NCBI RefSeq assembly: GCF_003790525.1 | Contig: NZ_CP033635.1 | Reading direction: 5' to 3' (one strand) | Length of the DNA stretch: 64,000 nucleotides | Source of the DNA: Escherichia coli | GTDB lineage: Bacteria > Pseudomonadota > Gammaproteobacteria > Enterobacterales > Enterobacteriaceae | Made by a program: the position numbers and the translations under genes | Notes under the pieces: generated by a model | The model's input: only the letters and a program-made list of their open reading frames with translations | Told to the model about the DNA's origin: nothing | Database searches by the model: none | Shown: positions 1-64,000 of the stretch, piece after piece | How positions within the stretch are numbered: position 1 is the first letter of the stretch | How the letters are laid out: each line of letters begins with the position of its first letter

Positions 1-2101
1 CTCCGTAGAGGACGTAATTCAGACGCTGTTTGAAGCCATCGTATTGGTGGTTTGCGTGATGTATTTATTCCTGCAAAACCTGCGTGCCACACTGATTCCG
101 GCGTTAGCTGTCCCCGTCGTTTTGCTGGGCACATTCGGCGTTCTTGCGTTGTTTGGCTATTCGATTAATACCCTGACGTTGTTTGCAATGGTGCTGGCGA
201 TCGGCTTGCTGGTGGACGATGCCATTGTGGTGGTAGAGAACGTCGAACGCATTATGCGTGACGAAGGGTTGCCCGCGCGTGAAGCCACGGAAAAATCAAT
301 GGGCGAGATTTCTGGCGCACTGGTTGCCATTGCGCTGGTGTTGTCAGCCGTATTCCTGCCGATGGCCTTCTTTGGGGAATCTACGGGCGTAATTTATCGT
401 CAGTTCTCCATCACCATCATCTCCGCAATGCTGCTTTCCGTGGTGGTGGCATTGACCTTGACTCCCGCCCTGTGCGGTTCCGTCCTCCAGCATGTTCCGC
501 CACATAAAAAAGGCTTTTTCGGCGCATTTAACCGCTTTTACCGCCGTACTGAAGATAAATATCAGCGAGGCGTAATTTATGTCCTGCGCCGTGCAGCCCG
601 AACGATGGGGCTTTATGTCGTGCTGGGTGGTGGAATGGCCCTGATGATGTGGAAACTGCCCGGCAGTTTCTTACCCACTGAAGACCAGGGCGAAATCATG
701 GTGCAGTACACGCTGCCGGCCGGGGCGACCGCTGCCCGTACAGCAGAAGTGAATCGCCAGATTGTTGACTGGTTCCTGATTAACGAGAAAGCAAATACCG
801 ATGTCATCTTTACCGTTGATGGTTTCAGTTTTAGCGGCAGCGGACAGAACACCGGGATGGCGTTTGTTTCGTTGAAAAACTGGTCTCAACGTAAAGGGGC
901 AGAAAACACCGCCCAGGCTATCGCCCTACGGGCAACCAAAGAGCTGGGCACAATTCGTGATGCGACGGTATTTGCGATGACGCCGCCAGCCGTTGATGGG
1001 CTGGGGCAAAGCAATGGTTTTACGTTTGAATTGTTAGCTAACGGTGGAACCGATCGTGAAACACTGCTGCAAATGCGTAATCAGTTGATAGAAAAAGCGA
1101 ATCAAAGTCCGGAGTTACATTCTGTACGCGCCAATGATTTGCCACAAATGCCGCAATTGCAGGTAGATATTGATAGCAATAAAGCGGTGTCATTAGGGTT
1201 GAGTTTGAATGATGTCACCGACACCCTGTCCAGTGCGTGGGGCGGTACTTATGTGAATGACTTTATTGACCGTGGTCGTGTGAAAAAAGTCTACATTCAG
1301 GGCGACAGCGAATTTCGTTCCGCGCCGTCAGACTTAGGTAAATGGTTTGTGCGCGGTAGCGATAACGCTATGACACCATTCTCTGCTTTTGCGACCACCC
1401 GCTGGCTGTATGGACCGGAAAGACTGGTGCGCTACAACGGCTCGGCAGCCTATGAAATTCAGGGCGAAAACGCGACTGGCTTTAGTTCCGGCGATGCAAT
1501 GACAAAAATGGAGGAACTGGCAAACAGTCTTCCTGCGGGAACAACCTGGGCCTGGAGTGGTTTGTCATTGCAGGAGAAACTGGCCAGCGGTCAGGCATTA
1601 AGTCTGTATGCAGTTTCTATTCTGGTGGTTTTCCTCTGCCTTGCAGCACTGTACGAAAGCTGGTCAGTCCCGTTCTCGGTCATTCTGGTGATCCCTCTGG
1701 GGCTTCTTGGCGCGGCGCTGGCGGCCTGGATGCGTGATTTAAACAACGACGTTTACTTCCAGGTAGCGCTATTAACTACTATCGGCTTGTCATCGAAAAA
1801 CGCCATTCTGATTGTGGAATTTGCTGAAGCGGCGGTTGCAGAGGGCTATTCCTTGAGTCGTGCGGCATTACGCGCGGCGCAGACTCGTTTACGCCCAATC
1901 ATCATGACCTCGCTGGCGTTTATTGCGGGGGTAATGCCGCTGGCGATAGCAACTGGCGCAGGGGCGAACAGCCGCATCGCCATTGGTACGGGCATTATTG
2001 GCGGCACGCTGACCGCTACATTACTGGCCATTTTCTTCGTTCCTCTGTTTTTTGTACTGGTGAAACGTTTGTTTGCCGGTAAACCGCGCCGTCAGGAGTA
2101 A
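1..2101 (+). CDS. RND (HAE1-type) multidrug efflux permease, 5'-truncated by the window edge (C-terminal ~700 aa present)
   Basis: Open frame from nt 2 to TAA at 2099-2101; translation matches AcrB/MexB-like transporters by eye ([14 protein letters not shown] motif, hydrophobic C-terminal TM bundle). Frame runs off the left edge. Confidence 0.85.
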
Positions 2102-2104
2102 GTT

Positions 2105-3505
2105 ATGTTGCGTCGTTCTCTTATTTTTCTGGTGTTGTTGAGTGCGGGATGTGTCTCGCTCGATCCTCACTACAGTACGCCTGAATCCCCAATCCCGGCG
2201 ACCTTGCCGGGAGCACAGGGCCAGGGGAAGGCAATCAGCCATGACTGGCAGCAGGTGATTCACGATCCCCGATTGCAGCAGGTGATTCACGATCCCCGAT
2301 TGCAGCAGGTAGTAACCATTGCACTGAACAGTAACCGCGATGTGCAAAAAGCGATTGCTGATATTGACTCAGCACGGGCGCTCTATGGGCAAACTAATGC
2401 GTCGTTATTTCCGACGGTGAATGCGGCCTTAAGTTCGACTCGCAGTCGTTCGCTGGCGAATGGTACGGGAACAACTGCCGAGGCTGACGGCACGGTGTCC
2501 AGTTATACGTTAGATCTGTTTGGTCGTAATCAGAGTTTATCTCGGGCGGCGCGGGAAACCTGGCTTGCCAGTGAATTTACAGCCCAGAACACTCGTTTAA
2601 CGCTGATTGCTGAAATCAGCACCGCCTGGCTGACACTGGCGGCTGATAACAGCAACCTGGCCCTGGCAAAAGAAACGATGGCCAGTGCAGAAAACTCATT
2701 GAAAATTATCCAGCGCCAGCAACAGGTTGGCACGGCGGCAGCGACAGATGTCAGTGAGGCGATGAGTGTTTATCAGCAAGCGCGCGCCAGCGTTGCCAGC
2801 TATCAGACACAAGTGATGCAGGATAAAAATGCGCTGAACTTACTGGCAGGTACAACGCTTGCGGAAAATCTGCTACCGGGAACACTGGAAAGCCTGCCGG
2901 AACAAATGATAAGTCTGGTTCCTGCGGGAGTATCATCTGATGTTCTGCTGCGTCGCCCGGATATCCAGGAAGCGGAACATAATTTGAAGAGCGCCAATGC
3001 CGATATTGGCGCGGCACGGGCTAACTTTTTCCCGACGATTTCGCTGACTGCCAGTGCCGGTGTTGGCAGTGACGCGTTGTCGTCGTTGTTCAGCCACGGA
3101 ATGCAGATCTGGTCATTTGCGCCATCGGTCACATTACCGCTGTTTACTGGCGGAAGTAATCTGGCGCAGCTTCGTTACGCAGAAGCACAAAAGCGTGGAC
3201 TCATTGCCACCTATGAAAAAACCGTTCAGAGCGCATTTAAAGATGTCGCTAACGCACTGGCGCGGCGGACCACGCTTGAAGAGCAACTGGATGCACAGCG
3301 CCAGTATGTTAAAGCTGAACAACAAACGGTCGATGTTGGCTTGCGTCGCTATCAGGCGGGTGTTGGTGATTACCTGACCGTGTTGACGGCGCAGCGCAGC
3401 TTGTGGAGCGCACAGCAGGAGCTGCTGGCACTGCAACTGACTGATTTTACAAACCGAATCACGCTCTGGCAGTCGCTGGGCGGCGGCATGTCATCACTCA
3501 AGTAA
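2105..3505 (+). CDS. Outer-membrane efflux lipoprotein (OprM/NodT family)
   Basis: 466-aa ORF starting 4 nt after the RND stop, AGGAG upstream; lipoprotein signal with lipobox (LSAGC); OprM-like blocks (DPRLQQV..ALNSNRDV, LLRRPDI.EAEH.L..ANA.IGAARA.FFP, SLW.AQQ); contains 27-bp tandem duplication. Confidence 0.85.
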   Translation: MLRRSLIFLVLLSAGCVSLDPHYSTPESPIPATLPGAQGQGKAISHDWQQVIHDPRLQQVIHDPRLQQVVTIALNSNRDVQKAIADIDSARALYGQTNASLFPTVNAALSSTRSRSLANGTGTTAEADGTVSSYTLDLFGRNQSLSRAARETWLASEFTAQNTRLTLIAEISTAWLTLAADNSNLALAKETMASAENSLKIIQRQQQVGTAAATDVSEAMSVYQQARASVASYQTQVMQDKNALNLLAGTTLAENLLPGTLESLPEQMISLVPAGVSSDVLLRRPDIQEAEHNLKSANADIGAARANFFPTISLTASAGVGSDALSSLFSHGMQIWSFAPSVTLPLFTGGSNLAQLRYAEAQKRGLIATYEKTVQSAFKDVANALARRTTLEEQLDAQRQYVKAEQQTVDVGLRRYQAGVGDYLTVLTAQRSLWSAQQELLALQLTDFTNRITLWQSLGGGMSSLK

Positions 3506-3513
3506 GGAATAAT

Positions 3514-4677
3514 ATGGCTAGAGTCTCTCTTTCATGGGCATTGATTCTTGGTCTTTTAGCCGGTATCGGCCCGATGTGTACCGATCTTTATTTGCCGGCT
3601 TTGCCGGAGATGTCTGAGCAACTGGCGGCAACCACGACCATAACGCAATTAACCCTGACCGCATCACTGATTGGTCTTGGCGTCGGACAACTGTTATTTG
3701 GCCCTCTGAGCGACAAAATAGGGCGTAAACGTCCGTTAATCTTGTCGTTGCTATTGTTTATTGTTTCTTCCATTTTGTGCGCGACAACGAACAATATTTA
3801 CTGGCTGGTGGTCTGGCGTTTTATTCAAGGGATCGCGGGGGCGGGTGGTTCGGTGCTCTCTCGTTCTATTGCTCGTGACAAATATCAGGGAGTAACGTTG
3901 ACCCAGTTTTTTGCGCTGTTAATGACGGTGAATGGCCTGGCACCGGTGTTGTCGCCAGTGCTGGGCGGGTACATTGTTAGCACTTTTGACTGGCGCACTT
4001 TATTCTGGGTAATGGCTGAAATTAGCACCGTACTGTTGCTGGGCTGCCTGTTATTTATTAATGAGACCTTGCCAGAAAATAAAAGGGGCTCATCATTGCT
4101 ATTAACCGGACGAAGCGTGGTGCAGAACCGCCGTTTTATGCGCTTTTGCCTGATTCAAAGTTTTATGCTGGCCGGTTTGTTTGCATATATCGGCTCTTCG
4201 TCGTTCGTGTTGCAGAAGGAATTTGGCTTTAGTCCAATGCAATTTAGCCTGGTGTTTGGCCTTAACGGCATCGGACTTATCATTGCTTCATGGATCTTCT
4301 CGCGCCTGGCGCGACGGATTAACGCGATGACATTGTTGCGAGGTGGCCTGATAGCGGCAATTTTGTGTGCATTGCTCACGGTCTTATGCGCATGGACACA
4401 ATTGCCCATTCCGGCACTGGTGGCATTATTTTTCACCATCGCATTTTGTAGCGGCATCGGCACTGTTGGCGGGGCAGAGGCTATGAGTGCAGTAGGGACG
4501 CAGGAATCTGGAACGGCGTCTGCGTTGATGGGGATGAGCATGTTTGTCTTCGGCGGTATAGCCGCGCCATTGTCGGGAATTGGCGGAGAAACACTGTTAA
4601 AAATGAGTCTGGCAATTACGGTGTGTTATACGCTGGCATTGCTGGTTGCTCTCACCAGAATCGACAATCAAAAGTAA
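3514..4677 (+). CDS. MFS drug-efflux transporter (Bcr/CflA-like)
   Basis: 387-aa ORF, AAGGA RBS, about 12 hydrophobic segments, MFS motif region GPLSDKIGRKRPL; co-directional with the upstream efflux genes. Confidence 0.75.
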   Translation: MARVSLSWALILGLLAGIGPMCTDLYLPALPEMSEQLAATTTITQLTLTASLIGLGVGQLLFGPLSDKIGRKRPLILSLLLFIVSSILCATTNNIYWLVVWRFIQGIAGAGGSVLSRSIARDKYQGVTLTQFFALLMTVNGLAPVLSPVLGGYIVSTFDWRTLFWVMAEISTVLLLGCLLFINETLPENKRGSSLLLTGRSVVQNRRFMRFCLIQSFMLAGLFAYIGSSSFVLQKEFGFSPMQFSLVFGLNGIGLIIASWIFSRLARRINAMTLLRGGLIAAILCALLTVLCAWTQLPIPALVALFFTIAFCSGIGTVGGAEAMSAVGTQESGTASALMGMSMFVFGGIAAPLSGIGGETLLKMSLAITVCYTLALLVALTRIDNQK

Positions 4678-4683
4678 TGAACA

Positions 4684-4720
4684 CCTCATCCTGAGGGGGG
4701 CCCTGTCAGGATGAGGTGCA
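4684..4720. terminator. Bidirectional hairpin between convergent MFS gene and sapF
   Basis: Perfect 13-bp inverted repeat CACCTCATCCTGA/TCAGGATGAGGTG with GC-rich loop, in the 48-bp gap between convergent stops. Confidence 0.5.
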
Positions 4721-4725
4721 AAACA

Positions 4726-5532
4726 CTAACGGTCCTTACGCCACGCATCCGCCGTCAATGCCTCGCCAAAATGACCGGCGATCAGCCGTTTGGTGAGTTC
4801 ATGCAGCGGCGATGCCAGCACATCTGCGGTGCTGCCTCGCTCGACAACCTCGCCCTGATGCATCACCAGCACCTGGTCGCTAATGTGCTTCATCATTCCG
4901 ATATGCTGGGTAACATAAATATACGAAATGCCCTGTTTTTCCTGTAACTCCAGCATCAGGTTAATCAACTGCGAACGCATCGACATATCCAGTGAGGCGA
5001 GGGCTTCATCGGCAATAATGACTTTTGGGCGCAATATCAGCGCGCGCGCCAGACCCAGACGCTGTTTTTGCCCGGGTGCCAACATATGCGGATAGTAACT
5101 GACGTGATCCGGTAGCAGCCCAACCATACGCATCGTTTCAATAATCTGTTTGCGACGCTGTTCCGGTTCCAGATCGGTGTTCAGACGCAGTGGAAAATCC
5201 AGAATTTGCGAGATACGTTGACGGGGATTCAACGAGGTCGAAGGATCCTGAAAAATCATGCGAATACGCTGACTGCGGAAGGAATAATCGCCAAAATGCA
5301 GCGGATGATCGTCAATCAATAACTCGCCGCTGGTAGGTTCTATCATTCCCGCCAGCATTTTTGCCAGCGTGGATTTACCCGAACCATTCTCGCCAATAAT
5401 CGCCAGTGTCTGGCCTTCACGTAGCGTAAAGCTCAAGGGTTTTACCGCTTCTACGGTCTGACGACGAAACCAACCGGTCCGGTAGCGGAACGTTTTACTT
5501 AAATTACGCACTTCAAGCAGCGTTTCGATCAT
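4726..5532 (-). CDS. sapF: ABC transporter ATP-binding protein SapF
   Basis: 268-aa ORF, Walker A GENGSGKST, ABC signature; recognised as E. coli SapF; last gene of sapABCDF order. Confidence 0.92.
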   Translation of the reverse strand: MIETLLEVRNLSKTFRYRTGWFRRQTVEAVKPLSFTLREGQTLAIIGENGSGKSTLAKMLAGMIEPTSGELLIDDHPLHFGDYSFRSQRIRMIFQDPSTSLNPRQRISQILDFPLRLNTDLEPEQRRKQIIETMRMVGLLPDHVSYYPHMLAPGQKQRLGLARALILRPKVIIADEALASLDMSMRSQLINLMLELQEKQGISYIYVTQHIGMMKHISDQVLVMHQGEVVERGSTADVLASPLHELTKRLIAGHFGEALTADAWRKDR

Positions 5533-5533
5533 C

Positions 5534-6526
5534 TCATTCTTTCTCCATGTTCAGCGGGAAATGACAGGCATAGAGATGATTTTTCGCCCCCGTCAAACGT
5601 GGCGTCACAATGCATTCTCGTTGTGCATACGGGCAACGCGGCCCCAGACGACACCCAATCGGTAACTGTTCCAGCAGCGGGATAGCGCCGGGCAGCGTAT
5701 TGAGGCGACTTTTATGCGGCATCGCGCTGCCGAAGTCTGGTATCGCGCGGATCAGCGCCTGGGTATAAGGATGATGTGGCATTGTCACCAACTCCTTACT
5801 TGGCGCGGTTTCCACCGTTTGACCGCAGTAAAGCACGTTAATTTTATCCGCCCATTGGCTAAGCATTTGTAAGTCATGGCTGATAAGCAAAATAGTGGTA
5901 TTACTGTTTTGGTTGAGACGCGTCAGCAGGCGAAAGATTTGCGCCTGGGTTGTTGGCTCCATTGAGTTTGTCGGTTCGTCAGCAATCAGCAGACGCGGTT
6001 GATTCGCCAGTGCAATGGCTATCATCACTTTCTGACATTCACCTTCGGTCAACTCATAGGGAAAACTGCGCATCGCATCTTTGTGATCTTTAATCCCCAC
6101 GCGGTGCAGCAGTTCAATGGCACGGCGTTTGCGCCAGCCAAAACGCTGCCACCAACGGCCTTTATAGGTCCAGGCTGGGATGTTTTGCATCAACTGGCGA
6201 CCCACACGTTCTGAAGGGTCAAGACACGACTGCGGTTCCTGGAAAATCATCGACACGTTGTGACCAACCAGCTTGCGCCGTTCGCGTGCGGAGAGACGCA
6301 GCAAATCGATATCATCAAAACGCATACGGTCAGCAGTAACACGCCAGTTATCTTTATTCACCCCACAAATTGCTTTCGCAATCAAACTTTTGCCGGAACC
6401 TGATTCGCCAACAAGACCGCGGATTTCACCTTCGGTTAAGGTCATACTTACGCGGTCGACGGCTTTAACCCACTCATCACCGGTTTTAAATTCAATGGTC
6501 AGGTTACGAATATCGAGTAATGGCAT
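5534..6526 (-). CDS. sapD: ABC transporter ATP-binding protein SapD
   Basis: 330-aa ORF, Walker [10 protein letters not shown]-terminal oligopeptide-ABC extension; recognised as SapD. Confidence 0.92.
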
Positions 6527-7416
6527 TATTCCACCCCCGCAATAATTGCACGACGGACACCGTCGCCAAGGAGGTTAACCAACAGCACGCTAATCATAAT
6601 TGCCGCACCTGGCAGCATGACAGTCCACGGGGCGACATAAATCAGTTCCAGCGCATCACCGAGCATCGCTCCCCATTCAGGCGAGGGGAGTTGTGCGCCG
6701 AGATCGAGAAAGCCCAGCGCGGCGATATCGAGAATTGCCATCGACAGTGCGCGGGTGATCTCGGTGACCAGCCCGGCGGTGATGTTTGGCATCACAGCAA
6801 ACCAGAGAATATTCAGCGTTGATGCGCCATCCAGACGGGCGGCGATAACGTACTCTTTTTCCAGTTCGTCATGCACCATGCTGTAAATCGAACGTACCAT
6901 ACGAGGCAGCAGCGCCAGCCAGACGGCAAACATGGCGTGCGACAAACTCGGTCCGGCAAACGCTACAACGATAATTGCCAGCAGTAGGGAAGGGATCGCC
7001 AGTAAGGTATCCAGAATATGGTTAAGCACCGCTGATCGGAGGCCGTGGGTCGCCCCGGCGAAGGTGCCCAGTACCAGGCCACAGATCGTCGCGGCAAGCG
7101 TCACCACAAATGCGCCGCCTACGGTTGGCGCAGCTCCGCTCAGTAAACGGCTTAAAACATCGCGTCCGAGGTCGTCAGTCCCAAGGAAGAAAGAAACTTC
7201 GCCATAGCGCGACCATGACGGCGGCAATAATTGATAACCGAGAAATTGCTGATCGATGCCGTAAGGCGCAAACCAGCCGCCAAAAATACACAGTACAGCC
7301 AGCCCCGCGCAGCCGTACAGGCCGACCATCGCAGAGGCGTCACTATAAAATTTGCGCCAGGCGGTACGCAGCGTGCCCGGCGGGCGCTTTTCGCTGTATA
7401 CGCTATCGTAAGGCAT
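6526..7416 (-). CDS. sapC: ABC transporter permease SapC
   Basis: 296-aa polytopic membrane ORF; start overlaps sapB stop; recognised as SapC. Confidence 0.9.
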
Positions 7417-8368
7417 ACCATTCCTTATGTTTCAGAGGGTTAGCCATGGCACCCAAAATATCAGAAATCACGTTAACAATAATGACCAGTGAGCCACACA
7501 CCATCACTCCGGCGGAAATGGCTGCGTAATCCTGCTGGCGGATAGCGTTAATTAACCAGCGCCCTAAACCCGGCCAGCTAAAGACCATTTCGGTGATCAT
7601 CGCCAGCGTCAGCATGGTAGAAAACTGTAAGCCCAGGCGAGGAATAACCGGAGGTAACGCGTTATGCAGAACGTGGCGACGCAAAATAGTAAAGCGCGAC
7701 AAACCGCGGGTCGCCGCTGCTTTAACATAGTTCTGGTCATACACTTCGATAGTGCTGATACGCATTAGTCGGATCACTTCAGTTGTTGGCGCAACCGACA
7801 GGGTGATCACGGGTAATATCATATGGCGAATTGCGCTCATGACCATTTCATCCCGCCACGGTGAGTCCGAAAGCCAGGCATCAATCAACGCAAAACCGGT
7901 AATCGGTTTCACTTCGTAGAGCAAATCGAAACGCCCAGAAACGGGCAACCAACCTAGCGTGAGTGAACAAAACAGCGTCAGCAGAAGCGCCAGCCAGAAC
8001 ACCGGGATTGAAAAGCCCAGTAAGGCGATGGCGTTGATCAAGTTATCCTGCCACTTATGGCGCGTAATCCCGGCAATCATTCCCATGGGGATGCCAACAA
8101 TCAGCGCAAAACCAAAGGCGAGGATGCACAGCTCCATCGTCGCCGGGAAGACCTCTTTTAACTGTTCGGCAATCGGTTGACCGTTAATGCTGGAAACACC
8201 AAAATCCCAGTGGATCAGGCCGTTAAACCAGAACACCCAGGCATTCCACAGTGACGCGCCTTGTAACGGCGCATGTGGGGTGAAATAGCTCAAGCTGAAG
8301 CCAACGAAGGTCAGCAGGAACAAGGTGACAATCAATAACAAAATACGGCGTAAGGTGAAGATAATCAT
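7403..8368 (-). CDS. sapB: ABC transporter permease SapB
   Basis: 321-aa membrane ORF, DppB/OppB-like; 4-nt overlap with sapA stop. Confidence 0.9.
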
Positions 8369-10008
8369 GGCTTTTTCACCTCATCCTGTTTCTCGCGATA
8401 CACCCCAGCAAAGGAGGCGTTACCAAACGGGCTAAGTACCAGACCTTTGATATCGTACCGATAGGCCTGCAAACGCAATGACGACGCCAGCGGCAGAATA
8501 GGTAATTCCTGCGCCAGAATACTTTGCGCTTCGTCATAGGCTTCAATACGCGCCGCCAGCTGCTGCGAAGAGAGCGCCTTACGCAATACGCTGTCGAATT
8601 TCGGATCGCACCAGTGGGCGAGGTTGGTCTGTGAATGAATTGCCGCGCAGCTCAGTAACGGACGGAAGAAACTGTCCGGGTCGTTACTGTCCGTCGCCCA
8701 ACCGGATAACGTCAGATCATGGCTCATATCCATCAACCGCGCCTCCTGAAAACGACCTTCTACCGGCACAATCACCACTTTTACGCCAACCTGTGCCATA
8801 TCCGCCTGAATCAGTTCGGCGGTTTTCAGTGGACTGGGGTTCCACGCCTGCGAACGTGTGGGCACCCACAGTTTCAGCGTTAAGTTTTCCAGCCCCAACG
8901 CCTTCAACTGTTCGCGCGATTTTGCCGGATTGTATTCAGTAATTTTAGCCTCGTTGTCATAGGCCCACGAGGCGCGCGGTAAAATAGAGGCCGCCGTTTC
9001 AGCCGTACCATAATAGATGGATTGCATCAGGCGCTGGTTATTAATCGCCAGTGCCAGTGCATGGCGGACCGCCGGATTATTTAGCGGCGGTTTAGCGGTG
9101 TTAAACGCCAGATAGGCGACGTTCATCCCCGGGCGCAGCGTTAAACGCAAGCGCGGGTCGTCACGCAAAATGGATAGCTGACTGGCGGCAGGCCAGGCCA
9201 GAACGTCGCATTCCCCGGTCAGGAGTTTCGACAGACGTCCGGTGCCGCCGGAGCCTAAATCCACCACCACCTGCGGCATTAACGGCTTACCACGCCAGAA
9301 GTCATCATGACGTTGTAAGCGAATATATTGCCCGGCGCGGTATTCCGACAACTGATACGGACCGGTGCCGACCGGTTGACGGTCGAGTTGCTCCTGGCGA
9401 TCTTCTTTCTCTAACTTCCCTGCATATTCTGCCGACATGACCGAAGCATAATGGGTCGCGAGGTGCCACAAAAAAGAAGCATCCGGCTGAGCCAGACGGA
9501 ACTCAACGGTATGATTATCCAGTTTACGGACGCTTTTCACGTTATCGGCAAATTGCAGGCTGTCGAAATAGGGGAAGTTGCTGCCATTAACGTTATGCCA
9601 CGGGTTGTTGCGGTCAAAAATTCGCTGGAAGGTAAACACCACATCGTCGGCATTCATTTTACGAGTGGGAGTAAACCAGTCGGTTTTTTGAAACGGAACA
9701 TCGCGACGCAGGTGGAAGCGATAGGTCGCGCCGTTGTCGAGTACTTCCCAGCTTTCGGCAAGTTCCGGCATCAGGCGATAGGTATAGGGATCGACATCCA
9801 GCAGTCGATCATAAAACTGGGCGGCAAGGGTATCGACAATTAACCCACTGCTCGCTTTGGATGGGTTAAAGGTGTTGACTTGCCCGCTGACGCAATAGAC
9901 AAAACCGCTGTCGCGGATATCAGCATGCGGGGGGGATTCAGGCGCGGCGATTGCCTGACCACTCACAAGTCCAGCAATCACCAAAAGAGACGATAATACC
10001 TGGCGCAT
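8365..10008 (-). CDS. sapA: Periplasmic substrate-binding protein SapA
   Basis: 547-aa ORF with signal peptide ([13 protein letters not shown]), family-5 solute-binding fold; first gene of sap operon. Confidence 0.9.
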
Positions 10009-10112
10009 AATATTAAGGGATTTTATGTAAAGAGGCTATCTTACTAATATTTAATGACATTTGCCATTACCGTTTGTGTTCAGGGGTCGTAATGAGGGCC
10101 GTGTGGTTGGTC

Positions 10113-10143
10113 GTTGAACAGGTGGCGTCGCCATCTGTTCAAC
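10113..10143. other. 15-bp-arm hairpin in ymjA-sapA intergenic region
   Basis: GTTGAACAGGTGGCG / CGCCATCTGTTCAAC, one mismatch, 1-nt loop. Confidence 0.5.
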
Positions 10144-10257
10144 ATTCGTACCCGTGATTTCTCTATAACTATAACTCACAGAACAACTTAGCGAGGAGCA
10201 GAGCGGTACGATCGTGAGAAACCCATTGAGGCACACTGCAGTGCGTGTCATTGTTAG

Positions 10258-10285
10258 CCGGATGCGGCGTGAACGCTTTATCCGG
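10258..10285. repeat. REP-like palindromic element
   Basis: CCGGATGCGGCGTGAACGCTTTATCCGG resembles the E. coli REP consensus. Confidence 0.55.
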
Positions 10286-10320
10286 ACAACGATACTGACC
10301 GATCGTCTGCAATGAAATAA

Positions 10321-10566
10321 TTACTCATTACCCCATTGATTCAAAAACTCTGCGATCTCATCAATGCGTACGGGATTAATCCCCGCTTCAGCAGCCATTT
10401 CATGTTGGGCTTCTTCGCTGATTTCTTCATTGTTCATCAAACGGGTGAGCAGTAACTGGAAGTAGAGGGCCAGCGGTGTGCGTTCAGCGTCGGCGACAGG
10501 CTCTGCGCATTCGGTCGCGTACTCATCGGCAATATCGAAATATTTTAGCGGGATATCGTGGTTCAT
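10321..10566 (-). CDS. ymjA: Small acidic protein YmjA
   Basis: 81-aa ORF between sapA and puuP as in E. coli; recognised as YmjA. Confidence 0.75.
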
Positions 10567-10651
10567 TATTTGCCCCTGGGGTTAATGCGCTAAGCATAAG
10601 GGCGGATGATAGCACTCGTGATCCGGGTCATACATCTTTTTATAGTTAATG

Positions 10652-10690
10652 GCGCGGCGCATTACCCTCAGGCAGGATAATGCGCCGCGC
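10652..10690 (-). terminator. GC-rich hairpin 3' of puuP (terminator or REP-like)
   Basis: 13-bp arms GCGCGGCGCATTA / TAATGCGCCGCGC immediately after the puuP stop; A/T-rich tail but no clean U-run. Confidence 0.4.
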
Positions 10691-10699
10691 ATCCGACAA

Positions 10700-12085
10700 T
10701 TACGTTTCGCTCACCGGCGTTCTGTCACCATCATACAACGGCACTTTGCGATAGCGGCGGATCAGATACCACAAATATGCGCCGCCTAATGAAGCCCATA
10801 CCAGACCGAGTGTCAGTGACGTTGACTCGAGGTTAACCCACAGCACACCCACCGTCAGCGCGCCAACCAGCGGCATCAGCAAATAGTGGAAGTGATCCTT
10901 CCAGCTTTTATTCATTCCTTTGCGCCGCCAGAAATGATTAAACACCGACAGATTCACGAAGGTAAACGCCACCAGAGCACCGAAGTTAATCAATGCTGTC
11001 GCGGTGACTAAATCAAAGAACAGCGCCGACAGCGCAACAATCCCGACCATAATGACGTTCAACGCTGGCGTGCGCCATTTCGGGTGCACATAGCCAAACA
11101 CGCGCTCCGGAAACACATTGTCACGCCCCATCACATACAGCAGACGCGACACGCTGGCGTGCGACGCCAGGCCAGACGCTAACGTGTTCACAAACGTGGT
11201 ACAGAGGAAAATCGACTGGAAGAGCTTGCCGCCGACGTACAGCGCAATTTCAGGCAGTGCGGCGTCCGGGTCTTTAAAGCGGCTGATATCAGGAAAGAAC
11301 AGCTGCATAAAGAACGACGCAGCGATAAAGATAACGCCACCGTAGACCGCCGTCAGGAAGATGGCTTTCGGGATCACGCGTGCGGCGTCCGGCGTCTCTT
11401 CCGAAAGCGTGGTCACCGCATCGAAACCGAGGAAGGAGAAACAGACAATCGTCGCCCCGGTAATAATCGGGATCAGGTGCGCGTTCTCGCTGATAAACGG
11501 CTGAAGTGACCAGACGGTGCCAACGCCTTCTCCTTTATGCAGTCCCTGAACCACCAGGAAGATAAACACCACCATGATGGAGATTTGCACCAACACAAAC
11601 AGGGTATTGAAGTTAGCAACCAGGTTGACGCTCTTCAGATTCGCGGCGGTTAAAATGGCGACGAAGGTTACTACCCACACCCACGGCGGCACTTCCGGGA
11701 AGAGGGCGGAGAGATAGATTTTCGCCAACAAGACGTTGATCATCGGCAAAAAGAGATAATCCAGCAGCGATGACCAGCCGACCATAAATCCGACGTGCGG
11801 GTTAATCGACTTTTGCGCGTAGGTATAGGCCGAACCGGCTTCCGGAAACTGGCGAACCAGTTTGCCGTAGCTGATAGCGGTAAACAGCACGCCCGCCAGC
11901 GCCAGCAAATAGGACGCCGGAACGTGACCGTCGCTAATGCCGGAGACAATACCAAAAGTATCAAATACGGTCATCGGCGTGAGATAGGCCAGACCCATCA
12001 TCACCACCTGCCACAATTTCAGTGATTTTCGCAGACGGGTTTTGCCAGATTGCGCAGCAATAGTCAGTGGTGAATTAATAGCCAT
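10700..12085 (-). CDS. puuP: Putrescine importer PuuP (APC family)
   Basis: Polytopic membrane ORF; start set at MAINSPL (461 aa) with GGAGG upstream; recognised as PuuP. Confidence 0.88.
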
Positions 12086-12387
12086 AGTTGCTGCCTCCCC
12101 TGCGTAATAAGGTTTGCGGTCGTGTCGACCTGAAATCAAACCTGTTTAGCAAGGGAAGCAAAGGGGGCGGAGTCCAGTCAGTCGCAGGAGGGGCGCATAC
12201 GCAGCCTCCCTCGCCATGCGGGGATTTAATCATCGGCATCATCTCATTTCCTCGTCACAGTCTTAATCGTTAACGGAAGCCCGTTGCCGCCTGCGCTCCA
12301 TAACGCGACATCCGGGAAATGTCTGGATTACCAGCAAATGTCAGGCCTGGCTCCGCTCAGGCCGATGAAACAACCCCGCAAGGGGTA

Positions 12388-13806
12388 TTACGCGTTTTTC
12401 AACATCCACTCAATTTCTGTTTCTGTGATGAGGCGCTCAAACTGCAACAGCTCATCATTTTTACAGGCGTGATAGACATGGCAGAAGCGTTCGCCTAAAT
12501 AGCGGCGCAGGTGATCATTCTCGATAAACTCACCCAGGGCATCGCTCTGGCGAATCGGGAAGGGTAAGCCTTCCTGTTCCAGCCCGTTACCTTCGACTTC
12601 TTCCTGTAATGGCAGTTCGTTATCAAGGCCATGCAAAATACCGGCAAAAATCGCCGCCATCACCAGATACGGGTTGGCATCGGCACCCGCCACGCGATAT
12701 TCCACGCGGTGATTATGGCGATCGCCGCAGGGAATACGCAGGGCGACGGTGCGGTTGTTATGGCCCCACGACGCCTGCGTCGGTACATACATACCTGGCT
12801 GGAAGCGGCGATACGAGTTCACGTTTGGTGCCAGCAACGCCATTGATGACGGCATCAGGTCAATCATCCCGGCAAGCATCTTTTTCAGCAGCGGCGAATC
12901 TTCGCCTTCCGCGTCAGAAAGCACGTTCTCGCCACGGTTATTTTGCATACTGATATGGATATGCATCCCGCTGCCCGCGTGCTCTTCATACGGCTTCGCC
13001 ATAAAAGTGGCGTGCATCTTATGCTTTTCTGCCATCAGACGCACCAGGCGTTTTAGTGCCAGCGCATCATCGCAAGCTTCCAGCACGTTATCGGTATGGT
13101 AAAGATTGATTTCAAACTGACCCGGCGAGGCCTCAGCGACCGCGCCATCTGCCGGAATCAGCTGTAACTGCGCCAGCTCATCAATATCATTGAGCACGTC
13201 GGCGAAGTGGTTGAGGTTATCAACGGAGTAAACCTGGCTTTGTGTATTGCGGTCATCGGTGCCGGGCGCGCAGGGCGGTTGCAGATACCCTTCAGCGTCG
13301 CGCTGGCGATCCAGTAAATAGAACTCCAGCTCTACCGCTACGACCGGGAACAATCCGCGCTGGCGCAGCTGCTGCCACAGGCGGTTAAGAACGTTCCGCG
13401 GCTCAACGTCAAAGGGAGCGCCATCTTCATCGACCATGGTCAGGAGCATCTGACCGATAAACTCTGGATCGGCGGCAGAAGGGGTTAAGGAACCGAGAAC
13501 AGGAACACAGGTACGATCCGGCTCGCCCATTTCCTGACCCAGGCCCGCTTCTTCTACTACGTTGCCCAGAATATCCATTGCAAACACCGAGGCCGGGAAA
13601 TAACACCCTTTCTCGAGCTTCTTCAGGCTTGAAACAGGAATACGTTTTCCACGGAAGCAACCATTCAAATCGGTAAGTAAAACATCAACATATTGCGTAT
13701 TCGGGTAGCGCTCCAGGTAGCGTTTCACTTCCTGCGTAAAGGCGCTACCCCGCCTCTCTTCTGACTGCTGAACAAAGTTCTCTACTTCAACGATATTGGT
13801 TTCCAT
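12388..13806 (-). CDS. puuA: Gamma-glutamylputrescine synthetase PuuA
   Basis: Glutamine-synthetase-like ORF; start set at METNIVEV (472 aa). Confidence 0.9.
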   Translation of the reverse strand: METNIVEVENFVQQSEERRGSAFTQEVKRYLERYPNTQYVDVLLTDLNGCFRGKRIPVSSLKKLEKGCYFPASVFAMDILGNVVEEAGLGQEMGEPDRTCVPVLGSLTPSAADPEFIGQMLLTMVDEDGAPFDVEPRNVLNRLWQQLRQRGLFPVVAVELEFYLLDRQRDAEGYLQPPCAPGTDDRNTQSQVYSVDNLNHFADVLNDIDELAQLQLIPADGAVAEASPGQFEINLYHTDNVLEACDDALALKRLVRLMAEKHKMHATFMAKPYEEHAGSGMHIHISMQNNRGENVLSDAEGEDSPLLKKMLAGMIDLMPSSMALLAPNVNSYRRFQPGMYVPTQASWGHNNRTVALRIPCGDRHNHRVEYRVAGADANPYLVMAAIFAGILHGLDNELPLQEEVEGNGLEQEGLPFPIRQSDALGEFIENDHLRRYLGERFCHVYHACKNDELLQFERLITETEIEWMLKNA

Positions 13807-13849
13807 GATTCTTCGCCTTTGGTTTGTTTTCCGCTCGTTATCAAAGCGT

Positions 13850-13864
13850 AAAATATAATGACCA
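13850..13864. promoter_or_regulatory. Putative PuuR operator in divergent puuA-puuD region
   Basis: AAAATATAATGACCA is one mismatch from the PuuR 15-bp box as I recall it (AAAATATAATGAACA); a related AAAAAATATTGAACA lies at 13945-13960. Confidence 0.4.
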
Positions 13865-14017
13865 CTATTCGAATCTGTATGCAAACTAAATGTTTGTCAA
13901 ATGTTAAATTGAGTTTGCAAAAATGAAAAACCACTGCTAGATTGAAAAAATATTGAACATAAAGGTCATTTAAAGCGCAGTAATGGCGATAATTTAGTCC
14001 ACTTTGTGAGATTGAGC

Positions 14018-14782
14018 ATGGAAAATATAATGAACAATCCGGTTATCGGTGTCGTAATGTGCAGGAACAGGCTTAAGGGTCATGCGACCCAGACTCTGCA
14101 AGAAAAGTACCTGAATGCCATCATCCACGCAGGCGGTTTGCCAATAGCGCTACCACATGCGCTGGCGGAACCGTCGTTACTTGAACAACTTTTGCCGAAA
14201 CTCGATGGTATTTATCTTCCTGGTAGTCCCAGCAATGTGCAGCCGCACCTATATGGTGAAAACGGCGATGAGCCTGACGCCGATCCCGGGCGTGATCTTC
14301 TGAGCATGGCGTTAATTAATGCCGCACTCGAAAGGCGCATCCCCATTTTCGCCATCTGCCGGGGTTTACAGGAACTGGTGGTGGCAACCGGTGGTTCGTT
14401 GCATCGCAAGCTGTGCGAACAGCCTGAATTGCTGGAACATCGGGAAGATCCCGAACTGCCGGTGGAGCAGCAATATGCACCGTCGCATGAAGTTCAGGTT
14501 GAAGAGGGGGGATTGCTGTCTGCGTTGTTACCTGAATGTAGCAACTTTTGGGTAAACTCTCTGCATGGACAAGGGGCGAAGGTCGTTAGCCCACGGTTGC
14601 GTGTTGAAGCTCGCTCGCCGGATGGCTTAGTTGAGGCGGTTAGCGTCATCAATCATCCTTTTGCGCTGGGCGTACAGTGGCACCCGGAGTGGAACAGTAG
14701 CGAGTACGCGCTTTCGCGTATATTGTTCGAGGGCTTTATCACCGCTTGTCAGCACCATATCGCTGAAAAACAGCGACTCTGA
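14018..14782 (+). CDS. puuD: Gamma-glutamyl-GABA hydrolase PuuD
   Basis: Class-I glutamine amidotransferase-like ORF; start set at MENIMNNPV (254 aa). Confidence 0.88.
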   Translation: MENIMNNPVIGVVMCRNRLKGHATQTLQEKYLNAIIHAGGLPIALPHALAEPSLLEQLLPKLDGIYLPGSPSNVQPHLYGENGDEPDADPGRDLLSMALINAALERRIPIFAICRGLQELVVATGGSLHRKLCEQPELLEHREDPELPVEQQYAPSHEVQVEEGGLLSALLPECSNFWVNSLHGQGAKVVSPRLRVEARSPDGLVEAVSVINHPFALGVQWHPEWNSSEYALSRILFEGFITACQHHIAEKQRL

Positions 14783-14808
14783 CCACTACAGTTTAAGGAA
14801 ATGCAAAT

Positions 14809-15366
14809 ATGAGTGATGAGGGACTGGCGCCAGGAAAACGCTTGTCGGAAATCCGCCAGCAGCAGGGGCTTTCACAACGTCGTGCCGCCGAACTCTCCGG
14901 GCTGACTCACAGTGCTATCAGTACGATAGAACAAGATAAAGTCAGCCCTGCCATCAGTACGCTGCAAAAGCTGCTGAAGGTGTATGGTCTGTCACTCTCG
15001 GAATTCTTTTCCGAGCCGGAAAAACCTGATGAGCCGCAGGTCGTCATTAATCAGGACGACTTAATTGAGATGGGCAGTCAGGGTGTGTCAATGAAGCTGG
15101 TTCATAACGGTAACCCGAATCGCACGCTGGCGATGATCTTTGAAACGTACCAGCCGGGCACAACCACTGGGGAAAGAATTAAGCATCAGGGTGAGGAAAT
15201 AGGCACTGTACTGGAAGGTGAAATTGTTCTGACGATTAATGGTCAGGATTATCATCTCGTCGCGGGGCAAAGTTATGCCATTAATACCGGCATCCCGCAC
15301 AGTTTCAGTAATACGTCGGCAGGTATTTGCCGAATTATCAGCGCCCATACGCCCACCACGTTTTAA
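14809..15366 (+). CDS. puuR: HTH/cupin repressor PuuR
   Basis: 185-aa ORF with N-terminal XRE-type HTH and C-terminal cupin. Confidence 0.9.
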   Translation: MSDEGLAPGKRLSEIRQQQGLSQRRAAELSGLTHSAISTIEQDKVSPAISTLQKLLKVYGLSLSEFFSEPEKPDEPQVVINQDDLIEMGSQGVSMKLVHNGNPNRTLAMIFETYQPGTTTGERIKHQGEEIGTVLEGEIVLTINGQDYHLVAGQSYAINTGIPHSFSNTSAGICRIISAHTPTTF

Positions 15367-15515
15367 TCTTTTTGTTCTGTAAGCCGGGTAAGCGCAATGC
15401 GCCCGGCAATCCATAAAGAATGTCGCCAGAAATAAACGGGCATACGGCCCGGGGATCTCTGCGCCCTGACGTTCACAAACTGCATATATCTGATAGACGT
15501 GAAACAGGAGTCATA

Positions 15516-17003
15516 ATGAATTTTCATCATCTGGCTTACTGGCAGGATAAAGCGTTAAGTCTCGCCATTGAAACCCGCTTATTTATTAACGGTGAATATA
15601 CTGCTGCGGCGGAAAATGAAACTTTTGAAACCGTTGATCCGGTCACCCAGGCACCGCTGGCGAAAATTGCCCGCGGCAAGAGCGTCGATATCGACCGTGC
15701 GGTGAGCGCAGCACGCGGCGTATTTGAACGCGGCGACTGGTCACTCTCTTCTCCGGCTAAACGTAAAGCGGTACTGAATAAACTCGCCGATTTAATGGAA
15801 GCTAACGCTGAAGAACTGGCGCTGCTGGAAACGCTCGACACCGGCAAACCGATTCGTCACAGCCTGCGTGATGATATTCCCGGCGCGGCGCGCGCCATTC
15901 GCTGGTACGCCGAAGCGATCGACAAAGTGTATGGCGAAGTGGCGACCACCAGTAGCCATGAGCTGGCGATGATCGTGCGTGAACCGGTCGGCGTGATTGC
16001 CGCCATCGTGCCGTGGAACTTCCCGCTGCTGCTGACTTGCTGGAAACTCGGCCCGGCGCTGGCGGCGGGAAACAGCGTGATTCTAAAACCGTCTGAAAAA
16101 TCACCGCTCAGTGCGATTCGTCTCGCGGGGCTGGCGAAAGAAGCGGGGCTGCCGGATGGTGTGTTGAACGTGGTGACGGGTTTTGGTCATGAAGCCGGGC
16201 AGGCGCTTTCGCGCCATAACGATATCGATGCCATTGCCTTTACTGGCTCAACCCGCACCGGGAAACAGCTGCTGAAGGACGCGGGCGACAGCAACATGAA
16301 ACGCGTCTGGCTGGAGGCGGGCGGCAAAAGCGCCAACATCGTTTTCGCCGACTGCCCGGATTTACAACAGGCAGCAAGCGCCACCGCAGCAGGCATTTTC
16401 TACAACCAGGGCCAGGTGTGCATCGCCGGAACGCGTTTGTTGCTGGAAGAGAGCATCGCCGATGAATTCTTAGCCCTGTTAAAACAGCAGGCGCAAAACT
16501 GGCAGCCGGGCCATCCACTTGATCCCGCAACCACCATGGGCACCTTAATCGACTGCGCCCACGCCGACTCGGTCCATAGCTTTATTCGGGAAGGCGAAAG
16601 CAAAGGGCAACTGCTGCTGGATGGCCGTAACGCCGAGCTGGCTGCCGCCATCGGCCCGACCATCTTTGTGGAGGTAGACCCGAATGCGTCCTTAAGCCGC
16701 GAAGAGATTTTCGGTCCGGTGCTGGTGGTCACGCGTTTCACATCAGAAGAACAGGCGCTACAGCTTGCCAACGACTGCCAGTACGGACTTGGCGCGGCGG
16801 TATGGACGCGCGACCTCTCCCGCGCGCACCGCATGAGTCGCCGCCTGAAAGCCGGCTCCGTCTTCGTCAATAACTACAACGACGGCGATATGACCGTGCC
16901 GTTTGGCGGCTATAAGCAGAGCGGCAACGGGCGCGACAAATCCCTGCATGCCCTTGACAAATTCACCGAACTGAAAACCATCTGGATAAGCCTGGAGGCC
17001 TGA
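15516..17003 (+). CDS. puuC: Gamma-glutamyl-gamma-aminobutyraldehyde dehydrogenase PuuC
   Basis: Aldehyde dehydrogenase ORF (catalytic Cys context VCIAGTR); start set at MNFHHLAYW (495 aa) with GGAG upstream. Confidence 0.9.
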   Translation: MNFHHLAYWQDKALSLAIETRLFINGEYTAAAENETFETVDPVTQAPLAKIARGKSVDIDRAVSAARGVFERGDWSLSSPAKRKAVLNKLADLMEANAEELALLETLDTGKPIRHSLRDDIPGAARAIRWYAEAIDKVYGEVATTSSHELAMIVREPVGVIAAIVPWNFPLLLTCWKLGPALAAGNSVILKPSEKSPLSAIRLAGLAKEAGLPDGVLNVVTGFGHEAGQALSRHNDIDAIAFTGSTRTGKQLLKDAGDSNMKRVWLEAGGKSANIVFADCPDLQQAASATAAGIFYNQGQVCIAGTRLLLEESIADEFLALLKQQAQNWQPGHPLDPATTMGTLIDCAHADSVHSFIREGESKGQLLLDGRNAELAAAIGPTIFVEVDPNASLSREEIFGPVLVVTRFTSEEQALQLANDCQYGLGAAVWTRDLSRAHRMSRRLKAGSVFVNNYNDGDMTVPFGGYKQSGNGRDKSLHALDKFTELKTIWISLEA

Positions 17004-17004
17004 A

Positions 17005-18285
17005 ATGACCGAACATACCAGCAGTTACTACGCCGCCAGTGCGAATAAATACGCGCCATTCGACACGCTGAATGAGTCGATTTCCTGCGACGTTTGCGTG
17101 GTCGGTGGCGGCTATACCGGGCTTTCCTCCGCGCTGCATCTGGCGGAAGCGGGCTTTGATGTAGTGGTTCTCGAAGCCTCACGCATCGGCTTCGGCGCAA
17201 GCGGACGCAATGGCGGGCAGCTTGTGAACTCCTACAGCCGCGACATCGACGTGATCGAAAAAAGCTACGGCATGGACACCGCCCGTATGCTCGGCAGCAT
17301 GATGTTTGAAGGCGGAGAGATCATCCGCGAACGTATCAAACGTTATCAGATTGACTGCGACTACCGCCCCGGCGGCCTGTTTGTGGCGATGAATGATAAA
17401 CAGCTCGCCACACTCGAAGAGCAGAAAGAGAACTGGGAACGCTACGGCAATAAACAGCTGGAGCTGCTGGACGCCAACGCTATTCGCCGCGAGGTCGCCA
17501 GCGATCGCTACACTGGTGCGCTGCTGGATCACAGCGGTGGGCATATTCATCCGCTAAACCTCGCCATTGGCGAAGCGGACGCCATCCGCCTGAACGGCGG
17601 GCGCGTGTATGAACTTTCTGCCGTGACGCAGATCCAGCACACCACGCCAGCCGTTGTGCGAACTGCCAAAGGTCAGGTGACGGCGAAATACGTGATTGTC
17701 GCCGGGAATGCGTATCTGGGCGATAAAGTAGAGCCGGAACTAGCGAAACGCAGCATGCCGTGCGGCACGCAGGTGATCACCACCGAACGGCTGTCGGAAG
17801 ATTTAGCCCGTTCGCTGATCCCGAAAAACTACTGTGTGGAAGACTGTAACTATCTTCTTGATTACTACCGCCTGACTGCCGATAACCGCCTGCTGTACGG
17901 CGGCGGCGTGGTCTACGGCGCACGCGACCCGGACGATGTTGAGCGCCTTGTGGTGCCGAAACTGCTGAAAACCTTCCCGCAGCTGAAGGGCGTGAAAATT
18001 GATTACCGCTGGACGGGCAACTTCCTGCTGACCCTGTCACGCATGCCGCAGTTCGGTCGCCTTGATACCAACATCTATTACATGCAGGGTTACAGCGGCC
18101 ACGGCGTCACCTGTACCCATCTTGCCGGGCGTTTGATTGCTGAACTGCTGCGCGGTGACGCCGAACGCTTCGACGCCTTTGCCAATCTGCCGCATTACCC
18201 GTTCCCCGGCGGGCGCACGCTGCGCGTGCCATTTACCGCGATGGGCGCGGCTTATTACAGCCTGCGCGATCGTCTGGGCGTTTAA
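17005..18285 (+). CDS. puuB: Gamma-glutamylputrescine oxidase PuuB
   Basis: 426-aa FAD-dependent oxidoreductase with N-terminal dinucleotide-binding motif VVGGGYTG. Confidence 0.9.
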   Translation: MTEHTSSYYAASANKYAPFDTLNESISCDVCVVGGGYTGLSSALHLAEAGFDVVVLEASRIGFGASGRNGGQLVNSYSRDIDVIEKSYGMDTARMLGSMMFEGGEIIRERIKRYQIDCDYRPGGLFVAMNDKQLATLEEQKENWERYGNKQLELLDANAIRREVASDRYTGALLDHSGGHIHPLNLAIGEADAIRLNGGRVYELSAVTQIQHTTPAVVRTAKGQVTAKYVIVAGNAYLGDKVEPELAKRSMPCGTQVITTERLSEDLARSLIPKNYCVEDCNYLLDYYRLTADNRLLYGGGVVYGARDPDDVERLVVPKLLKTFPQLKGVKIDYRWTGNFLLTLSRMPQFGRLDTNIYYMQGYSGHGVTCTHLAGRLIAELLRGDAERFDAFANLPHYPFPGGRTLRVPFTAMGAAYYSLRDRLGV

Positions 18286-18322
18286 TTTCCGATTAACAGT
18301 GAAGAGTCAAAAGGTGTGAAAC

Positions 18323-19588
18323 ATGAGCAACAATGAATTCCATCAGCGTCGTCTTTCTGCTACCCCTCGCGGGGTTGGCGTGATGTGTAACTTCTTCGCC
18401 CAGTCGGCAGAAAACGCCATGCTGAAGGACGTAGAGGGCAACGAATACATCGATTTCGCCGCAGGCATTGCGGTGCTGAATACCGGGCATCGCCACCCTG
18501 ATCTGGTCGCGGCGGTGGAGCAGCAATTGCAACAGTTTACCCACACGGCGTATCAGATTGTGCCGTACGAAAGCTACGTCACCCTGGCGGAGAAAATCAA
18601 CGCCCTTGCCCCGGTGAGCGGGCAGGCTAAAACTGCGTTCTTCACCACCGGTGCGGAAGCGGTGGAGAACGCGGTGAAAATCGCCCGCGCCCATACCGGA
18701 CGCCCTGGCGTGATTGCGTTTAGCGGCGGCTTCCACGGTCGTACATATATGACCATGGCGCTGACCGGAAAGGTCGCGCCGTACAAAATCGGCTTCGGCC
18801 CGTTCCCCGGTTCGGTATATCACGTACCTTATCCGTCAGATTTACATGGCGTTTCAACGCAGGACTCTCTCGACGCCATCGAACGCTTGTTTAAATCTGA
18901 CATTGAAGCGAAGCAGGTGGCGGCGATTATTTTCGAACCGGTGCAGGGCGAAGGCGGTTTCAACGTTGCACCAAAAGAGCTGGTTGCCGCCATTCGCCGC
19001 CTGTGCGACGAGCACGGCATTGTGATGATTGCCGATGAAGTGCAAAGCGGCTTTGCGCGTACCGGTAAACTGTTTGCCATGGATCACTACGCCGATAAGC
19101 CGGACTTAATGACGATGGCGAAAAGCCTCGCGGGCGGCATGCCGCTTTCGGGCGTGGTCGGTAACGCGAATATTATGGACGCGCCCGCGCCGGGCGGGTT
19201 GGGTGGTACTTACGCCGGGAACCCGCTGGCGGTGGCTGCCGCGCACGCTGTGCTCAACATTATCGACAAAGAATCACTCTGTGAACGCGCGAATCAACTG
19301 GGCCAGCGCCTGACAAACACGTTGATTGATGCCAAAGAAAGCGTTCCGGCCATCGCGGCGGTACGCGGTCTGGGGTCTATGATTGCGGCAGAGTTTAACG
19401 ATCCGCAAACGGGCGAGCCGTCAGCGGCGATTGCACAGAAAATCCAGCAACGCGCGCTGGCGCAGGGGCTGCTTCTGCTGACCTGTGGCGCATACGGCAA
19501 CGTGATTCGTTTCCTGTATCCGCTGACCATCCCGGATGCGCAATTCGATGCGGCAATGAAAATTTTGCAGGATGCGCTGAAAGATTAA
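18323..19588 (+). CDS. puuE: 4-aminobutyrate aminotransferase PuuE
   Basis: 421-aa class-III PLP aminotransferase; last gene of the puu cluster. Confidence 0.9.
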   Translation: MSNNEFHQRRLSATPRGVGVMCNFFAQSAENAMLKDVEGNEYIDFAAGIAVLNTGHRHPDLVAAVEQQLQQFTHTAYQIVPYESYVTLAEKINALAPVSGQAKTAFFTTGAEAVENAVKIARAHTGRPGVIAFSGGFHGRTYMTMALTGKVAPYKIGFGPFPGSVYHVPYPSDLHGVSTQDSLDAIERLFKSDIEAKQVAAIIFEPVQGEGGFNVAPKELVAAIRRLCDEHGIVMIADEVQSGFARTGKLFAMDHYADKPDLMTMAKSLAGGMPLSGVVGNANIMDAPAPGGLGGTYAGNPLAVAAAHAVLNIIDKESLCERANQLGQRLTNTLIDAKESVPAIAAVRGLGSMIAAEFNDPQTGEPSAAIAQKIQQRALAQGLLLLTCGAYGNVIRFLYPLTIPDAQFDAAMKILQDALKD

Positions 19589-19617
19589 TACGCAGAAGCA
19601 GGGTCAACGCAATAATG

Positions 19618-19700
19618 TCTGATACGCTGCGCTTATCAGGCCTGCAAACGACGTATTGATTATGTATGCCGGATAAGGCGTTCACGCCGCATCCGGCAAG
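19618..19700. repeat. REP cluster (BIME) between puuE and pspF
   Basis: Two REP-type palindromes: GACGCTGCGCTTATCAGGCCTGC and TGCCGGATAAGGCGTTCACGCCGCATCCGGCA. Confidence 0.7.
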
Positions 19701-19718
19701 TTGTATTGCCCAACTTCG

Positions 19719-20696
19719 CTAAATCTGGTGCTTTTTCAACAACGCGCGGAACTGATGATAGGTTAACCCCAGTAATTCAGCCGCGCGCTTCTGGTTATAT
19801 TTCCCCTGTTGCAAACTGAGTTGCAGCAACTCTTTTTCCTGCTGCATCTGAAACTCACGTAAATCCAGCGGCAGTGTTGGAAGCGAGGTGGTTTCTGAAA
19901 CGGCGATAGCGTCTTCAGGCGGACGCCGTTTAAAGGGATCAATAATGATGTCATCAAGCGGATAATCGCTGGTGCCGTGGCGATACACTGAACGTTCCAC
20001 CACGTTTTTCAATTCACGAATATTTCCCGGCCAGCGATAATTCAGCAATGTTTCTCTGGCGCGCTCCGTAAAACCCGGGAACAGAGGCAGCTTGATTTCC
20101 CGACACATCTGAATGGCAAAGTGTTCTGCCATCAGCATAATGTCGCTTTCGCGCTCGCGCAGGGGCGGCAGTTGCACTACATCGAAAGCCAGCCGGTCGA
20201 GCAGGTCAGCGCGAAAAGTACCTTCATTGACCATCGCCGGGAGATCGGCATTCGTCGCGCATACCAACCGCACATTCACCTGCAATGGCTGACTACCGCC
20301 AACGCGCTCCAGTTCACCGTACTCAATCACACGCAATAATTTTTCCTGCACCATCATCGGTGCCGTAGCGAGTTCATCAAGAAATAGCGTACCGCCATCG
20401 GCACGTTCAAATCTCCCAGGATGACGTTTTTGCGCACCGGTAAACGCCCCCGCTTCGTGACCAAACAGTTCGGAATCCAGCAGATTTTCATTTAACGCCG
20501 CGCAGTTAAGGGAAATAAACGGCCCTTGCCAACGGGAGGAGAGATAATGCAGGCGGCTGGCAATCAACTCTTTACCGGTGCCGCGTTCGCCGATGATGAG
20601 CACCGGTTTATCCAGTGGTGCGAGATGCGAAACCTGTTCCAGCACTTCGAGAAAGCTATTCGCCTCACCAAGTAAATTATCTTTGTATTCTGCCAT
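19719..20696 (-). CDS. pspF: Sigma54-dependent activator PspF
   Basis: AAA+ sigma54-activator ORF with GAFTGA motif (HEAGAFTGA) and C-terminal HTH; start set at MAEYKDN (325 aa). Confidence 0.92.
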   Translation of the reverse strand: MAEYKDNLLGEANSFLEVLEQVSHLAPLDKPVLIIGERGTGKELIASRLHYLSSRWQGPFISLNCAALNENLLDSELFGHEAGAFTGAQKRHPGRFERADGGTLFLDELATAPMMVQEKLLRVIEYGELERVGGSQPLQVNVRLVCATNADLPAMVNEGTFRADLLDRLAFDVVQLPPLRERESDIMLMAEHFAIQMCREIKLPLFPGFTERARETLLNYRWPGNIRELKNVVERSVYRHGTSDYPLDDIIIDPFKRRPPEDAIAVSETTSLPTLPLDLREFQMQQEKELLQLSLQQGKYNQKRAAELLGLTYHQFRALLKKHQI

Positions 20697-20790
20697 GATG
20701 AAATTCGCCACTTGTTAGTGTAATTCGCTAATTCATCCTGGCATGTTGCTGTTGATTCTTCAATCAGATCTTTATAAATCAAAAAGATAA

Positions 20791-21531
<741 letters not shown>

Positions 21532-21540
21532 TAACATCCA

Positions 21541-21562
21541 GGCGGCGTCCGAACGCGCCGCC
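21541..21562 (+). other. GC-rich stem-loop between pspA and pspB
   Basis: GGCGGCG ... CGCCGCC; no U-run, so possibly a partial terminator or processing structure. Confidence 0.35.
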
Positions 21563-21584
21563 GCTCATCGTCTAAGGAGTCCTT

Positions 21585-21809
21585 ATGAGCGCGCTATTTC
21601 TGGCTATTCCGTTAACCATTTTTGTGCTGTTTGTTTTACCGATCTGGTTATGGCTGCATTACAGCAATCGTTCTGGTCGCAGTGAATTGTCGCAAAGTGA
21701 GCAGCAGCGATTAGCGCAACTGGCTGATGAAGCAAAACGGATGCGCGAACGTATTCAGGCGCTGGAATCCATTCTTGATGCAGAACATCCGAACTGGAGG
21801 GATCGCTAA
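21585..21809 (+). CDS. pspB: Phage shock protein B
   Basis: 74-aa single-TM ORF; pspB stop overlaps pspC start. Confidence 0.9.
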   Translation: MSALFLAIPLTIFVLFVLPIWLWLHYSNRSGRSELSQSEQQRLAQLADEAKRMRERIQALESILDAEHPNWRDR

Positions 21810-22168
21810 TGGCGGGCATTAATCTCAATAAAAAATTATGGCGTATTCCACAGCAGGGCATGGTCCGTGGCGTCTGCGCCGGGATTGCCAACTATTTTGA
21901 TGTACCAGTAAAACTGGTGCGTATCCTGGTGGTGCTGTCGATTTTCTTCGGTCTGGCGCTGTTTACCCTGGTTGCTTACATCATTTTGTCATTTGCGCTT
22001 GATCCAATGCCGGACAACATGGCCTTTGGTGAGCAGCTACCTTCCAGCAGCGAATTGCTGGATGAAGTCGACCGTGAACTGGCGGCAAGTGAAACGCGTT
22101 TACGCGAGATGGAACGTTATGTCACTTCCGATACTTTCACGTTACGTAGCCGTTTCCGTCAACTGTGA
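21809..22168 (+). CDS. pspC: Phage shock protein C
   Basis: 119-aa ORF, PspC domain with TM segment. Confidence 0.9.
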
Positions 22169-22176
22169 GGAAAGTT

Positions 22177-22398
22177 ATGAATACTCGCTGGCAACAGGCC
22201 GGGCAAAAGGTGAAGCCTGGGTTCAAATTAGCAGGCAAGCTGGTACTTCTTACCGCACTGCGCTATGGCCCGGCGGGTGTGGCGGGCTGGGCGATAAAAT
22301 CAGTTGCTCGCCGACCGCTGAAAATGTTGCTGGCTGTGGCGCTGGAACCGCTGTTAAGTCGGGCTGCCAATAAACTGGCACAGCGTTATAAAAGGTGA
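22177..22398 (+). CDS. pspD: Phage shock protein D
   Basis: Start set at MNTRWQQ (73 aa), just after pspC stop. Confidence 0.85.
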
Positions 22399-22472
22399 GG
22401 GGAATTTCGCAAAAATTGTTAAATCTCAGGCGTATAATGGATGGCAATTTTCATCCATAGAAGGACGCTTAC

Positions 22473-22787
22473 ATGTTTAAAAAAGGCTTACTTGCTCTGG
22501 CACTGGTGTTTTCACTGCCCGTTTTCGCCGCTGAACACTGGATCGATGTTCGTGTTCCTGAGCAGTATCAGCAAGAGCACGTTCAGGGGGCCATCAATAT
22601 TCCCCTGAAGGAAGTGAAAGAGCGCATTGCCACCGCCGTTCCGGATAAAAACGACACCGTGAAAGTGTATTGCAATGCCGGACGCCAGTCAGGGCAGGCA
22701 AAAGAGATCCTTAGCGAGATGGGATATACCCACGTTGAGAACGCCGGCGGCCTGAAAGACATCGCAATGCCGAAGGTCAAAGGTTAA
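22473..22787 (+). CDS. pspE: Thiosulfate sulfurtransferase (rhodanese) PspE
   Basis: 104-aa ORF with signal peptide and rhodanese active-site Cys (VYCNAGRQS). Confidence 0.9.
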   Translation: MFKKGLLALALVFSLPVFAAEHWIDVRVPEQYQQEHVQGAINIPLKEVKERIATAVPDKNDTVKVYCNAGRQSGQAKEILSEMGYTHVENAGGLKDIAMPKVKG

Positions 22788-22802
22788 AAGAATCCACCCT
22801 AA

Positions 22803-22831
22803 GCGGCGCTTATGCGCCGTTTACTTTTTCT
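22803..22831 (+). terminator. Intrinsic terminator after pspE
   Basis: GCGGCGC-TTAT-GCGCCGT hairpin followed by TTACTTTTTCT. Confidence 0.65.
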
Positions 22832-23000
22832 GTTACACCTTATTTACATCCCCATAGATTATTTGCGTCAGCTCACAAATACGCTTTTTCCCTGGTAAAA
22901 AATGATTTCCTGCGTGACTAAAACCCTTGTGCTCAATTGACAGTTTATTTTCTGCGGAGTAGTCTCTCGTTTCATGGGACCGCTACCACGGAAAGGCAAC

Positions 23001-24680
23001 ATGAAACAGAAAATTACGGATTACCTGGACGAAATCTACGGTGGAACATTTACCGCAACTCATTTACAGAAACTTGTAACGCGTCTTGAGAGTGCGAAAC
23101 GATTAATTACACTGCGACGTAAAAAACACTGGGATGAAAGTGATGTCGTGTTAATCACCTATGCCGATCAATTTCACAGTAATGATTTAAAACCACTACC
23201 CACATTTAATCAGTTTTACCCTCAATGGCTGCAAAGCATTTTTTCACATGTTCATTTATTACCTTTTTATCCATGGTCATCTGATGATGGCTTTTCGGTA
23301 ATTGATTATCAACAGGTCGCTAGTGAAGCGGGGGAGTGGCAGGATATTCAGCAACTCGGTGAATGCAGTCATTTAATGTTTGATTTTGTCTGCAACCATA
23401 TGTCGGCAAAAAGTGAATGGTTTAAAAACTATTTACAACAGCAGCCAGGTTTTGAAGATTTTTTTATTGCCGTTGACCCGCAAACCGATCTCAGCGTCGT
23501 CACTCGCCCGCGTGCGTTACCGTTATTAACGCCATTCCAGATGCGCGATCATTCAACGCGCCATTTATGGACCACCTTTAGTGACGATCAAATTGACCTG
23601 AATTACCGTAGCCCTGAAGTGTTACTGGCGATGGTGGATGTATTGCTGTGCTACCTGGAAAAGGGCGCAGAATATGTCCGTCTGGATGCCGTTGGCTTTA
23701 TGTGGAAAGAGCCGGGAACAAGCTGCATCCATCTGGAAAAAACACATCTGATTATCAAACTGTTACGGTCGATTATTGATGACGTAGCACCAGGTACAGT
23801 GATCATTACCGAGACCAATGTTCCGCACAGAGACAACATTGCTTACTTTGGCAACGGTGATGACGAAGCGCATATGGTGTACCAGTTCTCGCTGCCGCCG
23901 CTGGTGCTGCATGCGGTGCAAAAACAGAACGTTGAGGCGCTTTGTGCGTGGGCGCAAAACCTGACACTACCTTCCAGCAACACCACCTGGTTTAACTTCC
24001 TCGCCTCTCACGATGGCATCGGGCTTAACCCACTGCGTGGCTTGCTACCCGAAAGCGAAATATTAGCGCTGGTCGAGGCATTACAGCAGGAAGGGGCATT
24101 AGTTAACTGGAAAAATAATCCCGACGGTACGCGTAGCCCGTATGAAATGAATGTCACTTATATGGATGCGTTAAACCGCCGCGAGAGTAGCGATGAAGAA
24201 CGTTGCGCCAGGTTTATCCTTGCCCATGCGATTTTGTTAAGTTTCCCCGGTGTGCCAGCGATATATATTCAAAGTATTCTGGGCTCGCGTAATGATTACG
24301 CAGGTGTCGAAAAACTGGGATATAACCGTGCGATTAACCGTAAAAAATATTACAGTAAAGAGATCACGACCGAACTGAACAATAAAACGACGTTAAGGCA
24401 CGCGGTATATCATGAATTGTCGCGACTAATTAAAATTCGTCGAAGTCATAACGAGTTTCATCCAGATAATGATTTTACCATCGACACGGTTAATTCATCC
24501 GTAATGTGTATTCAAAGAAGCAACGCGGATGGTAATTGTCTGACAGGATTGTTTAATGTCAGTGAAAATATTCAGCATATAAATATTACTGACCTGCACG
24601 GTCGGGATCTGATTAGTGAAGTTGATATAGTGGGTAATGAAATAACGCTGCGCCCCTGGCAGGTTATGTGGATTAAATAA
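23001..24680 (+). CDS. ycjM: Glucosylglycerate phosphorylase YcjM (GH13_18)
   Basis: GH13-like ORF; start set at MKQKITDYL (559 aa). Confidence 0.88.
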   Translation: MKQKITDYLDEIYGGTFTATHLQKLVTRLESAKRLITLRRKKHWDESDVVLITYADQFHSNDLKPLPTFNQFYPQWLQSIFSHVHLLPFYPWSSDDGFSVIDYQQVASEAGEWQDIQQLGECSHLMFDFVCNHMSAKSEWFKNYLQQQPGFEDFFIAVDPQTDLSVVTRPRALPLLTPFQMRDHSTRHLWTTFSDDQIDLNYRSPEVLLAMVDVLLCYLEKGAEYVRLDAVGFMWKEPGTSCIHLEKTHLIIKLLRSIIDDVAPGTVIITETNVPHRDNIAYFGNGDDEAHMVYQFSLPPLVLHAVQKQNVEALCAWAQNLTLPSSNTTWFNFLASHDGIGLNPLRGLLPESEILALVEALQQEGALVNWKNNPDGTRSPYEMNVTYMDALNRRESSDEERCARFILAHAILLSFPGVPAIYIQSILGSRNDYAGVEKLGYNRAINRKKYYSKEITTELNNKTTLRHAVYHELSRLIKIRRSHNEFHPDNDFTIDTVNSSVMCIQRSNADGNCLTGLFNVSENIQHINITDLHGRDLISEVDIVGNEITLRPWQVMWIK

Positions 24681-24693
24681 AAAGGAACATCTC

Positions 24694-25986
24694 ATGATTA
24701 AATCAAAAATCGTGCTGTTATCAGCACTGGTTTCCTGCGCCCTGATTTCAGGTTGTAAAGAAGAAAATAAAACGAATGTCTCCATTGAGTTTATGCATTC
24801 TTCGGTGGAACAGGAACGCCAGGCGGTAATTAGTCAGTTAATTGCGCGTTTTGAAAAAGAAAACCCGGGCATCACCGTTAAACAAGTGCCCGTGGAAGAA
24901 GACGCCTATAACACCAAAGTCATTACCCTTTCACGTAGTGGTTCGCTGCCGGAAGTGATCGAAACCAGCCATGACTACGCCAAAGTTATGGACAAAGAGC
25001 AGCTTATCGATCGCCTGGCGGTTGCCACGGTCATCAGCAACGTCGGTGAAGGCGCGTTCTACGATGGCGTTCTGCGGATTGTGCGCACCGAAGATGGTAG
25101 CGCATGGACCGGTGTTCCTGTCAGCGCCTGGATTGGCGGCATCTGGTATCGCAAAGATGTGCTGGCAAAAGCCGGGCTGGAGGAGCCGAAAAACTGGCAG
25201 CAATTGCTGGATGTCGCGCAGAAACTGAATGACCCGGCGAATAAAAAATATGGCATTGCGCTGCCTACGGCAGAAAGTGTGCTGACGGAACAATCCTTCT
25301 CCCAGTTTGCCTTATCCAACCAGGCCAACGTCTTTAACGCCGAAGGCAAAATCACCCTTGATACACCAGAGATGATGCAGGCGCTGACCTATTACCGCGA
25401 CCTTGCTGCCAACACCATGCCGGGTTCTAACGACATCATGGAGGTGAAAGACGCTTTTATGAACGGCACCGCGCCGATGGCGATTTACTCCACCTATATC
25501 CTTCCGGCTGTGATTAAAGAGGGCGATCCGAAAAACGTTGGTTTCGTTGTACCCACCGAGAAAAACTCTGCGGTCTACGGCATGTTGACCTCGCTGACCA
25601 TTACCGCCGGGCAAAAGACCGAAGAGACCGAAGCGGCTGAAAAATTTGTCACCTTTATGGAGCAGGCAGACAACATTGCCGACTGGGTGATGATGTCGCC
25701 AGGCGCGGCGCTGCCGGTGAACAAAGCGGTTGTCACTACCGCCACCTGGAAAGACAACGACGTTATTAAGGCGCTGGGAGAATTGCCAAATCAGTTAATC
25801 AGCGAACTGCCAAATATTCAGGTCTTTGGCGCAGTAGGGGATAAAAATTTTACCCGCATGGGCGATGTGACGGGTTCTGGCGTGGTGAGCTCCATGGTGC
25901 ATAACGTCACCGTGGGTAAAGCCGACCTCTCTACCACGCTGCAAACGAGCCAGAAAAAGCTGGATGAACTGATCGAACAGCACTAA
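24694..25986 (+). CDS. ycjN: ABC sugar-binding periplasmic lipoprotein YcjN
   Basis: 430-aa ORF with lipoprotein signal (LISGC); family-1 solute-binding protein. Confidence 0.88.
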   Translation: MIKSKIVLLSALVSCALISGCKEENKTNVSIEFMHSSVEQERQAVISQLIARFEKENPGITVKQVPVEEDAYNTKVITLSRSGSLPEVIETSHDYAKVMDKEQLIDRLAVATVISNVGEGAFYDGVLRIVRTEDGSAWTGVPVSAWIGGIWYRKDVLAKAGLEEPKNWQQLLDVAQKLNDPANKKYGIALPTAESVLTEQSFSQFALSNQANVFNAEGKITLDTPEMMQALTYYRDLAANTMPGSNDIMEVKDAFMNGTAPMAIYSTYILPAVIKEGDPKNVGFVVPTEKNSAVYGMLTSLTITAGQKTEETEAAEKFVTFMEQADNIADWVMMSPGAALPVNKAVVTTATWKDNDVIKALGELPNQLISELPNIQVFGAVGDKNFTRMGDVTGSGVVSSMVHNVTVGKADLSTTLQTSQKKLDELIEQH

Positions 25987-26006
25987 TCCCAGGACAGGAA
26001 TCCGCA

Positions 26007-26888
26007 ATGAACAGGCTTTTTTCAGGTCGTTCCGATATGCCCTTTGCGCTGCTGCTTCTCGCGCCCTGCTTATTACTGCTGGGCGGTCTGGTGGCGTGGC
26101 CAATGGTGTCGAATATCGAAATCAGTTTTTTACGTCTGCCGCTTAATCCCAACATCGAGTCAACGTTTGTTGGGGTGAGCAACTATGTGCGTATTCTCTC
26201 CGATCCCGGCTTCTGGCACTCGCTGTGGATGACGGTCTGGTATACCGCGCTGGTGGTGGCAGGTAGCACCGTGCTCGGGCTGGCAGTGGCGATGTTTTTC
26301 AACCGCGAGTTCCGCCTGCGTAAAACCGCGCGTTCGCTGGTGATCCTCTCCTACGTAACGCCGTCTATTTCGCTGGTGTTCGCCTGGAAATACATGTTCA
26401 ACAACGGCTACGGCATTGTGAACTACCTCGGCGTCGATCTTCTGCATCTCTATGAGCAGGCACCGCTGTGGTTCGATAATCCGGGCAGTAGCTTTGTGCT
26501 GGTGGTGCTGTTCGCCATCTGGCGCTACTTCCCGTATGCCTTTATCTCGTTTCTGGCGATTTTGCAGACCATTGATAAATCGTTGTACGAAGCGGCAGAG
26601 ATGGACGGCGCGAATGCCTGGCAACGGTTTCGCATCGTCACGCTGCCCGCGATTATGCCGGTCCTGGCGACGGTGGTGACGCTGCGCACCATCTGGATGT
26701 TCTACATGTTTGCTGATGTTTATCTGCTGACGACCAAGGTCGATATTCTCGGCGTCTATCTCTACAAAACCGCCTTTGCCTTTAATGACTTAGGGAAAGC
26801 GGCGGCGATCTCGGTGGTGCTCTTCATCATTATTTTCGCTGTCATTCTGCTGACCAGAAAACGGGTGAACCTCAATGGCAACAAATAA
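26007..26888 (+). CDS. ycjO: ABC sugar permease YcjO
   Basis: 293-aa MalF-type permease ORF. Confidence 0.88.
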   Translation: MNRLFSGRSDMPFALLLLAPCLLLLGGLVAWPMVSNIEISFLRLPLNPNIESTFVGVSNYVRILSDPGFWHSLWMTVWYTALVVAGSTVLGLAVAMFFNREFRLRKTARSLVILSYVTPSISLVFAWKYMFNNGYGIVNYLGVDLLHLYEQAPLWFDNPGSSFVLVVLFAIWRYFPYAFISFLAILQTIDKSLYEAAEMDGANAWQRFRIVTLPAIMPVLATVVTLRTIWMFYMFADVYLLTTKVDILGVYLYKTAFAFNDLGKAAAISVVLFIIIFAVILLTRKRVNLNGNK

Positions 26889-27717
26889 ACGCACACTCAG
26901 TCGCATCGGTTTTTACTGCGGGCTGGCGCTGTTTCTCATCATCACGCTGTTTCCGTTTTTTGTGATGCTGATGACCTCGTTCAAAAGCGCGAAAGAGGCG
27001 ATCTCGCTGCATCCTACGCTGCTGCCACAGCAGTGGACGCTGGAGCATTACGTCGACATTTTTAACCCGGTGATTTTCCCGTTTGTCGATTATTTCCGTA
27101 ACAGCATGGTGGTGTCGGTAGTTTCATCCGTGATAGCAGTATTTCTCGGCATTCTCGGGGCTTACGCGCTTTCCCGCCTGCGCTTTAAAGGGCGGATGAC
27201 CATCAACGCCAGCTTTTACACGGTGTACATGTTCTCCGGCATTTTGCTGGTGGTGCCGCTGTTCAAAATCATCACCGCGCTTGGCATATACGACACCGAG
27301 ATGGCGCTGATCATCACCATGGTAACGCAAACCCTGCCCACCGCCGTGTTTATGCTGAAAAGCTACTTCGACACCATCCCTGATGAGATTGAAGAAGCGG
27401 CGATGATGGATGGCCTCAACCGGCTGCAAATCATCTTCCGCATTACCGTGCCGCTGGCAATGTCCGGGCTGATCTCCGTGTTCGTCTACTGCTTTATGGT
27501 GGCGTGGAACGACTATCTGTTTGCGTCGATTTTCCTCTCCAGCGCCAGCAATTTCACCTTACCAGTGGGCCTGAACGCGCTGTTCAGTACGCCTGATTAC
27601 ATCTGGGGACGCATGATGGCGGCCTCGCTGGTGACCGCATTGCCGGTGGTGATTATGTATGCGCTTTCGGAACGTTTTATTAAGAGTGGTTTGACCGCCG
27701 GTGGCGTGAAGGGCTAA
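26875..27717 (+). CDS. ycjP: ABC sugar permease YcjP
   Basis: 280-aa MalG-type permease ORF, overlaps ycjO end. Confidence 0.88.
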   Translation: MATNKRTLSRIGFYCGLALFLIITLFPFFVMLMTSFKSAKEAISLHPTLLPQQWTLEHYVDIFNPVIFPFVDYFRNSMVVSVVSSVIAVFLGILGAYALSRLRFKGRMTINASFYTVYMFSGILLVVPLFKIITALGIYDTEMALIITMVTQTLPTAVFMLKSYFDTIPDEIEEAAMMDGLNRLQIIFRITVPLAMSGLISVFVYCFMVAWNDYLFASIFLSSASNFTLPVGLNALFSTPDYIWGRMMAASLVTALPVVIMYALSERFIKSGLTAGGVKG

Positions 27718-27747
27718 AGCGGCCAGTTTCTTTACAAGGAGTTTTAC

Positions 27748-28800
27748 ATGAAAAAGTTAGTAGCCACAGCACCGCGCGTTGCTGCGCTGGTTGAGTATGA
27801 AGATCGGGCGATTTTAGCCAATGAAGTGAAGATCCGCGTGCGTTTCGGCGCACCGAAACACGGAACGGAAGTGGTCGACTTCCGCGCCGCCAGCCCGTTT
27901 ATCGATGAAGACTTTAACGGCGAGTGGCAGATGTTCACCCCGCGTCCCGCAGATGCGCCGCGCGGCATTGAGTTTGGCAAATTCCAGCTTGGCAACATGG
28001 TGGTTGGCGACATTATCGAGTGCGGCAGCGACGTTACCGACTACGCGGTGGGCGACAGCGTATGCGGCTACGGCCCGCTCTCCGAGACGGTCATCATTAA
28101 CGCAGTGAATAACTACAAGCTGCGCAAAATGCCGCAAGGCAGCTCCTGGAAAAACGCCGTCTGTTACGACCCGGCGCAGTTTGCCATGAGCGGCGTGCGC
28201 GATGCCAACGTACGCGTAGGGGATTTTGTCGTGGTGGTAGGGCTTGGCGCGATCGGTCAAATTGCCATCCAACTGGCGAAACGCGCTGGCGCATCGGTGG
28301 TAATTGGCGTCGATCCTATCGCCCATCGCTGTGAGATTGCCCGTCGCCACGGTGCTGATTTCTGCCTTAACCCCATTGGCACTGACGTAGGCAAAGAGAT
28401 CAAAACGCTGACCGGCAAGCAGGGTGCCGATGTGATTATCGAAACCAGCGGTTACGCCGACGCGCTGCAATCGGCGCTGCGCGGTCTGTCCTACGGCGGC
28501 ACCATCTCGTATGTCGCGTTTGCCAAACCATTTGCTGAAGGTTTTAACCTCGGACGCGAAGCGCATTTCAATAACGCCAAAATTGTTTTCTCCCGCGCGT
28601 GCAGCGAACCGAACCCGGATTATCCGCGCTGGAGCCGTAAGCGTATTGAAGAAACCTGCTGGGAACTGCTGATGAACGGTTATCTCAATTGCGAAGATTT
28701 AATCGACCCGGTAGTGACCTTTGCCAACAGCCCGGAAAGCTACATGCAGTATGTCGATCAGCATCCGGAACAGAGCATCAAAATGGGCGTTACGTTTTAA
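27748..28800 (+). CDS. ycjQ: Zn-dependent sugar dehydrogenase YcjQ
   Basis: 350-aa MDR-family ORF with Rossmann GLGAIG motif. Confidence 0.88.
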   Translation: MKKLVATAPRVAALVEYEDRAILANEVKIRVRFGAPKHGTEVVDFRAASPFIDEDFNGEWQMFTPRPADAPRGIEFGKFQLGNMVVGDIIECGSDVTDYAVGDSVCGYGPLSETVIINAVNNYKLRKMPQGSSWKNAVCYDPAQFAMSGVRDANVRVGDFVVVVGLGAIGQIAIQLAKRAGASVVIGVDPIAHRCEIARRHGADFCLNPIGTDVGKEIKTLTGKQGADVIIETSGYADALQSALRGLSYGGTISYVAFAKPFAEGFNLGREAHFNNAKIVFSRACSEPNPDYPRWSRKRIEETCWELLMNGYLNCEDLIDPVVTFANSPESYMQYVDQHPEQSIKMGVTF

Positions 28801-28817
28801 TTCAAAGGAATGAAAAA

Positions 28818-29606
28818 ATGAAAATAGGCACACAGAATCAGGCATTCTTTCCGGAAAATATTCTGGAGAAATTTCGTTATATCAAAGAGATGGGCTTCGA
28901 TGGTTTTGAGATTGACGGCAAACTGCTGGTCAACAACATCGAAGAAGTCAAAGCGGCAATCAAAGAAACCGGTTTACCGGTGACCACCGCCTGCGGTGGC
29001 TATGACGGTTGGATTGGCGACTTTATCGAAGAGCGTCGACTTAATGGCTTAAAGCAGATCGAACGCATTCTTGAAGCTCTGGCAGAAGTGGGCGGTAAAG
29101 GTATCGTCGTTCCGGCTGCATGGGGCATGTTTACCTTCCGCTTACCGCCGATGACCTCGCCGCGTAGCCTGGATGGCGACCGCAAAATGGTGAGTGATTC
29201 CCTGCGCGTACTGGAACAGGCGGCCGCACGTACCGGAACCGTGGTGTACCTCGAACCGTTAAACCGCTATCAGGATCACATGATCAACACCCTCGCCGAT
29301 GCTCGTCGTTACATCGTCGAAAACGATCTTAAACATGTACAGATTATCGGCGATTTCTATCACATGAATATCGAAGAAGATAACCTGGCGCAGGCGCTGC
29401 ATGACAACCGCGACCTGCTCGGTCATGTGCATATTGCCGATAACCATCGCTACCAGCCGGGCAGCGGCACCCTGGATTTCCACGCGCTGTTTGAACAGCT
29501 GCGCGCGGATAACTATCAGGGCTATGTGGTGTACGAAGGGCGTATCCGGGCAGAAGATCCTGCCCAGGCGTACCGTGATTCTTTGGCCTGGTTGCGTACC
29601 TGCTAA
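28818..29606 (+). CDS. ycjR: Sugar epimerase YcjR (xylose-isomerase-like TIM barrel)
   Basis: Start set at MKIGTQNQAFF (262 aa); the longer upstream frame overlaps ycjQ. Confidence 0.85.
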   Translation: MKIGTQNQAFFPENILEKFRYIKEMGFDGFEIDGKLLVNNIEEVKAAIKETGLPVTTACGGYDGWIGDFIEERRLNGLKQIERILEALAEVGGKGIVVPAAWGMFTFRLPPMTSPRSLDGDRKMVSDSLRVLEQAAARTGTVVYLEPLNRYQDHMINTLADARRYIVENDLKHVQIIGDFYHMNIEEDNLAQALHDNRDLLGHVHIADNHRYQPGSGTLDFHALFEQLRADNYQGYVVYEGRIRAEDPAQAYRDSLAWLRTC

Positions 29607-29615
29607 GAGGTCTTT

Positions 29616-30671
29616 GTGAAAAGTGCAATGACAAGCTCTCCGCTGCGGGTCGCGATCATAGGCGCGGGCCAGGTGGCGGATAAAGTTCATGCTTCGTACT
29701 ACTGCACCCGCAACGATCTGGAACTGGTGGCTGTCTGTGACAGCCGCCTTTCCCAGGCGCAGGCGCTGGCAGAAAAATACGGGAATGCATCCGTGTGGGA
29801 CGATCCGCAGGCCATGCTGCTGGCGGTGAAACCTGATGTGGTTAGCGTCTGCTCACCTAACCGTTTTCATTACGAACATACCCTGATGGCGCTGGAAGCG
29901 GGCTGCCATGTGATGTGCGAAAAACCGCCCGCCATGACGCCAGAACAGGCGCGGGAAATGTGCGATACCGCGCGCAAACAGGGCAAGGTGCTGGCCTACG
30001 ACTTTCACCATCGTTTTGCACTCGATACGCAACAGCTGCGTGAACAGGTGACCAACGGCGTTTTGGGAGAGATTTACGTTACCACCGCCCGCGCCCTGCG
30101 TCGCTGCGGCGTTCCCGGCTGGGGCGTTTTTACCAATAAAGAATTGCAGGGCGGCGGGCCGCTTATTGACATCGGCATTCATATGCTGGATGCGGCGATG
30201 TATGTACTGGGCTTTCCGGCGGTGAAAAGCGTGACCGCGCATAGCTTTCAAAAGATCGGCACACAAAAGAGCTGCGGTCAATTTGGCGAGTGGGACCCGG
30301 CAACCTACAGCGTCGAAGATTCGCTGTTTGGCACCATTGAATTTCATAACGGCGGCATTCTGTGGCTTGAGACCTCATTTGCACTCAACATCCGCGAACA
30401 GTCGATTATGAATGTCAGCTTTTGTGGTGATAAAGCCGGGGCGACGCTGTTTCCAGCACATATCTACACCGATAACAACGGTGAGTTAATGACGCTGATG
30501 CAACGGGAAATGGCAGACGACAACCGTCATCTGCGCAGTATGGAAGCCTTTATCAACCACGTACAAGGTAAGCCCGTGATGATAGCCGACGCCGAGCAGG
30601 GGTACATCATCCAGCAACTGGTGGCGGCGTTGTATCAATCCGCAGAAACAGGGACGCGTGTGGAATTATGA
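29616..30671 (+). CDS. ycjS: NAD-dependent oxidoreductase YcjS (Gfo/Idh/MocA)
   Basis: 351-aa ORF from GTG with AAGAGG 5 nt upstream (alternative ATG at 29628); Rossmann VAIIGAGQ. Confidence 0.85.
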   Translation: MKSAMTSSPLRVAIIGAGQVADKVHASYYCTRNDLELVAVCDSRLSQAQALAEKYGNASVWDDPQAMLLAVKPDVVSVCSPNRFHYEHTLMALEAGCHVMCEKPPAMTPEQAREMCDTARKQGKVLAYDFHHRFALDTQQLREQVTNGVLGEIYVTTARALRRCGVPGWGVFTNKELQGGGPLIDIGIHMLDAAMYVLGFPAVKSVTAHSFQKIGTQKSCGQFGEWDPATYSVEDSLFGTIEFHNGGILWLETSFALNIREQSIMNVSFCGDKAGATLFPAHIYTDNNGELMTLMQREMADDNRHLRSMEAFINHVQGKPVMIADAEQGYIIQQLVAALYQSAETGTRVEL

Positions 30672-32935
30672 CCAGGCCAGTAACGTTAACGGAACCCCAT
30701 TTCAGCCAGCATACCCTGAACAAGTATGCTTCGCTGATGGCGCAGGGGAACGGCTATCTTGGGCTTCGCGCCAGCCATGAAGAAGATTATACGCGCCAGA
30801 CACGCGGTATGTATCTGGCGGGGCTTTATCATCGCGCGGGGAAAAATGACATCAACGAACTGGTGAACCTGCCTGACGTCATAGGGATGGAGATTACCTT
30901 GAATGGTGAACTTTTTGCGCTATCCCGCGAAACGTGGCAGCGCGAGCTTGACTTCGCCAGTGGAGAATTACGTCGCAATGTCGTCTGGTCTTCAGCCAGC
31001 GGCGCACGTTATGCCATCGCCAGCCGTCGCTTTGTTTCGGCAGAACAACTGCCGCTGATGGCGCTGGAAATCAGCATTACGCCGCTGGACGCTGACGCGT
31101 CAGTGCTGATTTCAACAGGCATTGACGCCACGCAAACCAACCACGGACGACAACATCTCGACGAAACCCAGGTGCGGGTGTTTGGTCAGCATTTGATGCA
31201 GGGGATCTATACCACTCAGGATGGACGCAGTGATGTGGCCATCAGCTGTTGCTGCCAGGTGAGCGGTGACGTGCAGCAATGCTATACCGCCAAAGAGCGC
31301 CGCTTGCTGCAACATACCAGTGCACAACTACCTGCGGGCAAAACGCTGACGCTGCAAAAACGGGTGTGGATCGACTGGCGGGACGACAGACACGTCGCTT
31401 TAGACGAGTGGGGTAGTGCATCGCTTCGTCAGCTTGAAATGTGTGTACAGCAGAGTTACGACCAACTTCTTGCAGCATCCACAGAAAACTGGCGTCAATG
31501 GTGGCAGAAACGTCGTATCACGGTAAACGGTGGCGATGCGCACGATCAGCAAGCGTTAGATTATGCGCTTTATCACCTACGCATCATGACGCCTGCTCAC
31601 GACGAGCGCAGCAGTATTGCGGCAAAAGGTTTGACCGGGGAAGGCTACAAAGGCCACGTTTTCTGGGATACGGAAGTATTTTTACTGCCGTTCCATCTGT
31701 TTAGCGAACCGACGATTGCCAGAAGTTTACTGCGTTATCGCTGGCACAACTTGCCAGGCGCGCAGGAGAAAGCGCGACGCAACGGCTGGCAGGGCGCGCT
31801 ATTTCCGTGGGAAAGCGCGCGCAGCGGCGAAGAAGAGACGCCGGAATTTGCCGCCATTAACATTCGCACCGGGCTGCGGCAAAAAGTGGCCTCGGCGCAG
31901 GCGGAACATCATCTGGTCGCCGATATCGCCTGGGCGGTTGTTCAATACTGGCAGACCACGGGGGATGAAAGTTTCATTGCTCATGAAGGCATGGCGCTAC
32001 TTCTGGAAACTGCAAAGTTCTGGATTAGCCGCACGGTGAGGGTTAACGACCGTCTGGAAATTCATGATGTTATTGGGCCAGACGAATATACCGAACATGT
32101 CAATAATAACGCCTTCACCAGCTATATGGCGTATTACAACGTCCAGCAGGCGCTGAACATCGCTCGTCAATTTGGCTGTAGCGACGATGCGTTTATCCAT
32201 CGCGCCGAAATGTTCCTTAAAGAACTGCGGCTGCCAGAAATTCAGCCCGACGGCGTTTTGCCGCAGGATGATTCGTTTATGGCGAAACCAGCGATTAATC
32301 TGGCGAAATACAAAGCGGCGGCGGGGAAGCAAACCATTCTGCTGGATTATTCACGCGCAGAAGTGAACGAGATGCAGATCCTCAAACAAGCTGATGTGGT
32401 GATGCTCAATTACATGCTGCCGGAGCAGTACTCAGCGGCATCGTGTCTTGCCAATCTGCAATTTTATGAACCGCGCACCATTCACGACTCTTCACTGAGT
32501 AAAGCGATCCACGGCATTGTTGCCGCACGCTGTGGCCTGTTGGCGCAAAGTTATCAGTTCTGGCGGGAGGGGACTGAAATCGATCTTGGTGCTGATCCGC
32601 ATAGCTGTGATGACGGTATCCACGCTGCCGCAACTGGCGCAATCTGGTTGGGGGCGATTCAGGGTTTTGCCGGGGCGAGCGTGCGCAACGGTGAATTACA
32701 TCTCAATCCGGCGTTACCTGAGCAGTGGCAACAGTTGTCTTTCCCTCTGTTCTGGCAGGGCTGTGAATTACAGGTCACTCTTGACGCGCAGCGCATTGCG
32801 ATTCGGACTTCTGCGCCAGTTTCACTGCGTTTGAACGGTCAGCTTATTTCAGTCTCTGAAGAATCTGTTTTCTGTTTAGGGGATTTTATTTTGCCCTTCA
32901 ATGGGACCGCTACCACGCATCAGGAGGGTGAATGA
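30668..32935 (+). CDS. ycjT: Kojibiose phosphorylase YcjT (GH65)
   Basis: 755-aa GH65-like ORF; overlaps ycjS stop and ycjU start. Confidence 0.88.
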
Positions 32936-33591
32936 AACTGCAAGGGGTAATTTTCGATCTGGATGGAGTAATCACCGATACCGCACATCTGCATTTCCAG
33001 GCGTGGCAGCAGATTGCCGTTGAAATTGGCATCAGCATTGATGCGCAGTTTAACGAATTCCTAAAAGGGATCAGCCGCGATGAGTCCCTGCGGCGAATTC
33101 TGCAGCACGGGGGTAAAGAGGGCGATTTTAACCCACAGGAACGGGCGCAACTGGCGTATCGCAAAAATCTGCTTTACGTCCACTCACTGCGCGAACTGAC
33201 GGTTAATGCTGTGCTGCCTGGCATTCACAATTTGCTGGTAGAGCTCCGAGCACAGCAGATTCCGGTTGGGCTGGCTTCTGTCTCCCTGAATGCGCCGACG
33301 ATTTTAGCAGCGCTGGAGCTGCGCGAGTTTTTCACCTTCTGCGCGGACGCTTCCCAACTCAAAAATTCGAAACCGGACCCGGAAATCTTTCTCGCCGCCT
33401 GTGCAGGGCTGGGCGTGCCGCCACAGGCATGTATCGGCATTGAAGATGCGCAGGCGGGCATTGAAGCCATTAACGCCAGCGGTATGCGCTCGGTGGGGAT
33501 CGGCGCGGGCTTAACCGGGGCGCAATTGCTGTTGCCCTCAACGGAATCTCTCACATGGCCGCGGTTATCGGCCTTCTGGCAAAACGTATAG
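32932..33591 (+). CDS. ycjU: Beta-phosphoglucomutase YcjU (HAD)
   Basis: 219-aa ORF with HAD motif I ([10 protein letters not shown]). Confidence 0.9.
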
Positions 33592-33604
33592 CAAAGGAAT
33601 CAAC

Positions 33605-34687
33605 ATGGCTCAGCTTTCGTTACAACATATTCAAAAAATCTACGATAACCAGGTGCATGTGGTGAAGGACTTCAACCTGGAAATTGCCGATAAAGAGTTC
33701 ATTGTCTTTGTCGGTCCGTCAGGCTGCGGTAAATCGACTACGCTGCGCATGATTGCCGGGCTTGAGGAGATCAGCGGTGGCGATCTGTTGATCGACGGCA
33801 AACGAATGAATGACGTTCCAGCCAAAGCGCGCAATATCGCGATGGTGTTCCAGAACTACGCGCTGTATCCGCATATGACGGTCTACGACAACATGGCGTT
33901 TGGCCTGAAGATGCAAAAAATCGCCAAAGAGGTGATTGATGAGCGGGTTAACTGGGCGGCGCAAATCCTCGGCCTGCGTGAGTACCTGAAACGCAAGCCG
34001 GGCGCGCTTTCTGGCGGGCAACGCCAGCGTGTGGCGCTCGGACGGGCGATTGTGCGCGAAGCGGGCGTGTTTTTAATGGATGAACCGCTCTCTAACCTTG
34101 ATGCCAAGCTGCGCGTACAAATGCGCGCAGAGATCAGCAAGCTGCATCAGAAACTGAACACCACCATGATCTACGTGACCCACGATCAGACCGAAGCGAT
34201 GACCATGGCGACGCGGATTGTGATTATGAAGGATGGGATTGTTCAGCAGGTCGGTGCGCCGAAAACGGTTTATAACCAACCTGCGAATATGTTTGTTGCC
34301 GGATTTATTGGATCGCCTGCGATGAATTTTATTCGCGGCACGATCGATGGCGATAAATTCGTTACGGAAACGCTTAAATTAACCATACCCGAAGAGAAAT
34401 TAGCGGTTCTGAAAACACAGGAAAGTTTGCATAAGCCCATCGTGATGGGAATACGCCCGGAAGATATTCATCCGGACGCGCAAGAGGAAAATAACATTTC
34501 CGCCAAAATTAGCGTGGCAGAATTAACCGGTGCGGAATTTATGCTCTACACCACGGTTGGGGGGCACGAGTTAGTGGTCCGTGCTGGTGCGTTAAATGAT
34601 TATCATGCAGGAGAAAATATCACTATTCATTTTGATATGACTAAATGTCATTTCTTTGATGCAGAAACGGAAATAGCAATTCGCTAA
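33605..34687 (+). CDS. ycjV: ABC ATP-binding protein YcjV (MalK-like), intact
   Basis: 360-aa uninterrupted ORF, Walker A GPSGCGKST, signature LSGGQRQRV, MalK-type C-terminal domain. Confidence 0.85.
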   Translation: MAQLSLQHIQKIYDNQVHVVKDFNLEIADKEFIVFVGPSGCGKSTTLRMIAGLEEISGGDLLIDGKRMNDVPAKARNIAMVFQNYALYPHMTVYDNMAFGLKMQKIAKEVIDERVNWAAQILGLREYLKRKPGALSGGQRQRVALGRAIVREAGVFLMDEPLSNLDAKLRVQMRAEISKLHQKLNTTMIYVTHDQTEAMTMATRIVIMKDGIVQQVGAPKTVYNQPANMFVAGFIGSPAMNFIRGTIDGDKFVTETLKLTIPEEKLAVLKTQESLHKPIVMGIRPEDIHPDAQEENNISAKISVAELTGAEFMLYTTVGGHELVVRAGALNDYHAGENITIHFDMTKCHFFDAETEIAIR

Positions 34688-34731
34688 ATACAGGGGGAAG
34701 GCATTCCCCCAGGATAATACAAGGAACAATA

Positions 34732-35637
34732 ATGAAAAAGTTATTACCCTGTACCGCACTGGTGATGTGTGCGGGAATGGCTTGCGCACAGGCCGAGGAA
34801 AAGAACGACTGGCACTTTAATATCGGCGCGATGTACGAAATAGAAAACGTCGAAGGTTATGGCGAAGATATGGATGGGCTCGCGGAGCCTTCTGTCTATT
34901 TTAATGCCGCCAACGGGCCGTGGAGAATTTCTCTGGCCTATTATCAGGAAGGGCCGGTAGATTATAGCGCGGGTAAACGTGGAACGTGGTTTGATCGCCC
35001 GGAGCTGGAGGTACATTATCAGTTCCTCGAAAGCGATGATTTCAGTTTCGGTCTGACTGGTGGTTTCCGTAATTATGGTTATCACTACGTTGATGAACCG
35101 GGTAAAGACACGGCGAATATGCAGCGTTGGAAAATCGCGCCAGACTGGGATGTGAAACTGACTGACGATTTACGTTTCAACGGTTGGTTATCGATGTATA
35201 AATTTGCCAACGATCTGAACACGACCGGTTACGCTGATACCCGAGTCGAAACGGAAACAGGTCTGCAATATACCTTCAACGAAACGGTTGCTTTGCGAGT
35301 GAACTATTATCTCGAGCGCGGCTTCAATATGGACGACAGCCGCAATAACGGTGAGTTTTCCACGCAAGAAATTCGTGCCTATTTGCCGCTGACGCTCGGC
35401 AACCACTCGGTGACGCCGTATACGCGCATTGGGCTGGATCGCTGGAGTAACTGGGACTGGCTGGATGATATTGAACGTGAAGGCCATGATTTTAACCGTG
35501 TGGGGTTATTTTACGGTTATGATTTCCAGAATGGTCTTTCCGTTTCGCTGGAATACGCGTTTGAGTGGCAGGATCACGACGAAGGCGACAGCGATAAATT
35601 CCATTATGCAGGTGTCGGCGTAAATTACTCGTTCTGA
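34732..35637 (+). CDS. ompG: Outer-membrane porin OmpG
   Basis: 301-aa ORF with signal peptide, beta-barrel pattern, C-terminal aromatic (…NYSF). Confidence 0.9.
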   Translation: MKKLLPCTALVMCAGMACAQAEEKNDWHFNIGAMYEIENVEGYGEDMDGLAEPSVYFNAANGPWRISLAYYQEGPVDYSAGKRGTWFDRPELEVHYQFLESDDFSFGLTGGFRNYGYHYVDEPGKDTANMQRWKIAPDWDVKLTDDLRFNGWLSMYKFANDLNTTGYADTRVETETGLQYTFNETVALRVNYYLERGFNMDDSRNNGEFSTQEIRAYLPLTLGNHSVTPYTRIGLDRWSNWDWLDDIEREGHDFNRVGLFYGYDFQNGLSVSLEYAFEWQDHDEGDSDKFHYAGVGVNYSF

Positions 35638-35651
35638 TAATGGGTTAAATT

Positions 35652-35681
35652 GCCGGATGCGGCGCGAGCGCCAAATCCGGC
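35652..35681. repeat. REP-like palindrome / terminator after ompG
   Basis: GCCGGATGCGGCGCGAGCGCCAAATCCGGC between convergent ompG and ycjW. Confidence 0.6.
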
Positions 35682-35687
35682 ATACAT

Positions 35688-36686
35688 TTATTTCAACGAC
35701 ATATGCGTGGCAACGGTAATATTTTGTGGTGACGGTTTTCCGGCAATTAAGCGGAATAATAACTCGCAGCTTTGTTGCCCTAACTCCTGCGTCGGAACAT
35801 CGATGCCGCCCGGTGCAGGCGTTAAAATAAATGACAGCGTTTCATTGCTATAACCCACCACCGCTAACTGCTGCGGAATAGCAATATTTTTCTCTGCTGC
35901 CGCACGATAAATGCTCATTAATTTCAGGCTGTCAGTGGCAAATACGGCTTCTGGCAACGGCGACTGGCTTAATAATTGCCGTGCGGCTTGCAAGGCTGTT
36001 TCATGGGTATAACCGCCGTCAACAATCCATTCATCACGCACTGCAATATTATGCGTAGCCAGGCTTTGCTTATAACCATTTACCCGATCCACTGAAACAT
36101 GAACATCAAGCGGCGCATGCAGGCAGGCAATATTCTTATGCCCGCTTTCAATTAACGCATTGGTCAGCGCAATACTGTCGCCATAATTATCGGTATCGAC
36201 GGAATAAACATGGCTGTATTGACCTTCAACTTTGCCAATTACCACTACCGGAATATCATATTTATCGAGTTGGGCAAAAAATGACTCATCCGCTGGCGAA
36301 CTTAGCATAATAATGCCTTTAATCATTTTCTGCTTAATTTTGCTTTCGCATTTTTGTAAGTCTTCTGCCAGGTTGTGCGACGTCTGCAATATCACGTCGA
36401 AACCTTCTTCTTCAGCTTTGGCGGTGATGGCATGTAAAACTTCCGAGAAAAACGGATTACCCGCCGTAGTTTTGGTCGAACGGGTAGAAATCACCATAAT
36501 GGCATCAAAACCCGAAGAGGTCAGCGCGCGTGCCAGCTTGTTTGGTTGATACTGTAATTCTTCAATGGCCCGTAACACTTTTTCGCGCGCTTCCGGGGAG
36601 ATATTGGTTTGCTTATTCAGCACGCGTGATACGGTGGATTTTGATACGCCTGCAACCCTGGCAATATCATAAATAGTTGGGGACAT
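35688..36686 (-). CDS. ycjW: LacI-family transcriptional repressor YcjW
   Basis: 332-aa ORF with N-terminal LacI HTH ([21 protein letters not shown]). Confidence 0.9.
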
Positions 36687-36765
36687 AGGTCAGGAACTCC
36701 GTCCGAACGTGAATGTTGCACATCTTATGGAGTTCGCCCGTCGATGACAACACGGGCAGTTGATA

Positions 36766-36792
36766 ATCAATGGCCTGGCCCCCACATTCATA
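36766..36792 (+). promoter_or_regulatory. Sigma32 (heat-shock) promoter of ycjX
   Basis: -35 TTGATAA, 12-nt spacer, -10 CCCCACAT; resembles CTTGAAA-N13/14-CCCCATNT, about 40 bp upstream of ycjX ATG. Confidence 0.6.
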
Positions 36793-36829
36793 TCCTTACT
36801 GATGGTTTTTTCTGGTCCACAGGACAGCA

Positions 36830-38227
36830 ATGAAGCGACTTAAAAATGAACTTAATGCGCTGGTGAATCGGGGTGTCGACAGACATCTGCGCCTCGCCGT
36901 AACCGGACTTAGCCGCAGCGGCAAAACGGCGTTTATCACTGCGATGGTCAATCAGTTGCTCAATATTCACGCCGGAGCAAGGTTGCCGCTGTTAAGCGCG
37001 GTGCGTGAAGAACGGCTGCTGGGCGTAAAACGCATTCCCCAGCGTGACTTTGGCATTCCGCGCTTCACCTATGATGAAGGGCTGGCGCAGTTATATGGCG
37101 ATCCACCCGCCTGGCCAACGCCAACGCGCGGCGTCAGCGAAATTCGCCTGGCGCTACGTTTTAAATCGAACGATTCGCTGCTACGCCACTTTAAGGATAC
37201 CTCCACGCTGTATCTGGAGATTGTGGATTATCCCGGCGAATGGTTGCTCGACCTGCCGATGCTGGCGCAGGACTATTTAAGCTGGTCGCGCCAGATGACG
37301 GGCTTACTTAATGGTCAGCGCGGCGAATGGTCGGCGAAATGGCGAATGATGTGCGAAGGGCTGGACCCGCTAGCGCCTGCCGACGAAAACCGGCTGGCAG
37401 ACATTGCCGCCGCCTGGACCGAGTATCTCCACCACTGCAAACAGCAGGGGTTGCACTTTATTCAGCCTGGGCGCTTTGTCTTGCCGGGAGATATGGCAGG
37501 AGCACCCGCGCTGCAATTCTTCCCGTGGCCGGATGTCGATGCCTGGGGCGAGTCCAAACTGGCGCAGGCCGATAAGCATACCAATGCCGGAATGCTGCGC
37601 GAGCGGTTTAATTATTACTGCGAGAAAGTGGTGAAGGGGTTCTATAAGAATCATTTTCTGCGCTTTGACCGCCAGATTGTGCTGGTGGATTGCCTGCAAC
37701 CTCTCAACAGTGGGCCACAGGCATTTAATGATATGCGTCTGGCGCTGACGCAGCTGATGCAAAGTTTCCACTACGGGCAGCGAACCCTGTTCCGGCGTTT
37801 GTTTTCACCGGTTATCGATAAGCTATTGTTTGCTGCCACTAAAGCAGACCATGTGACCATCGATCAGCACGCCAATATGGTTTCATTACTGCAACAACTG
37901 ATTCAGGATGCCTGGCAAAATGCGGCGTTCGAAGGGATCAGCATGGACTGCCTGGGGCTGGCGTCAGTTCAGGCGACCACCAGCGGCATTATTGATGTTA
38001 ACGGTGAGAAAATCCCGGCGCTGCGCGGTAATCGACTCAGCGATGGCGCACCGCTCACTGTTTATCCTGGCGAAGTTCCCGCTCGTTTGCCCGGTCAGGC
38101 GTTCTGGGATAAGCAAGGCTTCCAGTTTGAGGCGTTTCGTCCGCAGGTGATGGATGTTGACAAACCGCTGCCGCATATTCGCCTTGATGCTGCGCTGGAA
38201 TTTTTAATAGGAGATAAATTGCGATGA
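36830..38227 (+). CDS. ycjX: Uncharacterised P-loop NTPase YcjX
   Basis: 465-aa ORF with Walker A (GLSRSGKT); recognised as YcjX. Confidence 0.85.
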
Positions 38228-39285
38228 CCGAACCGTTAAAACCACGTATTGATTTCGACGGTCCGCTGGATGTCGATCAGAATCCTGAATTCAGGGCGCA
38301 GCAGACCTTTGACGAAAATCAGGCACAAAATTTTGCCCCGGCCACACTCGACGAAGCGCCTGAAGAAGAGGGGCAAGTTGAAGCGGTAATGGATGCAGCG
38401 TTACGTCCTAAACGCAGCCTGTGGCGCAAAATGGTGATGGGCGGGCTGGCTCTGTTTGGCGCAAGCGTTGTCGGGCAGGGTGTACAGTGGACAATGAATG
38501 CCTGGCAAACCCAGGACTGGGTAGCGCTGGGTGGATGTGCTGCAGGGGCATTGATTATCGGCGCTGGCGTAGGTTCTGTGGTAACAGAGTGGCGGCGCTT
38601 ATGGCGCTTGCGACAGCGCGCCCATGAACGCGACGAAGCGCGTGATTTATTGCACAGCCACGGCACCGGCAAAGGCCGCGCATTTTGCGAAAAACTGGCA
38701 CAGCAGGCGGGCATCGATCAGTCACATCCGGCGCTGCAACGCTGGTATGCCTCAATCCATGAAACGCAAAACGACCGTGAAGTGGTCAGTTTGTATGCGC
38801 ATTTGGTCCAGCCAGTTTTAGATGCCCAGGCGCGGCGTGAAATCAGCCGTTCGGCAGCGGAATCAACATTGATGATTGCGGTCAGCCCGCTGGCGCTGGT
38901 GGATATGGCATTTATCGCCTGGCGCAATCTGCGTTTGATTAATCGCATCGCCACGCTGTATGGCATTGAACTGGGGTATTACAGCCGTTTGCGCCTGTTT
39001 AAGCTGGTATTGCTGAATATCGCTTTCGCCGGAGCCAGCGAACTGGTGCGCGAAGTGGGGATGGACTGGATGTCGCAAGATCTCGCTGCTCGTTTGTCTA
39101 CCCGCGCAGCTCAGGGGATTGGTGCAGGACTTCTGACGGCACGACTGGGGATTAAAGCTATGGAGCTTTGCCGCCCGCTGCCGTGGCTTGACGATGACAA
39201 GCCACGCCTCGGGGATTTCCGTCGTCAGCTTATCGGTCAGGTGAAAGAAACTCTGCAAAAAGGCAAAACGCCCAGCGAAAAATAA
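38224..39285 (+). CDS. ycjF: Uncharacterised inner-membrane protein YcjF (UPF0283)
   Basis: 353-aa ORF overlapping ycjX stop by 4 nt; central TM segments. Confidence 0.85.
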
Positions 39286-39344
39286 TGCAATATCGGGTGC
39301 TGACCGGATATCTTTACGCCGAAGTGCCCGTTTTTCCGTCTTTG

Positions 39345-39362
39345 TGTCAATGATTGTTGACA
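39345..39362 (+). promoter_or_regulatory. TyrR box in tyrR promoter
   Basis: TGTCAA-N6-TTGACA palindrome, close to the TGTAAA-N6-TTTACA consensus, about 70 bp upstream of tyrR ATG. Confidence 0.7.
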
Positions 39363-39432
39363 GAAACCTTCCTGCTATTCAAATAGTGTCATATCATCAT
39401 ATTAATTGTTCTTTTTTCAGGTGAAGGTTCCC

Positions 39433-40974
39433 ATGCGTCTGGAAGTCTTTTGTGAAGACCGACTCGGTCTGACCCGCGAATTACTCGATCTACTCGTGCT
39501 AAGAGGCATTGATTTACGCGGTATTGAGATTGATCCCATTGGGCGAATCTACCTCAATTTTGCTGAACTGGAGTTTGAGAGTTTCAGCAGTCTGATGGCC
39601 GAAATACGCCGTATTGCAGGTGTTACCGATGTGCGTACTGTCCCGTGGATGCCTTCCGAACGTGAGCATCTGGCGTTGAGCGCGTTACTGGAGGCGTTGC
39701 CTGAACCTGTGCTCTCTGTCGATATGAAAAGCAAAGTGGATATGGCGAACCCGGCGAGCTGTCAGCTTTTTGGGCAAAAATTGGATCGCCTGCGCAACCA
39801 TACCGCCGCGCAATTGATTAACGGCTTTAATTTTTTACGCTGGCTGGAAAGCGAACCGCAAGATTCGCATAACGAGCATGTCGTTATTAATGGGCAGAAT
39901 TTCCTGATGGAGATTACGCCTGTTTATCTTCAGGATGAAAATGATCAACACGTCCTGACCGGTGCGGTGGTGATGTTGCGATCAACGATTCGTATGGGCC
40001 GTCAGTTGCAAAATGTCGCTGCCCAGGACGTCAGCGCCTTCAGTCAAATTGTCGCTGTCAGCCCGAAAATGAAGCATGTTGTCGAACAGGCGCAGAAACT
40101 GGCGATGCTAAGCGCGCCACTGCTGATTACGGGTGATACCGGCACCGGAAAAGATCTCTTTGCCTACGCCTGTCATCAGGCAAGCCCCAGAGCGAGCAAA
40201 CCTTACCTGGCGCTGAACTGTGCGTCTATACCGGAAGATGCGGTCGAGAGTGAACTGTTTGGTCATGCTCCGGAAGGGAAGAAAGGGTTCTTTGAGCAGG
40301 CGAACGGTGGTTCGGTGCTGTTGGATGAAATAGGGGAAATGTCACCACGGATGCAGGCGAAATTACTGCGTTTCCTTAATGATGGCACCTTCCGTCGGGT
40401 TGGCGAAGACCATGAGGTGCATGTCGATGTGCGGGTGATTTGTGCTACGCAGAAGAATCTGGTCGAACTGGTGCAAAAAGGCGTGTTCCGTGAAGATCTC
40501 TATTATCGTCTGAACGTGTTGACGCTCAATCTGCCGCCGCTACGTGACTGTCCGCAGGACATCATGCCGTTAACCGAGCTGTTCGTCGCCCGCTTTGCCG
40601 ACGAGCAGGGCGTGCCGCGTCCGAAACTGGCCGCTGATCTGAATACTGTACTTACGCGTTATGCGTGGCCGGGAAATGTGCGGCAGTTAAAGAACGCTAT
40701 CTATCGTGCACTGACACAACTGGACGGTTATGAGCTGCGTCCACAGGATATTTTGTTGCCGGATTATGACGCCGCAACGGTAGCCGTGGGCGAAGATGCG
40801 ATGGAAGGTTCGCTGGACGAAATCACCAGCCGTTTTGAACGCTCGGTATTAACCCAGCTTTATCGCAATTATCCCAGCACGCGCAAACTGGCAAAACGTC
40901 TCGGCGTTTCACATACCGCGATTGCCAATAAGTTGCGGGAATATGGTCTGAGTCAGAAGAAGAACGAAGAGTAA
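39433..40974 (+). CDS. tyrR: Aromatic amino-acid regulator TyrR
   Basis: Start set at MRLEVFCEDR (513 aa); ACT/PAS N-terminus, AAA+ central domain (GDTGTGKD), C-terminal HTH. Confidence 0.93.
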   Translation: MRLEVFCEDRLGLTRELLDLLVLRGIDLRGIEIDPIGRIYLNFAELEFESFSSLMAEIRRIAGVTDVRTVPWMPSEREHLALSALLEALPEPVLSVDMKSKVDMANPASCQLFGQKLDRLRNHTAAQLINGFNFLRWLESEPQDSHNEHVVINGQNFLMEITPVYLQDENDQHVLTGAVVMLRSTIRMGRQLQNVAAQDVSAFSQIVAVSPKMKHVVEQAQKLAMLSAPLLITGDTGTGKDLFAYACHQASPRASKPYLALNCASIPEDAVESELFGHAPEGKKGFFEQANGGSVLLDEIGEMSPRMQAKLLRFLNDGTFRRVGEDHEVHVDVRVICATQKNLVELVQKGVFREDLYYRLNVLTLNLPPLRDCPQDIMPLTELFVARFADEQGVPRPKLAADLNTVLTRYAWPGNVRQLKNAIYRALTQLDGYELRPQDILLPDYDAATVAVGEDAMEGSLDEITSRFERSVLTQLYRNYPSTRKLAKRLGVSHTAIANKLREYGLSQKKNEE

Positions 40975-40979
40975 GCGTG

Positions 40980-41014
40980 AATATGCCTGATGGTGCAACA
41001 CCATCAGGCATATT
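40980..41014. terminator. Hairpin between convergent tyrR and tpx
   Basis: Perfect 16-bp inverted repeat AATATGCCTGATGGTG-caa-CACCATCAGGCATATT. Confidence 0.6.
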
Positions 41015-41017
41015 AAC

Positions 41018-41524
41018 TTATGCTTTCAGTACAGCCAGAGCTGCTTCGTAATCCGGCTCGGTGGTGATTTCATCCACCAGCTGGCTGAAAATCACATTGT
41101 CATTTTCATCAATAACCACAACGGCACGCGCTGCCAGACCTTTCAGTGGGCCATCAGCAATTGCCACACCGTAGGCTTGCAGGAATTCAGCGTTACGGAA
41201 AGTGGAGAGGGTGATAACGTTGTTCAGACCTTCTGCGCCGCAGAAACGAGACTGGGCGAACGGCAGATCGGCAGAGATACACAGCACAACGGTGTTGTCG
41301 ATCTCGGTTGCCAGTTGGTTAAACTTACGTACTGATGCGGCGCAAACACCGGTATCAATACTCGGGAAAATGTTCAGCACTTTGCGTTTACCCGCAAACT
41401 GACCGAGGGTGACGTCAGACAGATCTTTTGCCACGAGAGTAAAAGTCTGCGCTTTGCTACCCGCCTGCGGGATGGAATTGGCGACTGTAACCGGGTTGCC
41501 CTGGAAATGAACGGTTTGTGACAT
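41018..41524 (-). CDS. tpx: Thiol peroxidase Tpx
   Basis: 168-aa atypical 2-Cys peroxiredoxin ORF. Confidence 0.93.
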
Positions 41525-41642
41525 GATTATCTTTCCTGTTTACATATAGTTAACGTCACACCTAGTTTATGCTAACTGTCAATAACACAGCAAACGCTAT
41601 TTGCGCTTAATCCGCAGACCACCGCGACAACAAGGAGTAAAG

Positions 41643-42608
41643 ATGAGAACCGTTAAGGTATTTGAGGAGGCCTGGCCCTTACATACCCCGTTTGTGATTG
41701 CTCGGGGAAGTCGCAGTGAAGCGCGCGTGGTGGTGGTTGAACTGGAAGAAGAAGGTATTAAAGGCACCGGTGAATGCACGCCGTATCCGCGTTATGGAGA
41801 AAGTGATGCCTCGGTAATGGCGCAAATTATGAGCGTCGTGCCGCAATTAGAGAAAGGGCTGACACGGGAGGAGTTGCAAAAAATCCTCCCTGCCGGCGCA
41901 GCACGTAATGCGCTGGATTGTGCATTGTGGGATCTGGCGGCGCGAAAACAGCAGCAATCGCTGGCTGCTTTGATCGGCATAACGCTTCCCGAGACAGTCA
42001 CCACGGCACAGACGATAGTCATCGGTACGCCTGATCAGATGGCCAATAGTGCATCAACACTCTGGCAGGCAGGCGCGAAATTACTGAAAGTGAAGCTGGA
42101 TAACCATCTTATCAGTGAGCGGATGGTGGCAATTCGCACCGCTGTGCCCGATGCGACGCTGATCGTTGATGCAAATGAATCCTGGCGTGCAGAAGGGTTG
42201 GCGGCGCGTTGCCAGCTATTGGCAGATTTAGGCGTTGCGATGCTTGAACAACCGCTTTCTGCGCAGGACGATGCGGCGCTGGAGAATTTTATTCATCCGT
42301 TACCGATTTGTGCTGATGAAAGTTGTCATACTCGTAGCAATCTGAAGGCGCTGAAAGGGCGCTATGAGATGGTTAACATTAAGCTTGATAAAACCGGTGG
42401 TCTGACGGAAGCGCTGGCGCTGGCGACTGAAGCGCGTGCACAAGGTTTTCGTCTGATGCTGGGCTGCATGTTGTGTACCTCTCGTGCCATTAGCGCCGCT
42501 TTACCGCTGGTGCCGCAGGTCAGTTTCGCCGATCTTGACGGACCGACCTGGCTGGCGGTAGATGTGGAACCGGCGCTTCAGTTCACGACGGGCGAATTGC
42601 ATCTTTAG
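41643..42608 (+). CDS. ycjG: L-Ala-D/L-Glu epimerase YcjG (enolase superfamily)
   Basis: Start set at MRTVKVFEE (321 aa). Confidence 0.88.
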   Translation: MRTVKVFEEAWPLHTPFVIARGSRSEARVVVVELEEEGIKGTGECTPYPRYGESDASVMAQIMSVVPQLEKGLTREELQKILPAGAARNALDCALWDLAARKQQQSLAALIGITLPETVTTAQTIVIGTPDQMANSASTLWQAGAKLLKVKLDNHLISERMVAIRTAVPDATLIVDANESWRAEGLAARCQLLADLGVAMLEQPLSAQDDAALENFIHPLPICADESCHTRSNLKALKGRYEMVNIKLDKTGGLTEALALATEARAQGFRLMLGCMLCTSRAISAALPLVPQVSFADLDGPTWLAVDVEPALQFTTGELHL

Positions 42609-43311
42609 GATGCCAGCGCAGCAAGTTTGCCATCGCAAAGAGATATTTTTCGCTGGCTTCGTCGGAGGAGATGGGTGGAAACTCTGCGGTGATGCAATGC
42701 AAGTTGAGATCTGCACACCAACTGCCGAAAGAGCCAGGTGTTTCATAACCGACGCTGGTTACCAGAGGCAATTCAAACGCCTGGGCCAGCCATTCACCTA
42801 ATTCGCTGTGTCTGGGATCTTCAATACAGGCCAGCGGATCGTGGAATGAGACCACCCAGGCAGGTTGAATGCGGTGTATAAGTTGGCACAGCGCCTGGGT
42901 TTCAGGTTCGGAGCCAGGTTTGCCACCTGTCAGTAAAACGACATCACGTTCTTCAGCGGCGCTGTTCCAGCGATAAACTGTTTCACCTTCCTTCCAGTTC
43001 GCTGCCGGAAAGTTTCGGTTTAAATCCACACCATTAGCATTGGCCCGTAACCCTAACTGGCAGCCGTCAGGATTCACACACAGCACCACATGATGGCGGC
43101 GCAAAGACGGTGTCAAAGTCCGCAGAGCACAGGAGAGCGTGACGATCGAAGAGTTTTCATCACCGTGAGTGCCAGCCAGAATCAAACCACTTTCGTGACT
43201 GGCTGCAGGGGCCGGAAACCAGATTAACGGCGCGCCCAATAATGAACGTCCGTAATGTTCTGTACCGGGCGGAAATGCGCCGCGTTCGGCGCGTGGGCGA
43301 GTTACGGTCAT
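42583..43311 (-). CDS. mpaA: Murein tripeptide amidase MpaA (M14 zinc carboxypeptidase-like)
   Basis: Start set at MTVTRPRAERG (242 aa); 3' end overlaps convergent ycjG by 26 nt. Confidence 0.85.
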   Translation of the reverse strand: MTVTRPRAERGAFPPGTEHYGRSLLGAPLIWFPAPAASHESGLILAGTHGDENSSIVTLSCALRTLTPSLRRHHVVLCVNPDGCQLGLRANANGVDLNRNFPAANWKEGETVYRWNSAAEERDVVLLTGGKPGSEPETQALCQLIHRIQPAWVVSFHDPLACIEDPRHSELGEWLAQAFELPLVTSVGYETPGSFGSWCADLNLHCITAEFPPISSDEASEKYLFAMANLLRWHPKDAIRPS

Positions 43312-43406
43312 GATCGTCTCTGGTTCAGGAAGTATTACAGGCAGTGTTGTGCAAATTTTGCGGATTATCAAATCCTTTTCTTCAACGCTATGTTATCGAT
43401 CTTGTA

Positions 43407-43431
43407 TCACTTTTTTGATGGAAGTTGTTTG
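43407..43431. promoter_or_regulatory. 25-bp motif, copy 1, upstream of mpaA
   Basis: TCACTTTTTTGATGGAAGTTGTTTG, identical to 46518-46542. Confidence 0.5.
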
Positions 43432-43557
43432 TATTTTCATTGATGTGCAGATATTAGAATTGTCGTAATGTTATATACATGGCGTATTTTATTCTTACTG
43501 GTTCTACACATGTTAATCGCATCTGATTGATCAGTTCACCTTAATAAGTTTAATAAA

Positions 43558-43582
43558 TCGTACTGCACATAGTACAGTACGA
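43558..43582 (-). terminator. Hairpin 3' of ymjC-like gene (probable operon terminator)
   Basis: 8-bp arms TCGTACTG/CAGTACGA with 9-nt loop, about 20 bp after the stop, followed on the minus strand by an A/U-rich tract. Confidence 0.4.
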
Positions 43583-43601
43583 TGGTAGCTATATAATTGA
43601 T

Positions 43602-44240
43602 TTACATGAAGAAGGGCTTATCACCATCAGTCCCGGGTTGATTGATGCCTATATTCTCACCAATGTGTTTCTCAGGTTTATCGATGATATCTGTGATTAA
43701 TGCTGCGACACTCTTACGTGATACGATCGTACCTTTGAATGGTTCATTGCGTGAGGTAAGCTCATAATCAATAATATCTTCATCAGTCAGCCAGGCAGGG
43801 CGAAGAATTGTATATTCCAGTCCAGAAGCCTCAATTGCATCCGCAGCCCTGCGGAATGGTTTTAGGGGTTCACCAATAACTGCATTATTCCATTCGCCAA
43901 ATTTTCCTGGAACTTCATCATAAATACCGAGGGAAAGAACAAAGATCAGACGTTTAACATCACAGGCTTTCATCGCAGCGATCACTGAATTTGCCTGAAT
44001 ATCTAAATCTTCCCCCGTAAGGTTGGCATACACAACATCCTGTCCCTGCATGGCCTGCTTCAGTGCTGCATGATTCAGTACATCCCCCATAATAATCTTG
44101 CTATTAGTTGGATAGGGTTTGTGGATTTTTGCTGGCTGACGGGCAAATAAAGTTTGTTTAATGGTTTGTTTATCTGCCAGTTGATTAATCACATGGCGGG
44201 CTATCTGACCGCCAGCACCAAGAATCAGTATATTTTTCAT
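43602..44240 (-). CDS. NAD(P)-binding NmrA/SDR-like protein (ymjC-like), intact
   Basis: 212-aa ORF with Rossmann motif ILGAGGQIA. Confidence 0.75.
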   Translation of the reverse strand: MKNILILGAGGQIARHVINQLADKQTIKQTLFARQPAKIHKPYPTNSKIIMGDVLNHAALKQAMQGQDVVYANLTGEDLDIQANSVIAAMKACDVKRLIFVLSLGIYDEVPGKFGEWNNAVIGEPLKPFRRAADAIEASGLEYTILRPAWLTDEDIIDYELTSRNEPFKGTIVSRKSVAALITDIIDKPEKHIGENIGINQPGTDGDKPFFM

Positions 44241-44311
44241 GAAACTTTTCCCAGATTATTGGCAGCAATATGCCAGGCCATATCACTATTACGGATTTGA
44301 ATATGTTTCAT
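44237..44311 (-). CDS. Candidate 24-codon bridging ORF between ycjY and ymjC-like gene
   Basis: ATG overlaps ycjY stop (TAATG); its TGA overlaps the ymjC-like ATG (ATGA); peptide MKHIQIRNSDMAWHIAANNLGKVS. Sequence-only inference. Confidence 0.3.
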   Translation of the reverse strand: MKHIQIRNSDMAWHIAANNLGKVS

Positions 44312-45231
44312 TACAGAGTTTCCTCAAAGAACGGAGCTAATACTGAAATTGCTTCAGCCACATAGACTTTGCCGTCATAAAGATCCATATGGTTTGCGCC
44401 TTCAACAATGTGATAGCGTTTATCCTTGCTTGATGCTCGATCGTACAGGTCGTCACTCATCCATTTGCTCCCAGCCTGGCTGCCCGCCACAATCTGTATC
44501 GGCTGAGTCAGGTACACTTCCGCCATATGGTAAGCATCATAGGTAATAATCTGGTTAAGGCTGCGCAAAGTAGCGTAACCCGGTGCTGTTGGATACTGCG
44601 CGCGAGGGGTGTGGTAATACTCCCAGGCCTGACGCAGTTCTTCGTTCGGCGCATCGGACTCCTTCATTGGTGCCAGTGGCATAGTGGCGTATTCTCCGCT
44701 GCTAATATCGCTGGTTCGGGCGTCTGAACCCGCGTCAACGTATGGTAGGGCATCAATAGATTTCACATTGTTTTCCCAACCATTACGGAACATCGAACCA
44801 ATATTGACCGCACTAACAGTACCGATGGCCTTGATGCGGCGATCCTGAATTGCAGCATTGGCTGTATATCCTGCTCCGGCACAAATTCCCATCGCACCAA
44901 TTCGGGTATTGTCGACATAAGAAAGCGTTGTCAGGTAATCAATCACGGCACTGACGTCTTCAGTACGAATGTATGGGTTTTCTAACTGACGCGGCTCGCC
45001 GCCGCTTTCACCTTGATAAGATGCGTCATAAGCAATAGTGACAAATCCCTTTTCCGCCAGTTTTTCGGCATAGGTTCCGGCCGTTTGCTCTTTAACGCCC
45101 CCACCTGGGTGAGATACCACAATTACCGGATACTGACGGGTTTCATCAAATTTTGGAGGGAAATAGATCACTGCAGACAAAGAGATGGTTGGATTATTGC
45201 TGTTAGTGAAGCTGACTTTATTATTCATCAT
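44311..45231 (-). CDS. ycjY: Alpha/beta-hydrolase YcjY
   Basis: Start set at MMNNKVSF (306 aa) with AGGAA upstream; nucleophile elbow GICAG. Confidence 0.82.
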   Translation of the reverse strand: MMNNKVSFTNSNNPTISLSAVIYFPPKFDETRQYPVIVVSHPGGGVKEQTAGTYAEKLAEKGFVTIAYDASYQGESGGEPRQLENPYIRTEDVSAVIDYLTTLSYVDNTRIGAMGICAGAGYTANAAIQDRRIKAIGTVSAVNIGSMFRNGWENNVKSIDALPYVDAGSDARTSDISSGEYATMPLAPMKESDAPNEELRQAWEYYHTPRAQYPTAPGYATLRSLNQIITYDAYHMAEVYLTQPIQIVAGSQAGSKWMSDDLYDRASSKDKRYHIVEGANHMDLYDGKVYVAEAISVLAPFFEETL

Positions 45232-45301
45232 TCCGTTCCTCATGGAGTTGTCGGTTCGTTTTAACGGTTGGTGATATCACTATAGATATTGATCATTAAG
45301 T

Positions 45302-45346
45302 TGATTAGACCCAAAATCATGATTAGACCTATCATTTAAATGATTA
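45302..45346. promoter_or_regulatory. Direct TGATTA(GACC) repeats in divergent ycjY-ycjZ promoter
   Basis: TGATTAGACC at 45302 and 45320, TGATTA at 45341 (18-21 bp spacing); typical position for a LysR-type operator. Confidence 0.35.
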
Positions 45347-45368
45347 ATAGATTGTATGGAGATACTGA

Positions 45369-46268
45369 ATGAAGCGTGAAGAAATCGCTGATCTGATGGC
45401 GTTTGTCGTTGTTGCAGAGGAGCGTAGCTTCACTCGCGCAGCAGCCCGCCTGAGCATGGCGCAGTCAGCTTTAAGCCAGATAGTGCGCCGTATAGAAGAA
45501 CGATTGGGATTGCGGCTTCTGACGCGAACCACGCGCAGCGTTGTACCCACTGAAGCGGGCGAGCATCTTTTGTCTGTTCTTGGCCCTATGTTGCATGACA
45601 TAGATTCTGCCCTGACATCCCTGAGCGATCTGCAGAACCGCCCATCCGGGACAATACGTATTACTACTGTAGAACATGCAGCAAAAACGATATTGTTACC
45701 AGCTATGCGCACATTCCTGAAATCGCATCCTGAAATTGATATTCAGCTTACCATTGATTATGGTTTGACCGATGTCGTTTCTGAACGTTTTGATGCAGGC
45801 GTCCGTCTGGGTGGGGAGATGGATAAAGATATGATCGCCATTCGAATCGGGCCAGACATACCAATGGCTATTGTTGGCTCACCGGATTATTTTTCTCGTC
45901 GAAGTGCTCCAACGTCAGTGTCACAATTAATAGATCATCAGGCAATTAATTTGTATCTTCCCACATCGGGTACAGCAAATCGCTGGAGATTAATACGCGG
46001 TGGACGTGAAGTTCGTGTTCGCATGGAAGGTCAGCTTTTACTGAATACGATAGACCTGATCATTGATGCTGCAATTGATGGGCATGGATTGGCGTATCTA
46101 CCTTATGATCAGGTTGAGCGGGCTATTAAAGAAAAAAAACTGATACGTGTTTTGGATAAATTCACACCAGATTTACCCGGTTATCACCTGTACTATCCAC
46201 ACCGTCGACATGCTGGCTCGGCATTCTCATTATTTATAGATAGGCTGAAGTATAAAGGTGCTGTTTAG
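45369..46268 (+). CDS. ycjZ: LysR-family regulator YcjZ
   Basis: 299-aa ORF with N-terminal LysR HTH (SFTRAAARLSMAQSALSQ). Confidence 0.88.
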   Translation: MKREEIADLMAFVVVAEERSFTRAAARLSMAQSALSQIVRRIEERLGLRLLTRTTRSVVPTEAGEHLLSVLGPMLHDIDSALTSLSDLQNRPSGTIRITTVEHAAKTILLPAMRTFLKSHPEIDIQLTIDYGLTDVVSERFDAGVRLGGEMDKDMIAIRIGPDIPMAIVGSPDYFSRRSAPTSVSQLIDHQAINLYLPTSGTANRWRLIRGGREVRVRMEGQLLLNTIDLIIDAAIDGHGLAYLPYDQVERAIKEKKLIRVLDKFTPDLPGYHLYYPHRRHAGSAFSLFIDRLKYKGAV

Positions 46269-46517
46269 CACTACTTGCTGATACATTAATTTAATTCTTC
46301 TCTTAACGTATTCTCAGTTCCTTTCAACGTTTTGGTTATTTTTTATTCTTCGCACAATGGCGACAGATGCTGATTATGATACCGAAAACGGGTTTGAACG
46401 TGCGAAGCCCGAACGTAGTGTTCGGAGTTCTATGTGCTTTACCGCATTTTGGAGACTATTATTTACACTAAATCTGATTTGATATATTGATACTTAAAAC
46501 ATTTGATGCTTCCTTTG

Positions 46518-46542
46518 TCACTTTTTTGATGGAAGTTGTTTG
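46518..46542. promoter_or_regulatory. 25-bp motif, copy 2, upstream of mppA
   Basis: TCACTTTTTTGATGGAAGTTGTTTG, 63-87 bp upstream of mppA ATG. Confidence 0.5.
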
Positions 46543-46604
46543 CATTTCTTTAAGGCGAAACAAATAATTACGCATCAATTTTAATGTCGGTTAGAGGGAA
46601 ACTT

Positions 46605-48218
46605 ATGAAGCACTCTGTTTCAGTCACGTGTTGTGTGCTGTTGGTCAGCAGCATTTCTCTTTCGTATGCTGCTGAAGTTCCGAGCGGCACAGTACTGGCA
46701 GAGAAGCAGGAGCTGGTGCGCCACATTAAAGATGAGCCAGCGTCGCTGGATCCCGCTAAAGCCGTGGGCCTGCCGGAGATTCAGGTCATTCGCGATCTGT
46801 TTGAAGGACTGGTGAATCAGAACGAGAAAGGGGAGATTGTCCCCGGCGTTGCGACTCAGTGGAAAAGTAATGACAGCCGTATCTGGACTTTTACCCTGCG
46901 CGATAACGCAAAATGGGCGGATGGCACACCGGTAACGGCGCAAGATTTTGTCTACAGCTGGCAACGTCTGGTGGACCCGAAAACGCTATCGCCATTTGCA
47001 TGGTTTGCCGCGCTGGCGGGAATCAACAACGCACAGGCGATTATTGATGGTAAAGCCACGCCTGACCAGCTTGGCGTCACCGCAGTTGATGCCCATACTT
47101 TGAAAATCCAGCTTGATAAACCATTGCCGTGGTTTGTGAATTTAACCGCTAACTTTGCCTTCTTCCCGGTGCAAAAAGCCAACGTAGAAAGCAGTAAAGA
47201 GTGGACGAAACCCGGAAATCTGATCGGCAATGGCGCTTATGTTCTTAAAGAGCGCGTAGTCAATGAAAAACTGGTCGTAGTGCCGAATACCCATTATTGG
47301 GATAACGCCAAAACGGTACTGCAAAAAGTGACCTTCCTGCCAATTAATCAGGAATCCGCAGCCACTAAGCGTTATCTCGCGGGGGATATTGATATCACCG
47401 AATCCTTCCCGAAAAATATGTATCAGAAGTTGTTGAAGGATATTCCGGGGCAGGTTTATACGCCGCCGCAGCTCGGGACCTATTATTATGCGTTTAACAC
47501 GCAAAAAGGGCCGACGGCAGATCAGCGCGTTCGCCTGGCATTAAGTATGACGATAGATCGCCGCCTGATGACCGAAAAAGTGTTGGGGACGGGCGAAAAG
47601 CCAGCGTGGCATTTTACACCAGATGTTACCGCGGGATTTACGCCGGAACCTTCGCCGTTTGAACAAATGAGTCAGGAAGAACTGAATGCGCAGGCAAAAA
47701 CTTTGTTGAGCGCAGCTGGTTATGGTCCGCAAAAACCGCTGAAGTTGACGCTTTTGTATAACACTTCAGAAAACCATCAAAAAATTGCGATTGCTGTAGC
47801 ATCGATGTGGAAAAAGAACCTGGGCGTAGATGTTAAATTGCAAAACCAGGAATGGAAAACCTATATCGATAGCCGTAATACCGGCAATTTTGATGTTATC
47901 CGCGCCTCGTGGGTAGGGGATTATAATGACCCCTCCACTTTCCTGACATTATTAACGTCAACGCATTCCGGGAATATTTCACGCTTTAACAATCCGGCAT
48001 ATGACAAAGTTCTGGCCCAGGCATCGACGGAAAATACCGTTAAAGCGCGTAATGCCGATTACAACGCGGCAGAAAAAATCCTCATGGAGCAAGCACCGAT
48101 TGCACCAATTTATCAATATACCAATGGACGATTAATCAAGCCGTGGCTGAAAGGTTATCCCATTAATAACCCTGAAGATGTGGCGTACAGTCGGACTATG
48201 TATATTGTGAAGCATTGA
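46605..48218 (+). CDS. mppA: Periplasmic murein tripeptide-binding protein MppA
   Basis: Start set at MKHSVSVT (537 aa) with GAGGGAA RBS; signal peptide; OppA-like. Confidence 0.9.
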   Translation: MKHSVSVTCCVLLVSSISLSYAAEVPSGTVLAEKQELVRHIKDEPASLDPAKAVGLPEIQVIRDLFEGLVNQNEKGEIVPGVATQWKSNDSRIWTFTLRDNAKWADGTPVTAQDFVYSWQRLVDPKTLSPFAWFAALAGINNAQAIIDGKATPDQLGVTAVDAHTLKIQLDKPLPWFVNLTANFAFFPVQKANVESSKEWTKPGNLIGNGAYVLKERVVNEKLVVVPNTHYWDNAKTVLQKVTFLPINQESAATKRYLAGDIDITESFPKNMYQKLLKDIPGQVYTPPQLGTYYYAFNTQKGPTADQRVRLALSMTIDRRLMTEKVLGTGEKPAWHFTPDVTAGFTPEPSPFEQMSQEELNAQAKTLLSAAGYGPQKPLKLTLLYNTSENHQKIAIAVASMWKKNLGVDVKLQNQEWKTYIDSRNTGNFDVIRASWVGDYNDPSTFLTLLTSTHSGNISRFNNPAYDKVLAQASTENTVKARNADYNAAEKILMEQAPIAPIYQYTNGRLIKPWLKGYPINNPEDVAYSRTMYIVKH

Positions 48219-48230
48219 TGTGATGGGAAC

Positions 48231-48258
48231 TGGCGTTACCCTTGTGGATAACGCCAGT
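48231..48258. terminator. Hairpin between convergent mppA and ynaI
   Basis: CTGGCGTTA ... TAACGCCAG inverted repeat. Confidence 0.5.
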
Positions 48259-48268
48259 GATGTCTGAT

Positions 48269-49300
48269 TTAGCGACCCTGGTCCGGCGGTGTAATGTTAT
48301 CCATATACAGCGTCTGGCTGGGGAAGGCAAAGTCCGCACCGTGTGACTGTACAATATCGATAATCTTCAAATAAACGTCTTGCTGTGCAGCAAGCCACTC
48401 AGCCCATACCGTGGTTTTGGTAAAGCAATAAACCATAATATTTAATGACGAATCAGCAAACTGGTTGAAATAAACCAGTAAGGTTTGTCGCTGGTCGATG
48501 GCCGGGTGATTTTTCAGCATCTCACGTACGGCTTCGACAATAACGCCCACTTTTGCCGCATCCTCATAACGTAAACCAATGGTCGTGGTAATGCGCCGGT
48601 TGGTCATTCGTCCAGGATTTTCTACGCTGATCGACGAAAACAGCGAGTTCGGTACGTACAATGGACGATTATCAAAGGTCTTAATTTTGGTAATTCGCCA
48701 GCCAATTTCCGCTACTGTACCTTCGATATTTCTGTCCGGTGAACGGATCCAGTCGCCAATACTGAAAGGACGGTCGAAATAGAGCATAATCCCGGAAAAG
48801 AAGTTACTCAGAATATCTTTACCGGCCATACCGACAGCCAGACCACCAATACCACCAAAGGTCAACAAGCCAGAAAGGCTCATGCCGAAATGTTCGCCAT
48901 AAAGCAGAACAAGCACCACAATAATGGTGATTTTGATAATGCGCGACATGATCCGCGCACTGGTGATATCGCGACCTTTTTTAATCTGCTGTTTTTCAAA
49001 CTGATTAATCAGCAGAAATAGCTTAATCGTCAGAATAACCGCAATCAGGGACGTACAGATAAAATCGATAACGCCTGGGGTGATAAATTTGAGTTTATAG
49101 TTTTCTATAACATAGTTAATGATGCTACCAACAGCACTAATAATTATGGTGTAGATTAAAAATTGCACCGCATGGAATAAAAATCCTTTTCTTTTACGAT
49201 TTCCACGGCGAAACCAAAAGCTCATCAGAATCAATGCTGCGCAGCTACCGAAAATAATGACCAGATTAAGCGCATTATTTGTAAACAGTTCAGCGATCAT
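48269..49300 (-). CDS. ynaI: Small-conductance mechanosensitive channel YnaI (MscS family)
   Basis: 343-aa ORF with N-terminal TM helices and MscS-like C-terminal domain. Confidence 0.9.
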
Positions 49301-49423
49301 TGTTTTATCAGGCTCCTCCAGATAATTGTCGTCATGCCGGAAACCCCTGGCGGGGCTATTTTACCGCGACAATTCATTCAGATCATCAATAGTCAGGGAA
49401 GTAAGTAGCAACATTAGCTAACA

Positions 49424-49439
49424 AATCAATGCATTGATT
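49424..49439. promoter_or_regulatory. Perfect 16-bp palindrome in divergent ynaI-ynaJ region
   Basis: AATCAATGCATTGATT; about 105 bp upstream of ynaJ, about 125 bp upstream of ynaI. Confidence 0.4.
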
Positions 49440-49543
49440 GTAAATCCAGCTAAGAGGTGAGGTTTTCAGAGCAGACAAGAGTGAAATGTCATGGTATTGT
49501 TACGTTTAGGTAACAAGAAATTTGTCTGCACAAGGATTACATC

Positions 49544-49801
49544 ATGATTATGGCGAAACTGAAGTCAGCGAAAGGGAAGAAATTTCTCTTTGGTTTGTTG
49601 GCGGTTTTCATTATTGCGGCGTCGGTTGTGACTCGCGCGACCATCGGCGGCGTTATAGAACAGTACAATATTCCGCTGTCTGAGTGGACGACATCAATGT
49701 ATGTGATTCAGTCATCGATGATTTTTGTTTATAGCCTGGTCTTTACTGTGTTGCTGGCAATCCCGTTGGGAATTTATTTCCTTGGCGGCGAAGAGCAGTA
49801 A
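49544..49801 (+). CDS. ynaJ: Small inner-membrane protein YnaJ
   Basis: 85-aa ORF with two predicted TM helices. Confidence 0.8.
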   Translation: MIMAKLKSAKGKKFLFGLLAVFIIAASVVTRATIGGVIEQYNIPLSEWTTSMYVIQSSMIFVYSLVFTVLLAIPLGIYFLGGEEQ

Positions 49802-49804
49802 GTA

Positions 49805-49840
49805 AAAAATAGGCCCGATAACTCGGGCCTTGTCAGTTAT
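49805..49840. terminator. Bidirectional terminator between ynaJ and uspE
   Basis: AGGCCCGA-taac-TCGGGCCT hairpin flanked by A-run on one side and T-rich on the other. Confidence 0.65.
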
Positions 49841-49850
49841 TGAAGAGTCG

Positions 49851-50801
49851 TTAATCGTCTTCTTCGTCATCCAGTTCAACGGGTGTCTGATACTGGTCAG
49901 GTTTAATGACCAGCAGGTCGCAGCGAAGATGATCAATCACCTGTTCCGCCGTGTTGCCAAGGAATGCTGCTGAAATACCGGTGCGTCCGACCGTGCCCAG
50001 AACCACAATCCCCGCCTGTAAATGCTCCGCCAAATCAGGAATCACCTCTTCTGGCAGACCTTTTTCTACGTGCGTCATGTTTTCATTAATGCCGAATTTC
50101 TGCCGCAGGGCTTTCATTGCCAGCAAATGTTGCCCACGAATGGCATCGTTATAAACGCTCGGATCAAATTCCGGCAGTTCAATCGCGATATTAATTGGCG
50201 TTACCGGATAAGCGCCAACCAGATGAACTTCGGTATGGTTGACTTGTTCCGCCAGTTCGATCGTCTCTTTGACCAGTTTTTCATTGAGCGCATTATGGTA
50301 CGGTTCTTCACTGGCGAGATTCACCGCCACCAGCGCCTTACCCCCTTCCGGCCACGGCTGGTCTTTCACCATCCACACGGGGCTTGGGCATTTGCGTAAC
50401 AGATGCCAGTCCGTTGGCGTAAAAATCACCGCTTCCAGACGGTCATGTTGGTGCGCCATTTTTAGCACCAAATCGTGCCCGCCGCTGATCACTTCCTGAA
50501 TGATGGCTTCGAAAGGACGGTTATGCCAGACCACTTTAATTTCAATGGGAACGCCAGCATTGAGATAATATTTTGCCTGCTCGTGGATCCAGGCTGTACG
50601 CTGGCTGATGACGCCCTGACGCATAGCGGTACGTTCGTCCGGAGAGAGCAGGGTGGTCATTTCGTATGAGAAGTCATAGATCGGCAAAAAGGCTTTAATT
50701 TTGCCACCAATCCGTTGATGTAAATAAACAGCTCGCCGCAATGCTGGTTGGTCGTCCTGGTTAGGATCGATAACAACGAGCATGTTCTGATACATAGCCA
50801 T
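49851..50801 (-). CDS. uspE: Universal stress protein E (tandem Usp)
   Basis: Start set at [10 protein letters not shown] (316 aa). Confidence 0.9.
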
Positions 50802-50952
50802 ACAGGGTCTCCTTACAACAACTGTCAACGCAGTTTGTAATTAAAAGATTAACCCATATCTGGTGAATGAAACAGTGATGAACCTTCTGTCAGATCAATA
50901 AATCAGAAAAATTTAATGATATGACAGAAGGATAGTGAGTTATGCGGAAGAA

Positions 50953-51705
50953 TCAGGCAACGTTACGCGTGTGACCAGCAAGCTGGGCCAGCGCATCGTT
51001 ATTTTCGATGGTGATGTATTTACCTTTGACTGCCAGCATACCGCTTTTCTGGAAGCGGCCCAGCAGACGGCTGATGGTTTCAACCGTCAGGCCCAGATAG
51101 TTACCGATATCACCACGAGTCATCGTCAGGCGGAATTCACGAGGGGAGAAGCCGCGTTGGGCAAAACGACGGGACAGGTTGTAGATGAATGCAGCCAGAC
51201 GTTCCTCGGCATTTTTCTTCGACAACAGCAGGATCATGTCCTGATCGCCTTTGATTTCACCGCTCATCAGACGCATCATCTGCTGACGCAGATTCGGCAT
51301 TTTACCGGACAAATCGTCCAGCGTTTCGAACGGGATTTCACATACCATCGAGGTTTCCAGCGCCTGAGCGAAGCTCGGGTGATGACCGCTGCCGATAGCG
51401 TCAAATCCCACCAGGTCGCCTGCTAAATGGAAACCAGTGATTTGCTCGTCGCCTTGCTCAGTGATGGTATAACTTTTAATCGTACCGGAGCGGATGGCAT
51501 AAAGCGATTTAAGTTCATCACCAGCCTTAAACAGCGTCTGGCCTTTCTGAATAGGCTTCTTCCGCTCAATGATATTATCAAGCTGATCAAGCTCATGTTC
51601 GTTGAGTGTGAACGGGATGCAAAGCTGGCTGATGCTGCAATCCTGGCAATGGATAGCACAACCGCCAGACTGAATGCGCCGTATAATTCGCTTTTCCGGG
51701 ATCAT
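50953..51705 (-). CDS. fnr: Fumarate/nitrate reduction regulator FNR
   Basis: Start set at [10 protein letters not shown] (250 aa); N-terminal Cys cluster for [4Fe-4S], CRP-family HTH. Confidence 0.95.
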
Positions 51706-51724
51706 AGGTCTGCTCAAGCCGTAA

Positions 51725-51738
51725 TTGATATTTGTCAA
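51725..51738. promoter_or_regulatory. FNR box at fnr promoter (autoregulation)
   Basis: TTGAT-ATTT-GTCAA matches TTGAT-N4-ATCAA, 20-33 bp upstream of fnr ATG. Confidence 0.6.
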
Positions 51739-51899
51739 TTTTAACATCTTTTTAGGGAGCAAGTAAGTCTAAGCAAACCTTAACAGCAGAGAATTCCGAT
51801 ATTAGATGTAAATATATGTCTATCTATTTGAAAACCCTTAAGTTGTTAAGGGTAACTTTACATAAAAGTGTGAACAAGCTGGCACAAATTGTTTAATGT

Positions 51900-52415
51900 T
51901 TACAGCAAAAGATAACCTTCGTGGCGCAATAACCACTCTTTTCGCTGAACTCCGCCTGCATATCCGGTCATGGTACCGTTTCTGCCAATGACCCGATGAC
52001 AAGGCACAACAATGCTGATGGGATTCGATCCATTTGCCGCACCTACGGCACGCGCCGCACCGGGGCGGCCCAATTGTTCAGCCAGTTGGCCGTAATGCAT
52101 TACCTGCCCGCAGGGGATTGTGCGTAATGTTTTCCAGACTTCGCGCTGAAATGGCGTCCCCCCCGTGGCAGTGGGAAGCGTATCAATAATGCTAAGATTA
52201 CCGGCAAAATATTCACGAAGCTTGTCGCTTAAACCACCTGGGTTGGTGGCAGAAATGCGCTCATAGCCTTCTTTGCGATAATGGATGTCCAGCAGCTGCA
52301 CCATGCGTTCGCTGTACTCTTCCCATTCAACCGCCCGCAGGCGAAATTGCTCATCGCAAATCACCCACAGTGGACCCAGTGGCGTGACAATTTTTTCTTC
52401 AAGTAATCTCAGCAT
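51900..52415 (-). CDS. ogt: O6-alkylguanine-DNA alkyltransferase Ogt
   Basis: 171-aa ORF with active-site PCHRV motif. Confidence 0.92.
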
Positions 52416-52425
52416 CCGTTCTCTC

Positions 52426-53952
52426 TTAAGACAAACGTGGGTAAATCCCCGGACCTATCGGCAGACCAACAAGATACCACGCCAGCAACATCAGCAGCCA
52501 TACCACCAAAAAGATAAGTGGATAGGGCAAAACTAACGAATAGTAAGTACCCAGTTTCGCGTCTGGTTTGTAGCGTTGCAGGAATCCAAGAAACAGTGGA
52601 ACAAAAGGAGATACTGGCGCTAAAGGCAATACGGATGAGTCGGCAATACGAAAGAGGATTTGCGCAAATGCCGGGTGAAAGCCAAGTAGCATAAACATCG
52701 GTACGAAAATGGGGGCCAGAATCGACCAGATTGCGGAACCGCTGGCGATAAACATGCATAAGAAAGAGGAAAGCAACGCCAGACCGACAAACGCCGGGAT
52801 GCCGCTAAGCCCTGAACTTTCCAGTATATCGGTCAGCCCCACGGCGATGAATTTCCCCATGTTGCTCCAGTTAAACATGGCGACAAACTGGGCGAGGGGA
52901 AAAACCATCACGATAAATCCCGCCATCTCTTTCATCGGTTCAATCATTAAATGCGGTAAATCCGCCTGACGTCGAATTGTGCGGGTAGCGATGCCATAAG
53001 CCAGCGAGACCACAAAGAAAAAAAGAATGATCAGTGGCACGATACCTTTAATAAAGGGTGATGGCATCACGGTGTGATTAATCGGATCGCGCAATATCCC
53101 GTTTTCCGGGATCACCATCAGCGCAATCGCAGCAATAAAAAGTAGCGATACGACACCTGCTATGCGTAAACCAAAACGCTGACTTTCGGTCAATGTCTGC
53201 AGTTTCTCATCGCTGTTTCCCTGCCATTGACCTAAACGTGGCTCAATGATTTTGTCGGTTATCAGGCCGCCAACAATCGTCAGTACGACTACGGAGCTGG
53301 CCATAAAATACCAGTTATCAATTACACTGACGTGCATTTGCGGATTGAACGCAGCCGCAGCCTCCGTGCTGATCCCCGACAGCAACACGTCGGTTGTGAC
53401 AATCAGTAAATTAGCCGTAAAGCCGCAACCTACGCCTGCAATGGCAGCCAGTAAACCTGCAACTGGATGCCTGCCCACCGCCAGAAAAATTAGCGCACCC
53501 ATCGGTGGCATGATCACTAACGCCGCATCGGAAGAAATGTGGCTGAAAAAAGCAATAAACAGCACCATATAACTGGCGTAGCGGGCATTAACATGCGATG
53601 CCATTTTAACCATTAGCGCTGGCAGTAAGCCTACGCGCTCCGCCAGACCGGCACCTAAAACCAGCGCCAGGATCGCACCAAGTGGAGCAAAACCGCTAAA
53701 GTTTTTAATAACATTGGGTAAAAACCAGTGTAATCCTTCCACACTGAGCAGGTTTTTCACCACCACCGGCGTACCATCGGCCGGGTTTTTCGCACTGACG
53801 CCAAAGGCTGACAAAATTGCCGTCGTCACCATGAGTACGATAATCAAATAGATAAAGAGCAAAAAAGGATGGGGAACCTTGTTACCAATTCTTTCGACCC
53901 AGCCATAGAGCTTCCCGGATTGGGAGGACGACGGTATGGATGACATACTCAT
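52426..53952 (-). CDS. abgT: p-Aminobenzoyl-glutamate transporter AbgT
   Basis: Start set at MSMSSIPSS (508 aa); polytopic membrane ORF. Confidence 0.88.
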
Positions 53953-53988
53953 GGGCATTCCTCGTTTGTTGTGTTTGCGTTGTTGTTG

Positions 53989-55434
53989 TTATTTTAAAGG
54001 TGACGGTGTCACGTTTTTCGGGATAGGGCAGTGATACGGTTGCGTGTCCGTAACTTGCTGATGCTCTTGTTGGCATTCTTGCAATAGCCCTGAATCAATG
54101 AAGAGATTAAGTGTGGTTGCTGCCATAGTTTTCGCCGCCAGCAGCATTCCTTTATGAGCAATAGATGTTCGCCCCTGGCTAACCAGTTGCCACGTATGTA
54201 GCGGGGTACCGACGGCAAAGCAGGGGCTGAAACACTGGGCAACAGGCAGTTTCCAACTGACGTCGCCGACATCAGTCGATGCCGCAAGCACGTTATCGGT
54301 GGCGGCATATGGAGCGACTTCATTCGCCAGTACCGTTTCACGATGACGTAGTGCAAAAGCCTTGCCGTTTTCGCCACCGGTTGCAGCGATATTATTCAGA
54401 CTGTTTTGCCGATCGTTGGGGGTGAGCGTAGCCTGAATTTGTTTCGCAAAAGCCAGTTCTTCGCAGTTCCATTCCGGGGTACCAAAATGGGATAGGGCTC
54501 GGTACATGGCATTTTCTAAGGTGCGATTCGGGAGATAACTGGAACAGGCTTTGTCGAAGCGGCATTCAACCGTGGTTTCGGTCATCAATGCCGCACCTTC
54601 GGCGATTTTGGCGACCCGATCATAAATATGCTGCACATCGGTCATTTCGGGGGCGCGGATAAGATAAAGCACTTCTGCCTGCGCCTGGACCACGTTGGGC
54701 GAGATCCCGCCGCTATCTGTGATGGCATAGTGTACGCGCGCTTTTTCAATAATATGTTCGTTGAGGAAGTTGGTGCCAGTGGTCATCAACGTTACGGCAT
54801 CAAGGGCGCTGCGTCCCAAATGAGGGGAATTCGCGGCATGTGCTGCGATCCCTTTAAAGCGCCATGATGCCTGAATGTTTGCCAGCGTGCGGGTATTGAA
54901 CATACCGGCAAAGGCTTCCGGGTGCCAGGTGAGTGCCGCATCCACATCATCAAATACCCCCTCGCGGACCATGAACGTTTTACCCGAGCCGCCTTCTTCG
55001 CCAGGACAACCATAAAAGCGCACCGTGCCGCCTTGCCCATATTGTTCCAGCCATTTCTTGACGGCTATTGCAGCGGCAAAGGCGGCGGTTCCCAGCAAAT
55101 TGTGTCCGCAACCGTGACCATTTTCACCGGGCGTCGCGGATGTAGGTTGCGCGCAACTTGCTTGCTGACTTAAACCTGCCAGGGCGTCATATTCCCCCAG
55201 CAGGGCGATAACCGGTTTGCCTTGACCAAACGAAGCAATAAAGGCATTTGGGATATTGCCTACGTTGCGGGTAACGGTGAAGCCTGCAGACTCCAGCGCC
55301 GAAGCCAGATGCTCCGCTGACCAGAACTCTTCAAAACGTGTTTCTGGATGATCCCAGATTTGATCGGCAATATCGGTATAACGTTGGCGATCGGCTTCAA
55401 TCGCATCGTCGATAAAACGATAGATTTCCTGCAT
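53989..55434 (-). CDS. abgB: p-Aminobenzoyl-glutamate hydrolase subunit B (M20)
   Basis: 481-aa M20-family ORF. Confidence 0.88.
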   Translation of the reverse strand: MQEIYRFIDDAIEADRQRYTDIADQIWDHPETRFEEFWSAEHLASALESAGFTVTRNVGNIPNAFIASFGQGKPVIALLGEYDALAGLSQQASCAQPTSATPGENGHGCGHNLLGTAAFAAAIAVKKWLEQYGQGGTVRFYGCPGEEGGSGKTFMVREGVFDDVDAALTWHPEAFAGMFNTRTLANIQASWRFKGIAAHAANSPHLGRSALDAVTLMTTGTNFLNEHIIEKARVHYAITDSGGISPNVVQAQAEVLYLIRAPEMTDVQHIYDRVAKIAEGAALMTETTVECRFDKACSSYLPNRTLENAMYRALSHFGTPEWNCEELAFAKQIQATLTPNDRQNSLNNIAATGGENGKAFALRHRETVLANEVAPYAATDNVLAASTDVGDVSWKLPVAQCFSPCFAVGTPLHTWQLVSQGRTSIAHKGMLLAAKTMAATTLNLFIDSGLLQECQQEHQQVTDTQPYHCPIPKNVTPSPLK

Positions 55435-56744
55435 CAGATACCTCGCGTCCAGGGAAAATTGAGCGCGGTGCGCGCCAGCGTTTCGACGGCAATAGCGAGA
55501 ACCTGCTCGTCAAAATCGAATTTTTCATTGTGATGACCTGCCGCCAGCTGTGTGCCAAATACCATGTAGGAGGCTTGCCCTTGATGTCGCTGCACGCGGG
55601 CCATCATTAATGTGGCATCTTCGGAACCCGCAGGCGCTTCAACACGTTCAATGGCCTGATTGACCCCCGCGACCTGAGCCGCCTGGATTTGCAACCATGC
55701 GACCCATTGCGGCGAAGGAGAACTGGCGGTAGCAGCACCCATCAGACGAGTTTCAACGCCGACACCATACATGGTTGCTGCGCCCTGAATCGCTTGTTGT
55801 GCACGTTCAAAAACATATTGATTAATGACGTCGCTGGCCCCGCGTGTTTCCACTTTCAGCAACGCCGAGGCAGGAACAACATTACGACCGCTTCCTGCCT
55901 GCATAACGCCCACGTTTACTCTGGAAGCGCCTTCGCTGTGCGGGGCGATTGCATGCAGTGCAAGAGTTGCTTGTGCTGCCGCCAACAAGGCATTGTGACC
56001 GTCTTCTGGTTTTGCGCCTGCGTGAGCGGCGGTCCCGGTGAAGTGCGCGTCAAATTTGGTGGTTGCCATAAAATTATCACTGCCGCACACCACGGTGCCC
56101 GCAGGTACGCCAGTGCCAATGTGCACGGCAGTAAAATAATCAACATCATCTACGACACCTGCATCGACCATCGCCCGCGCGCCACGCGTACCTTCCTCTG
56201 CAGGCTGAAAAATCAGTTTGATGACGCCATGTAGTCCGGACTCGAATTGTTTAAGGGTATGCGCCAGCCCAAGCCCAATGGCGGTATGCCCATCATGACC
56301 ACAGGCATGCATCATTCCGGCGTTACATGACGCAAAACCGTCGCGGTAGGGGCGATGGCTGACATCCTGCTCTTCACTGAGATCCAGCGCGTCCATATCG
56401 ACACGGAAAGCCATCACCGGACCGGGGCGACCAGTATCCAGGGTAGCGACGATGCCAGTGAAACCGCCTTCAAAAGCCGCAATCCATTGTTCTAGCGCCC
56501 CCTGTTGACGAGCGCGCTCGAATTCGCGTTGTAGAGTGAATTCATCAGGTAATCCCATCCGGCTACTTTCATTAACGACTTCGCGGCCCAGCGCCAGTGA
56601 ATAACCGAGCTGGTGCAATTCTTCCGCAACAACGGTGGCAGTGCGGAATTCCACCCAGCCAGACTCTGCATAGTGGTGAAAATCACGTCGCCAGTGCGAT
56701 AATTTTGGGGCAAGCGAATTAATAAATTGATTCAAAGACTCCAT
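55434..56744 (-). CDS. abgA: p-Aminobenzoyl-glutamate hydrolase subunit A (M20)
   Basis: Start set at MESLNQF (436 aa) with GGGAAAGG upstream. Confidence 0.88.
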   Translation of the reverse strand: MESLNQFINSLAPKLSHWRRDFHHYAESGWVEFRTATVVAEELHQLGYSLALGREVVNESSRMGLPDEFTLQREFERARQQGALEQWIAAFEGGFTGIVATLDTGRPGPVMAFRVDMDALDLSEEQDVSHRPYRDGFASCNAGMMHACGHDGHTAIGLGLAHTLKQFESGLHGVIKLIFQPAEEGTRGARAMVDAGVVDDVDYFTAVHIGTGVPAGTVVCGSDNFMATTKFDAHFTGTAAHAGAKPEDGHNALLAAAQATLALHAIAPHSEGASRVNVGVMQAGSGRNVVPASALLKVETRGASDVINQYVFERAQQAIQGAATMYGVGVETRLMGAATASSPSPQWVAWLQIQAAQVAGVNQAIERVEAPAGSEDATLMMARVQRHQGQASYMVFGTQLAAGHHNEKFDFDEQVLAIAVETLARTALNFPWTRGI

Positions 56745-56919
56745 AACCTTTCCCGTCATCAGTAAAAAGTGTGACCCGGTTCACGTAGCGATAGTTTTTA
56801 CTTATCACTAACTGATTTTTCACAGTTTTAACCGTTCATAAATTACCCTGACACAATCATCTGCATTAAAGTAGATGCCAGTTTCTTTGGTCTGATAAAT
56901 AACGGTTATCGGTGGCGTC

Positions 56920-57828
56920 ATGGCTTTTCAGGTAAAAATTCATCAAATTCGGGCTTTTGTTGAAGTGGCTCGTCAGGGCAGCATTCGCGGAGCGAGCCGA
57001 ATGTTGAATATGTCGCAACCGGCACTGAGTAAATCTATTCAGGAACTGGAAGAAGGGTTGGCGGCACAACTCTTTTTTCGCCGTAGTAAAGGCGTGACGT
57101 TAACTGATGCCGGTGAAAGTTTTTATCAGCACGCCAGTCTTATTCTTGAAGAGCTGCGCGCAGCGCAAGAGGATATTCGCCAACGACAAGGGCAACTGGC
57201 AGGGCAAATTAATATCGGCATGGGGGCCAGTATTTCCCGCAGTCTGATGCCAGCTGTCATATCTCGTTTTCATCAGCAGCATCCGCAGGTAAAAGTACGC
57301 ATTATGGAAGGGCAACTGGTGTCGATGATTAATGAATTGCGCCAGGGAGAACTGGATTTCACCATCAATACCTATTATCAGGGACCCTACGACCACGAAT
57401 TTACTTTTGAGAAATTACTGGAAAAGCAATTCGCGATCTTTTGCCGCCCGGGACATCCCGCCATTGGTGCCCGTTCGATCAAACAGTTACTGGACTACAG
57501 CTGGACAATGCCGACGCCACACGGCAGCTACTACAAACAGTTGAGTGAATTGCTTGACGATCAGGCGCAAACGCCACAGGTCGGCGTAGTCTGCGAGACG
57601 TTCTCAGCCTGTATCAGTCTGGTGGCAAAAAGCGATTTTCTCAGCATACTACCTGAAGAAATGGGCTGCGATCCCTTGCACGGACAGGGGCTGGTGATGT
57701 TGCCGGTTAGCGAAATTTTACCGAAAGCGACCTATTATTTGATTCAGCGGCGTGATAGTCGCCAGACACCACTGACCGCGTCATTAATCACGCAATTTCG
57801 GCGAGAATGCGGCTATCTGCAAAGTTAA
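56920..57828 (+). CDS. abgR: LysR-family regulator AbgR
   Basis: 302-aa ORF, divergent from abgABT; LysR HTH. Confidence 0.9.
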   Translation: MAFQVKIHQIRAFVEVARQGSIRGASRMLNMSQPALSKSIQELEEGLAAQLFFRRSKGVTLTDAGESFYQHASLILEELRAAQEDIRQRQGQLAGQINIGMGASISRSLMPAVISRFHQQHPQVKVRIMEGQLVSMINELRQGELDFTINTYYQGPYDHEFTFEKLLEKQFAIFCRPGHPAIGARSIKQLLDYSWTMPTPHGSYYKQLSELLDDQAQTPQVGVVCETFSACISLVAKSDFLSILPEEMGCDPLHGQGLVMLPVSEILPKATYYLIQRRDSRQTPLTASLITQFRRECGYLQS

Positions 57829-57836
57829 AACTGCAT

Positions 57837-57931
57837 AAAAAAAATAGAGTCTGTCGACATCCGCCAGACTCTACAGTACACACAGCAGTGCATCCGCGTC
57901 TTAAATCCGGCATGGTCTCCTCTGCGCCGGT
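57837..57931 (-). ncRNA. mcaS: Small RNA McaS (IsrA)
   Basis: Minus-strand sequence matches McaS as I recall it (5' ACCGGCGCAGAGGAGAC...); terminal hairpin AGAGTCTGGCGGATGTCGACAGACTCT plus U8; sits between abgR and smrA. Confidence 0.8.
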
Positions 57932-58158
57932 GACTGTGTTATAACGGTTTTAACCTTTAGTTGCCAATTTTCTTCAGTGACAGATTTCACGAAAATATAA
58001 GTTACATTATTAATATAGTGAATGAATAATCATGCATAAGCATTTTGCTTAAAATATCGGCAACATTTGGAACTTATTACTGGAAATTTGGGTAATACGT
58101 TGTTGGACCAGCCCGGTCTGGTTATCATATCGCGCTCTTAATTGCGGGAGGATGTAAC

Positions 58159-58722
58159 ATGAACCTTGACGACAAATCGCTGTTTCTTGACGCCATGGAA
58201 GATGTCCAGCCGCTGAAACGTGCTACAGATGTCCACTGGCATCCAACGCGTAACCAACGTGCGCCGCAGCGTATCGACACGCTGCAACTTGATAATTTCC
58301 TCACCACTGGATTTCTCGACATCATCCCGCTAACTCAGCCGCTGGAGTTTCGGCGGGAAGGGTTGCAACATGGGGTGCTGGATAAGCTGCGCAGTGGTAA
58401 ATACCCGCAACAGGCGAGCCTGAATCTTTTGCGCCAGCCGGTGGAAGAGTGCCGCAAAATGGTGTTCAGTTTCATTCAACAAGCCCTGGCGGATGGTTTG
58501 CGTAATGTGCTGATTATTCATGGTAAAGGGCGGGAAGATAAATCGCATGCCAATATTGTCCGCAGCTATGTGGCGCGCTGGTTGACCGAATTTGATGATG
58601 TCCAGGCATATTGTACCGCGCTACCGCATCATGGCGGCAGCGGGGCGTGTTACGTCGCACTACGTAAAACGGCACAGGCAAAGCAAGAAAACTGGGAGCG
58701 CCACGCTAAGCGCAGTCGTTGA
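58159..58722 (+). CDS. smrA: Smr-domain DNA endonuclease SmrA (YdaL)
   Basis: 187-aa ORF with C-terminal Smr domain. Confidence 0.85.
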   Translation: MNLDDKSLFLDAMEDVQPLKRATDVHWHPTRNQRAPQRIDTLQLDNFLTTGFLDIIPLTQPLEFRREGLQHGVLDKLRSGKYPQQASLNLLRQPVEECRKMVFSFIQQALADGLRNVLIIHGKGREDKSHANIVRSYVARWLTEFDDVQAYCTALPHHGGSGACYVALRKTAQAKQENWERHAKRSR

Positions 58723-58742
58723 TCTCGAGACGCATCCGCGGC

Positions 58743-59975
58743 TTATGCCGCCAGCACGCGGTTGCGTCCATCATTTTTCGCCCGATACAAAGCATCATCA
58801 ACGCGTTTAAACAGCTCATCGATGCTTTCATTTCCTTCGTGATGCGCCACACCAATGCTGACGGTAAAGCGTGGTAAGCCCGAAATACTCACTTTTGCCA
58901 CGCTTACGCGGATAGTTTCAGCCAGCGAAAGCGCGGTATCCAGTGGGGTTCTTGGTAGCAATAAGACAAACTCTTCGCCTCCCCAACGAAACACCAAATC
59001 GCCTTTGCGAGCGCAACTTTCGAGGGTGCGGGCGAGGGCGCATAACACCTCATCACCTTTAGAATGCCCATAGAGATCGTTAATGTGTTTAAAACGATCG
59101 GTGTCGATGAGCAACAAGCTGTAATCCTGAGCGATGGCGAGGTGCTGCATTTGGCCTGGCTCGGTAATGTGATAAAACTGTCGCCGATTCAGTAATCCGG
59201 TCATCGCGTCATGGTGGGCAGCATGTTCCAGCTGCTCCTCCAGCCGTTTTTGCTCAGTAATATCATGCACAATACATAACATGAGCTTGTCGCCATAAAT
59301 TTCAATCGGACCGGCATAGGTCTGCACATGACGAGTCGAACCATCCGCCAATTTATGAACAAAATTCAAAGGCTTATGGCCACCGGGTAAATGCGAAATT
59401 TCATGCATGATAGGCATGACGCGTCGCCCGAGCATATTTATTTCCCAGGTATGTTTCTGGCACATCGTTTCATGGTTATAACCATAGAAATTGAGCGCGG
59501 CGAGGTTAGCATCAACGATTTGGCCATCTCGTGAGGGGTCAATCAACAACATTGGTGCAGAGTTAGTCAGAAAAAAGCGCGCATAAAAACCTTGTTTTTT
59601 GCGCTGATAATTTGCCGAGCGACTGGCTTTTAAACCCAGCGTTGCCGGCGCTTCGATACCTTCGAAAATAATCACCGGTTCTGCTTCTGTCAGCTCTCGC
59701 AAAACAAGCCGACAGCTTAATGCTGTTTCCTCTTCTTTACGTTGAACGGTGAGGATTTCGATAATATCGTGTTGGTTTTGCAGATCGGAGAGGTATTTCG
59801 GCAGTTCTTTTTGTGAGGAGACGGAATAGGGACCGGTTCGTAGCTGACTAAACGTGAGGTCTTGCATCAACAGTCGCGCCGCGCTGTTGGCATAAATTAA
59901 CTGTTCCTCAAAGGGCGAAACGATCCAGACAGGACTGGTGAGTAAGTCCAGGGTATTGAAGTTGTGCGTAATCAT
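58743..59975 (-). CDS. dgcM: Diguanylate cyclase DgcM (YdaM), PAS-GGDEF
   Basis: Start set at MITHNFNTL (410 aa); GGEEF motif present (RWGGEEF). Confidence 0.9.
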   Translation of the reverse strand: MITHNFNTLDLLTSPVWIVSPFEEQLIYANSAARLLMQDLTFSQLRTGPYSVSSQKELPKYLSDLQNQHDIIEILTVQRKEEETALSCRLVLRELTEAEPVIIFEGIEAPATLGLKASRSANYQRKKQGFYARFFLTNSAPMLLIDPSRDGQIVDANLAALNFYGYNHETMCQKHTWEINMLGRRVMPIMHEISHLPGGHKPLNFVHKLADGSTRHVQTYAGPIEIYGDKLMLCIVHDITEQKRLEEQLEHAAHHDAMTGLLNRRQFYHITEPGQMQHLAIAQDYSLLLIDTDRFKHINDLYGHSKGDEVLCALARTLESCARKGDLVFRWGGEEFVLLLPRTPLDTALSLAETIRVSVAKVSISGLPRFTVSIGVAHHEGNESIDELFKRVDDALYRAKNDGRNRVLAA

Positions 59976-60208
59976 TGAGATCCCGTTATTTTTATCAATT
60001 TTTGTTGCTATCCGATCGCAAAAAAGCCACGTCATATGATCAGATAATTCTGATAATGATAGACGCTATTTAACACTTCACACGGTTTGTATACGGAAAA
60101 GCATTTTGCTTTTTGTATTCAATTTAGACAGAATTTTATTAATCATTTCAGGGTAATGGGGTGATGAGATGTTGCGTAACAGGGCCAGAAGGCTAGACTA
60201 CAAAATAA

Positions 60209-61213
<1,005 letters not shown>

Positions 61214-61258
61214 CAAAAGCAATTTTCCCGGCTGTCTGTATACAAAAACGCCGCAAAG

Positions 61259-61272
61259 TTTGAGCGAAGTCA
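61259..61272 (+). promoter_or_regulatory. FNR box of fnrS promoter
   Basis: TTGAG-CGAA-GTCAA, centred about 41 bp upstream of the fnrS 5' end (class II position). Confidence 0.75.
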
Positions 61273-61309
61273 ATAAACTCTCTACCCATTCAGGGCAATA
61301 TCTCCCTTG

Positions 61310-61419
61310 CAGGTGAATGCAACGTCAAGCGATGGGCGTTGCGCTCCATATTGTCTTACTTCCTTTTTTGAATTACTGCATAGCACAATTGATTCGTACG
61401 ACGCCGACTTTGATGAGTC
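61310..61419 (+). ncRNA. fnrS: Small RNA FnrS
   Basis: Matches FnrS as I recall it (GCAGGUGAAUGCAACGUCAAGCGAUGGGCG...); terminal hairpin GCCGACTTTGATGAGTCGGC plus U8; between zntB and dbpA. Confidence 0.85.
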
Positions 61420-61487
61420 GGCTTTTTTTTGCCTGTTATATATCAGCGTCTACCCTTTAAGAGTCCACCCAATGACCGGAGGGAAAT

Positions 61488-61661
61488 ATGACGACACTCA
61501 TTTATTTGCAAATTCCTGTCCCTGAACCGATTCCTGGCGATCCTGTTCCTGTGCCCGATCCGATCCCTCGCCCGCAACCCATGCCTGACCCACCCCCCGA
61601 TGAAGAACCGATTAAATTGTCGCATCGTGAGCGTAGATCTGCGAGGATACGTGCCTGCTGA
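61488..61661 (+). CDS. Candidate 57-aa proline-rich small protein upstream of dbpA
   Basis: ATG 4 nt after GGAGGG; MTTLIYLQIPVPEPIPGDPVPVPDPIPRPQPMPDPPPDEEPIKLSHRERRSARIRAC; stops 30 nt before dbpA. Below the ORF-track size cut-off. Confidence 0.4.
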   Translation: MTTLIYLQIPVPEPIPGDPVPVPDPIPRPQPMPDPPPDEEPIKLSHRERRSARIRAC

Positions 61662-61690
61662 CTTTGCGTCGATGACCACGAGAATAGATT

Positions 61691-63064
61691 GTGACCGCTT
61701 TTTCTACCCTGAATGTTTTGCCTCCCGCCCAACTCACGAACCTTAATGAGTTGGGTTATTTAACCATGACGCCGGTGCAGGCCGCCGCGCTTCCGGCGAT
61801 CCTTGCCGGAAAAGATGTTCGCGTGCAGGCGAAAACCGGCAGTGGCAAAACGGCGGCTTTTGGCCTCGGCTTGTTACAGCAAATTGATGCGTCGCTATTT
61901 CAAACCCAGGCTTTAGTGCTGTGTCCTACGCGTGAACTGGCGGATCAGGTGGCAGGTGAATTGCGTCGGCTGGCGCGTTTTCTGCCAAATACCAAAATTT
62001 TGACGTTGTGCGGTGGTCAACCGTTCGGTATGCAGCGTGATTCGTTGCAACATGCGCCGCATATTATCGTGGCAACGCCGGGTCGTTTGCTGGATCACTT
62101 GCAAAAAGGCACGGTATCACTGGATGCGCTGAATACTTTGGTGATGGATGAGGCCGACCGCATGCTGGATATGGGATTTAGCGACGCCATTGATGATGTC
62201 ATCCGTTTTGCGCCAGCATCTCGACAGACGCTTCTGTTTTCGGCAACCTGGCCGGAAGCCATCGCCGCAATCAGCGGACGAGTGCAACGCGATCCTTTAG
62301 CGATTGAAATTGACTCAACAGATGCTCTGCCTCCCATTGAACAACAATTTTATGAGACATTCAGCAAAGGCAAAATTCCGTTGTTGCAACGGTTATTAAG
62401 TTTGCATCAGCCATCCTCTTGCGTGGTGTTTTGCAATACCAAAAAAGATTGCCAGGCTGTCTGTGACGCGCTGAATGAAGTAGGGCAAAGTGCATTGTCG
62501 TTACACGGCGATCTGGAGCAACGCGATCGCGATCAGACTCTGGTACGTTTTGCTAACGGTAGCGCCCGTGTACTGGTCGCGACTGATGTTGCTGCGCGTG
62601 GTCTGGATATTAAATCGCTTGAGCTGGTAGTGAACTTTGAACTGGCGTGGGACCCTGAAGTTCATGTACATCGCATCGGTCGTACAGCGCGTGCAGGAAA
62701 TAGCGGTCTGGCGATCAGTTTCTGTGCCCCGGAAGAAGCACAGCGGGCCAATATCATTTCTGACATGTTGCAGATAAAACTTAACTGGCAAACGCCGCCA
62801 GCTAATAGTTCCATTGTGCCGCTGGAAGCCGAAATGGCAACGTTATGTATCGATGGCGGGAAAAAAGCCAAAATGCGCCCGGGTGATGTATTAGGTGCGC
62901 TGACAGGAGATATCGGGCTTGATGGCGCAGATATTGGCAAAATCGCCGTGCATCCGGCGCATGTCTATGTCGCGGTGCGTCAGGCTGTTGCTCATAAAGC
63001 ATGGAAACAGTTACAGGGCGGGAAGATTAAAGGAAAAACGTGCCGGGTGCGGTTATTAAAATAA
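61691..63064 (+). CDS. dbpA: ATP-dependent RNA helicase DbpA (DEAD-box)
   Basis: 457-aa ORF from GTG; Walker A (TGSGKT), DEAD (MDEAD), SAT, HRIGRTAR motifs. Confidence 0.93.
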   Translation: MTAFSTLNVLPPAQLTNLNELGYLTMTPVQAAALPAILAGKDVRVQAKTGSGKTAAFGLGLLQQIDASLFQTQALVLCPTRELADQVAGELRRLARFLPNTKILTLCGGQPFGMQRDSLQHAPHIIVATPGRLLDHLQKGTVSLDALNTLVMDEADRMLDMGFSDAIDDVIRFAPASRQTLLFSATWPEAIAAISGRVQRDPLAIEIDSTDALPPIEQQFYETFSKGKIPLLQRLLSLHQPSSCVVFCNTKKDCQAVCDALNEVGQSALSLHGDLEQRDRDQTLVRFANGSARVLVATDVAARGLDIKSLELVVNFELAWDPEVHVHRIGRTARAGNSGLAISFCAPEEAQRANIISDMLQIKLNWQTPPANSSIVPLEAEMATLCIDGGKKAKMRPGDVLGALTGDIGLDGADIGKIAVHPAHVYVAVRQAVAHKAWKQLQGGKIKGKTCRVRLLK

Positions 63065-63104
63065 TGAAATGTTGAATCGCAGGGTGCAAGAGTCAATATC
63101 TTCT

Positions 63105-63165
63105 TCGGGATTGCCGGATGCGACGCTGGCCGCGTCTTCTCCGGCCTCCATAAGAGTAGCCCGAT
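63105..63165. repeat. REP/BIME-like palindromes between dbpA and ttcA
   Basis: GCCGGATGCGACGCTGGCCGCGTCTTCTCCGGCC and GCCCGATAAGCTTGCGCATCGGGCG. Confidence 0.6.
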
Positions 63166-63192
63166 AAGCTTGCGCATCGGGCGCTATCCGGG

Positions 63193-64000
63193 TTATTTCA
63201 CTTCAACCACATTCAGTCGTAACTCATCCAACTGATTTTCATCTTCTTCAGGCTGCCAACCCGCCGGTTGTAGAGGGATCTCTTCGCGATCAAACGCCAG
63301 ATCACCCCCGTTAACCACTTCAGAACCGTGGGTAATGCCTTTGAAATCGAACAGGTTGGTATCGCACAGATGCGATGGCACCACATTCTGCATCGCGCTG
63401 AACATCGTCTCGATACGCCCCGGATAACGTTTATCCCAGTCACGCAACATGTCAGCAATCACCTGACGTTGCAGGTTAGGCTGTGAACCGCACAGGTTGC
63501 ACGGAATAATCGGGAACGCTTTTGCATCGGCAAAGCGCTGAATATCTTTCTCGCGGCAGTAGGCCAGCGGGCGAATCACGATATGTTTGCCATCATCGCT
63601 CATCAGTTTCGGAGGCATACCTTTCATCTTGCCGCCGTAGAACATATTTAAGAACAGCGTTTGCAGGATATCGTCACGATGGTGACCCAACGCGATCTTC
63701 GTCGCCCCCAGTTCCGTTGCGGTGCGATAAAGGATACCGCGACGAAGACGAGAACACAGTGAGCAAGTGGTTTTGCCCTCCGGAATCTTCTCTTTCACGA
63801 TACCGTAAGTGTTCTCTTCCACAATCTTGTACTCAACGCCCAGCGTTTCAAGATACTCGGGCAGAACGTGTTCCGGAAAGCCCGGTTGTTTTTGATCGAG
63901 GTTAACAGCCACCAGCGAAAAATTGATTGGCGCGCTTTGCTGCAAATTGCGCAGAATTTCCAGCATGGTATAGCTGTCTTTACCCCCGGAGAGGCAAACC
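63193..64000 (-). CDS. ttcA: tRNA 2-thiocytidine synthetase TtcA, 3' portion (N-terminus beyond window)
   Basis: Minus-strand frame open to the right edge; PP-loop ATPase family with CxxC pairs; stop at 63193. Confidence 0.85.

Follow-up and report, generated by a model that had tools for sequence, protein, structure and literature searches.

Two identical 25-nt motifs upstream of the murein peptide genes mpaA and mppA of Escherichia coli are, with high probability, the left and right copies of an approximately 30-bp piece of an ancestral control region that was duplicated when a gene cassette inserted between the two genes. The copies now appear to behave as recombining repeats, across which the cassette has been lost precisely and repeatedly. 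A striking exact repeat is in this way accounted for without a new regulatory site.

An exact direct repeat upstream of mpaA and mppA

The window, by which we mean the whole 64-kb stretch of E. coli DNA that was analyzed, contains the exact 25-mer TCACTTTTTTGATGGAAGTTGTTTG at positions 43407-43431 and 46518-46542, both on the plus strand. The first copy lies 96-120 nt upstream of the mpaA ATG (first base 43311, minus strand) and the second 63-87 nt upstream of the mppA ATG (46605), which agrees with a preliminary description of this DNA that had drawn attention to the pair (Table 1). No other pair of this sequence is present in the window, even when up to three mismatches are allowed. That description had also judged the match improbable as an accident, and 100 dinucleotide-preserving shuffles gave an expectation of 0.00 such pairs, which rules out chance as its source. 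Ungapped similarity between the two copies extends to 33 of 37 nt (43400-43436 against 46511-46547), at a spacing of 3111 bp.

Table 1 Features of the mpaA/mppA region, in window coordinates
Feature	Position	Strand	Basis or remark
mpaA, murein tripeptide amidase	42583..43311	-	RefSeq annotation
Conserved mpaA-side block, TTGATA-17-AACACT on the minus strand	43343..43371	-	Outside the repeat; GGCAGTGTTGTGCAAA and AATCAAAT near-invariant in 72 species
Repeat copy 1, mpaA side	43407..43436	+	25-nt exact core 43407-43431; 30-nt unit ends at 43436
Inserted cassette with its own non-coding ends	43437..46517	.	Absent in ~3% of E. coli and ~70 other species
Strong hairpin directly 3' of the SDR gene, with AUUUAUU after it	43557..43583	-	-16.2 kcal/mol, z = -3.6
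SDR oxidoreductase, intact form of ymjC/ymjD	43602-44240	-	In cassette
ycjY, alpha/beta hydrolase	44311-45243	-	In cassette
pgrR/ycjZ, LysR regulator	45369-46268	+	In cassette
queH-like pseudogene fragment, 75 bp	~46367-46441		In cassette
Repeat copy 2, mppA side	46518..46547	+	25-nt exact core 46518-46542; 30-nt unit ends at 46547
Putative mppA sigma-70 promoter, TTTGCA-18-AATAAT	46539..46568	+	Promoter scan; consensus and conservation
mppA, murein tripeptide binding protein	46605..48218	+	RefSeq annotation

A perfect 25/25 match is uncommon: it holds for this strain and a minority of lineages. In a typical strain the repeat is a 30-nt unit, TCACTTTTTTG-CC/AT-GGAAGTTGTTTGCATTT, with 28 of 30 positions identical between copies; the two bases at which the copies of most strains differ are those that distinguish GCCGG from GATGG. 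Copy 1 in most E. coli reads GCCGG, then CATTT. Among 5418 complete E. coli genomes, GATGG occurs in the mpaA-side context in 104, of which 14 are single-copy and lack the cassette, and the mpaA-side sequence outside these 104 genomes is GCCGG. The exact 30-mer of copy 2 is present in 4932 of the 5418. A genome-wide search for further copies, which the preliminary description had proposed, placed the motif at a median of 2 and a maximum of 4 sites per genome across the same 5418 genomes and revealed none of the scattering that would have refuted that description's reading.

Relatives carry a single motif-like copy in the mpaA/mppA spacer

The genes mpaA and mppA diverge directly from each other, about 182-200 bp apart, in about 70 other species of Enterobacteriaceae and in non-coli Escherichia. 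We aligned 72 intergenic regions from E. albertii, E. whittamii, other non-coli Escherichia, Citrobacter, Enterobacter, Klebsiella, Raoultella, Kluyvera, Lelliottia, Leclercia, and Pluralibacter; the ancestral spacer they define is typically 180-200 bp long and holds one motif-like copy at the same offset. Most E. coli carry the cassette within this spacer, with the junction found in ~5240 genomes. To the left of copy 1 is ancestral intergenic DNA identical to that of strains with an empty site, and to its right is the cassette. On the other side of the cassette, the right flank of copy 2 is ancestral DNA that runs into the mppA promoter, again identical to that of empty-site strains.

Two further arrangements were encountered at this locus. 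Salmonella arizonae and diarizonae have a different, three-gene insert in the same spacer, at which we found no flanking repeat and no parallel duplication. One non-coli Escherichia genome has the cassette with CC in both copies, together with the K-12-type internal deletion, which implies recombination between lineages.

The insert and its probable foreign origin

The gene block at 43593-46267 has ~79% DNA identity to a four-gene cassette on Klebsiella conjugative plasmids, and the same four-gene cassette is present on a Rhizobium tropici plasmid. YcjY has homologues with 81-87% amino-acid identity in Pluralibacter, Rhizobium, Sphingobium, and Burkholderia, where the gene context is a different one. 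These sequence relationships indicate that the insert is of foreign origin and horizontally acquired. We found no motif-like sequence and no flanking repeats at the Klebsiella-plasmid and R. tropici cassettes. Since the ancestral spacer contains one copy, and neither these plasmid cassettes nor their flanks contain any, the repeat is derived from the target and not from the insert. The same two observations, along with the junction flanks, uphold the preliminary description's alternative suggestion of a duplicated promoter fragment.

The annotated genes and open reading frames in or beside the insert (the SDR, hydrolase or hydrolases, LysR regulator, and queH fragment) include no integrase or recombinase; the cassette contains no transposase, and no inverted repeats were found at its ends. 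Its non-coding ends, 170 bp on the left and 249 bp on the right, had no counterpart in the Pluralibacter, Klebsiella-plasmid, and metagenome contexts examined. On one Klebsiella plasmid, an IS110 transposase adjoins the cassette. The hairpin next to the SDR gene resembles a terminator and would insulate mpaA from transcription of the cassette, although it was not among the calls of a simple terminator scan.

These data also bear on whether the motif is a dispersed repeat or the remnant of a mobile element (REP/BIME, ERIC, MITE, or an IS end) whose position close to both genes is fortuitous. Short, AT-rich, and directly repeated around a variable segment, the motif has the look of such an element, and the plasmid-borne IS110 transposase could be taken in the same sense. 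Against this stand the median of two sites per genome, the one copy that species lacking the cassette have in their ancestral spacer, the absence of the sequence from the plasmid cassettes, and the lack of significant secondary structure or an Rfam match. Copy number and the ancestral single copy refute the idea, and we give it virtually no credence. The structural results in addition rule out a structured RNA or known RNA family: folding of the motif yielded no significant structure (z-scores of -1.2, -0.25, and +0.45), and an Rfam search of 43200-46700 returned no family at threshold, the only hit being RAGATH-10 inside pgrR (E = 0.19), which we took as chance.

Single-copy sites within E. 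coli

Between 174 and 192 of the 5418 complete E. coli genomes (~3%) have mpaA and mppA separated by 182 bp, with a single copy of the motif and no cassette; the first such genome that we looked at is exactly 3111 bp shorter than the window. Each such site has the left flank of copy 1 on one side and, on the other, the right flank of copy 2; the sites are of two types, CC (e.g., ST648) and AT (14 genomes). The AT type is the product expected of a crossover 5' of the dinucleotide between a CC-bearing copy 1 and an AT-bearing copy 2. Four of the 14 AT-type genomes have the K-12-type left-flank SNP. In CP131_Sichuan, the one AT-type genome examined in full, the MpaA and MppA accessions are identical to those of the cassette-bearing strain AML002_par, and the two strains share the same left-flank SNP. 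That both CC and AT recombinant single-copy types exist indicates that the repeats mediate recurrent precise deletion, with the qualification that empty sites of the CC type could be ancestral alleles that E. coli has kept, instead of deletions. Unequal exchange should also leave a reciprocal product, either a tandem cassette or a circle junction (right end, repeat, left end), and a search of 5426 genomes turned up none.

Precise, repeat-mediated loss within E. coli lends something to the opposite polarity, in which cassette and repeats would be ancestral to the family, other genera would have lost them repeatedly, and no insertion would have taken place in the E. coli lineage. Such a history needs the cassette to have been lost precisely, and each time independently, from nearly all other genera sampled as well as from the non-coli Escherichia species. 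The present sample already points against it, since it shows a cassette restricted to E. coli and its nearest relatives. The idea also sits poorly with the mobility of the cassette, which conjugative plasmids carry and which recurs among alpha- and beta-proteobacteria with 81-87% protein identity, and with the different insert that occupies the same spacer in Salmonella arizonae and diarizonae. We consider it very improbable.

Conserved promoter columns and the question of an operator

The duplicated piece spans a conserved upstream element (TCA..TT..AAG) and reaches into the -35 hexamer of the putative mppA promoter, which overlaps the 3' end of copy 2. TTTGCA and AAACAAATAAT are invariant across the 72 species. 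By column, conservation across species is 0.99 for TCA, 0.93-0.99 for TT, 0.90-0.97 for AAG, and 1.0 for TTTGCA, and the CC/AT position is unconstrained (0.42-0.54). The pattern of TCA, TT, and AAG upstream of the -35 would suit either a binding site or an UP-like element, and it points to no particular factor. The conserved block on the mpaA side, outside the repeat, is a putative mpaA core promoter; it scored below the threshold of the promoter scan and was not called.

Conservation of this kind invites a regulatory interpretation, namely that PgrR (YcjZ) or another factor would bind both copies and co-regulate the uptake and breakdown of murein peptides, with selection keeping the copies identical. 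Three observations favor it: the TCA..TT..AAG element beside the -35 shows strong conservation across the ancestral single-copy spacers of the 72 species, the conserved columns, which fall between about -59 and -36 of the mppA promoter as inferred, are compatible with a protein-binding element, and both E. coli copies have kept the conserved positions. The copies themselves, however, are paralogs from one duplication and did not arise independently; their identity is explained by common descent and low within-species divergence, and it is therefore not independent evidence for an operator. Strains moreover vary in the middle of the motif, with CC versus AT, seven T instead of six, and TTTCT in copy 2 of O157. 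The conserved core was present before pgrR came to the locus, and the degenerate conserved pattern has only two copies in the 64-kb window and none at ycjG. A literature search turned up no described promoter or regulator site for either mppA or mpaA. On balance, we regard a shared operator as doubtful; it is compatible with the duplication origin and does not exclude it.

The preliminary description had proposed binding assays with YcjZ, and here the evidence is unfavorable. The targets reported for PgrR are ycjY-ymjD-ymjC-mpaA, ycjG, and ycjXF-tyrR, and the genomic SELEX peak lies in the ycjY/ycjZ spacer, with none listed at mppA or mpaA (PMC5934670). The core of the motif is conserved in about 70 species that lack pgrR at the locus. 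Neither the published peak list (PMC5934670) nor this conservation lends support to a PgrR operator, and the binding of YcjZ to the motif is unsupported.

A narrower proposal combines both ideas: TCA-N2-TT-N8-AAG, immediately before the mppA -35, may be the site of an ancestral murein-peptide regulator, and the insertion may have survived only because the duplication left a functional site before both genes, so that the repeat would be scar and working operator at once. We hold it to be unlikely.

Proposed course of events and its bearing

In the history that we favor, the ancestral 30-nt unit of the divergent mpaA/mppA control region, with CC or AT between TCACTTTTTTG and GGAAGTTGTTTGCATTT, would have been doubled when a cassette comprising an SDR, one or two alpha/beta hydrolases including ycjY, and the LysR regulator pgrR inserted in the E. 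coli lineage. Any route by which the 30-bp unit came to be doubled on insertion is an inference. Following insertion, mpaA would have kept all of its ancestral upstream DNA, out to the mppA -35, and mppA would have kept its core promoter and ~30 bp upstream. Recombination or slippage between the copies would then have removed the cassette precisely and restored the ancestral arrangement, and this more than once. The 25/25 identity in this strain reflects shared origin, to which a short conversion that gave copy 1 the sequence of copy 2 has probably contributed. One counterpoint to this explanation is that 30 bp exceeds the length of the target-site duplications that transposases make, and that the cassette has no integrase, transposase, or terminal inverted repeat.

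The locus offers a clean natural example of promoter-region duplication accompanying the insertion of a gene cassette into a divergent control region. The ycjY-pgrR cassette, which the K-12 literature treats as part of a peptidoglycan-recycling locus, is on this evidence a mobile add-on between recombinogenic repeats. Because these are lineage-specific arrangements, the finding influences the reading of the reported "ycjY-ymjD-ymjC-mpaA operon" and the PgrR regulon, and it is relevant to pangenome association signals for ymjC. Its practical value is modest, and the event is of a well-known, ordinary kind.

Comparison with known systems

The PgrR (YcjZ) regulon, described by Shimada et al. in 2013 (Genes Cells 18:123), involves the same genes as this locus; its reported peak, tabulated in PMC5934670, is in the ycjY/pgrR spacer and away from the repeat, and the motif is older than pgrR at this locus.

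In having its target sequence doubled on both sides of the insert, the locus resembles a transposon with its target-site duplication. Transposase target-site duplications are typically 2-14 bp long. Unlike a transposon insertion, the present one duplicated 30 bp and involves neither terminal inverted repeats nor a transposase, and a 30-bp target duplication without a recombinase hints at a non-standard integration route.

Genomic islets and islands with attL/attR-type duplications share with this locus an acquired block, direct repeats derived from the target, single-copy empty sites, and precise loss. Unlike them, it has no integrase, tRNA target, or recognizable recombinase core site, and its block is only 2.4-4 kb. 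Excision is more plausibly due to homologous recombination or slippage between the 30-bp repeats than to site-specific recombination.

Short-direct-repeat deletion in E. coli, by RecA-independent slippage or short-homology recombination, provides a further parallel. Unlike the deletions studied there, the process here is deduced from natural variation among genomes; like them, it has its endpoints inside the repeats and leaves one hybrid copy behind, and both hybrid types are seen.

A 25-bp repeat pair brackets the SDR-ycjY-pgrR block

A motif search of the window located TCACTTTTTTGATGGAAGTTGTTTG at two sites, confirming the identical 25-mer that the preliminary description had placed upstream of mpaA and mppA. 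The window belongs to E. coli SMS-3-5, which it matches at 100% identity. The distances given there (about 96-120 bp from the mpaA start and 63-87 bp from that of mppA) are also correct, with the first base of the mpaA ATG at 43311 (- strand) and the mppA ATG at 46605. No third match occurs across the 64-kb window with up to three mismatches allowed, and the chance expectation was 0 in 100 dinucleotide-preserving shuffles. The copies are spaced 3111 bp apart, and their ungapped likeness reaches 37 nt (33/37). From the gene order, they bracket SDR-ycjY-pgrR, hereafter the cassette, exactly. We rejected a dispersed repeat, which had been raised as a scattered repetitive or mobile-element remnant, because motif copies per genome have a median of 2 and a maximum of 4 (5418 genomes). 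An Rfam search and folding of the motif region returned no family and no significant fold.

Features of the mpaA-mppA locus in the window
Feature	Coordinates	Strand	Remark
mpaA	42583-43311	-	
Repeat copy 1 (25-mer)	43407-43431	+	between mpaA and SDR gene
SDR oxidoreductase, intact	43602-44240	-	survives in K-12 as ymjC/ymjD fragments
ycjY	44311-45243	-	
pgrR/ycjZ	45369-46268	+	
Repeat copy 2 (25-mer)	46518-46542	+	between pgrR and mppA
mppA	46605-48218	+	

The cassette is absent from some E. coli and nearly all relatives surveyed

A locus-spanning query of 5426 complete E. coli genomes matched some of them over a stretch exactly 3111 bp shorter. In these, mpaA and mppA diverge directly across 182 bp that hold a single motif copy, whose left flank is that of copy 1 and whose right flank is that of copy 2. 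Such empty sites number 174 by a junction query and 192 by a shorter one; the cassette/copy-2 junction is present in ~5240 complete E. coli genomes. At the empty site of strain MFDS1019527 (L002, 4595-6040), mppA is truncated after ~22 codons by an immediately adjoining prophage with a tyrosine integrase.

For a cross-species survey, one genome per species was scanned for MpaA and the neighbouring genes were then located. Direct divergence was found in E. albertii, E. whittamii, and three further non-coli Escherichia lineages, as well as in Citrobacter, Enterobacter, Klebsiella, Raoultella, Kluyvera, Lelliottia, Leclercia, Pluralibacter, and others, with a spacer usually of 180-200 bp. Among the non-coli Escherichia surveyed, only Escherichia sp. 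E1V33 (L005) carries ycjY-pgrR between the two genes. From these distributions, direct divergence with one motif copy is the ancestral state, and the E. coli lineage acquired the cassette by insertion.

The cassette has a foreign origin

Conjugative Klebsiella plasmids carry the whole four-gene block (SDR, two hydrolases, divergent LysR) at ~79% DNA identity, a Rhizobium tropici plasmid has it in recognisable form, and a LysR plus two-hydrolase unit occupies unrelated contexts in Pluralibacter and a metagenomic genome. Plasmid homology is limited to the gene block (window 43593-46267), and the plasmid contexts contain nothing motif-like and no flanking repeats. Together, these comparisons argue that the cassette is foreign and that the repeat is no part of it, being duplicated E. 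coli target sequence. Several locus-bearing records in the plasmid collection (NZ_CP141089.1, NZ_CP134663.1, and NZ_OL790696.1; 4.8-4.9 Mb) appear to be misfiled chromosomes.

YcjY homologues in Pluralibacter, Rhizobium, Mesorhizobium, Sphingobium, Agrobacterium, and Burkholderia share 81-87% amino-acid identity, an unusually high conservation across classes (P0005-P0120) that suggests the hydrolase/LysR unit has spread horizontally, both recently and widely. E. coli cassettes come in three sizes, the two repeats lying 4008, 3111, or 2446 bp apart (L084, L087 including O157:H7; L094-L098). The longest contains two tandem alpha/beta hydrolases, as in the Klebsiella plasmids and Pluralibacter, and is therefore probably the original form; the SMS-3-5 cassette has lost one hydrolase. 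No immediate donor of the non-coding ends was found among the Pluralibacter, Klebsiella plasmid, and metagenome contexts. Between pgrR and copy 2, a 75-bp internal fragment annotated by PGAP as epoxyqueuosine reductase QueH (46367-46441, +; also L084 4346-4420 and L089 2803-2877), the homology being PGAP's label, translates to MLIMIPKTGLNVRSPNVVFGVLCAL and may be a remnant of the donor context.

The duplicated segment overlaps a putative mppA promoter

An alignment of 72 single-copy mpaA-mppA spacers contains two near-invariant blocks, one per gene side. The mpaA-side block, GGCAGTGTTGTGCAAA...AATCAAAT, reads TTGATA-17-AACACT on the - strand, plausibly the mpaA core promoter. The mppA-side block, TTTGCA...AAACAAATAATTAC, coincides with a putative mppA promoter from a promoter scan (TTTGCA-18-AATAAT, 46539-46568). 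The typical E. coli repeat unit spans 30 nt (TCACTTTTTTGCCGGAAGTTGTTTGCATTT in copy 1, TCACTTTTTTGATGGAAGTTGTTTGCATTT in copy 2) and comprises, in order, TCA (conservation 0.99), TT (0.93-0.99), a variable centre, and AAG (0.90-0.97), its 3' end falling in the putative -35 hexamer (1.0). After insertion, mpaA retained all ancestral upstream DNA through the inferred mppA -35, and mppA retained its putative core promoter and the conserved upstream element. Outside the repeat, GGCAGTGTTGTGCAAA and GAAACAAATAATTAC (43340-43375 and 46539-46575), invariant over ~72 species and longer than promoter hexamers need, may be binding sites for regulators of mpaA and mppA.

Of the two explanations first offered for the motif, a duplicated promoter fragment is the correct one, the copies being target-derived. 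The other, a shared operator with a working factor-binding site at both copies, we consider unlikely: the copies are paralogues, and their identity is therefore uninformative. The conserved TCA..TT..AAG beside the putative -35 could bind an ancestral factor or be an UP-like element. PgrR is a poor candidate binder, since the conserved core is present in species without pgrR at this locus and PgrR genomic SELEX peaks include ycjY/ycjZ and neither mppA nor mpaA (PMC5934670). The literature on the motif and on mppA/mpaA regulation yielded no described regulator site, and a shared operator for both genes is unsupported.

Repeat variation and precise loss of the cassette

Within the duplicated target, one dinucleotide is CC or AT (GCCGG or GATGG). 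Outgroup species carry CC, so the AT of copy 2 is derived. AT in the copy-1 context occurs in only 104 of 5418 genomes, including SMS-3-5 and O145:H28 strains, making the perfect 25/25 match a minority state, for which the simplest explanation is that copy 2 converted a short stretch of copy 1. Strains differ in the T-run as well (some have T7 in copy 1; O157 has TTTCT in copy 2), and these differences all lie in columns unconstrained across species in the 72-spacer alignment. The L005 locus (4374-7000) has a cassette with the K-12-type internal deletion, CC in both copies, and an outgroup-type copy-2 flank (GTTATTTG, CTTCAAGGA), which implies inter-lineage recombination.

Single-copy sites take both forms, and in each the left flank is that of copy 1 and the right flank that of copy 2. 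The CC type occurs in ST648 and many further strains; the AT type occurs in 14 genomes, ten sharing one left-flank variant and four having the K-12-type ATGTCATCG. Crossing over in the repeat's first 11 nt, with CC in copy 1 and AT in copy 2, would be expected to yield the AT type. AT-type CP131_Sichuan has the same MpaA and MppA protein accessions as cassette-bearing AML002_par, and the two share a left-flank SNP. The AT-type sites are therefore secondary deletions that removed the cassette precisely, on more than one strain background, and the repeats are recombinogenic. A CC-type site may have arisen by deletion, if the exchange fell 3' of the dinucleotide, or may be an ancestral allele that was kept. 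No tandem cassette or circle junction, as expected for the reciprocal product, turned up in the 5426 complete E. coli genomes searched.

Mapping L083 508-560 against window 43407-44100 placed the start of the 665-bp K-12-type deletion (SDR to ymjC/ymjD) 6 nt past copy 1, at CATTTT/ATTAGTTGG. This deletion takes out the 3' end of the SDR gene together with a terminator-like hairpin that follows the stop codon (43557-43583, -; 12-bp perfect stem, then AUUUAUU; -16.2 kcal/mol, z = -3.6), which a simple terminator scan of the window did not call. The loss may explain the behaviour of ycjY-ymjD-ymjC-mpaA as a single operon in K-12; where the SDR gene is intact and the hairpin present, mpaA may be transcribed on its own.

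An insertion scar in a probable recurrent insertion site

Neither an integrase nor a transposase is present in the cassette, which also lacks terminal inverted repeats, and a 30-bp target duplication exceeds the transposase range. In Salmonella enterica subsp. arizonae (L024, 3848-7000) and diarizonae (L025, 3562-7000), this spacer holds a different insert of 3.1-3.4 kb with three small lipoprotein-like ORFs (270, 217, and 191 aa). This insert has no flanking repeat and replaces the conserved mppA promoter block; its left junction in diarizonae lies inside the motif (TATCAACTTTCTGCCGGA/TACAG). The mpaA-mppA spacer looks like a recurrent insertion site. We conclude that the two motif copies are an insertion scar subject to repeat-mediated precise loss, a new and well-documented case of an event type that is already known.

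Follow-up and report, generated by a model that had tools for sequence, protein, structure and literature searches.

The stretch between the hydrolase gene ycjY and the adjoining reductase gene of Escherichia coli raises the question of how an open reading frame of only 24 codons comes to overlap both of its neighbours, and whether such a frame is a small gene in its own right, a device for handing over ribosomes or the residue of something larger. We analyzed this locus in a window of 64,000 nucleotides of E. coli contig NZ_CP033635.1 (assembly GCF_003790525.1), within which the ~2 kb surrounding the small ORF match E. coli SMS-3-5 (NC_010498.1) with 100% identity; all positions given below are those of this window [Table 1]. 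From the sequence and the ORF list, the ycjY ORF, the 24-codon ORF and the 212-aa ORF are all carried by the minus strand, and hence the hydrolase and the ymjC-like gene are co-directional, as a preliminary description of this DNA had it. The two overlaps claimed there for the 24-codon ORF are exact as well; the A at 44311 is common to the stop codon TAA of ycjY (last base) and the ATG of the small ORF (first base), giving TAATG, and bases 44239-44238 are common to the TGA of the small ORF and the ATG of the reductase gene, giving ATGA. A small correction concerns the hydrolase, as RefSeq and the crystal-structure chain 5XB6 place the start of YcjY (306 aa) at 45231, and the ATG of the longest ORF at 45243 falls within the Shine-Dalgarno (SD) sequence of that start. 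By a rough estimate, a double overlap would be expected by chance in ~0.2% of spacers of this length. Chance is not the reason here, because the geometry was in all likelihood inherited from a deleted gene; the best overall explanation is that the 24-codon ORF (product MKHIQIRNSDMAWHIAANNLGKVS) is very probably the fossil of an in-frame deletion in a second hydrolase gene, hyd2, and not a purpose-built gene.

Table 1. Coordinates of the features of the ycjY-SDR locus in the window, with strand and basis of assignment.
Feature	Position	Strand	Basis
37-nt direct repeat, right copy, upstream of mpaA	43400..43436	.	Repeat search; empty-site comparison
12-bp hairpin just past the SDR stop, weak terminator candidate	43557..43583	-	Fold of 76-nt segment
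212-aa NAD(P)H-binding atypical SDR (full-length ymjC)	43602..44240	-	Pfam, PDB, RefSeq
24-codon ORF, K-12 ymjD orthologue, very probably an in-frame deletion remnant of hyd2	44237..44311	-	Alignment with hyd2 and YmjD
AAA (Lys22) replacing the stop TAA of hyd2/K-12 ymjD	44246..44248	-	Alignment; frame extends to TGA 44239-44237
Junction of 867-nt in-frame deletion, inside codon 19	44256..44257	-	SMS-3-5 and K-12 aligned to O157/ETEC/STEC three-gene loci
ycjY, alpha/beta hydrolase, 306 aa, G-I-C-A-G nucleophile elbow	44311..45231	-	RefSeq, Pfam, PDB 5XB6, translation
ycjY ORF, longest form	45243..44311	-	ORF list
pgrR (ycjZ), LysR-type regulator, divergent from ycjY, in the inserted cassette	45369..46268	+	RefSeq
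QueH pseudogene fragment in the cassette, between pgrR and the left repeat	46366..46440	+	Annotated in ETEC/STEC records; 94.7% identical stretch in the window
37-nt direct repeat, left copy, upstream of mppA	46511..46547	.	Repeat search; empty-site comparison

The evidence for a deletion comes from other E. coli, in which hyd2, a paralogue of ycjY (933 nt, 310 aa, 41% identity to YcjY), lies between ycjY and the SDR gene; in O157:H7 PA20 (where hyd2 is frameshifted), ETEC4088 and STEC316 it occupies this place and begins on the same TAATG. In the nucleotide alignment and the translations, codons 1-18 of the small ORF are identical to codons 1-18 of hyd2, codon 19 (AAT) is a hybrid composed of the A of hyd2 codon 19 and the AT of hyd2 codon 308, and the CTG GGA (Leu-Gly) that follows represents the final two codons of hyd2, read in frame. 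The missing segment begins with base 2 of hyd2 codon 19 and ends with base 1 of codon 308; it measures 867 nt, which corresponds to 289 codons, and the deletion is therefore in frame. The pieces of hyd2 left behind are the ribosome-binding site, the start codon, 18 N-terminal codons, the hybrid Asn codon, Leu-Gly and the stop. SMS-3-5 and K-12 share an identical junction (GCCAATA joined to ATCTGGGA), suggesting that the deletion occurred once. The 3' end of the scar accounts for the second overlap. Intact hyd2 ends in CTG GGA TAA GTT TCA TGA, the scar of K-12 in CTG GGA TAA TTT and that of SMS-3-5 in CTG GGA AAA GTT TCA TGA, so that the ATGA overlap exists because the TAA of the scar has become AAA and reading goes on for three codons to the TGA within the SDR start context. 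This ATGA end is confined to the haplotype with the TAA to AAA change, and K-12-type genomes stop three codons earlier. The near-repeats ATGAGAAATATT and ATGAAAAATGTA differ by 12 nt, which explains the closer SDR start of the deleted haplotypes, where the ATG stands five bases past the scar TAA.

The comparison with the K-12 annotation of ymjC and ymjD, which the preliminary description had suggested, identifies the small ORF as the orthologue of an annotated gene. NC_000913 carries ymjD (b4673; 66 nt, 21 aa) starting on the ycjY stop, and its peptide MKHIQIRNSDMDWHIAANNLG shares 20 of 21 residues with the SMS-3-5 frame, A12D being the sole difference. EcoGene is reported to class ymjD as an 'expressed deletion fragment pseudogene'. 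The adjoining gene has fared worse in K-12, where a second deletion of 665 nt has removed SDR codons 47-212 together with 164 nt of downstream spacer. The preliminary description of ymjC as a remnant in K-12 was correct, as it is a C-terminally truncated pseudogene with 46 codons kept, labelled by PGAP as 'NAD-dependent dehydratase, missing C-terminus'. The supplement of a Ribo-seq study lists the K-12 gene, with the same peptide, as a 'previously known sORF' (PMC10746267).

In the window, the ymjC-like gene had been described as encoding a full 212-aa NAD(P)-binding protein, and RefSeq indeed records an intact 'SDR family oxidoreductase'. The protein matches Pfam PF13460 NAD_binding_10 over model positions 1-184 of 184 (E=3.4e-54), its residues 8-14 (GAGGQIA, from the translation) form the N-terminal glycine-rich dinucleotide-binding motif, and in the PDB it has an almost identical counterpart, 3QVO 'NmrA family protein' (E=3.5e-138). 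Among E. coli haplotypes, the hyd2-deleted lineage included, the pN/pS of the SDR is 0.05-0.2, which is indicative of purifying selection. The 76-nt segment 43530-43605 with the hairpin just past the SDR stop folds at -17.2 kcal/mol; the consensus terminator scan did not call this hairpin, and in K-12 it is removed by the 665-nt deletion. Both hydrolases match Peptidase_S15, DLH and Abhydrolase_1 in Pfam (alpha/beta-hydrolase fold, dienelactone-hydrolase-like), and in their translations the nucleophile elbow G-x-C-x-G reads G-I-C-A-G in YcjY and G-V-C-G-G in hyd2, making both of the Cys type; the GXCXG motif of YcjY has been noted before (PMC3709699). YcjY corresponds to PDB 5XB6 'Uncharacterized protein YcjY' (E=2e-199), and overexpression of ycjY led to filamentation in one screen (PMC3614548). 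The NCBIfam search with YcjY, hyd2 and the SDR gave no model at its cut-off. The best match there, the UilS lactonase, scored 88 bits against a cut-off of 400 bits and was rejected, and no substrate was assigned.

The genes pgrR-ycjY-(hyd2)-SDR are a horizontally acquired four-gene cassette. The pgrR-to-SDR segment has a G+C content of 43.9%, whereas the window as a whole stands at 51.1% and mpaA and ycjG at 54%. It is bracketed by two copies of a 37-nt direct repeat (89% identity, spacing 3111 nt), and empty-site strains (e.g., MSB1_4I) have one repeat copy that joins the mppA-proximal and mpaA-proximal flanks exactly. This repeat was not found in the Klebsiella plasmid or Pseudocitrobacter loci described below. 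The order LysR<>hyd1-hyd2-SDR occurs in Pseudocitrobacter (92/85/83% aa identity), in Afipia, Mesorhizobium, Hyphomicrobium, Paraburkholderia, Caballeronia, Achromobacter and Stenotrophomonas (alpha- and beta-proteobacteria among them) and also in Bacteroidota. A conjugative IncF plasmid of Klebsiella pneumoniae carries the four genes at unchanged lengths, with hyd1 and hyd2 again overlapping by one base and with an IS110 transposase alongside, and the N-terminus of its hyd2 reads MKHVQIQNADMAWHIAAS. The occurrence of the two-hydrolase order across taxa and on a plasmid indicates that the two-hydrolase state is ancestral and the short frame derived; the reverse polarity, in which hyd2 would have been inserted into an older small ORF, was ruled out since the two-hydrolase order spans phyla and plasmids. 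Outside Enterobacteriaceae, the hydrolase genes are 25-140 nt apart, which makes the TAATG overlap an enterobacterial feature. No counterpart of the short frame was found outside E. coli, i.e., in 80 loci of other taxa and the Klebsiella plasmid, and the scan of genome contigs with the SDR returned no match from any other Escherichia species. Some modules contain extra genes, namely those for a carboxymuconolactone-decarboxylase-family protein and a classical SDR in Stenotrophomonas and for a cupin in Chryseobacterium, all below curated cut-offs.

The origin of the cassette bears on a further suggestion of the preliminary description, that a hydrolase and a reductase next to murein-peptide genes hint at an uncharacterised catabolic step. 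As the cassette was inserted between mppA and mpaA, its adjacency to murein-peptide genes is an accident and should not guide functional hypotheses. No homologue of mpaA, mppA or ycjG was found near the hydrolase/SDR module in 80 loci from other taxa, and its neighbours on the Klebsiella plasmid are the IS110 transposase and unrelated genes. In the literature on K-12, ycjG, ycjXF-tyrR and ycjY-ymjDC-mpaA are assigned to the PgrR regulon (PMC5934670; PMC3946193). The 665-nt deletion in K-12 puts mpaA closer to the ycjY operon.

We then estimated the frequency of each state of the locus in 5426 complete E. coli genomes, where the scar counts, obtained from megablast seeds of short allele-specific probes, are approximate. 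The 21-codon K-12-type scar was found in 2296 genomes, the 24-codon scar in 1517 (1401 of them exact matches), and the 310-codon hyd2 in 1283 (~24%), while in 192 the cassette is absent and mppA and mpaA are divergently adjacent. The species is therefore polymorphic for four cassette states, viz., an empty site, a LysR gene with two hydrolase genes and the SDR gene, the same with hyd2 deleted, and the same with both hyd2 and the SDR gene deleted; results on 'ycjY-ymjDC-mpaA' obtained in K-12 concern the most decayed of these. The frame is thus not conserved at one length, and it is missing altogether in ~27% of E. coli, where hyd2 is intact or the cassette is absent. Among the matches listed, the 24-codon scar always adjoins an intact SDR gene and the 21-codon scar a truncated one, with a single exception that has no feature under the match and represents an IS1 insertion between ymjD and ymjC. 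Stops in close relatives, which the preliminary description named as evidence against its reading, do occur, though they count against it only weakly; two genomes have TGG changed to TAG at scar codon 13, and about 99% of the ~1517 genomes with this haplotype have an open frame. In GTEN_23, the one of the two nonsense genomes that was inspected, the SDR gene is still annotated as intact. The sample also contains an A16T allele, and the changes observed in the scar amount to one synonymous, two non-synonymous, one nonsense and one stop-loss change. Between SMS-3-5 and K-12, 4 of 70 nt differ in the scar, compared with 20 of 921 nt for ycjY and 2 of 138 nt for the 5' part of the SDR gene; this faster divergence than in the neighbours would fit relaxed constraint, the numbers being small.

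The scar has retained signals of translation. GAGGA stands at -14 to -10 of its start with a calculated anti-SD pairing of -6.2 kcal/mol, against -6.9 for the start of ycjY itself, and the SDR start has a weak calculated SD (-4.2 kcal/mol) provided by CTGGGA, that is, by the Leu-Gly codons of the scar. With the ribosome-binding site of hyd2 kept and that of the SDR weak, passive translational coupling is plausible. Ribosomes that end ycjY, or that bind the retained GAGGA, would translate the scar and terminate on or beside the weak SDR start, and the SDR would in this manner stay translationally coupled to ycjY as it earlier was to hyd2. A hand-over of this kind, with the short frame as the link between ycjY and the SDR start, is mechanistically plausible. 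The scar is probably translated, and its translation may contribute materially to the expression of the SDR, which we put forward tentatively; that the scar peptide has a function of its own is very improbable. The consensus scan for promoters and terminators gave counts at or under the shuffle expectation.

The deletion fossil has to be weighed against readings in which the frame does more, or less, than a remnant would. If it were an untranslated spacer that happens to stay open, its shortness would leave few chances to gain stops. No RNA structure or Rfam family lies there: the Rfam scan of 42500-47000 at E<=1 gave no RNA element (only a sub-threshold RAGATH-10 match inside pgrR), and the ycjY-scar-SDR junction, which folds less stably than its shuffled versions (z=+1.4), reveals no regulatory structure. 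However, this spacer would have kept the SD and the stop-start overlap of a former full-length gene, and its K-12 orthologue figures as a known sORF in the ymjD entry of the Ribo-seq supplement (PMC10746267), and we consider this reading unlikely. At the other extreme, an independently functional small protein, YmjD, would suit the protein-coding annotation in K-12 and the same Ribo-seq entry, but the peptide is made up of residues 1-18 of a hydrolase, one residue from the junction codon and Leu-Gly; both its length and its sequence are variable (A12D, A16T, 21 versus 24 aa, the nonsense allele), and genomes with an intact hyd2 or without the cassette do not have it at all. This makes the proposal hardly credible, and the notion of a dedicated, conserved small gene gives way to that of a scar, of differing length among haplotypes, left by a second hydrolase gene.

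A selected coupling relay, improved by the TAA to AAA change because synthesis of the SDR needs ribosomes delivered through the short frame, is in our view quite improbable. The weakness of the SDR start, whose SD is made by the last codons of the scar, the purifying selection on the SDR, the pairing of 24-codon scars with intact and (bar one) of 21-codon scars with truncated SDR genes among the matches listed, and a frame interrupted in just 2 of about 1517 genomes are all in accordance with such a relay. Nevertheless, the K-12-type frame stops 5 nt short of the same ATG, a coupling-competent distance that also permits reinitiation, and so the ATGA adds little and selection on it need not be invoked. 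The pairing comes down to a single haplotype in each clade, without independent replication; the SDR gene of GTEN_23 is annotated as intact despite the codon-13 stop, divergence is faster in the scar region than on either side of it, and the frame has no counterpart outside E. coli. The related idea that the dead hyd2 start was co-opted as a coupling leader for a functional SDR, the TAA to AAA change being adaptive in the SDR-intact lineage, is decidedly unlikely; if true, the leader would be a natural pseudogene remnant retained for its translation and not for its product. Some observations do count against the in-frame deletion fossil of hyd2. A frame open in nearly all genomes also fits selection, within-species diversity being too low to tell; an unselected deletion has a one-in-three chance of being in frame; and the pairing of the 24-codon scar with an intact SDR could hint at selection for the ATGA, although it is fully confounded with phylogeny. 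The case serves mostly as a caution, in that a frame this short with an overlap on either side gives an impression of design and yet is, in this reading, the scar of an in-frame gene deletion.

The 24-codon ORF is already known in kind, since K-12 has annotated ymjD and ymjC genes and other E. coli genomes have annotated genes for the hydrolase and the SDR; its match to a catalogued K-12 gene makes the finding real but ordinary. With the K-12 ymjD/ymjC pair it shares the position between ycjY and mpaA, the TAATG start and the deletion junction. It differs in that ymjD ends on TAA after 21 aa, 5 nt ahead of the ymjC ATG, whereas the SMS-3-5 frame reads AAA, runs for 24 codons and ends in ATGA; codons 1-46 of K-12 ymjC (b4525) equal the first 46 codons of the SDR gene, which is whole in SMS-3-5. 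The three-gene ycjY-hyd2-SDR loci (O157/ETEC/STEC, Klebsiella IncF plasmids, Pseudocitrobacter) have in common with it the LysR regulator, ycjY, the TAATG and the SDR, and their hyd2 N-terminus corresponds to the first 18 codons of the small ORF, MKH(I/V)QI(R/Q)N(S/A)DMAWHIAA(N/S); they differ by 933 nt of hyd2 in place of 66 nt plus the 3-codon read-through of SMS-3-5, and by 12 extra nt ahead of the annotated SDR start. The intact module is present on conjugative Klebsiella plasmids and across phyla, and both E. coli proteins have crystal structures. Stop-start overlaps such as TAATG and ATGA are the classical arrangement of translational coupling in bacterial operons. The present locus, as known from its sequence, resembles that arrangement in the overlap geometry at both ends of the short frame and in the weak downstream SD, and departs from it in that the intermediate cistron is itself the remnant of a gene.

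The pgrR-ycjY-scar-SDR cassette, in which the scar is the 24-codon in-frame remnant of the second hydrolase gene hyd2 and SDR encodes a 212-aa NAD(P)H-binding reductase, spans 3.1 kb and is enclosed by the two copies of a direct repeat (see table). We found the corresponding empty site, with a single repeat copy and with mppA and mpaA adjoining, in 192 complete E. coli genomes; this arrangement may be ancestral, or else it may have been restored via recombination between the repeats. The G+C content of the cassette (window 43437-46510) is 43.9%, as against 51.1% in the window. Proteins of Afipia and Hyphomicrobium share 84% amino-acid identity with YcjY, and conjugative IncF plasmids of Klebsiella carry the whole four-gene module (LysR regulator, two hydrolases and SDR) at ∼79% DNA identity. 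Taken jointly, these compositional and similarity data are indicative of a recent horizontal spread of the module. Between pgrR and the left copy of the repeat, the cassette also contains a pseudogene fragment of QueH (epoxyqueuosine reductase), which may be a leftover of the donor context.

Coordinates of features in the cassette and its comparison loci
Feature	Location	Strand	Remarks
37-nt direct repeat, right copy	window 43400-43436		89% identity between copies
37-nt direct repeat, left copy	window 46511-46547		89% identity between copies
QueH pseudogene fragment, 75 nt	window 46366-46440	+	annotated in ETEC and STEC records
hyd2 frameshift	about 4435 in O157:H7 PA20 locus		within run of nine G
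IS1 element	HCP30S3_I2 locus 1291-1988		after ymjD stop, before ymjC start; one K-12-type genome

RefSeq and the 306-residue crystal-structure chain both begin YcjY at the ATG at window 45231 (minus strand). The first ATG of the ycjY ORF, at 45243, falls inside the Shine-Dalgarno sequence (GAGGA) belonging to that start and is probably not the true one. As for hyd2, the nine-G run in O157:H7 is part of the codons for its GVCGGGG catalytic motif. The length of this run appears to differ among O157-type strains, as suggested by the matches to the 851-nt hyd2 query, which cover 852, 853 or 854 nt in O157-type records. An intact hyd2 was also observed in NZ_CM135829.1, a 4.83 Mb record labelled 'strain DH5alpha', while K-12 derivatives are without intact hyd2; either the strain label or the assembly of this record is probably wrong.

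The IS1 insertion in HCP30S3_I2 is a further decay of the ymjD-ymjC locus, ymjD and ymjC being the K-12 counterparts of the scar and SDR. The K-12 loci themselves have undergone a second deletion, of 665 nt (window 43439-44102), which extends from codon 47 of SDR to 127 nt upstream of mpaA, ends just short of the right repeat copy, and has removed the hairpin that follows SDR. Therefore, the published 'ycjY-ymjDC-mpaA operon' may be peculiar to the K-12 deletion haplotype.

Follow-up and report, generated by a model that had tools for sequence, protein, structure and literature searches.

The window, meaning the whole stretch of 64,000 nucleotides of Escherichia coli DNA that was analysed (GCF_003790525.1, NZ_CP033635.1), carries the LysR-type regulator gene ycjZ and, divergent from it, the ycjY operon. 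The region is 100% identical to E. coli SMS-3-5, where the regulator gene is annotated as pgrR. Its 299-aa product contains an HTH_1 domain (PF00126, E = 1.6e-21) and a LysR_substrate domain (PF03466, E = 1.5e-35), and among solved structures the sequences closest to PgrR are 3mz1, an unnamed putative regulator, and the LysR-family entries 3szp/3t1b and 3hhg, not BenM. The ycjY product matches PDB 5xb6, an entry named 'Uncharacterized protein YcjY'. Downstream of ycjY lies an intact gene for an SDR-type oxidoreductase, which corresponds to the truncated ymjC/ymjD remnant of K-12. A LysR-family gene thus both adjoins ycjY and is divergent to it, which is the arrangement looked for when a LysR-type operator is proposed. 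All features are collected in Table 1.

Table 1. Features of the ycjG-mppA region, in coordinates of the window.
Feature	Position	Strand	Basis or remark
ycjG	41643-42608	+	RefSeq
mpaA	42583-43311	-	RefSeq
Left 25-bp motif TCACTTTTTTGATGGAAGTTGTTTG, left cassette edge	43407-43431	+	
SDR/NAD(P)H-binding oxidoreductase gene, intact, last cassette gene	43602-44240	-	RefSeq, domains
ycjY, alpha/beta hydrolase, first gene of the divergent operon	44311-45231	-	RefSeq, domains
Regulatory block, 71 bp, whole operator and both core promoters	45279-45349		no indels in aligned sequences
Candidate ycjY -10, TATAGT	45279-45284	-	position inferred; predicts ycjY start near 45272
Further ATCA-N6-TGAT dyad ATCATTAAGTTGAT, overlapping copy 1	45292-45305		only ATT (45295-97) invariant
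TGATTAGACC, copy 1	45302-45311	+	holds invariant GATTAGA; putative left half of the promoter-proximal dyad
Second dyad, GATTA-N6-aAATC	45303-45318		proposed activation/repression site (ABS)
Predicted sigma-70 pgrR promoter, TAGACC-18-TATCAT	45306-45335	+	promoter scan; same hexamers in PMC3946193
TGATTAGACC, copy 2	45320-45329	+	within the spacer of the predicted pgrR promoter; least conserved copy
Perfect 14-bp palindrome ATCATTTAAATGAT (ATCA-N6-TGAT)	45331-45344		proposed primary recognition site (RBS)
TGATTA, copy 3	45341-45346	+	putative right half-site of the perfect palindrome
pgrR (= ycjZ), LysR-type regulator	45369-46268	+	RefSeq, domains
Right copy of TCACTTTTTTGATGGAAGTTGTTTG, right cassette edge	46518-46542	+	62-87 bp upstream of the mppA start codon
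mppA	46605-48218	+	RefSeq

The 137-bp spacer between the two divergent genes (45231 to 45369) holds three TGATTA copies whose starts are 18 and 21 bp apart; two of these are extended to exact plus-strand matches of TGATTAGACC, and the stretch 45300-45350 reads gtTGATTAGACCcaaaatcaTGATTAGACCtatcatttaaaTGATTAatag. The coordinates as well as the location between two genes on opposite strands were given correctly in the first-pass annotation. Dinucleotide-preserving shuffles of the spacer sequence (n = 5000) produced an exact, non-overlapping direct repeat of at least 10 nt in 64 cases (approximately 1.3%) and any hexamer three times within 45 bp in 65 cases. TGATTA is a common word with 66 copies in the window, and TGATTAGACC has no further match at 0 or 1 mismatch elsewhere in the window. 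The repeat pattern is unusual by shuffling, yet on its own it is not overwhelming.

YcjZ was reportedly renamed PgrR by Shimada, Yamazaki and Ishihama in 2013 (Genes Cells 18:123), where it is said to exert 'switch control of peptidoglycan recycling'. Genomic SELEX peaks for PgrR include ycjY/ycjZ, and the RegulonDB regulon consists of ycjG, ycjXF-tyrR and ycjY-ymjDC-mpaA (PMC5934670), the last of which is entered in RegulonDB as repressed by PgrR. The pgrR promoter is derepressed on knock-down of pgrR (+0.97 log2), as confirmed by titration of the regulator in a tunable strain, and the same paper mentions a known PgrR site on this promoter (PMC10505187). According to its supplement, the DAP-seq peak of PgrR at the pgrR promoter amounts to 5632-fold (LacI at lacZYA: 4413-fold). 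The knock-down raises the ycjY-ymjDC-mpaA promoter by 0.28-0.60 log2, which the authors did not class as a response, and the ycjG promoter by 0.49-1.0; ycjXF-tyrR shows none (PMC10505187 supplement). Binding of PgrR to the spacer in vitro and autorepression of pgrR have been shown by others. Since ycjZ is a published regulator with reported binding at this very place, the core interpretation of the first-pass annotation (a LysR-type operator for YcjZ in the ycjY-ycjZ spacer) is correct but already established, through SELEX and DAP-seq peaks and negative autoregulation.

To see which bases matter within the spacer, conservation is more informative than repetition. We aligned 11 orthologous spacers from Escherichia, Citrobacter, Kluyvera, Pseudocitrobacter, Shimwellia, three Serratia-labelled isolates and one metagenome-assembled genome, the regulators of which are 85-99% identical. 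In the 71-bp block 50 of 71 positions are invariant (10-11 sequences, at least six genera), against 6 of 35 in the flank on the ycjY side (45244-78) and 0 of 19 in the pgrR leader (45350-68). The 70-bp operator sequence is identical in a K-12-type genome. Among plasmid records, the divergent pair turned up on Klebsiella plasmids as well and, with 68-70% identical DNA, on plasmids from Rhizobium tropici, Agrobacterium fabrum and Kozakia baliensis. The regulators of these three are 69-73% identical to PgrR and have an identical recognition helix (QSALSQIVRR). When the alphaproteobacterial spacers are aligned with the enterobacterial ones, no indel interrupts the stretch that begins at the -10-like element and ends with the regulator-proximal palindrome.

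Invariant across both classes are TAG (45283-85), ATT (45295-97), GATTAGA (45303-09), AAT (45315-17), G45326, C45328, TATCA (45330-34) and TGAT (45341-44). These blocks recur mostly every 10-11 bp, so that most of them would lie on one face of the helix. Conservation of the 71-bp block is, as judged from the alignment, the decisive evidence against chance repeats. What the present analysis shows in this way is which bases and spacings appear to be under selection.

The invariant positions are for the most part covered by two dyads. In the palindrome ATCATTTAAATGAT the outer four pairs (ATCA/TGAT) are symmetric in 8 of 8 sequences and the central 6 bp vary; it corresponds to T-N10-A, one base below the textbook T-N11-A. 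The core pairs of the second dyad (ATT/AAT) are likewise symmetric in 8 of 8. Its Kozakia version reads GGATTA-N6-TAATCC and its cross-class form GATTA-N6-TAATC, and both dyads follow the common pattern AT(C/T)A-N6-T(G/A)AT. In each of the eight aligned sequences, 27 bp separate the dyad centres. If the partners are slid by 1-3 columns, symmetry drops from 90% to 15-58%. Covariation is not seen because the half-sites of the dyads never vary.

This bears on the description of the motifs as phased direct repeats. Under that description three TGATTA(GACC) copies, 18-21 bp apart, would each bind one regulator subunit; the three hexamers are indeed exact and on the same strand, and copies 1 and 3 are invariant across genera (GATTAGA in copy 1 is unchanged in 8 sequences, including the alphaproteobacterial plasmids). 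Copy 2, however, is poorly conserved across classes: it reads TGATTGGACT in 7 of 9 aligned non-Escherichia sequences and TTATTAGGCC, CGCTTGGCCT or GTCATGGCCC in Alphaproteobacteria, with G45326 and C45328 as its only invariant positions. The GACC extension is common to two copies only and exact only in Escherichia, such that the 10-mer identity of copies 1 and 2 is Escherichia-specific. Furthermore, a spacing of 18 bp is not a whole number of helical turns, and a conserved inverted partner lies 10-11 bp from every conserved TGAT or GATTA. In the LysR family the DNA-binding domains come together as two-fold symmetric dimers, which also counts against direct repeats. We therefore regard this model as improbable. 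The hexamers are real, but 'phased direct' is not their best description, the conserved units being the two dyads. On the alignment the repeats appear better read as half-sites of two-fold symmetric sites, in which copy 1 would supply the left half-site of the second dyad and copy 3 the right one of the palindrome, copy 2 being the weakly conserved stretch in between.

Other symmetric elements in and near the block were considered and set aside. The further dyad that overlaps copy 1 (45292-45305) has 59% of its cells symmetric and is kept in part of the Enterobacterales, not in Alphaproteobacteria. For an ATGAT-N7-ATCAT dyad (45319-35) 72% of the cells are symmetric, and it is not kept across classes. 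The short palindrome AATCATGATT (45315-24) was rejected as a third dyad: it is E. coli-specific and lacks the N6 spacing, and it is not retained in 7 of 9 other enterobacterial sequences, most of which read AATAATGATT.

Perfect palindromes also occur elsewhere. In a more distant relative of the pair, from an uncultured gammaproteobacterium (L010), the regulator gene is preceded by a perfect 14-bp palindrome of another sequence, TTGTTAATTAACAA (3949-3962); the regulator is 58% and the hydrolase 74% identical, and the recognition helix has IMQR versus IVRR. Within the window, the ynaI-ynaJ spacer holds a perfect 16-bp palindrome, AATCAATGCATTGATT (49424-49439), in the same ATCA-N6-TGAT frame as the PgrR palindrome; ynaI and ynaJ are absent from the published genomic SELEX targets of PgrR. 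The palindrome TGATTAATCA is found twice, in the SDR gene (44182-44191) and in ynaI (49002-49011), probably by chance in AT-rich codons.

Another question concerns the promoters in the block. For K-12, TAGACC-18-TATCAT is listed for pgrR and ATGATA-19-TCTAAT for ycjY, both as constitutive RpoD promoters (PMC3946193). In a different source, which cites the 2013 PgrR paper, the promoters of pgrR and ycjY are described as known to depend on sigma-E (PMC5493296); inspection of the spacer by eye yielded no sigma-E type match with proper spacing. Our own candidate for the ycjY -10, TATAGT, is part of ACTATAG, which is invariant in 11 enterobacterial sequences and of which the last three bases (TAG, 45283-85) do not vary in either class; in place of TATAGT, TAGATT or TACCAT is found at equal distance in the alphaproteobacterial copies. 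The predicted ycjY -35 (TAATCA) is poor and lies 17 bp upstream of TATAGT, within copy 1. Copy 1 thereby overlaps this element on the opposite strand and the predicted pgrR -35 (TAGACC) as well.

It might be argued that the block is nothing else than two overlapping core promoters placed back to back, with the repeats as their hexamers (TAGACC as a -35 and, on the other strand, TCTAAT as a -10). This agrees with the RpoD entries just mentioned and with the binding of RNA polymerase holoenzymes to the spacer in vitro (PMC5493296). Conservation by itself does not tell an operator apart from overlapping elements of core promoters, and the promoter-only and operator readings in fact overlap rather than being mutually exclusive. 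Nonetheless, the 5632-fold DAP-seq peak and the genomic SELEX peaks of PgrR map to the promoter region, a palindrome with invariant arms and a variable centre is not a promoter feature, and 71 bp without indels across two classes exceeds the need of two promoters. That promoters account for everything is therefore highly improbable.

The motifs could also be sites of another protein, for example H-NS on AT-rich DNA or UlaR. Knock-down of hns raises the ycjY promoter by 0.88 log2 (PPTP-seq supplement, PMC10505187), and UlaR has a 57.5-fold DAP-seq peak at that promoter, accompanied by a response in LB (PMC10505187 supplement). The peak of PgrR, however, is approximately 100 times that of UlaR, and in Alphaproteobacteria, too, the block accompanies the regulator gene, the recognition helix there being identical. 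To our knowledge H-NS sites are not conserved base by base, which counts against H-NS in particular. We give this explanation hardly any credence.

For the operator of PgrR itself, the layout suggests a mechanism. PgrR on the palindrome would sit on the -10 and on the region of the transcript start of pgrR (predicted near 45342) and would in this way shut off its own gene; the overlap of the left half of the palindrome with the predicted pgrR -10 (TATCAT, 45330-35) could explain the reported autorepression. The second dyad would overlap the weak -35 of the divergent ycjY promoter. A PgrR tetramer on both sites may span about 55 bp on one helix face and control the ycjY operon, and its coverage of the ycjY -35 would lead to the reported repression. 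Relative to ycjY the dyad centres would be at -65.5 and -38.5, provided that the predicted -10 (TATAGT) sets the ycjY start near 45272. By analogy with LysR-type regulators, the ycjY operon would be repressed without ligand and possibly activated with ligand. The roles of the two sites, the ycjY transcript start and any ligand-driven switch are inferred, largely from this analogy.

The first-pass annotation had further combined the repeats with a 25-bp motif to suggest a small regulon around murein-peptide processing. This motif occurs twice, in the same orientation, and the two direct repeats of 25-30 bp (approximately 30 bp if the following (T/C)ATTT is counted) bound a 3.1-kb block with the SDR gene, ycjY and pgrR. 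We made a 690-bp construct in silico in which this block and one motif copy were removed. Of 5426 complete E. coli genomes, 173 match the construct in one unbroken alignment of 98-99% identity; strain 2014C-3075 is an example of an empty site. In one empty-site genome the annotation places mpaA and mppA side by side and divergent, with 182 bp between them. The gene order tyrR-tpx-ycjG-mpaA/mppA is also that of Citrobacter and Klebsiella, where the spacer is about 185 bp long and contains one homologous motif copy (ATCACTTTCTTGTCGGAAGTTAATTGCATTTC in Citrobacter), without pgrR at that place. The segment bounded by the repeats is thus absent, with one copy left, in related genomes. As Citrobacter and Klebsiella have mpaA next to mppA and only one motif copy between them, the empty site is the ancestral state; within E. 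coli, precise deletion between the repeats could also yield empty sites.

Judging from these comparisons, the 25-bp motif is a duplicated piece of the old mpaA-mppA spacer, an insertion scar and not a shared operator. The murein-peptide regulon loses its footing accordingly: the motif is unlike the PgrR dyads, flanks the insert and is present as a single copy in empty sites. Searches with ATCATTNNNNTGATTA and TGATTAGACC at up to 2 mismatches gave no match in the 25-bp motif or in the upstream regions of ycjG, mpaA and mppA. Across species motif and regulator do not go together either, as is evident from Citrobacter, Klebsiella and the cassettes of other genera. The right copy falls in a region that we read as the mppA promoter, including its -35. 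The left copy fits ATCA-N6-TGAT (43406-43419) in its GAT allele only; this fit is lost in the GCC allele, which is found in the left copies of K-12 and O157 and in the empty sites.

Strains combine the GAT and GCC alleles of the motif in various ways: both copies carry GAT in the window, and both carry GCC in Escherichia sp. E1V33. Concerted evolution of the copies was considered and rejected, a K-12-type genome and strain MY732 being mixed (GCC left, GAT right). Use of the repeat as an attachment site was rejected too, given that the block has no integrase and that the motif is absent beside cassettes in other genera. The gene content of the block is limited to pgrR, ycjY and the SDR gene, with a second hydrolase gene added in some strains; no transposase or integrase gene was found in it, and no terminal inverted repeat of the block was seen by eye. 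As a separate observation, mppA of E. coli MFDS1019527 is cut after 66 bp and followed by a tyrosine recombinase and phage genes, that is, by a prophage in mppA.

The content of the inserted block differs between strains. O157:H7 and strain MY732 have the full form, in which a second alpha/beta hydrolase gene separates ycjY from the SDR gene; the window strain has lost this gene (site 44241-44253). A K-12-type genome and Escherichia sp. E1V33 are also without 43438-44101 (664 bp), a stretch that takes in the 3' portion of the SDR gene together with the spacer as far as the left repeat, and the ymjC/ymjD remnants result from this deletion. The same module, consisting of a LysR regulator divergent from two hydrolases and an SDR in some copies, is found on plasmids in Alpha- and Gammaproteobacteria. 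Carriers are Rhizobium tropici (pRtrCIAT899a), Agrobacterium fabrum, Kozakia baliensis and Klebsiella aerogenes, and the operator layout is conserved. Integrase or IS21 genes adjoin the plasmid module in two cases; the alphaproteobacterial copies are flanked by integrases or IS elements. In other genera the cassettes are not beside mpaA, mppA or ycjG, and DNA homology to the E. coli cassette ends at gene ends.

These observations suggest that pgrR, the divergent ycjY, the second hydrolase and the SDR gene form a four-gene cassette that travels horizontally. An Escherichia ancestor would have taken it into the mpaA-mppA spacer, with duplication of approximately 30 bp. By the insertion mpaA would have come to lie downstream of the ycjY promoter controlled by PgrR, and subsequent deletions (such as the 664 bp in K-12) would have shortened the distance. 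Overall, we consider it very probable that the repeats are parts of the PgrR operator, with the two dyads as its functional units, and that the four-gene cassette was inserted between mpaA and mppA. One may go a step further and regard PgrR as a local regulator that belongs to a mobile hydrolase/SDR cassette rather than as a dedicated regulator of peptidoglycan recycling, mpaA having been captured by the insertion; towards this we lean only slightly.

The window was searched for further PgrR-like sites. Nothing convincing in the way of a PgrR-like dyad was found at the ycjG promoter, at ycjX-tyrR or beside mpaA or mppA, the targets published or proposed for PgrR. A loose search for ATYA-N6-TRAT gave 12 matches in the window (4.3 expected); this pattern is AT-rich and the number is not relied on. 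One of these matches, ATCATCATATTAAT, which fits AT(C/T)A-N6-T(G/A)AT, lies at 39393-39406, 27-40 bp upstream of the tyrR start codon, and may be due to chance. Read-through from the ycjY promoter is the best explanation for any effect that PgrR has on mpaA. Such read-through into mpaA is implied by the K-12 transcription-unit annotation, and a terminator scan found no terminator between the SDR gene and mpaA. Control of mpaA by PgrR in E. coli would therefore follow from the place at which the cassette was inserted, through read-through, and not from a shared operator. On the minus strand, just 3' of the SDR stop, a hairpin with a 9-bp stem (ATCGTACTG...CAGTACGAT, 43557-43583) is present without a clear T run; it is missing from K-12-type genomes through the 664-bp deletion and could affect read-through into mpaA.

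Summarizing, the operator had already been assigned to PgrR by genomic SELEX, DAP-seq and promoter-perturbation screens, and as a finding in itself it matters little. What is added is a base-level model of the operator, with two putative AT(C/T)A-N6-T(G/A)AT dyads 27 bp apart, and a correction of the 25-bp motif, which is read as duplicated target sequence left by an insertion instead of a shared regulatory site. For the curation of regulons some caution is advised: the link of PgrR to murein-peptide genes in E. coli appears due to the insertion place of a mobile cassette, and 3% of the complete E. coli genomes are without PgrR and its operator altogether. If the cassette reading is true, the 'peptidoglycan recycling switch' would be a case of regulatory capture by insertion, and the signal of PgrR would be a substrate of the hydrolase/SDR genes, which is of modest interest.

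Compared with PgrR of E. coli K-12, the window has the same gene, the same spacer and an identical operator, and nothing differs in kind. The operator is a known regulator-promoter pair of an ordinary type. Base-level anatomy from cross-class conservation and the finding of the inserted cassette may be additions to the known PgrR site. As an insertion with target duplication, the cassette resembles known cases in that direct repeats bound the block and an empty single-copy site exists. Unlike the target duplications of transposons, the duplication is far longer, and transposase, integrase and terminal inverted repeats are lacking.

In classical LysR-type divergent promoters, such as those of BenM/CatM at benA, CbnR and OxyR, a recognition site lies near -65 and an activation site near -35. 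PgrR is similar to these systems in several respects: the regulator is divergent from its target, a strong dyad lies over its own promoter and would give autorepression, a weaker dyad would lie over a poor predicted -35 of the target, and the span of approximately 55 bp would be on one helical face. Should ycjY start near 45272, the predicted centres of -65.5 and -38.5 would correspond to this classical arrangement. In contrast to the BenM/CatM type, the dyads of PgrR have the form ATCA-N6-TGAT (14 bp) instead of ATAC-N7-GTAT or T-N11-A; their centre-to-centre distance is 27 bp, and PgrR is described as a repressor.

Follow-up and report, generated by a model that had tools for sequence, protein, structure and literature searches.

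An ATCAA-N4-TTGAT inverted repeat between the divergent genes ynaI and ynaJ as a candidate operator in Escherichia

Background

The window analyzed here is a stretch of 64,000 bp of Escherichia coli DNA (contig NZ_CP033635.1, assembly GCF_003790525.1). It contains two divergently oriented genes, namely ynaI (48269-49300, minus strand), which encodes a small-conductance mechanosensitive channel paralogue, and ynaJ (49544-49801, plus strand), which encodes a DUF2534 inner-membrane protein. The gap between them is 243 bp, and ynaJ is followed by uspE and then by fnr, which lies two genes away. Gene names were taken from the RefSeq annotation of E. coli loci that are identical or near-identical to the window, and the 243-bp intergenic region shows 100% identity to that of E. 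coli strain 2014C-3075.

Between the two genes lies AATCAATGCATTGATT (49424-49439), a perfect 16-bp palindrome. A sequence-only reading had pointed to it as a perfect palindrome in a divergent promoter region, and both the sequence and the coordinates given there are exact. No second copy occurs in the window, even when two mismatches are permitted. The palindrome encloses a 5-4-5 inverted repeat, ATCAA-N4-TTGAT (49425-49438), which is the candidate protein-binding unit on account of the conservation of its arms. None of the papers found to mention ynaJ describes the repeat.

Methods

YnaJ loci were taken from one genome per species and 25 intergenic regions were aligned. Changes were counted as extra character states per alignment column. 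The number of palindromes in the window was compared with 100 dinucleotide-preserving shuffles. As a control for integration host factor (IHF) occupancy, every perfect consensus site within the surrounding 150 kb of the MG1655 genome was mapped onto the published peak list.

Results

Promoters and oxygen control of the ynaI-ynaJ region

For ynaI, the MG1655 start site is given as 1395973 in a Reg-Seq supplement that cites Mendoza-Vargas 2009. Via the end of ynaI at 1395922, this mapped start corresponds to position 49351 of the window, directly downstream of a -10 element TAAAAT (49358-49363, minus strand) that is conserved across genera. The core promoter of ynaJ (49472-49500, plus strand), with hexamers read from the sequence, is composed of a -35-like CAGACA (49472-49477), a 17-bp spacer ending in TGg and a -10 element TATTGT (49495-49500). 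Its start site is placed at about 49507-49508, based on the label -12 to +9 of the ArcA site described below. A sigma70 ChIP-seq peak at U00096.2 1395358 (Myers et al. 2013, supplements) maps to about 49513 and agrees with this core promoter. Two blocks are conserved across genera in the alignment of 25 regions: the -10 region of ynaI and, in the promoter of ynaJ, GCAGACA-N9-TGTCATGGTATTGTT together with the ...GTAAC after it (49471-49514).

Two further observations were made in these promoter regions. The stretch GCAGACA-N9-TGTCATGG (49471-49494) is near-invariant in Escherichia, Salmonella and Citrobacter, with one TGG to TGA change. Such conservation would seem to exceed the apparent need of a weak -35 and an extended -10 element, and the small GACA/TGTC inverted repeat that it contains might be a further site. 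On the ynaI side, a terminator-like hairpin, TGCCGGAAACCCCTGGCG then GGGCTATTTT (49335-49361, plus strand), is conserved in Escherichia; it lies on the strand opposite to ynaI, spans the ynaI start and -10 region and reaches into the beginning of the 5' leader.

An ArcA box, ATTGTTACGTTTAGGTAACAA (49496-49516), overlies the -10 element and +1 of ynaJ. The supplements of Park et al. (2013) list a strong ArcA ChIP-chip and ChIP-seq peak with a site at U00096.2 1395341-1395361 (-12 to +9), and report 3.4-fold derepression of ynaJ without ArcA. This site maps to 49496-49516 of the window, in agreement with the extended -10 TGgTATTGT. The box reads ATTGTTAC-GTTTAG-GTAACAA and is conserved in Escherichia, Salmonella and Citrobacter alike. 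Aerobic sigma70 occupancy at ynaJ is about 10 times the anaerobic value (1130 vs 120), and the aerobic/anaerobic expression ratio is 2.5 for ynaJ and 0.40 for ynaI (Myers et al. 2013). The known oxygen control of ynaJ runs via this box, which is separate from the palindrome. Like the palindrome, the ArcA operator is an inverted repeat in the same intergenic region (TTGTTAC-N6-GTAACAA); unlike the palindrome, it is supported by ChIP and expression data, overlaps -10 and +1 and is kept across genera, and its sequence is another one. The sequence-only reading overlooked this experimentally supported operator. ArcA was rejected as the factor at the palindrome itself, where no ArcA-like match is found; the box at 49496-49516 accounts for both the peak and the regulation.

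The center of the ATCAA-N4-TTGAT repeat (49431.5) falls at about -80.5 relative to the start of ynaI and about -76.5 relative to that of ynaJ, 4 bp off the midpoint of the two divergent start sites. The repeat is set off from the conserved block upstream of ynaI by only six variable bases, and from the ynaJ promoter by 27 hypervariable ones.

Perfect symmetry is a rare allele

The window contains one perfect palindrome of at least 16 bp. The mean of the shuffles is 1.36, with one or more in 75% of them; the count does not exceed chance, and about one such palindrome per window is to be expected at random.

The majority allele at the locus is AATCAATGCGTTGATT, with G at 49433 and T at 49423. 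It is present, in a 44-mer that is otherwise identical (context ...CTAACTAATCAATGCGTTGATTG...), in 5,023 of the 5,408 complete E. coli genomes that have the 44-bp stretch (93%). Nico21(DE3), a strain of the BL21(DE3) type, has this majority 44-mer without interruption. The 44-mer identical to the window occurs in 35 of the 5,408, SMS-3-5 among them. Nine further genomes at most may have the palindrome next to one additional change in the flank, as was read directly in two of them, which brings the perfect allele to a total of about 35-44 complete genomes (<1%). An intermediate allele, with G to A at 49433 and without the linked T to A at 49423, was found in no genome. The A at 49433, which completes the symmetry, is taken to be derived because most other Escherichia species have G there; the A linked to it, immediately beyond the palindrome at 49423, is likewise read as derived. 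While the window allele is perfect over 16 bp, the majority allele has perfect 6-bp arms around a TGCG spacer. Judged from these alleles, the perfect symmetry is a rare, lineage-specific accident, so the candidate unit is the 14-bp 5-4-5 repeat. As an observation, the palindrome stands in its sequence and position; it is not more frequent than chance predicts, and its perfect symmetry is not general at the locus.

No Rfam family matches over the repeat at E ≤ 1. Folded as a hairpin or cruciform, it reaches -4.4 kcal/mol (z = -1.24), an ordinary single-strand fold, and a promoter and terminator scan returned no sigma70 promoter and no terminator at the repeat. The lack of an RNA family, a stable hairpin and promoter or terminator matches was counted in favor of an operator. 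Within the window, ATCAANNNNTTGAT has a single exact copy and seven one-mismatch matches, against 3.0 expected.

The arms are conserved within Escherichia

Escherichia, Salmonella and Citrobacter have ynaI and ynaJ in divergent orientation, 234-249 bp apart, whereas Enterobacter, Lelliottia and others have another gene upstream of ynaJ and no such repeat. At the homologous place, ATCAA-N4-TTGAT is absent in Salmonella and Citrobacter, though both genes and both core promoters are kept. Conservation across relatives, which the sequence-only reading had proposed as a check, thus does not extend beyond the genus.

Within the genus, the repeat reads ATCAA-TGCA-TTGAT in the window, ATCAA-TGCG-TTGAT in the E. 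coli majority, ATCAA-TCTG-CTGAT in strain SCPM, ATCAA-CGAG-TTGAT in E1V33 and E. whittamii, ATCAA-TGGG-TTGAT in E69 and ATCAA-TATA-TTGGT in E. albertii. Among these seven Escherichia sequences the left arm is unchanged and the right arm has one single-base change in each of two lineages. The 10 arm sites together show 2 changes, the 4 spacer sites 7 and the 10 flank sites 12. The contrast between arms and spacer plus flanks at the repeat ranks first of 219 intergenic positions, in a test that was picked after the data had been seen and that has about five independent lineages behind it. Against the average of the whole region, 2 changes per 10 sites is ordinary, as 64 of 219 intergenic windows do as well. 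Read from this alignment, the ATCAA and TTGAT arms appear to be conserved non-randomly in the genus Escherichia, with the spacer and flanks free to vary.

The hypervariable linker from the repeat to the ynaJ promoter block (49440-49466, 27 bp) is heavily substituted and almost randomized among Escherichia species, with no change in length and zero indels in the seven sequences. All seven intergenic regions measure exactly 243 bp. This constant length despite a randomized linker suggests that spacing, and not sequence, is under constraint.

In the Citrobacter freundii complex, the place homologous to about 49415-49445 is taken by a different inverted repeat, AGCGCTATTT-N6-AAATAGCGCT, whose arms pair perfectly in C. 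braakii and with one mismatch in several other species. Its presence there suggests that the position is used for symmetric sites.

Insertion sequences separate the repeat from ynaI

In K-12 strains, IS5 is inserted at the target CTAA (49418-49421), 2 bp from the palindrome, and separates the repeat from ynaI (PMC11677980). A BW25113 derivative from which the IS5 at ynaI/ynaJ is deleted was constructed in that study. Strain FDAARGOS_943 carries a different IS5-family element at TA (49423-49424), with duplication of the TA, and has lost 10 bp from the ynaI promoter region as well. Two independent insertions are thus found at most 6 bp from the left edge of the repeat. After both of them, the 14-bp core stays on the ynaJ side and is severed from ynaI. 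The intergenic region is interrupted in about 367 of 5,422 genomes.

At K-12 ynaI, IS5 replaces everything upstream of -71. The Reg-Seq verdict for ynaI in K-12, no regulator sites, is uninformative on the repeat for this reason. With the repeat cut off from ynaI by IS5, K-12 amounts to a natural mutant for it and cannot serve for studies of its effect on ynaI.

Discussion

We tentatively regard ATCAA-N4-TTGAT (49425-49438) as an orphan operator for a dimeric regulator, a reading to which we give somewhat less than an even chance and which builds on the pattern of sequence conservation. More generally, the core is probably a genus-specific protein-binding site of minor importance. A dimeric operator, as the sequence-only reading had proposed, is plausible in that the seven sequences share the arms and differ freely in spacer and flanks; the 16-bp palindrome as the unit has to be given up, and no factor was matched to it. 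That reading had also named two findings that would speak against an operator. Conservation is present, within the genus only, and FNR and IHF occupancy is lacking in the K-12 tables of Myers et al. (2013).

The best-surviving alternative is that the repeat has no function. It would be a chance AT-rich inverted repeat, its arm conservation a small-sample effect beside a fast-evolving stretch and the G to A change neutral; we consider this rather unlikely. It agrees with a palindrome count at chance level, with the rarity of the perfect form and with the lack of conservation outside Escherichia. The K-12 tables hold no FNR or IHF occupancy at the site, and the ArcA peak 30-50 bp away belongs to a separate box. 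Two independent IS insertions beside the repeat are tolerated, Reg-Seq gave no regulator sites at ynaI in K-12, and equally conserved arms are common among the intergenic windows. Against it stands the form of the conservation. Five unchanged bases, a near-saturated spacer and five bases with two changes give the top contrast, and do so in the most variable part of the region. With a local frequency of unchanged sites of about 21%, the unchanged run of five has a P near 0.02 by a rough estimate. Moreover, the two conserved blocks are reverse complements of each other.

Alternatively, the repeat may be an IHF site, where a bend midway between the divergent promoters sets the architecture and the palindrome arises from an asymmetric consensus that is matched both ways. 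AATCAATGCATTG fits the IHF consensus WATCAANNNNTTR (as quoted in PMC8407004) perfectly on both strands, with overlapping matches at 49424-49436 (plus) and 49427-49439 (minus), and the majority allele does likewise. Every specified position of the core consensus WATCARNNNNTTR is matched on both strands. Six of the seven Escherichia sequences have a full match in at least one orientation, E. albertii falls short of the flanking W only, and the core is present in all seven. The arm change of strain SCPM, ATCAA to ATCAG, is permitted by the consensus (R), and the freely varying spacer falls on the consensus N4. IHF is the only known factor whose consensus fits the repeat, a perfect fit on both strands that had escaped the sequence-only reading. 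In the window as a whole, WATCAANNNNTTR occurs seven times versus 2.65 expected, a number reached by none of 100 shuffles; two of the seven are the palindrome itself.

IHF ChIP-chip of anaerobic MG1655 (Myers et al. 2013, Table S4) has no peak at the site (about U00096.2 1395276; U00096.3 1397245-1397260), the nearest being at 1392853-1393174 and 1402582-1402777. The ArcA ChIP peak 30-50 bp away indicates that the neighborhood could be assayed despite IS5. Of 10 other perfect consensus sites in the surrounding 150 kb, 3-4 fall in or beside a peak of the same IHF list, including Rac attL and attR, where 14-21% is expected from coverage. As it detects no more than these 3-4 of 10 comparable sites, the negative result lowers the IHF reading and is informative, not decisive. 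The supplements of Kasho 2021 do not mention the locus, and at the homologous place in Salmonella and Citrobacter the IHF consensus is absent.

The strongest IHF sites have an A/T-rich tract 5' of the core, which is not obligatory. No A-tract precedes the core here in either orientation (GCTAACA and GTAAATCC). The last two bases of each arm are conserved though IHF, in one orientation, does not need them. Compared with IHF sites such as lambda H' (TATCAATTTGTTG), the repeat shares the consensus (on both strands) and a variable N4 in the place of the spacer. It differs in its dyad, which the asymmetric IHF sites do not need, and in lacking the upstream A-tract and a K-12 ChIP-chip peak. Taken together, we consider an IHF site unlikely.

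A pair of back-to-back -35 elements, with TTGATT reading outward on each strand to serve secondary divergent promoters, is very improbable. TTGAT(T/G) matches TTGACA at 4 of 6 positions on both strands, but an acceptable -10 element is missing 16-18 bp downstream on both sides, where the sequence is not conserved either. The promoter scan at the repeat was empty, and the sigma70 peaks together with the start sites (mapped for ynaI, inferred for ynaJ) agree with the conserved core promoters instead.

Several described types of operator were compared with the repeat. The FNR box shares its length of 14 bp, the 5-4-5 layout, the same pentamers and, in the proposed reading, an uncontacted 4-bp spacer, and the repeat lies two genes from fnr. 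Unlike in the FNR box, however, the arms stand in the opposite order (ATCAA-N4-TTGAT versus TTGAT-N4-ATCAA), which puts different bases at any given distance from the dyad. Even with up to 2-3 mismatches tolerated, nothing that overlaps 49424-49439 matches the FNR pattern. The K-12 FNR peaks (S5) and predicted sites (S6) of Myers et al. (2013) include neither ynaJ, ynaI nor uspE and no coordinate in 1394900-1395499, and thus nothing within about 75-125 bp of the repeat. The sequence-only reading was right to set it apart from canonical FNR sites. The FNR effect on ynaJ, which is scored as FNR-repressed in RNA-seq and in neither microarray set (Myers et al. 2013), is probably indirect. An FNR-type site does occur elsewhere in the window: TTGATATTTGTCAA upstream of fnr (51725-51738) is an FNR box with one mismatch, and presumably the fnr autoregulation site.

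CRP was rejected at the repeat for want of a consensus match, despite the listing of ynaJ as a predicted target in genomic SELEX (Shimada 2011). With up to three mismatches, TGTGA-N6-TCACA has no match in the intergenic region; the sole CRP-like match lies inside ynaJ (49627-49642). In position, the repeat resembles class I-type upstream sites (CRP at -72.5 or -82.5), being a symmetric repeat about 76-81 bp upstream of two promoters. In contrast to those sites, its sequence is unrelated to CRP and the phasing is exact for neither promoter.

PgrR, encoded 4 kb from the repeat, was rejected as well. Similar-looking ATCA-N6-TGAT repeats are present at ycjY-pgrR, but the genomic SELEX targets of PgrR list ycjY/ycjZ and not ynaI or ynaJ. 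In the ycjY-pgrR intergenic region, ATCA/TGAT repeats cluster at 45283-45344, with ATCATTAAGTTGAT (45292-45305), the 14-bp perfect palindrome ATCATTTAAATGAT (45331-45344) and two copies of TGATTAGACC; these are possibly PgrR autoregulatory sites. The ChIP-exo supplements for 40 uncharacterized K-12 factors mention neither ynaI nor ynaJ. A LysR-type T-N11-A motif does not apply, as the sequence reads T-N10-A. LacI-type operators require a fixed central CG, and the center of the repeat varies between sequences.

That the repeat is an atypical site for FNR, ArcA, CRP or PgrR, nearby or oxygen-responsive as these are, is hardly credible: the higher aerobic expression of ynaJ and its derepression without FNR in RNA-seq, the opposite behavior of ynaI, the CRP SELEX entry and the proximity of fnr are outweighed by the reversed FNR half-sites without peak or predicted site, the ArcA effect accounted for by its own box, the lack of CRP- and ArcA-like matches and the absence of the locus from the PgrR targets. 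No cognate factor emerged for the repeat among the FNR, CRP and ArcA consensus sequences, the PgrR SELEX targets and the 40-factor ChIP-exo set.

As an orphan operator, the 14-bp repeat would be an Escherichia-specific site for a symmetric homodimer of the helix-turn-helix type. Each monomer would read one 5-bp arm and leave the 4-bp spacer uncontacted, so that the spacer could mutate freely, including the G to A change that perfected the symmetry in the lineage of the window. The bound protein would act from upstream, by class I-type activation or as an auxiliary or architectural partner, rather than by blocking RNA polymerase. Since six variable bases lead to the ynaI block and 27 hypervariable bases to the ynaJ promoter, the repeat more likely serves ynaI than ynaJ, as far as distances can tell. 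Conservation of both arms beyond what IHF needs in one orientation, the fixed 243-bp spacing and the near-midpoint position were counted for such an operator. Counted against it were the viability of K-12 with IS5 2 bp away and of another strain with an IS at the repeat edge, and the activity of the ynaI promoter in K-12 without the repeat.

A more far-reaching version, which we consider possible and by no means likely, is that the repeat is the operator of an Escherichia regulator that couples ynaI, and perhaps ynaJ, to some signal. Work in K-12 would have missed it because IS5 has cut the operator off from ynaI, and the Citrobacter repeat would then reflect operator turnover at a fixed architectural position.

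Two misreadings are averted by this analysis, as the repeat is not an unusual FNR site and its perfect symmetry appears to be a lineage-specific accident. If the operator is real, it would add one more orphan regulatory site in E. coli and change no general principle. The regulation of the poorly understood YnaI channel may in that case differ between K-12 and wild E. coli.

Follow-up and report, generated by a model that had tools for sequence, protein, structure and literature searches.

The inverted repeat between fnr and uspE in this Escherichia coli sequence gives rise to an RNA hairpin, which we regard with considerable confidence as a barrier to exonucleases at the 3' end of the fnr mRNA and as a structure whose 3' arm would also act as an upstream element of the uspE promoter. 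As a stem-loop at the 3' end of fnr, the hairpin has already been published for E. coli K-12, and it is a real, functional and ordinary feature. Its structure, conservation and strand specificity were established here, whereas the 3' ends were mapped by others in K-12. The second use of the 3' arm, which is deduced from the sequence and its conservation, appears to be new as far as the literature was searched.

The window, that is, the whole stretch of 64,000 nucleotides that was analysed, comes from an E. coli strain other than K-12, and the genes around the hairpin are ynaI, ynaJ, uspE, fnr, ogt and abgT. On the minus strand, fnr lies upstream of uspE, and transcription passes from fnr to uspE through a gap of 151 bp. 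The FNR protein encoded in the window is 100% identical to that of K-12, and E. coli genomes annotate the gene as fnr. Positions published for K-12 were converted by K-12 = window + 1,347,821, and the features discussed below are collected in Table 1. The synteny of fnr and uspE was nearly universal among the Enterobacterales loci examined, which were 80 loci obtained by a scan for FNR. In K-12, an IS5 element (insH4) was observed between ynaI and ynaJ (positions 924-2365 of locus L001), and the corresponding part of the window (49301-49543) carries no insertion.

Table 1. Features of the fnr-uspE region and their positions in the window
Feature	Position	Strand	Remarks
fnr coding sequence	50953..51705	-	250 aa; stop codon TGA at 50953-50955; from the list of open reading frames and its translation
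uspE coding sequence	49851..50801	-	316 aa; ATG at 50801
RNA stem-loop at the fnr mRNA 3' end	50883..50931	-	20 bp including one G·U pair; two 1x1 mismatches
5' arm, CCUUCUGUCAUAUCAUUAAAU	50911..50931	-	varies between genera, with complementarity to the 3' arm kept
Unpaired segment, UUUUCUG	50904..50910	-	the fold adds one U·G pair, which leaves a 5-nt loop
3' arm, AUUUAUUGAUCUGACAGAAGG	50883..50903	-	inner part nearly invariant across Enterobacterales
Single common polymorphism of the hairpin within E. coli	50890	-	A in the window (U-A pair); G in K-12 and four sampled genomes
Loop and 3'-arm motif, CTGATTTATTGATCTGAC (CTGATTTATTGATCYGRC)	50889..50906	-	-68 to -51 from the uspE start; putative upstream element
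CTGTTTCA block over the uspE -35 region	50868..50875	-	putative position -37 to -30; nearly invariant; T82, G83 and T84 invariant
Probable uspE -10 hexamer, TAATCT	50846..50851	-	T and A invariant in the alignment; 7 nt upstream of the start site
uspE transcription start	50838	-	K-12 1398659; RNA begins ACA (PMC10667835, Supplementary Table 1); the sequence agrees
PNPase trimming stop	50880	-	K-12 1398701 (PMC10667835, Supplementary Tables 3, 4 and 6)
RNase II trimming stop	50878	-	K-12 1398699 (PMC10667835, Supplementary Tables 3, 4 and 6)
RNase E-dependent 3' end	50877	-	K-12 1398698 (PMC10667835, Supplementary Tables 3, 4 and 6)
RNase II trimming start	50874	-	K-12 1398695 (PMC10667835, Supplementary Tables 3, 4 and 6)
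PNPase trimming start	50799	-	K-12 1398620; at the uspE start codon (PMC10667835, Supplementary Tables 4 and 6)

In the initial annotation, the region had been described as a 10-bp inverted repeat at 50886-50934 with an AT-rich spacer of 29 bp, which was thought to be either an unusual terminator with a large loop or a dimeric operator. The repeat is present, with CCTTCTGTCA at 50883-50892 and TGACAGAAGG at 50922-50931 on the plus strand and a spacer of 29 nt containing 17% G+C, and the span given for it was 3 nt too far to the right. The spacer, on the other hand, is not a large loop. Most of it is self-complementary and forms the inner stem of the hairpin, which is AT-rich, and the repeat extends inward to the 21-nt arms of Table 1, found by a repeat finder to be 90% complementary with 7 nt between them. 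The hairpin starts 22 nt past the fnr stop codon. When folded as minus-strand RNA, the region reached -23.5 kcal/mol versus -10.7 +/- 2.3 kcal/mol for dinucleotide shuffles (z = -5.5), and none of 200 shuffles was as good. Perfect 10-bp inverted repeats with spacers of up to 40 nt occurred eight times in the window, against 2.3 +/- 1.4 times in dinucleotide shuffles. Thus, a bare 10-bp repeat is not rare, whereas the extended hairpin is far beyond chance.

Within the species, the 76-nt hairpin region was identified once per genome in 5399 of the 5426 complete E. coli genomes; 1276 of these 5399 were identical to the window, and the other 4123 had 95-99% identity. Four genomes with a different allele were sampled, all from the class with 98.7% identity, and each of them differed from the window at position 50890 in the same way as K-12. 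In the five sequences checked, the G at this position forms a wobble pair (U·G) in the sense RNA and would make an A·C mismatch on the opposite strand. We also considered a dispersed repeat (REP or MITE-like) and rejected it; E. coli genomes contained the hairpin at a median of one location, and within the window the motif occurred only here. Outside the species, folding of the intergenic regions revealed a hairpin in the corresponding position behind fnr in almost all of the approximately 60 species of Enterobacterales, among them those of Yersinia, Serratia and Dickeya. The sequences of the outer stem were wholly different between genera, yet they remained complementary. Pectobacterium and Samsonia (L073-L075 and L080) had a longer spacer between fnr and uspE and a different hairpin after fnr, and upstream of uspE a diverged motif, TTTTGTTATTCTGCGGC, replaced TTTATTGATCCGGC.

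Covariation was scored in 57 aligned hairpin segments on a structure of 24 pairs that had been transferred from single-sequence folds, with slid partner columns and shuffled columns as controls. Standard pairs were present in 75.9% of the cells, compared with 29-45% when the partner column was slid by 1-3 positions. Double-sided changes were observed in 104 cells versus 37.9 +/- 7.8 in column shuffles, with none of 500 shuffles reaching 104, and the covariation score was 0.259 versus 0.172 in shuffles and at most 0.124 in the slid versions; because the aligned sequences are phylogenetically related, the shuffle statistics overstate the significance of these differences. For instance, one stem pair was GC in 24 sequences, AU in 22 and GU in nine, and it was never AC. 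When RNAalifold was run on the MAFFT alignment of these segments, no more than 5 of the 24 pairs were predicted.

The two strands of the repeat were far from equivalent. In 49 of 53 distinct sequences the sense fold was more stable than the antisense fold (mean difference 5.6 kcal/mol), and cells with G·U outnumbered those with A·C by 163 to 60 overall and by 102 to 26 in the core. The series from Salmonella (GCC/GGC) through K-12 (GUC/GGC) to the window (GUC/GAC) represents a compensatory path by way of a wobble on the sense strand. Since neither a bias for G·U nor an asymmetry of fold energy has any meaning for duplex DNA, the pairing has been selected in the RNA of the fnr and uspE strand. 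Thus, selection acts on RNA pairing of the transcribed strand and not on a DNA palindrome.

Published data show where the fnr mRNA ends. A SEnd-seq study of RNases in E. coli K-12 chose the fnr-uspE intergenic region to illustrate trimming by PNPase (Fig. 3g,h of PMC10667835) and recorded a transcription unit ogt-fnr-uspE. According to this study, the transcript is cut by RNase E in the fnr-uspE region, PNPase then digests it over 81 nt as far as a stable stem-loop, and a further 4 nt are taken off by RNase II (PMC10667835). When the published positions were mapped onto the hairpin, whose last stem base is 50883, the K-12 ends fell 3, 5, 6 and 9 nt past the stem (PMC10667835). Thus, the fnr 3' end lies at the repeat, as had been supposed before, and the repeat is conserved. 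A start of trimming 81 nt downstream implies that transcripts reading through the hairpin are needed, and therefore a role as an exonuclease barrier is favored.

On the basis of these data, the following course of events would account for the fnr 3' end. Transcription of fnr would run through the stem-loop in the fnr 3' untranslated region into uspE, and the read-through RNA would be cut downstream, which the published data place at the uspE start codon. PNPase and then RNase II would chew the RNA in the 3'-to-5' direction until they are halted by the 20-bp stem, and the product would be a stable fnr mRNA ending 3-9 nt past the stem. In this manner the hairpin would define and protect the 3' end of fnr and uncouple fnr from uspE; we infer that it stabilises the fnr mRNA. 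It should be noted that the PNPase trimming start, which the study ascribes to a cut by RNase E, is located exactly at the uspE start codon (PMC10667835), and processing there would inactivate the uspE reading frame on that fnr-uspE RNA.

The hairpin resembles the protective stem-loops found at the 3' termini of bacterial mRNAs, which include exonuclease barriers, elements of selective RNA processing and stabilisation and the stem-loops at the processed ends of Rho-dependent transcripts. As in these systems, a stable stem is located at the mature 3' end, a longer precursor is cut endonucleolytically, and PNPase and RNase II come to a halt within a few nucleotides past the stem. It differs from protective stem-loops in general in that the sequence of its 3' arm is constant and extends into the region upstream of the promoter of the next gene.

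An alternative is that most fnr 3' ends are made not by processing but by release of RNA polymerase at the hairpin, as at a Rho-independent terminator. We consider this somewhat unlikely, on a division between termination and processing that rests on one study. The hairpin is stable and stands right after the fnr stop codon, as in intrinsic terminators, and the most distal of the published ends, 9 nt past the stem, is at the usual distance of release. The E. coli tail, UUCAUCACU, received -3.24 on a tail score of the d'Aubenton-Carafa type, which also speaks for termination. However, the tail is poor in U. In the window, 3 U are present within 8 nt of the sequence after the stem (UUCAUCAC); over 58 orthologues the first 8 nt contained 3.1 U on average, with at least 5 U in only five of them; the tail of Enterobacter is AAAACUUCC. 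A consensus scan of 50600-51200 called neither a terminator nor a sigma-70 promoter. In addition, trimming by PNPase from 81 nt downstream needs read-through, and the published study lists the end as RNase E-dependent and records a unit that continues into uspE (PMC10667835). The fnr hairpin is therefore unlike an intrinsic terminator in having no U-tract, an AT-rich inner stem and documented read-through into uspE. With a poor and unconserved U-tract, it is not a canonical intrinsic terminator. What survives of the large-loop terminator first proposed is its place at the fnr 3' end, as the loop has only 5-7 nt on a stem of 20 bp and the canonical U-tract is missing. The absence of a U-tract is probably explained by the uspE promoter abutting the stem, because the uspE -35 region is reached 8 nt past the stem and leaves no room. 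The hairpin may still be a weak non-canonical terminator that releases transcripts 9 nt past the stem, which is compatible with its role as a barrier.

A natural experiment is provided by eight genomes with insertions between fnr and uspE. At four of these loci (L007, L041, L051 and L056), fnr keeps a hairpin, and at the other four (L019, L034, L035 and L040) it is followed by a canonical terminator with a GC stem and a U-tract. The same kind of terminator was present after fnr at two further loci where uspE was out of range (L015 and L020). Thus, where fnr is no longer next to uspE, a canonical terminator has taken over from the hairpin or been added to it, and termination after fnr is evidently wanted, which is a point in favor of release of polymerase at the hairpin. 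At all six loci with such terminators, the GC-rich hairpins and their U-tracts were located about 20-70 nt after the fnr stop. The outer stem in L035 looks as if it were derived from the ancestral GCCAGAT/ATCTGGC stem and now carries a U-tract.

The uspE side of the same loci behaves differently. Seven of the eight separated loci retain CTGATTTATTGATCTGRC upstream of uspE at the usual distance and without the 5' arm. The copy next to uspE folds at -6 to -15 kcal/mol in seven of the eight, compared with about -12 to -28 kcal/mol, mostly -18 to -27 kcal/mol, for the contiguous arrangement. These loci therefore point to two separable functions, in which the structure belongs to fnr and the sequence to the uspE promoter.

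Conservation around the uspE promoter is consistent with this division. As the scan called no promoter here, the uspE promoter rests on the published start site together with conservation. The -10 block reads TAMTCT across the alignment, at -13 to -8 from the uspE start. CTGTTTCA, although nearly invariant, is a poor match to a sigma-70 -35 hexamer (GTTTCA, 3 of 6 positions). Its reverse complement contains TGAAAC, which may be a half-site like those of Cra or OmpR. Farther upstream, the 3' arm of the hairpin, ATTTATTGATCYGGC, was nearly invariant in an alignment of the whole intergenic region, at -66 to -46 from the uspE start. In the core, the information content was 1.65 bits per column for the 3' arm and 1.02 bits per column for the 5' arm. 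In 62 of 65 loci, a constant spacing of 16-17 nt separated the motif core T[TG]G[AG]T[CG] from CTGTTTCA. In these respects the region is similar to upstream promoter elements and class I activator sites near -60, which likewise consist of an asymmetric conserved block with constant spacing to the core promoter, and in both cases the block stays with the promoter, here that of uspE, after rearrangements.

Judging from these patterns, the loop and the 3' arm probably constitute an asymmetric upstream element of the uspE promoter as well. In the most likely arrangement, the 3' arm would be the uspE upstream element and the 5' arm would evolve so as to stay complementary to it. A more specific proposal, to which we would give about even chances, is that the same 49-nt segment carries a dual code from Escherichia to Yersinia, namely, an RNA hairpin and a DNA site (CTGATTTATTGATCYGRC in Table 1) for a putative regulator of uspE. 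According to this proposal, the 5' arm might have evolved its complementarity to a promoter element that was already in place. A comparison of the conserved arm by eye with the consensus sequences of CRP, FNR, IHF, Fis, the DnaA box, sigma-54, the UP element, FadR, Cra and PhoB gave no convincing match. The literature search yielded neither a specific regulator of the uspE promoter nor FNR ChIP signal or IHF binding at uspE. A weak DnaA ChIP signal has been reported "upstream uspE", during amino-acid starvation only and without coordinates, and one published paper mentions uspE only as the locus where a reporter cassette was inserted.

Many enterobacterial mRNA 3' ends give rise to regulatory RNAs. 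The hairpin might therefore be the 3' module of a regulatory RNA derived from the fnr 3' untranslated region, or a docking site for RNA-binding proteins such as ProQ, with regulation in trans as the selected function; conservation of the 3' arm does exceed what pairing needs. We consider this quite improbable. A search of the region against Rfam 15 gave no family at the gathering score, the matches below it being chance hits to families of eukaryotes (snoZ165, and mir-1000 with 22 bits where 50 are required), and the literature search found neither a small RNA from the fnr 3' untranslated region nor a ProQ target there. There is no U-tail for Hfq. Moreover, the motif is kept in front of uspE even where the hairpin is missing and fnr is distant, which suggests a role at the DNA level that is tied to uspE.

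The other function originally proposed for the repeat was that of a palindromic DNA operator, in which a dimeric regulator of uspE (or fnr) would bind both arms as half-sites. The location of the repeat, at -45 to -93 from the uspE start, would suit an operator, one arm is strongly conserved in sequence, and the inner arms are AT-rich, for example TCGATAAATT in Enterobacter. The last motif presumably resembles sites of the H-NS or IHF type. However, several results contradict this idea. The arms are unequally conserved, as the information contents given above indicate, and the outer stems differ completely between genera while complementarity is kept. The preference for G·U among the mismatches of one strand would mean nothing to duplex DNA, and the five E. 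coli sequences with the other allele carry an asymmetric C/A where the window is symmetric. Finally, uspE keeps only one arm at seven of the eight separated loci. On this evidence, the dimeric operator was abandoned as very improbable.

That the repeat is a chance inverted repeat without function has a negligible probability. In favor of chance, a sequence of 64 kb should contain some two perfect 10-bp inverted repeats with short spacers at random. The stability of the full hairpin, its conservation and covariation across an order of bacteria, its near-invariance in the 5399 E. coli genomes and the experimentally mapped 3' ends at its base all speak against chance.

A barrier hairpin at this site explains how the mRNA of fnr, a global oxygen regulator, has a defined and stable end despite co-transcription with the stress gene uspE, as published for K-12. 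Our data make a modest comparative addition, that is, the element has been maintained as sense-strand RNA across Enterobacterales. That the downstream half of the hairpin would double as a conserved uspE upstream element points to a cis-element of uspE and offers an example of one sequence under simultaneous constraint as RNA structure and as DNA motif, which is of modest general interest. Regulation of usp genes has so far been attributed mainly to ppGpp and metabolic signals. If the dual code proved true, the factor concerned could supply the missing link between a transcription factor and the regulation of usp genes.

Several other observations were made in the window. The uspE 5' untranslated region (50802-50838, minus strand) has 37 nt and hardly varies across Enterobacterales. 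Within it, AACUG (50835-50831) pairs with CAGUU (50824-50820) to give a small hairpin just upstream of the Shine-Dalgarno sequence AAGGAG (50814-50809). These features suggest that uspE is controlled at the level of translation or stability. An alternative pairing between the Shine-Dalgarno region of uspE and the 5' arm of E. coli was also considered and was rejected, as the similarity is confined to the E. coli lineage. Other perfect inverted repeats of at least 10 bp with short spacers were present in the window at 40980-41020, 4682-4718, 10652-10690, 48229-48258 and 63696-63748. The repeat at 40980/41005 has 16 bp, and that at 48229/48249 is located just 3' of ynaI; these other inverted repeats are probably terminators.

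Follow-up and report, generated by a model that had tools for sequence, protein, structure and literature searches.

The mcaS small RNA gene between abgR and smrA in an Escherichia coli genome and the strand asymmetry of its terminator

The nucleotide sequence found at positions 57837 to 57931 (minus strand) of the window, the whole stretch of 64,000 nucleotides from E. coli contig NZ_CP033635.1 that was analyzed, is mcaS, the orthologue of the E. coli K-12 gene b4426. It shows all the testable defining features of the McaS family and is therefore an already known gene. It is very probable that the locus as a whole consists of an mcaS gene with a sigma-70-type promoter accompanied by a CRP-like box and with a canonical intrinsic terminator of its own, rather than a canonical bidirectional one. 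The identity, anatomy and conservation of the sRNA and the asymmetry of the two strands at its terminator were established here, and the targets, the binding of Hfq and CsrA and the control by CRP are taken from the cited papers.

The first-pass annotation had placed the McaS sRNA on the minus strand at 57837-57931 and had proposed an Rfam scan and an alignment to K-12 mcaS as ways of checking it. Both agreed with the assignment. A cmscan search of the whole window identified RF00115 (McaS/IsrA) at 57836..57931 on the minus strand with 112.3 bits, a significant match to the family (gathering score, 42; E value, 4.6e-20). The match extends over model positions 1-96 of 96, and every consensus pair is a standard base pair. 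In K-12 MG1655 the annotation places mcaS (b4426) on the minus strand, at 1405658..1405751, flanked by abgR (plus strand, ending at 1405649) and smrA (plus strand). A 390-nt alignment covering the gene and its promoter showed 99% identity between the window and K-12. Two differences fall within the sRNA. One is A18C, located in the stem-loop 1 loop, and the other is an additional T that lengthens the U-run from seven residues to eight. Taking this extra T into consideration, the K-12 annotation maps exactly onto 57837..57931. Everything else that was compared is shared with the K-12 RNA (IsrA, IS061; b4426; RF00115), including the abgR/mcaS/smrA locus, the promoter from about -75 to +1, the layout with three hairpins, the four GGA motifs, the csgD-complementary segment and the terminator hairpin. 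The RefSeq annotation of identical DNA names the genes abgR, smrA and dgcM. The Rfam scan of the whole window produced two matches above the gathering score. The other one was the FnrS sRNA (RF01796), full length, at 61309..61426 on the plus strand with 134.8 bits (gathering score, 60), located downstream of zntB as it is in K-12. The features of the mcaS locus are listed below in order of position.

56920..57828, plus strand: abgR, coding for a LysR-family regulator, the convergent neighbor (ORF list, RefSeq annotation of identical DNA, K-12)
57826..57828, plus strand: TAA stop codon of abgR
57837..57931, minus strand: mcaS (McaS/IsrA/IS061 sRNA), 95 nt, 5′ end at 57931 and 3′ end in the U-run (Rfam and K-12 alignment)
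57837..57844, minus strand: U8 run that completes the intrinsic terminator, expected Hfq-binding 3′ tail; T-tail score 5.39; U7 in K-12
57845..57873, minus strand: terminator hairpin (McaS nt 59-87), 29 nt, -13.9 kcal/mol, fourth GGA motif in the loop
57877..57892, minus strand: csgD-complementary segment (McaS nt 40-55, UGCACUGCUGUGUGUA), a 16-nt perfect Watson-Crick complement
57880..57899, minus strand: stem-loop 2 (McaS nt 33-52; Rfam consensus), third GGA motif inside
57907..57930, minus strand: stem-loop 1 (McaS nt 2-25; Rfam consensus), first GGA motif (nt 12-14) and A18C in the loop
57938..57943, minus strand: mcaS -10 hexamer TATAAC, at -12..-7, same in K-12
57962..57967, minus strand: -35-like TTGGCA, 18-nt spacer to the -10 hexamer, same in K-12, assigned by position only
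57977..57990, no strand assigned: CRP-like palindrome GTGA-N6-TCAC, a candidate site centered at -52.5 from the annotated start, same in K-12
58159..58722, plus strand: smrA, the divergent neighbor on the mcaS promoter side (ORF list, RefSeq, K-12)

The Rfam alignment shows the layout of McaS in full: after two stem-loops in the 5′ part come the Rho-independent terminator hairpin and the U-run. The minimum free energy structure of the single sequence (-33.1 kcal/mol, z = -2.96) reproduced the terminator hairpin, and it paired the 5′ half of the molecule, which includes stem-loop 2, differently from the Rfam consensus. GGA motifs are present at nt 12, 24, 37 and 70, all four of them intact, in agreement with the four GGA motifs described for McaS, two of which are CsrA binding sites (PMC10729762). 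McaS nt 40-55 are perfectly complementary over 16 nt to positions -96..-81 of the csgD leader, the leader sequence used being that of K-12 and not that of the source strain; the longest complement found in 500 shuffled sequences was 9 nt. This complement is in line with the direct pairing and repression of csgD reported for McaS (PMC3634460). For the flhD leader, between 78 and 129 of 300 shuffled sequences were as good in duplex energy, and the longest contiguous complement was 5 nt. Simple tests of this kind are ill-suited to flhD, where the published pairing is imperfect and involves two sites. McaS is known to act in trans on csgD, flhD and CsrA (PMC3634460, PMC10729762). Following the literature, the RNA encoded in the window would pair with the csgD leader to lower curli synthesis, would pair with the flhD leader to raise motility, and would bind CsrA through its GGA motifs to raise the synthesis of PGA.

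A segment of stem-loop 1 resembles a translation start. McaS nt 11-21 (57911..57921, minus strand; AGGAGACCAUG) could be read as a Shine-Dalgarno sequence plus a start codon, which would give McaS a second function as the mRNA of a small peptide. The SD-like AGGAG is located 3 nt before an AUG (McaS nt 19-21) that opens a 41-codon reading frame at 57788..57913 on the minus strand. This frame continues through the terminator without meeting a stop codon within the sRNA. Its AUG is lacking in the second E. coli allele described below, in E. albertii and E. whittamii, and in Citrobacter and Pseudescherichia. In addition, AGGA in McaS is a reported CsrA-binding motif (PMC10729762). For want of a conserved AUG and of a stop codon within the RNA, a coding role for this segment was rejected, and the chance that McaS encodes a peptide is negligible.

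The mcaS promoter was placed by position and by its identity to K-12. Transcription would proceed on the minus strand from TTGGCA-18-TATAAC, with the CRP-like box upstream, to produce an Hfq-dependent sRNA. The -10 hexamer is conserved in Escherichia and reads TATAAG or TATAAA in Citrobacter. The CRP-like box is conserved in Escherichia and Citrobacter and is degenerate in the Pseudescherichia group. McaS is reported to belong to the CRP regulon (PMC3634460), and both the CRP-dependent expression and the Hfq dependence of McaS have been reported (PMC3634460, PMC11782564). The center of the box, at -52.5, is outside the usual class I and class II positions (-61.5 and -41.5). A rule-based promoter scan missed the mcaS promoter, since its rule demands a final T that TATAAC does not have. 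The consensus scan of the region between mcaS and smrA identified two promoter-like sites, TTCACT-17-TATATT on the minus strand (58022..57994) and GTTACA-18-AATAAT on the plus strand (58001..58030), the latter a candidate smrA promoter. These two sites overlap (57994..58030), and the number of sites was no higher than in shuffled sequences.

A 96-nt mcaS query matched 5304 of 5426 complete E. coli genomes, and 122 had no match. Identity was at least 99% in 362 of the 5304 genomes, 95-99% in 4149 and 90-95% in 793. Judged by these identity bands, the exact allele of the window is a minority one. Six of the 5309 mcaS matches were in records labeled as plasmids, and a few genomes had two copies. 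A second E. coli allele, found for example in strains 90-3040, EC9682, U1 and E69, has a rewritten stem-loop 1 (ACCGGUCACMAGGACCCCAGGCCGG) in which the G7-U20 pair is replaced by C7-G20, a compensatory change, and the GGA motif is kept in the loop. This allele agrees with the K-12 type in the promoter block, in all positions from nt 26 and in the terminator. The surroundings differ: in strains 90-3040, EC9682 and U1 the place of smrA upstream is taken by AraC-family genes together with HlyD or MFS genes, and abgR is often only a remnant. The loci concerned are L002 1370-1650 (90-3040), L003 1360-1640 (EC9682) and L004 1354-1634 (U1). The second allele and the K-12 type are again identical from about 75 nt before the start site, which indicates that the promoter block travels with the sRNA. 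In E. coli strains where abgR is reduced to a 196-nt remnant or pseudogene, mcaS and its terminator are still kept. In E. coli ETEC1739 (NZ_CP122758.1; locus L005, about 1560-2380) an IS1 element was found inside the terminator hairpin of mcaS, where it separates the body of the sRNA from the U-run and from abgR.

Conservation beyond E. coli was studied through a fixed-core pattern search that used one genome per species and produced 32 loci. The McaS gathering score was exceeded at 12 of 12 enterobacterial loci (74.7-108.7 bits) and at none of four non-enteric controls. The 12 loci came from E. coli, E. albertii, E. whittamii, two Escherichia sp., Citrobacter amalonaticus, a Citrobacter MAG, Pseudescherichia vulneris and UBA7338. 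At all 12, smrA adjoins the promoter side of mcaS, a linkage present in every genus examined. The terminator hairpin was also kept at all 12 apart from G·U substitutions, an invariance that is partly imposed because the search pattern fixed 19 of the hairpin bases; the csgD-pairing segment lies outside the pattern. From nt 44 to the U-run the sequence is nearly invariant, with only nt 47, 62 and 82 varying, each in some of the sequences, and the 5′ part is variable. Within the csgD-pairing segment, nt 44-55, which make up most of it, are nearly invariant, and nt 40-43 vary in Citrobacter (15 sequences, four genera). In Citrobacter and Pseudescherichia, stem-loop 1 is placed out of register by MAFFT. 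The covariation count over the 15 sequences was not above that of shuffles, the terminator being invariant and partly fixed by the search pattern.

The substitutions in the terminator stem are informative with regard to the strand on which the hairpin is maintained. The stem is paired in 100% of the alignment cells of the 15 sequences, and the only changes are A82G, in nine of them, and A62G, in one. In the McaS sense both produce G·U pairs and the stem keeps -12.4 to -13.3 kcal/mol. Read in antisense, the same changes give C·A mismatches, and the stem falls to -8.8 or -4.0 kcal/mol. The G·U substitutions spare only the stem in the McaS sense, which indicates that the McaS strand is the one on which the hairpin is maintained, whether or not a convergent gene is present.

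An intrinsic terminator is composed of a hairpin followed by a U-tract. The McaS transcript would end at a terminator of this kind, the 29-nt hairpin and then U8. As the first-pass annotation had described it, the hairpin and U-run abut the abgR stop codon (57828): the 3′ end of McaS at 57837 is 8 nt away, and the hairpin begins 16 nt after the stop. The same annotation had added that the element probably terminates both convergent transcripts, a proposal that the sequence does not support. The hairpin is nearly palindromic and folds with -13.9 kcal/mol whichever strand is transcribed, in the window as well as in K-12, so that one of the two components of a canonical bidirectional terminator, a stable hairpin in the RNA of either strand, is present. 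The other one, a U-tract after the hairpin on both strands, is found on the McaS side only, and the comparative data favor McaS. On the minus strand TTTTTTTT comes next after the hairpin; its T-tail score of 5.39 is reached by 0.003% of the 15-mers in the window. On the plus strand, the abgR side, the flank of the hairpin reads CAGTACACACAG and the sequence that follows the hairpin (CAGTACACACAGCAG) has one T in its first eight bases; its T-tail score, 0.19, is equaled or exceeded by 69% of the window 15-mers. When hairpin energy and T-tail score were considered, the plus strand showed no other hairpin followed by a T-run from the abgR stop codon to the smrA start (58159). These explicit values, calculated for both strands, replaced a rule-based terminator scan of 57300..58400 that reported no sites. 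That scan also missed the genuine McaS terminator, because in the stem of that terminator an internal bulge adjoins a 2-bp apical stem, and the zero count of the scan is therefore no evidence. As the transcript from the abgR side meets the same hairpin without a U-tract, the element is not a canonical bidirectional intrinsic terminator. It is a canonical intrinsic terminator for McaS and not for abgR. With the canonical bidirectional terminators, composed of an A-tract, a hairpin and a T-tract, it shares the stable, near-palindromic hairpin between convergent units and, read from abgR, an A-run on the upstream side of the hairpin. It differs from them in that the T-tract is missing on the abgR side, where the csgD-pairing segment of McaS is found instead. 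Because the plus-strand flank is the complement of that invariant segment, it cannot easily become U-rich.

The gene order downstream of mcaS varies among the loci compared. No abgR-like sequence was detected next to mcaS at 10 of the 12 other enterobacterial loci, and the remaining two, E. coli E69 and C. amalonaticus S646, have only a remnant. The match in C. amalonaticus S646 was considered as an intact convergent gene and rejected after translation, which showed a C-terminal remnant (aa 161-302) with stop codons upstream. At seven of the 12 loci ogt follows mcaS in the same direction after 57-64 nt, where a convergent gene would otherwise lie; this arrangement, with fnr next, is found in C. 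amalonaticus ku and AUH, the Citrobacter MAG, P. vulneris, UBA7338 and Escherichia sp. ESNIH1. In Escherichia species other than E. coli, ogt is located 200-260 nt after mcaS. The order outside E. coli is smrA, mcaS, ogt, fnr (loci L008, L012, L017, L018, L028 and L033). In the window (50953..57828) the abgR-abgABT cluster, at 52426..57828, is located between mcaS and ogt (51900..52415). Because abgR remnants adjoin mcaS in several lineages, the comparison suggests that the cluster was lost repeatedly rather than gained once.

The hairpin is equally stable in the abgR sense and lies 16 nt past the stop codon, and it should consequently form in any abgR transcript that reaches that far. Such transcripts would probably pause, or end inefficiently, at the hairpin or beyond it, and the abgR 3′ end could depend on Rho, on polymerases that arrive from mcaS and collide with those from abgR, or on exonucleases that trim the RNA back as far as the hairpin. 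The published Term-seq and related 3′-end supplements that were searched gave no entry for abgR or mcaS and hence no mapped 3′ end of abgR, a negative that carries no information; the names of the neighboring genes are missing from the Adams et al. files too. In the literature searched, the one statement that links the two genes comes from a secondary source: according to PMC4281340, which cites Thomason et al. 2012, McaS has an overlap with the 3′ UTR of abgR and no effect on the abgR mRNA. If this statement is taken at face value, abgR transcripts reach into mcaS. The same source offers a parallel in GadY and gadX, another sRNA gene convergent with the mRNA of a regulator and near or overlapping its 3′ end; the difference is that GadY is reported there to stabilize the gadX mRNA, while McaS is reported to have no effect on that of abgR.

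The hairpin could nonetheless be a functional two-way terminator for both McaS and the abgR mRNA, with a non-canonical abgR side that acts either as a pause site for collision or as a weak terminator made of the hairpin only. Its location between convergent units so close to the abgR stop, its equal stability on the plus and minus strands in the source strain, and the lack of other terminator-like elements on the plus strand before smrA fit this explanation, as does the overlap with the abgR 3′ UTR mentioned in PMC4281340. There is also a precedent: convergent E. coli genes have been described by the Liu laboratory that end at bidirectional terminators without the features of intrinsic terminators, where hairpin-directed pausing and collision of polymerases drive termination (bioRxiv 10.1101/2022.10.23.513370). 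Collision-type bidirectional terminators (Ju et al. 2019; Wang et al. 2022) are defined by a hairpin-encoding element between convergent units that has no intrinsic-terminator features and does not depend on Rho, together with overlapping 3′ ends and a dependence on convergent transcription. The hairpin between convergent units and the missing U-tract on the abgR side would fit such an element, and the McaS side is a normal intrinsic terminator. However, a plus strand devoid of a U-tract, with its low tail score of 0.19, speaks against the two-way terminator, as do the conservation of the element where no intact convergent gene exists, the G·U substitutions that weaken only the antisense stem, and the failure to find a mapped abgR 3′ end in the 3′-end datasets searched. 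Furthermore, collision needs active mcaS transcription, which is conditional. On balance, we consider a functional two-way terminator unlikely. The alternative that abgR transcripts pass the hairpin and continue antisense through mcaS, to end by Rho action in the untranslated stretch or to enter smrA, is a serious possibility, short of an even chance. Such transcription would produce RNA fully complementary to McaS and interfere at the mcaS promoter. In its favor are the lack of a U-tract after the hairpin and of any other canonical plus-strand terminator up to smrA at 58159, a gene that is co-directional with abgR, and the overlap of McaS with the abgR 3′ UTR stated in PMC4281340. However, that source also reports that McaS has no effect on the abgR mRNA. 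The Adams et al. supplements list no Rho-termination region for the locus, but as the neighboring gene names are missing from them as well, this absence carries no information. There is, finally, a slim chance that the hairpin is a conditional stop of the collision or pause type, at which CRP-driven transcription of mcaS decides whether abgR transcripts end or read on antisense into smrA. Were this the case, the carbon status of the cell would be coupled to the expression of abgR and smrA and to the levels of McaS.

The explanation that we favor for the locus is an mcaS gene that ends at its own canonical intrinsic terminator. The result mainly confirms the annotation: the strain has an intact copy, here a minority allele, of a characterized regulator of the switch between motility and biofilm that acts on csgD, on flhDC and, through CsrA, on PGA synthesis. 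The comparative work makes two modest additions. One is that the sRNA, and not the convergent neighbor, is what the terminator is maintained for. The other is that the flank on the abgR side is locked by the pairing of McaS with csgD, which explains why abgR has no canonical terminator at this place.
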